The position numbers and the translations under genes are program-made. From positions 1 to 6,776 of IMG/VR virus record IMGVR_UViG_3300022758_000105: a DNA stretch of 6,776 bases; one strand, written 5' to 3'. This stretch comes from a virus. Of this stretch, positions 1 to 6,776 are shown one piece after another. The notes beneath the pieces are model-generated. The model made no database searches, was not told where the DNA came from, and was given only the letters and a program-made list of their open reading frames with translations. Position 1 is the first letter of the stretch. Each line of letters starts with the position of its first letter.

Positions 1-127
1 CCGAGTTAAAGAATAATATACCATGCCAATGCGGGCGATATGTCCGTCCACCATACTCTGATACAAGGTAGTAACATATTTTTTCATCGTATTTCTCTGC
101 AATCAATTTACGTAAACGTTTAAAAAA
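1..127. repeat. Terminal redundancy, copy 1 (identical to 6650-6776); signature of a circular genome with a 6649-nt unit
   Basis: Position-by-position comparison: 1-127 (ccgagttaaagaataatatacc...cgtaaacgtttaaaaaa) reads the same as 6650-6776, a constant offset of 6649. Confidence 0.95.
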
Positions 128-700
128 CAAATTCTGATCATAAGGATTCAAAACCAAAACCTCATTACGACATTCATCAATAGGAGGGAAAACAACACAT
201 TTGCGTGCAAAATCATAACGACCGTTAGAAGCTACCAACAAATCACGTATTTCCTTACCAGAAAAAGTATGAAGAAACTGATAAGAATCCTCTGTTTCTG
301 AAAAATCGCGAACACGACCGGAGTCGTGAACGCGAAAACAGCCAGAACGGGGTAAATAAGTAGCTGCTATTTGATACCTAGAATCATCGTAGGGCAAATG
401 TCTAGGGTCAGGATCGGACATATAAGCATCTATCTCACTTTCAGCATCACACCTTTCTACAACCTCAAGAGACACACGAGGAACAAACTCATCCGAATAA
501 GTAAGCGTAAAAAAGTAGGCATACTTAAAATGAGACGACATGTTAGATATTAAAGCACATTGGATATTAGAACGATGAACAAGACATGACGGACATGTAC
601 CACAACGAACAAACAAAGTTTCATGAGTGTATCTATTAGTCACCTTTCGAGGGTGAAAACACTCTGTAGCTAAATATTTTTCCCGTTCTTTTTCTGTCAT
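1..700 (-). CDS. VP4: Replication initiation protein VP4 (HUH rolling-circle endonuclease), N-terminal part; the ORF runs off the window start and continues at 6776 through the circular junction
   Basis: Hand translation of the minus strand from ATG 700-698 stays open to position 1: MTEKEREKYLATECFHPRKVTNRYTHETLFVRCGTCPSCLVHRSNIQCALISNMSSHFKYAYFFTLTYSDEFVPRVSLEVV...KRLRKLIAEKYDEKICYYLVS. The frame is continuous with ORF 5679-6755: (700+6649-5679+1)=1671 nt = 556 aa plus stop. The Cys-rich N-terminus (C-x-H...C-x2-C-x2-C) and the FFTLTY motif (RCR motif I) are typical of microvirus VP4. The ORF is absent from the ORF track because it has no stop inside the window. Confidence 0.92.
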   Translation of the reverse strand, partial: MTEKEREKYLATECFHPRKVTNRYTHETLFVRCGTCPSCLVHRSNIQCALISNMSSHFKYAYFFTLTYSDEFVPRVSLEVVERCDAESEIDAYMSDPDPRHLPYDDSRYQIAATYLPRSGCFRVHDSGRVRDFSETEDSYQFLHTFSGKEIRDLLVASNGRYDFARKCVVFPPIDECRNEVLVLNPYDQNLFFKRLRKLIAEKYDEKICYYLVSEYGGRTYRPHWHGILFFNS

Positions 701-702
701 AA

Positions 703-852
703 TCAAATAGTTTTAGCTAATGAAATCAAAACAGGAATACCATCAGATTCCTTTAGAGCCTGATTAACTGTAACCATAAGAGCATTTTCGCAAGCAACAT
801 AAACAACAGGCGCAGAGCCTTGTTTCTGATAAGAAATCAAATACATTTTCAT
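703..852 (-). CDS. Hypothetical small protein, 49 aa (below the ORF-track cutoff; found by hand translation)
   Basis: ATG at 852-850 lies 11 nt after the stop of the 65-aa ORF. Translation: MKMYLISYQKQGSAPVVYVACENALMVTVNQALKESDGIPVLISLAKTI. The stop TGA at 705-703 lies 2 nt before the VP4 ATG (tgattATG). It fills the gap between neighbouring genes exactly and is co-oriented with them. I recognise no homology. Confidence 0.5.
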   Translation of the reverse strand: MKMYLISYQKQGSAPVVYVACENALMVTVNQALKESDGIPVLISLAKTI

Positions 853-863
853 AATTTAAAAAT

Positions 864-1061
864 TTAACGATTAATATTAATTTTAGTACTATCAACACTA
901 GACGTAGAAGTTTGTTCAGTTTTCTGTGTCGAGTTTTGATTGTTCTTTGAAATAGACATAGAAATAGTGCAAGACTGTAAAAACAAAGTGGTAATAACAC
1001 CAACGATAAAAGTTGAAATTAATTTTACAATTTCAATCCATTGTTGAGGAGTAACTTTCAT
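864..1061 (-). CDS. Small membrane protein, 65 aa, with a signal-anchor or lipoprotein-like N-terminus (lysis or exclusion candidate)
   Basis: This is the ORF track entry 864..1094 trimmed to the first ATG (1061-1059). Translation: MKVTPQQWIEIVKLISTFIVGVITTLFLQSCTISMSISKNNQNSTQKTEQTSTSSVDSTKININR. It has one hydrophobic helix (LISTFIVGVITTLFL), then a lipobox-like LQS|C, then a polar S/T/N/Q-rich tail. It is co-oriented and tightly spaced with the downstream ORFs. Confidence 0.6.
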   Translation of the reverse strand: MKVTPQQWIEIVKLISTFIVGVITTLFLQSCTISMSISKNNQNSTQKTEQTSTSSVDSTKININR

Positions 1062-1178
1062 AATAAAACAAGTATTAGTTAAACAACACTGCAATAATAG
1101 AAATAAAAATCATAATAACCAAATAAAATGATGTTTTTTTTAGAGTAAGTGTAATTTTTCAAAAGAAAGACAAGAAGT

Positions 1179-1700
1179 GGGAGCTTTGAATGAGGTAAAT
1201 TCAAAGCCCTTCGGGAAAAATTAAATAGGCTTCGCCAATGAAATGAACTAGGGGGCAGCGATGCCGAACCGTTCCGCCCTTTCGGGCGCAGGTGTGTGCT
1301 ATAATAATATAAAATAGTAAAAAGAATATACAAATAATAAATATAGCACAACACTTTAATAAGAACGAGGAGCACATCTCCTATGCGGCTACGCCTGCAT
1401 AGGGCTGTGCTCCTCGTGGGGAGGGCTGCGCACTGGCACGTCCAGCGGCTGGACAGTGTTTGCATCATACGAGGTTGTATTTACCACCTCAAACGCCGGG
1501 GGGCTTCGGTGCATAACGGGAGGGTGAGGTGTGCCTTTATCCGAGAGGCGGCTACCTTAAGACCAGAATAAGGAGTGACGTGCACCCGGCCGGAGGCCGT
1601 GGTGTGCGGCTTCGCCGATACTATGGTGCTAGACGCTAAGGAGGGCTATGCGCCCTCTATTGCTCCATCAGCGTTCAAACGCCACGCAGGCTCGAAGATA
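1179..1700 (+). ncRNA. Candidate large structured non-coding element (RNA class unassigned; strand tentative; could also act as ssDNA structure in the viral strand)
   Basis: There is no credible ORF in any frame. By hand count, G+C is 233/400 (~58%) over 1201-1300 plus 1381-1680, versus 20-27 per 60 nt in four sampled coding lines. Watson-Crick helices verified by hand: 1183-1191/1199-1207 (9 bp), 1254-1257/1262-1265 (GCGA loop), 1275-1279/1284-1288 (TTTC loop, GAAA on the other strand), 1292-1303/1342-1354 (12 bp, 1 bulge, 38-nt A/T loop), and 1365-1376/1406-1417 (12 bp) stacked on 1380-1386/1397-1403 (7 bp). Further helices: 1437-1445/1449-1458 (9 bp, 1 bulge), 1471-1475/1486-1490, 1583-1591/1595-1604 (9 bp, 1 bulge), 1607-1610/1614-1617, 1641-1646/1652-1657 and 1671-1674/1679-1682. 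There are two cTTCGg motifs (1209-1214, 1504-1509). The + strand call rests on G>C (129 vs 104 in the sampled 400 nt), the UUCG and GCGA loops, and more G-T helix extensions on + (about 8) than on - (about 4). This is weak evidence. Confidence 0.4.
1292..1354. repeat. Inverted repeat forming a GC-clamped hairpin with a 38-nt, almost pure A/T loop
   Basis: tgtgctata (1295-1303) pairs with tatagcaca (1342-1350). gtg (1292-1294) pairs with cac (1352-1354) across the bulged A1351. The loop 1304-1341 is ataatataaaatagtaaaaagaatatacaaataataaa. Confidence 0.8.
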
Positions 1701-1922
1701 CTACTCGACTATAACCAACTCGTAACTACTAACAAGATTTTCAGAGTTAAGCATATCATGCAAAGACGAATAGCGATAAACGGTAAAATCATAGTCCTGA
1801 TAATAAGGAAAGTTTTTTCGAACCCACCTCTTAAAATAAGCCTTGGCATTAGAACGAGAACCAATATAGGTATTAGCAACAAAAGAACCACAATACAATG
1901 TAAAATAAAATTCTTCTTTCAT
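1701..1922 (-). CDS. Minimal GIY-YIG nuclease domain protein, 73 aa (I-TevI / Seg-like homing-endonuclease catalytic core without a DNA-binding domain)
   Basis: ORF track sequence: MKEEFYFTLYCGSFVANTYIGSRSNAKAYFKRWVRKNFPYYQDYDFTVYRYSSLHDMLNSENLVSSYELVIVE. FYF-x11-YIGS...KRW.R..F parallels I-TevI GIYQIKNTLNNKVYVGSAKDFEKRWKRHF (recalled from memory), and SEN parallels the catalytic ERENFW Glu. AAGGAG (1935-1930) lies 7 nt upstream of ATG 1922-1920. The ORF ends about 12 aa after the putative catalytic Glu, exactly at the border of the GC-rich island. Confidence 0.7.
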   Translation of the reverse strand: MKEEFYFTLYCGSFVANTYIGSRSNAKAYFKRWVRKNFPYYQDYDFTVYRYSSLHDMLNSENLVSSYELVIVE

Positions 1923-1924
1923 AA

Positions 1925-2077
1925 TTATTCTCCTTTCTTCAATTTATCTATTTGTTTTAATAATAATGCTTGTACGATTGTTAGTGATTCTTTTTCTTTT
2001 TCGGTGAGTTCTTTTTTTGTTATAAACTCAATCATTTCTAGTTCTTTTATTAGTTTTGCTAATTCTTTGGTTTTCAT
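1925..2077 (-). CDS. Hypothetical 50-aa highly charged helical protein (below the ORF-track cutoff; found by hand)
   Basis: ATG 2077-2075 is preceded by AAAGGAGGT (2090-2082), with a 5-nt spacer after GGAGG. Translation: MKTKELAKLIKELEMIEFITKKELTEKEKESLTIVQALLLKQIDKLKKGE. The stop TAA at 1927-1925 lies 2 nt before the GIY-YIG ATG, which suggests translational coupling. Confidence 0.6.
   Translation of the reverse strand: MKTKELAKLIKELEMIEFITKKELTEKEKESLTIVQALLLKQIDKLKKGE
1930..1935 (-). promoter_or_regulatory. Shine-Dalgarno site (AAGGAG) of the GIY-YIG ORF
   Basis: The minus strand reads gaagaAAGGAGaataattATG; the site is embedded in the last codons of the upstream 50-aa ORF. Confidence 0.65.
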
Positions 2078-2081
2078 ATTT

Positions 2082-2090
2082 ACCTCCTTT
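2082..2090 (-). promoter_or_regulatory. Shine-Dalgarno site (AAAGGAGGT) of the 50-aa ORF
   Basis: The reverse complement of 2082-2090 (acctccttt) is AAAGGAGGT, followed by aaat and the ATG at 2077. Confidence 0.7.
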
Positions 2091-2106
2091 GTTTTTGATT
2101 ACATTG

Positions 2107-2160
2107 CAAATATAAGAATAATTATTATAATCGCAAAATTATTATAATCAATTATAGCAA
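2107..2160 (-). promoter_or_regulatory. Promoter cluster for the minus-strand transcription unit: Bacteroides-type TTTG-N19-TAnnTTTG plus three TATAAT hexamers, one in extended -10 form
   Basis: The minus strand reads TTGCTATAATTGATTATAATAATTTTGCGATTATAATAATTATTCTTATATTTG. It carries TTTG (2137-2134), a 19-nt spacer, then TATATTTG (2114-2107), about 30 nt upstream of ATG 2077. TGcTATAAT lies at 2159-2151, with further TATAAT hexamers at 2146-2141 and 2129-2124. The cluster lies directly downstream of the VP2 terminator. Confidence 0.5.
2120..2149. repeat. 13-nt perfect direct repeat AATTATTATAATC x2 (2120-2132 and 2137-2149) inside the promoter region
   Basis: Indexed by hand; the two copies start 17 nt apart, and each contains TATAAT on both strands. 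Confidence 0.8.
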
Positions 2161-2194
2161 ACAAATAGTTAATAAAAGTGAAAAGCTTCAGGAC

Positions 2195-2223
2195 AAAAAA
2201 AACTCCCCCGGTCGACGGGGGAG
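2195..2223 (-). terminator. Rho-independent terminator downstream of VP2
   Basis: The minus strand reads CTCCCCCG-TCGAC-CGGGGGAG followed directly by TTTTTTTT. The stem is 8 bp (7 of them G-C; 2203-2210/2216-2223), the loop is 5 nt and the T8 tract is 2202-2195. The hairpin begins 5 nt after the VP2 stop (2229-2231). Confidence 0.85.
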
Positions 2224-2228
2224 CACCA

Positions 2229-3365
2229 TTAACGACGAATAGAACCTATAGCGTTTCCAACAACGCCAATAGTACGAAGTCCTTCCTCATAATACCGTTT
2301 ATTATAATTCCAACGGTCAATAAGAGATTTAAAGGACTTAGATTCAGCATCACGCCTTCCGGCTTCCTGGGCTTTTTGACCAAAGCCCATATTATAAGAT
2401 ATTTGCGATTCATATTGAGTACTCATAGCTGCAATATATTCATCAGCAAGGGCAAGAGCATTACGGTAATCAAGATCATTCTTCTTAGACATAGAATCAT
2501 ACCAAGTACCTTGCTTAGCCATTAAAATCTGTTTGGCAATAGATTCCTTACATTGCTGATACTTCAAATGTCCAGCAGCCATCATATCATAATACTGGGC
2601 AGCCATCACGTTAATACGAGTCTGTTCGGACTGGTCAAGATACTTATTCAAAGTACGCTTAGCAGCGACAGAAAGTAACAAATCTGTGCGTTCAGCCTTT
2701 TGAAGCAAATTAGTCCAACGCAAGTTTTGAAGATTCTGCTTATTAGTATCATAGTCAAGTTGTATACGCTGTAAACCAGTCTCACGCATCCATTTCCTAT
2801 AATCTGGGGAAAGTTTTCCCCAGTCAATATTAGAAAGAATCTGCATAAACTGGGCTCGTGCTACCTCTGCTTCTCCTTGCAAAACCTTAGTACGAGCATT
2901 AGACTCACGTTCCTGATAGAGCATCTGTCCGGCTCGTCCAAACTGTGAGCCAAGTTCTGAATAAACTTCAGGATTCACGGAAAGAGGAGGAGCAGCACTA
3001 GCTTGAGAAGTACTACCAGTAGAACCTGCAATACCAGTATTCGAATCATATCCCAAATAAGGGTTATATCCGGCTTCAGCACGCAATCTACGCTGATTAG
3101 CAGGAGAATTGTACTCGTTCTGTTTATTCCACATCTCAAGCTGAAAATCACGAGCCTTCTGGGCTTCACGAGCATTAAACTCGTTATTCATTTGATTCTG
3201 AAAAACATTCTTATTGTTAGAAGCGGCACCAAGAGCAGCACCACCAATAGCACCAATAGCACCAATAAGAGCAGGAACAATAGCTACATCATAACCATTA
3301 CTGGGCAGAAGCTGATTCAGAGCTATCGACACCAGAATCAGCAACAGAAGCTTGAGCGGTTTCAT
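2229..3365 (-). CDS. VP2: Minor capsid / DNA pilot protein VP2 (378 aa from ATG 3365; the ORF track begins at TTG 3374)
   Basis: The N-terminus has a hydrophobic Gly/Ala-rich segment (VPALIGAIGAIGGAALGAA). It is followed by EFNAREAQKARDFQLEMWNKQNEYNSPANQRRLRAEAGYNPYL, which matches the conserved microvirus VP2 signature (R-x-FQ...M-x-N...AG-x-NP-x-L). The gene overlaps the upstream ORF by 68 nt in another frame. The start codon is uncertain (ATG 3365 vs TTG 3374). Confidence 0.85.
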   Translation of the reverse strand: MKPLKLLLLILVSIALNQLLPSNGYDVAIVPALIGAIGAIGGAALGAASNNKNVFQNQMNNEFNAREAQKARDFQLEMWNKQNEYNSPANQRRLRAEAGYNPYLGYDSNTGIAGSTGSTSQASAAPPLSVNPEVYSELGSQFGRAGQMLYQERESNARTKVLQGEAEVARAQFMQILSNIDWGKLSPDYRKWMRETGLQRIQLDYDTNKQNLQNLRWTNLLQKAERTDLLLSVAAKRTLNKYLDQSEQTRINVMAAQYYDMMAAGHLKYQQCKESIAKQILMAKQGTWYDSMSKKNDLDYRNALALADEYIAAMSTQYESQISYNMGFGQKAQEAGRRDAESKSFKSLIDRWNYNKRYYEEGLRTIGVVGNAIGSIRR

Positions 3366-3810
3366 TTTCAGCAAGTTGTTTTAACGCTTCAGATTTCATA
3401 TCCTCGGCAAGTTCATTAATAGAGTCAACCCAAGCAAGAATCTCACTAGGTTGCTGAAGATGGCGAGATTTAACCATAGACAACAACTCATCATCAGAGG
3501 GGTTCAATTTGTCCAACTGTTCTTGTAAAGAAGAAGAACGAGGTCTCTTAGAATCCATAAAACGTTGAGCAGTAGAAACACCAACACGTTTAGCCAAATC
3601 AGCAGCGTGAAGCAACATACTTACATCAGAACGAATTCGATAAGAGACATTATCTGAAGAACACTCCACTTTTTCAAAACGAAAAGTTTCTATAGGATCA
3701 ATCTCGAGAGCAATCTCTTCCGGACGTTGAGACGGAAAAACATTAACAGAGCGTACAGGTTCAAATTTCCTAAAACCAGAACCAAAACAAAATATCTTTT
3801 TCTTACTCAT
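3298..3810 (-). CDS. VP3-like internal scaffolding protein candidate (170 aa)
   Basis: ORF track entry 3298..3810. It sits between VP1 and VP2, and its ATG lies 11 nt after the VP1 stop. It has an acidic C-terminal tail and its size is typical of microvirus scaffold proteins. The functional call rests on position and size, not on a motif I can verify. Confidence 0.6.
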   Translation of the reverse strand: MSKKKIFCFGSGFRKFEPVRSVNVFPSQRPEEIALEIDPIETFRFEKVECSSDNVSYRIRSDVSMLLHAADLAKRVGVSTAQRFMDSKRPRSSSLQEQLDKLNPSDDELLSMVKSRHLQQPSEILAWVDSINELAEDMKSEALKQLAENETAQASVADSGVDSSESASAQ

Positions 3811-3821
3811 AACAATAAAAT

Positions 3822-5675
3822 TTAATATGGAACACCATCACGAGACAATGGACGAACAACTTTACAACCAACATAGGCATTAACTAATAATTGATCTGTA
3901 TCCCAAGTAGAATCGGCCTTAACTGCAAAAATATCATCCAAAGTATTCGGATTAACTTTGAAGAACGGCCACTGAACAGCAGAACCAACACTAGAGAACC
4001 ACTGATAAAGATAAGAATCATCAACAGGAGCAACCCAATCCTTTAAAGTAGTAGTAAAAGCACCGTGAACACGATCAATATTCGTCTTCCAAGCATAATA
4101 ACGAGGATTATAACCTAAAATAGAATCAACCTTAACAGAACTAGAAGAAAACAAAGCACTATTAAACAATTGAACAGCAGGAACAGATTCCATACCAATA
4201 TTATCGAATTCCGGAATAGGAAGTTCATCAACAGAAGTAGCCAACAATTGAGGAGCATGGCCAGAAATATTGTAATCAAGAAGAGGCATCGCATGATAAA
4301 TACACATCAAGATACAATATTTAGAACCTGTAGTATAACGCATAGAACCAGTACCAGTACCTACACCTTTACCATAGATAACGGCTTCGCCATCACCTTG
4401 TAAGTTATTATTAACAACTTCAGAAATATCAAGATTTCGAGCAATACCTCCGATATATTGAGCCATGTGAGAATCAGAGGCAGGAACATTAACACCGAAG
4501 TGAGCCTTAATCTGGTCACGATAATTGGTATCAACAGACTGGGTAATTTCACGATATTTCTGCAAAGCTTCTGCTTGACGAAGAGCAAGAATATTGAATG
4601 AAGCAAGTACTGAAGCATCCCTAGTAACAAGGTTAGTACCAGCAGGAATAGGAGTAGGAGGAGTAGAAGAAGGCTTTATCAAAAAAGAAGAACTCGAATT
4701 AACCTCCGCAAAATTTTGAACAGTTAAATTAGAAGTACCAAGACGAACTTGAGAATAACCAGTTTCGCCAGTAACATCTACAACAGCGATATCTCCAAAC
4801 TGGGAATTAGGAAGAACTCCCATAAACATATCCTTATTCCAGTTACAATAACGAAGAGAAAATAAATTATCTCGCTTCCAGTAATCGTTATTAGCTGCAA
4901 TAGAAGAAGAAATACTCGTACCAAAAATATTACCAGAACCAGTATACCAGTCAAAATTATAAGAAGTAGGGTCTGCATTTTCCCATTGCGACCAGCGGAA
5001 AAAATCTTGATAAATTTTCTGATAAGCAGCAAGAGGAAGAAGATTCACAGCCAAATCATACTTGAAAATTTGAGTATAAGTTTGAGAAGATTCATCCAAA
5101 GGAGCTTGCATATTCCACCAACGATGAGAACTACCACCAATAGACAATGCTGAAGTAGTCGGAATAACATTACCATAATTAAGCATGTGAAGCAACTTGT
5201 AATTAACATCACCACGATTATATCCGAAAATATTAGCATGACCAGAAGGAGCAGAAGGAGAAGTACCAGTACTCAATACACCAGACGACAAAAATGTCGA
5301 CCAACCTAAATCAGATAAATTACACCAAGGAATATCACCTTTAACAGTAAGAGCGTTTAATAAGTCCCTAGATTGAACTGGAGCAATTTCACCCATTTGA
5401 ATAACAGAAGCGTCAAAAGATTTCCAAAGAAGATCAATAGGAACGGCATAAAAATCAAAATATTCACGAACACGAGTGTAAGCAGCAGTCTGCACGGGAC
5501 GAGTACGAGTAAAATACTGCAAATTAATGTCGTAAGTACAACCAGGTAAACCTAAATCCCAAAAGACAGGAAGAAGTTCACCACACTTAGCAGAAAACAC
5601 ATTTTTAGCTCCAATATCAAAACCAGAACGGTGAGAATGATTCTGAAGCTCTTTTAAACCTGTAAAATGAGCCAT
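3822..5675 (-). CDS. VP1: Major capsid protein VP1 (F-like jelly-roll), 617 aa
   Basis: ORF track entry 3822..5675. The N-terminus HRSGFDIGAKNVFSAKCGELLPVFWDLGLPGCTYDI fits the conserved microvirus capsid N-terminal pattern (FDLS..., G-E-L-x-P, LPGD-x-F). It is the largest ORF, with a size typical of Alpavirinae or Gokushovirinae VP1. Confidence 0.95.
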   Translation of the reverse strand: MAHFTGLKELQNHSHRSGFDIGAKNVFSAKCGELLPVFWDLGLPGCTYDINLQYFTRTRPVQTAAYTRVREYFDFYAVPIDLLWKSFDASVIQMGEIAPVQSRDLLNALTVKGDIPWCNLSDLGWSTFLSSGVLSTGTSPSAPSGHANIFGYNRGDVNYKLLHMLNYGNVIPTTSALSIGGSSHRWWNMQAPLDESSQTYTQIFKYDLAVNLLPLAAYQKIYQDFFRWSQWENADPTSYNFDWYTGSGNIFGTSISSSIAANNDYWKRDNLFSLRYCNWNKDMFMGVLPNSQFGDIAVVDVTGETGYSQVRLGTSNLTVQNFAEVNSSSSFLIKPSSTPPTPIPAGTNLVTRDASVLASFNILALRQAEALQKYREITQSVDTNYRDQIKAHFGVNVPASDSHMAQYIGGIARNLDISEVVNNNLQGDGEAVIYGKGVGTGTGSMRYTTGSKYCILMCIYHAMPLLDYNISGHAPQLLATSVDELPIPEFDNIGMESVPAVQLFNSALFSSSSVKVDSILGYNPRYYAWKTNIDRVHGAFTTTLKDWVAPVDDSYLYQWFSSVGSAVQWPFFKVNPNTLDDIFAVKADSTWDTDQLLVNAYVGCKVVRPLSRDGVPY

Positions 5676-5678
5676 AAA

Positions 5679-6776
5679 CTAAAAATTTAAATTAAACAAT
5701 AAACCTGATATATCATTATAATTCTTATGTTTAACTTTCTGAAAAATCTTCTGTTCAACAGATTTTTTCAAAGAGGACAAGGTAGAATTTAACTCATTCC
5801 AAAAAGATTTATCATCTTTAGGAGGACAAGAGAAATTAATAGACCTTGAACTTAAAAAAGCCTGGGATTCAGGATGAGCAGAAAGATAATCATAAAAATC
5901 ATTGATAAGTCTCAATTCCTTTCTAGACCAATACTCAAAAGAAGAAACAAATAATTTAAATAAGGATCTCTTTAAATCCTCGGGTAAAATATATCGATCA
6001 AGATGCCAAAAACGTAAAGTACGATTAACAGCAGAAAAAAACCTATAAATCTTACCTACAACGGAATCAAAATTAACTTGAACAGTATCCAAACGGATAA
6101 ACTTAAAAATTAAAGAATCATACCGAGAGGCAGTGCGATAACCAAGCTTTACACCATAATAAAAACGAGCATAGCGTTTAGCAAGCAAGAATGTAGAAAG
6201 ATTTTCATCTATTGATATATATCCGTTAAGTAGGAGCCGGTTGGATGCTGTGAACGCACCATAAAATAAGTCAATACAACTGTATGGATCCTTAAAAAAA
6301 GGGTCAGAGATTCGGGGGAATACTGTACGTTCATACGACCGTGAAGGTTTAACTGTGACATACTCACCATTAATCGGAACACTGAATCCATCAAGACACG
6401 AAGAGGAAACCTCTTGTATCTCTGAAATGTCGGACGATTGACGAAAGAGGCTATTAACCGATAACCCTTTGGAGTGGTAGGATCTAGGCTTAATTTCTTT
6501 GTGTCGGTTAAAAAAATCTGGTAAATCGACAAAACTATTAATATATGACGCAACATAGCCAGCTGCCGATCCTCTCGATAATGAACAATCTGTAAAACCG
6601 TAGCTCCAACTCTTAGATACCAACTCACATATAGACGAGGTGAGTGCGTCCGAGTTAAAGAATAATATACCATGCCAATGCGGGCGATATGTCCGTCCAC
6701 CATACTCTGATACAAGGTAGTAACATATTTTTTCATCGTATTTCTCTGCAATCAATTTACGTAAACGTTTAAAAAA
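5679..6776 (-). CDS. VP4: Replication initiation protein VP4, C-terminal part (same gene as 1-700)
   Basis: ORF track entry 5679..6755. Its first 'M' is really an internal TTG, and the frame is open to the window end. It contains the HUH motif RPHWHGILFF and the twin-tyrosine motif GYVASY (compare Y-V-A-K-Y in phiX174 protein A). The stop TAG at 5679-5681 lies 3 nt before the VP1 ATG. Confidence 0.93.
   Translation of the reverse strand, partial: FFKRLRKLIAEKYDEKICYYLVSEYGGRTYRPHWHGILFFNSDALTSSICELVSKSWSYGFTDCSLSRGSAAGYVASYINSFVDLPDFFNRHKEIKPRSYHSKGLSVNSLFRQSSDISEIQEVSSSCLDGFSVPINGEYVTVKPSRSYERTVFPRISDPFFKDPYSCIDLFYGAFTASNRLLLNGYISIDENLSTFLLAKRYARFYYGVKLGYRTASRYDSLIFKFIRLDTVQVNFDSVVGKIYRFFSAVNRTLRFWHLDRYILPEDLKRSLFKLFVSSFEYWSRKELRLINDFYDYLSAHPESQAFLSSRSINFSCPPKDDKSFWNELNSTLSSLKKSVEQKIFQKVKHKNYNDISGLLFNLNF
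6650..6776. repeat. Terminal redundancy, copy 2 (identical to 1-127)
   Basis: Same comparison as copy 1; the window ends inside the VP4 ORF exactly where the window start resumes it. Confidence 0.95.

What the first reader, a model, noticed from the sequence alone, without database searches (positions are those of the whole stretch)
1179..1700. A ~520-nt GC-rich, hairpin-dense non-coding island in an otherwise AT-rich, tightly packed microvirus genome: candidate large structured RNA of unassigned class
A 6.6-kb ssDNA phage has very little spare capacity, yet about 8% of this genome is a block with no credible ORF. By hand count its G+C is ~58%, against roughly 33-45% in sampled coding lines. 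Much of the block can be drawn into perfect or near-perfect helices, of which I verified at least 11 base by base (listed in the feature entry). These include a 12+7 bp coaxial hairpin (1365-1417) and three 9-12 bp bulged stems. Loop caps are of RNA-stabilising types: cUUCGg twice and GCGA on the + strand, and GAAA on the - strand. The + strand is G-rich (G 129 vs C 104 in 400 sampled nt), whereas sampled coding lines show roughly balanced G and C on that strand. I could not match the block by eye to RNase P, tmRNA, tRNA, 5S, riboswitch cores, hammerhead or twister cores, or group I P/Q/R/S elements. It sits immediately 3' of an I-TevI-like GIY-YIG ORF. That raises three possibilities: a degenerate or novel intron-like or mobile RNA; an autonomous large structured RNA comparable to ROOL or GOLLD in phages; or an elaborate ssDNA complementary-strand origin comparable to the ~500-nt intergenic region of filamentous phages.
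Basis: partly seen in the sequence, partly recalled or inferred. Interest (0 to 1): 0.85.

Follow-up and report, generated by a model that had tools for sequence, protein, structure and literature searches.

The report
New pseudoknotted RNA gene in microviruses
It is shared by over 100 gut microviruses, sits in either orientation relative to their genes, and would be the first such RNA gene known in these tiny ssDNA phages.

Summary
The hairpin-rich, non-coding island is real, but it runs from 1152 to 1705 and is a composite. It has a ~285-nt conserved core (1422-1705), lineage-specific hairpins with an AT-rich spacer (1246-1421), and a three-way-junction module (1152-1236). The core recurs once per genome in about 115 microvirus contigs and nowhere else: 0 hits in 185k bacterial species genomes with one strict pattern, and none in plasmids or non-microvirus phages. 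Covariation is strong: 95.7% of cells pair, 20 of 33 pairs change on both sides, and two pseudoknots covary. No Rfam family matches. Wobble pairs (31 versus 1) and GNRA loops show that the folded strand is the window's MINUS strand, not the G-rich plus strand. That strand is gene-sense here but antisense to every phage gene in 75 of 115 genomes. The window's core is 86% identical to that of phages whose capsid protein is ~21% identical. So it is an autonomous, horizontally exchanged RNA gene, not an ssDNA origin, intron, ORF or chimera. The neighbouring "GIY-YIG" ORF is a real protein but shows no GIY-YIG signal. Function is unknown; my best guess is a trans-acting folded RNA that binds a host or phage factor.

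The parts
1708..1735 (-). Sigma-70-type promoter-like site, TTGTTA-16 nt-TATAGT, immediately upstream of the RNA 5' end. The predicted start is near 1700.
   Evidence: The scan gives 9 of 12 matches. The same site is kept in window-lineage relatives. The T14-type lineage has TTATGT-16-TATAAT at the same distance from the first pseudoknot, in an unrelated sequence context directly after the pilot-protein stop. This is consensus evidence only; no transcript data exist.
1422..1705 (-). Conserved core RNA unit ('W type'), the part shared with distant microviruses.
   Evidence: It is 85.6-86% identical over about 283 nt to PV067927 and L015, whose capsid protein is ~21% identical. Covariance model R1 scores 171 bits on window 1548-1700, minus strand. 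There is one copy per genome.
1671..1691 (-). 5' H-type pseudoknot. The tail GCC (1689-1691) pairs with GGC (1681-1683) in the loop of hairpin D (1684-1687 with 1671-1674).
   Evidence: Pair 11-19 is CG in 64 and GC in 13 sequences. Hairpin D is 100% paired, with two pairs changed on both sides.
1641..1670 (-). Hairpin C (1652-1657 with 1641-1646) and the second pseudoknot. The nucleotides just 3' of hairpin D (1669-1670) pair with the loop of hairpin C (1649-1650).
   Evidence: Mutual information is top-ranked for 1649-1670 (TA 36, CG 17, AT 14, GC 6) and 1650-1669. Variants change together, for example ACC/GGT to ATC/GAT and GCC/GGC. All six hairpin C pairs change on both sides.
1605..1640 (-). 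Near-invariant junction CCUUAGCGUCUAGCACC(A/U)U(A/G)(G/A)UAUCG (1618-1640), then hairpin B (1607-1617) and CGCAC.
   Evidence: These are invariant or >=90% conserved columns in alignment A2 across all lineages. Hairpin B pair 89-95 is GC 48, AU 15, CG 13.
1583..1604 (-). Stem CACC-A-C with G-GGUG (bulged A), capped by the variable hairpin A.
   Evidence: More than 30 sequence variants of hairpin A all keep the pairing. The double change GCACCC...GUGGUG to GCGCCC...GUGGCG occurs in L095 and L075. G.U appears only on this strand, 18 of 78 at pair 106-120.
1422..1582 (-). 3' half of the core: hairpin E (1569-1573 with 1555-1559), the conserved C-rich motif ...CCUCACCCUCCCGUUAUGCACC, and further conserved hairpins.
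   Evidence: Hairpin E is 81.5% paired, with three pairs changed on both sides. The helices beyond E are only partly resolved, and alternative pairings are possible.
1357..1417 (-). Long perfect hairpin (1365-1417) followed by UUCUUAUU, a terminator-like end of the core transcript. It is specific to the window's sub-lineage.
   Evidence: MFE folds are. It is 93-98% identical in about 14 relatives and absent elsewhere.
1246..1356 (-). Lineage-specific insert: two GC hairpins (the GAAA loop reads on the minus strand) and a 66-nt AT-rich stretch (1299-1364) closed by the stem 1293-1305 with 1343-1356.
   Evidence: It is found only in the window's close relatives. The AT-rich spacer is the least variable segment among them, at 7.6 variable sites per 100 nt.
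1152..1236 (-). Three-way-junction module: hairpin GGC-GAA-GCC (1228-1236), closing helix 1215-1223 with 1152-1160, a small GNRA or triloop hairpin (1208-1214), and hairpin 1183-1207 with a conserved CUC-containing loop.
   Evidence: In alignment A3 (30 sequences), 99.8% of cells pair and 10 of 22 pairs change on both sides. The covariation score is 0.315 against 0.110 in shuffles, 0 of 500 reaching it. The loops read GCAA, GUAA, GGAA or GAAA only on the minus strand. The module occurs only where the RNA strand is gene-sense, and it is absent from six relatives that lack the core.

Best explanation
Region 1152-1705 is a gene, read from the window's minus strand, for a large, highly structured, pseudoknotted non-coding RNA. 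This RNA forms a family of its own and is confined to gut microviruses.

In this genome it is most likely transcribed from its own sigma-70-type promoter (1735-1708). The conserved ~285-nt core folds into a 5' double-pseudoknot domain, a near-invariant junction flanked by covarying hairpins, and a C-rich 3' domain. The core transcript probably ends at the hairpin 1417-1365, or reads on through a lineage-specific insert into a three-way-junction module (1236-1152).

Shown: the structure is conserved and covaries, the minus strand is the folded strand, the element is independent of phage gene orientation, it is exchanged horizontally, and it is non-coding.

Inferred: it is transcribed on its own. 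It acts in trans as a folded RNA, that is, a scaffold, decoy or sponge for a host or phage macromolecule and possibly a counter-defence or host-takeover accessory. It does not act through base-pairing with a neighbouring gene or as single-stranded DNA.
For: (1) Recurrence and restriction. A 21-base signature finds 37 IMG/VR contigs and about 70 true metagenome contigs, all microvirus-sized or concatemers. It finds none in 185,579 bacterial and archaeal species genomes. BLAST finds only Microviridae among 50,697 phage records and nothing in plasmids. The covariance model finds exactly one copy per genome.

(2) Structure. In alignment A2 (78 distinct sequences), 95.7% of cells pair and 20 of 33 pairs change on both sides (343 cells). 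The covariation score is 0.387, against 0.142 in shuffles (0 of 500 reach it) and 0.03-0.08 in slid controls. Both pseudoknots covary. The 3' module is 99.8% paired.

(3) Strand. In helices A-D there are 1417 Watson-Crick pairs. There are 31 A.C on the plus strand, which are G.U on the minus strand, against 1 G.U on the plus strand. The bias holds in both orientation classes, 13:0 and 18:1. Four-nucleotide loops are GNRA only on the minus strand.

(4) Autonomy. The RNA strand is gene-sense in 40 genomes and antisense to all genes in 75. GenBank annotations agree.

(5) Horizontal exchange. Between the window and L015, the only nucleotide similarities are the RNA (86%) and part of a small lipoprotein gene, in opposite relative orientation. 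Their capsid proteins are ~21% identical.

(6) Promoter-like sites sit at the same distance upstream in two unrelated contexts, and a terminator-like hairpin lies downstream.

(7) Not coding. Not in Rfam.
Against: There is no transcript evidence of any kind. The 5' and 3' ends are inferred from consensus scans only.

In the majority lineage, where the RNA would be antisense to the phage genes, I found no good sigma-70-type promoter on the RNA strand. Microviridae are not known to transcribe the non-coding strand.

The strand call rests on perhaps 8-10 independent wobble events, because many sequences are closely related.

Nothing identifies a partner, so 'trans-acting decoy or scaffold' is inference by elimination.

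The secondary structure of the 3' half is only partly resolved, and alternative pairings exist.

Catalogues of unnamed candidate viral RNA motifs (for example PMC10690425) could already contain it. Their tables were not available to me.
Confidence: 0.6

Rival explanations
1. It is a cis-acting RNA element of phage transcripts, such as a leader, riboswitch, attenuator, mRNA-stabilising structure or 3'UTR-derived element. It would control neighbouring genes, for example the small lipoprotein gene at 867-1061 directly downstream on the same strand.
For: In the window lineage and the T14 lineage, the folded strand is the mRNA-sense strand. It lies between the pilot gene and the small early ORFs. 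The three-way-junction module ends about 90 nt before the conserved 65-aa lipoprotein ORF. Every complete RNA-bearing genome has this ORF within about 1 kb. A 5' pseudoknot could protect against 5'-exonucleases. Alternative pairings hint at a switch.
Against: In 75 of 115 genomes the folded strand is antisense to all genes, so there is no downstream cistron for it to regulate. An 88-codon frame on the RNA strand next to the RNA in L015 was checked. It looks like low-complexity junk and is unrelated to the window's 73-aa ORF. The lipoprotein gene also occurs in microviruses that lack the RNA. The core is the same in both orientations.
Confidence: 0.15
2. It is a catalytic or self-processing RNA, or the RNA part of a mobile element, such as a degenerate or novel intron-like RNA or a ribozyme that aids its own spread between phage genomes.
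For: The near-invariant 26-nt junction, two pseudoknots and a tetraloop-receptor-like CCUUA/UAAGG motif are typical of ribozyme-grade folds. There is clear horizontal transfer between unrelated microviruses, with inversion. Peripheral domains are modular and swappable.
Against: There is no hit to any ribozyme or intron family in Rfam, including group I and II introns, HDV-like, twister, hammerhead, pistol and hatchet. The element interrupts no ORF. It lies after stop codons, in intergenic space. The neighbouring ORF is not a recognisable homing endonuclease and occurs only in one sub-lineage. No repeats or target-site duplications were noticed.
Confidence: 0.1
3. It is a single-stranded-DNA element: the origin of complementary-strand synthesis, or another ssDNA signal, of the packaged genome. 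Comparable elements are the phiX174 primosome assembly site, G4 oric, the M13 minus-strand origin and plasmid sso elements.
For: A GC-rich hairpin island in an AT-rich ssDNA replicon is the classic look of such origins. In the window lineage the folded strand is the packaged, gene-sense strand. Both strands fold far better than shuffles.
Against: Such origins are strand- and orientation-specific (established knowledge). Here the strand under folding selection is the non-packaged strand in 75 of 115 genomes, and the wobble bias is the same in both classes. Most microviruses lack the element, including p76-positive relatives of similar size, so it cannot be an essential origin. Conserved pseudoknots and GNRA loops are RNA signatures.
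Confidence: 0.07
4. It is protein-coding sequence, for example the 129-aa or 58-aa minus-strand ORFs or the 36/62/190-aa plus-strand ORFs. Alternatively, it is an assembly chimera.
For: Open frames exist. A ~130-codon minus-strand frame stays open in most close relatives. The 58-aa frame shows a weak 7:1:10 codon-position pattern.
Against: The three frames tested have no Pfam hit, and the two plus-strand frames no PHROG hit. Variable sites in the 129-aa frame fall 31:23:20 by codon position. Some relatives carry frame-breaking indels. Hairpin lengths vary by non-multiples of three. The same composite is assembled independently in about 14 samples at 92-97% identity, and the core in about 115 contigs.
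Confidence: 0.02

Closest known systems
ROOL and GOLLD (large orphan 'ornate' ncRNAs, often carried by phages and prophages of Firmicutes)
   Same: All are phage-borne, several hundred nucleotides long, non-coding, rich in conserved helices and pseudoknots, and patchily distributed like accessory cargo. All were found by comparative genomics with no function attached.
   Different: There is no sequence or structure relationship: no Rfam hit at E<=5. The core here is smaller (~285 nt; 330-550 nt with modules). It sits in ~6-kb ssDNA microviruses rather than large dsDNA phages, and in either orientation relative to the phage genes.
Single-strand origins: phiX174 n' site, G4 oric, M13 minus-strand origin, plasmid ssoA/ssoU
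   Same: All are GC-rich, hairpin-dense, non-coding blocks in a rolling-circle ssDNA replicon.
   Different: Those act as ssDNA on the displaced or packaged strand in one fixed orientation. Here the selected strand is the non-packaged one in most genomes. Most microviruses lack the element, and it has covarying pseudoknots.
Group I introns with GIY-YIG homing endonucleases (T4 td with I-TevI)
   Same: Both are structured RNAs of a few hundred nucleotides in a phage, mobile between genomes. By eye there is an R/S-like sequence resemblance (GGUGCUAGACGC, AAGAUACUA on the plus strand).
   Different: That resemblance is on the strand that is not folded. There is no Rfam intron hit, no interrupted gene and no exon continuity. 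The neighbouring ORF shows no GIY-YIG sequence or fold signal.
phi29 pRNA and other trans-acting phage RNAs (P4 CI / P1 c4 immunity RNAs, lambda OOP, RNA anti-defence decoys such as pseudo-ToxI or RNA anti-CRISPRs)
   Same: Each is an independently transcribed phage ncRNA that works as a folded molecule or decoy. Some lie antisense or convergent to phage genes, and they are accessory and horizontally mobile.
   Different: All of those are smaller or simpler and have known partners. None matches in Rfam. No CRISPR-repeat-like or toxin-antitoxin repeat organisation was noticed here, though I did not test for one.
Counter-transcript (antisense) RNAs of rolling-circle plasmids (pT181, pMV158)
   Same: Both lie in a rolling-circle replicon next to rep, on the strand opposite to rep. 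In the majority class the RNA is convergent with Rep and ends at its stop codon.
   Different: Counter-transcripts are 50-150 nt, overlap the rep leader and act by pairing. This RNA overlaps no coding sequence, is far larger, and is kept for its own fold. In the window lineage it is not next to rep at all.

Membership tests
Any Rfam 15 family (group I/II introns, ROOL, GOLLD, HEARO, OLE, raiA, RNase P, tmRNA, 6S, SRP, pRNA, riboswitches, self-cleaving ribozymes) | A covariance-model score at or near the family's gathering threshold | tested here: not met
   In the window at E<=1, the only hit is a spurious 23.7-bit match to HCV_SL669, whose gathering score is 80. In 11 homologous genomes at E<=5, only two snoRNA chance hits appear, both elsewhere in the genomes.
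tRNA / tmRNA | Cloverleaf or tRNA-like domain detectable by ARAGORN | tested here: not met
   0 genes on either strand.
Group I intron (with homing endonuclease) | It interrupts a gene, and removing it restores a continuous ORF or RNA | tested here: not met
   The element lies after stop codons in intergenic space, after Rep, the pilot protein or the 73-aa ORF. It occurs in both orientations relative to the flanking genes.
Group I intron (with homing endonuclease) | An associated GIY-YIG, LAGLIDADG or HNH endonuclease ORF | tested here: not met
   The 73-aa ORF has no Pfam, PHROG or PDB hit, and no Pfam domain in 61 homologue clusters. The confident AF2 model has no significant PDB match, and T4 EndoII ranks 35th with E = 3.9. 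The ORF is present only in the window sub-lineage and L095.
Group I intron (with homing endonuclease) | P3-P9 catalytic core with a guanosine-binding P7 | tested here: inconclusive
   There is no Rfam Intron_gpI hit. The helices I could establish do not map onto P3-P8. The sequence resemblance I saw is on the non-folded strand. The 3' half of the structure is unresolved.
ssDNA complementary-strand origin (sso, oric, primosome assembly site) | It lies on the packaged (gene-sense) strand in a fixed orientation | tested here: not met
   The folded strand is antisense to all genes in 75 of 115 genomes. G.T-type wobbles occur on that strand in both classes. That the packaged strand is gene-sense is established knowledge, not tested here.
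ssDNA complementary-strand origin (sso, oric, primosome assembly site) | It is essential, so present in all related replicons | tested here: not met
   Only about 25 of 50,697 phage records carry it. Six related p76-positive microviruses lack it, with the covariance model run filters-off scoring at most 6.6 bits.
Protein-coding gene | A conserved reading frame with third-position-biased substitutions and homologues | tested here: not met
   As a positive control, the neighbouring lipoprotein ORF gives codon-position entropies of 0.61, 0.40 and 1.22.
Conserved structured RNA (generic) | Base pairs maintained by compensatory changes beyond shuffled and slid controls | tested here: met
   Core: score 0.387 against 0.142 in shuffles (0 of 500) and <=0.079 in slid controls, with 20 of 33 pairs changed on both sides. 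Module: 0.315 against 0.110, with 10 of 22 pairs.
Independent transcription unit | Its own promoter and terminator, and a detectable transcript | tested here: inconclusive
   Promoter-like and terminator-like sites are found in the window and T14 lineages. None is convincing in the majority class. Transcripts cannot be tested with these tools.

The most novel reading that the evidence does not exclude
This is the first dedicated non-coding RNA gene, and in most carriers the first antisense transcription unit, in Microviridae. It would be an ornate, double-pseudoknotted RNA class that hops between unrelated gut microviruses as accessory cargo. It would act as a ribozyme-grade fold or an RNA decoy against a host system. 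A 6-kb phage spends 5-8% of its genome on it.
Probability: 0.5. Interest if true: 0.85.

Novelty: categorically new. Interest (0 to 1): 0.8.

Why it matters
Microviruses are the textbook minimal phages: about 6 kb, overlapping genes, one coding strand and no known RNA genes. A conserved, pseudoknotted 285-550-nt RNA takes up 5-8% of the genome. It is exchanged between lineages whose proteins are barely alignable, and in most carriers it is encoded on the 'silent' strand. Two things follow. First, some function is valuable enough to pay that packaging cost. Second, microvirus transcription is probably not strictly unidirectional.

The finding adds a well-supported new class to the short list of large orphan bacterial and phage RNAs. 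It comes with more than 100 sequences ready for covariation modelling, probing and cryo-EM. It also gives a direct handle for asking what RNA-based host manipulation or counter-defence looks like in abundant gut ssDNA phages: delete or invert the element, or pull the RNA down. One caveat is that unnamed candidate-motif catalogues could already list it.

Tried and rejected
- My first viral-contig scan used a mis-spaced pattern (N8 instead of N7) and found nothing. I corrected it.
- Five metagenome hits on large GC-rich contigs were chance matches. Reading the sequences and the covariance model both rejected them.
- RNAalifold on raw MAFFT alignments of mixed lineages gave unstable long-range helices. 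A permissive helix finder was too noisy. I kept only helices supported by anchored extraction, mutual information and the pair-count tool.
- A by-eye resemblance of the plus strand to the group I R/S elements and the Azoarcus intron was dropped once the minus strand proved to be the folded one and Rfam stayed silent.
- A partial resemblance of the minus strand to the 16S rRNA 3' end (AAGGUAGCCG...CACCUC) is confined to some W-type members, and the consensus differs. I judged it chance.
- The anti-Shine-Dalgarno-like CCUCC motif is not universal; the T24 and T3 types lack it.
- A recalled similarity of the 5' tail to a Bacteroides type II-C CRISPR repeat was not testable and is not conserved across types, so I dropped it.
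- An 88-codon antisense frame next to the RNA in L015 is unrelated to the window's 73-aa ORF and looks like low-complexity junk.
- The tight co-occurrence with the 65-aa lipoprotein looked like a two-gene module, but that gene also exists without the RNA.
- Seven literature searches found no description of a microvirus ncRNA.
- The supplement of the 10,006-motif viral RNA catalogue was not available.
- I did not use the second genome-collection scan, because any looser pattern would give mostly random hits.
Full report
WHAT IS THERE

The window is a complete microvirus genome. All recognisable genes are on the minus strand: capsid 3822-5675, Rep 5679-6755 (continuing across the window ends), pilot protein 2229-3374, and small ORFs.

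- G+C is 52.1% against 36.2% elsewhere, not ~58%. Blocks of 59-66% G+C are interrupted by a 66-nt spacer of 15% G+C.
- It is G-rich on the plus strand (151 G, 121 C).
- It folds much better than shuffles on both strands (z = -6.2 and -5.4).
- No tRNA or tmRNA is present.
- No Rfam family matches at E<=1.
- The open frames inside it have no Pfam or PHROG homologues. The 129-aa minus-strand frame shows no codon-position bias, with variable sites 31:23:20.

IT IS A RECURRENT ELEMENT, NOT A CHIMERA

BLASTN against 50,697 phage records found parts of the region in about 21 records, all Microviridae from human, lemur and rodent gut. A first alignment already showed compensatory changes in three hairpins, separated by invariant single-stranded stretches.

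A 21-base signature from those stretches gave the following.
- It hit 37 IMG/VR contigs of 4-6.6 kb.
- It hit 77 metagenome contigs. Five on large GC-rich contigs are chance matches, and the rest are microvirus-sized or concatemers.
- It hit nothing in 185,579 bacterial and archaeal species genomes.
- Plasmids gave nothing.
- A second phage search, using a divergent family member as query, again found only microviruses, none annotated as RNA.

A covariance model built here finds exactly one copy per genome. The window scores 171 bits at 1548-1700 on the minus strand. The window's whole composite (1100-1425) is 92-97% identical in about 14 independently assembled relatives.

ANATOMY

The shared unit corresponds to window 1422-1705. 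It is 86% identical to PV067927 and L015. Read on the minus strand, it contains the following, in order.
- An H-type pseudoknot at the 5' end: tail 1689-1691 pairs with the loop of hairpin D, which spans 1671-1687.
- A second pseudoknot: 1669-1670 pairs with the loop of hairpin C, which spans 1641-1657.
- A near-invariant junction, CCUUAGCGUCUAGCACC.U..UAUCG.
- Hairpin B (1607-1617).
- A stem with a bulged A, capped by the hypervariable hairpin A (1583-1604).
- Hairpin E (1555-1573).
- A C-rich conserved motif and further hairpins.

On 78 distinct sequences, 95.7% of cells pair and 20 of 33 pairs change on both sides. The covariation score is 0.387, against 0.142 for shuffles (0 of 500 reach it) and at most 0.079 for slid controls.

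Downstream on the minus strand, the window's sub-lineage has an insert (1246-1421). It holds a long terminator-like hairpin, an AT-rich loop and two GC hairpins.

Then comes a three-way-junction module (1152-1236). It is shared with the T14-type lineage (Dulem virus 244/245 and relatives), is 99.8% paired, and has 10 of 22 pairs changed on both sides.

Other lineages carry different peripheral domains around the same core, and some of these are shared between types. So the family is modular, like other large RNAs.

WHICH STRAND FOLDS

In helices A-D, extracted without alignment, there are 1417 Watson-Crick pairs. There are 31 A.C mismatches on the plus strand, which are G.U pairs on the minus strand, and only one G.U on the plus strand. 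The alignment-based count gives 67 against 17. The 3' module has a conserved G.U on the same strand. Its 4-nt loops read GCAA, GUAA, GGAA or GAAA on the minus strand but UUGC, UUAC or UUCC on the plus strand.

ORIENTATION AND TRANSFER

Relative to the phage genes, the RNA strand is gene-sense in 40 copies: the window lineage, T14, and a few others. It is antisense to every gene in 75 copies. GenBank annotations agree with this. The wobble bias points to the same strand in both classes, 13:0 and 18:1. This rules out an effect of ssDNA deamination or of the packaged strand.

Between the window and L015, capsid identity is ~21% and Rep is not alignable. The only nucleotide similarities are the RNA and part of a 65-aa lipoprotein gene, in opposite relative orientation. 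The window itself looks like a replacement. It has a T14-type 3' module, but its core is of the type otherwise found in the antisense class.

WHAT THIS EXCLUDES

- An ssDNA complementary-strand origin must sit on the packaged, gene-sense strand in one orientation. This is established for phiX174, G4, M13 and plasmid sso elements. Here the selected strand is the non-packaged one in most genomes, and most microviruses lack the element altogether.
- An intron is excluded. The element interrupts nothing, flips orientation, and has no Rfam intron signal.
- The alleged GIY-YIG neighbour is a genuine conserved 73-aa protein: 61 clusters, an AF2 model with pLDDT 93.6, and strand-strand-helix-strand-helix-strand topology. 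It has no GIY-YIG sequence or fold match, and it occurs only in the window sub-lineage and L095.
- Coding and chimera explanations are excluded, as shown above.

HOW IT PROBABLY WORKS

An element kept for the fold of one strand, whatever the direction of the surrounding genes, is best explained as its own transcription unit producing a functional RNA.

In the window, a sigma-70-type site (TTGTTA-16-TATAGT, 1735-1708) lies just upstream of the first pseudoknot. The T14 lineage has TTATGT-16-TATAAT at the same distance in unrelated sequence. A terminator-like hairpin with a U-rich tail follows the core. Strong Shine-Dalgarno sites, a canonical intrinsic terminator (2224-2202) and sigma-70-like promoters suggest a host with standard sigma-70-type signals. 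In the antisense class I could not find a convincing promoter. This is the main weakness of the explanation.

Several features fit an accessory RNA that binds a conserved host or phage factor, such as a scaffold, decoy or sponge, possibly for counter-defence. These are the near-invariant junction, the double pseudoknot, the rarity of the element, and its horizontal spread as cargo. That last step is inference. A cis-regulatory role in the gene-sense lineages, or catalysis, cannot be excluded.

COMPARISON AND NOVELTY

The RNA behaves like the orphan ornate phage RNAs ROOL and GOLLD, but it is unrelated to them and to every Rfam family. Seven full-text searches found no microvirus ncRNA. Public records annotate the region as nothing, or as a spurious 'hypothetical protein'. 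I therefore rate it a new RNA class. The caveat is that unnamed motif catalogues could not be checked.

VERDICT

Interest is high.

Noticed in passing
window 867-1061 (-), within listed ORF 864-1094: A 65-aa ORF with a signal peptide plus lipobox (VQSC) and an S/T/N/Q-rich tail is clearly coding, with codon-position entropies 0.61, 0.40 and 1.22. It is 55-98% identical, over the aligned stretch, in every complete RNA-bearing genome. It is always on the gene strand, 300-1400 nt (mostly 480-1050) from the RNA core. Apart from the RNA, it is the only nucleotide-level similarity between the window and L015. It also occurs in microviruses without the RNA (Tortoise microvirus 97, bajarodmic virus 65/585, Dulem 232/252/256). 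Such conservation across lineages with ~21% capsid identity is itself unexplained.
   Followed up: partly
window 1701-1922 (-): The 73-aa ORF called 'I-TevI-like' is a real conserved small protein: 61 clusters, all on ~6.5-kb contigs. It has a confident AF2 fold (pLDDT 93.6; strand-strand-helix-strand-helix-strand) and no significant PDB match. It is an orphan fold family restricted to the window sub-lineage and L095. Its last codons overlap the RNA promoter and 5' end.
   Followed up: yes
window 2202-2224 (-) and 2124-2151 (-): A canonical intrinsic terminator (9-bp GC stem plus T7) lies directly after the pilot-protein gene. It is followed by a 10/12 sigma-70 promoter-like site ahead of the 50-aa and 73-aa ORFs. 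This suggests a separate transcription unit between the late genes and the RNA.
   Followed up: no
window 1299-1364: The 66-nt AT-rich spacer (15% G+C) is closed by a 12-13-bp stem (1293-1305 with 1343-1356). It is the least variable segment among 11 close relatives. On the minus strand it contains TTGTAT-16-TATATT (8/12, by eye). A 58-aa TM-like frame across it (1201-1377, minus strand) shows a weak 7:1:10 codon-position pattern but is frame-shifted in some relatives.
   Followed up: partly
L088 (10,976 nt), positions 3059-3211 and 9013-9166; L073: L088 carries two different types of the RNA on one contig. It is either two microvirus genomes joined or a mis-assembly through the shared RNA. 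L073 carries two near-equal-scoring copies about 6.3 kb apart, so it is probably a concatemer.
   Followed up: no
L039 about 5490-5650 and L010 about 3290-3470 (regions between the core and the flanking gene): A further GC-rich peripheral module (…UAGGUAGCGC(G)CUACG(C)GCGGAUUUUA…) is shared between a T14-type and a T5-type genome. This indicates that accessory domains of the RNA are themselves exchanged.
   Followed up: no
window 1535-1573 (-), W-type members: CCUUAU can pair with the adjacent UUAAGG (universal hairpin E) or with GGAUAAAGG further 3' (W type only). A GGAG-like tract 5' of hairpin C also covaries with the hairpin's own strand. These may be alternative conformers or a switch.
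   Followed up: partly
window ends (1 and 6776): The Rep ORF (5679-6755, minus strand) probably continues across the linearisation point into about 1-600. Rep in the related Dulem 245 is 551 aa. ORF lists for the window therefore under-report it.
   Followed up: no
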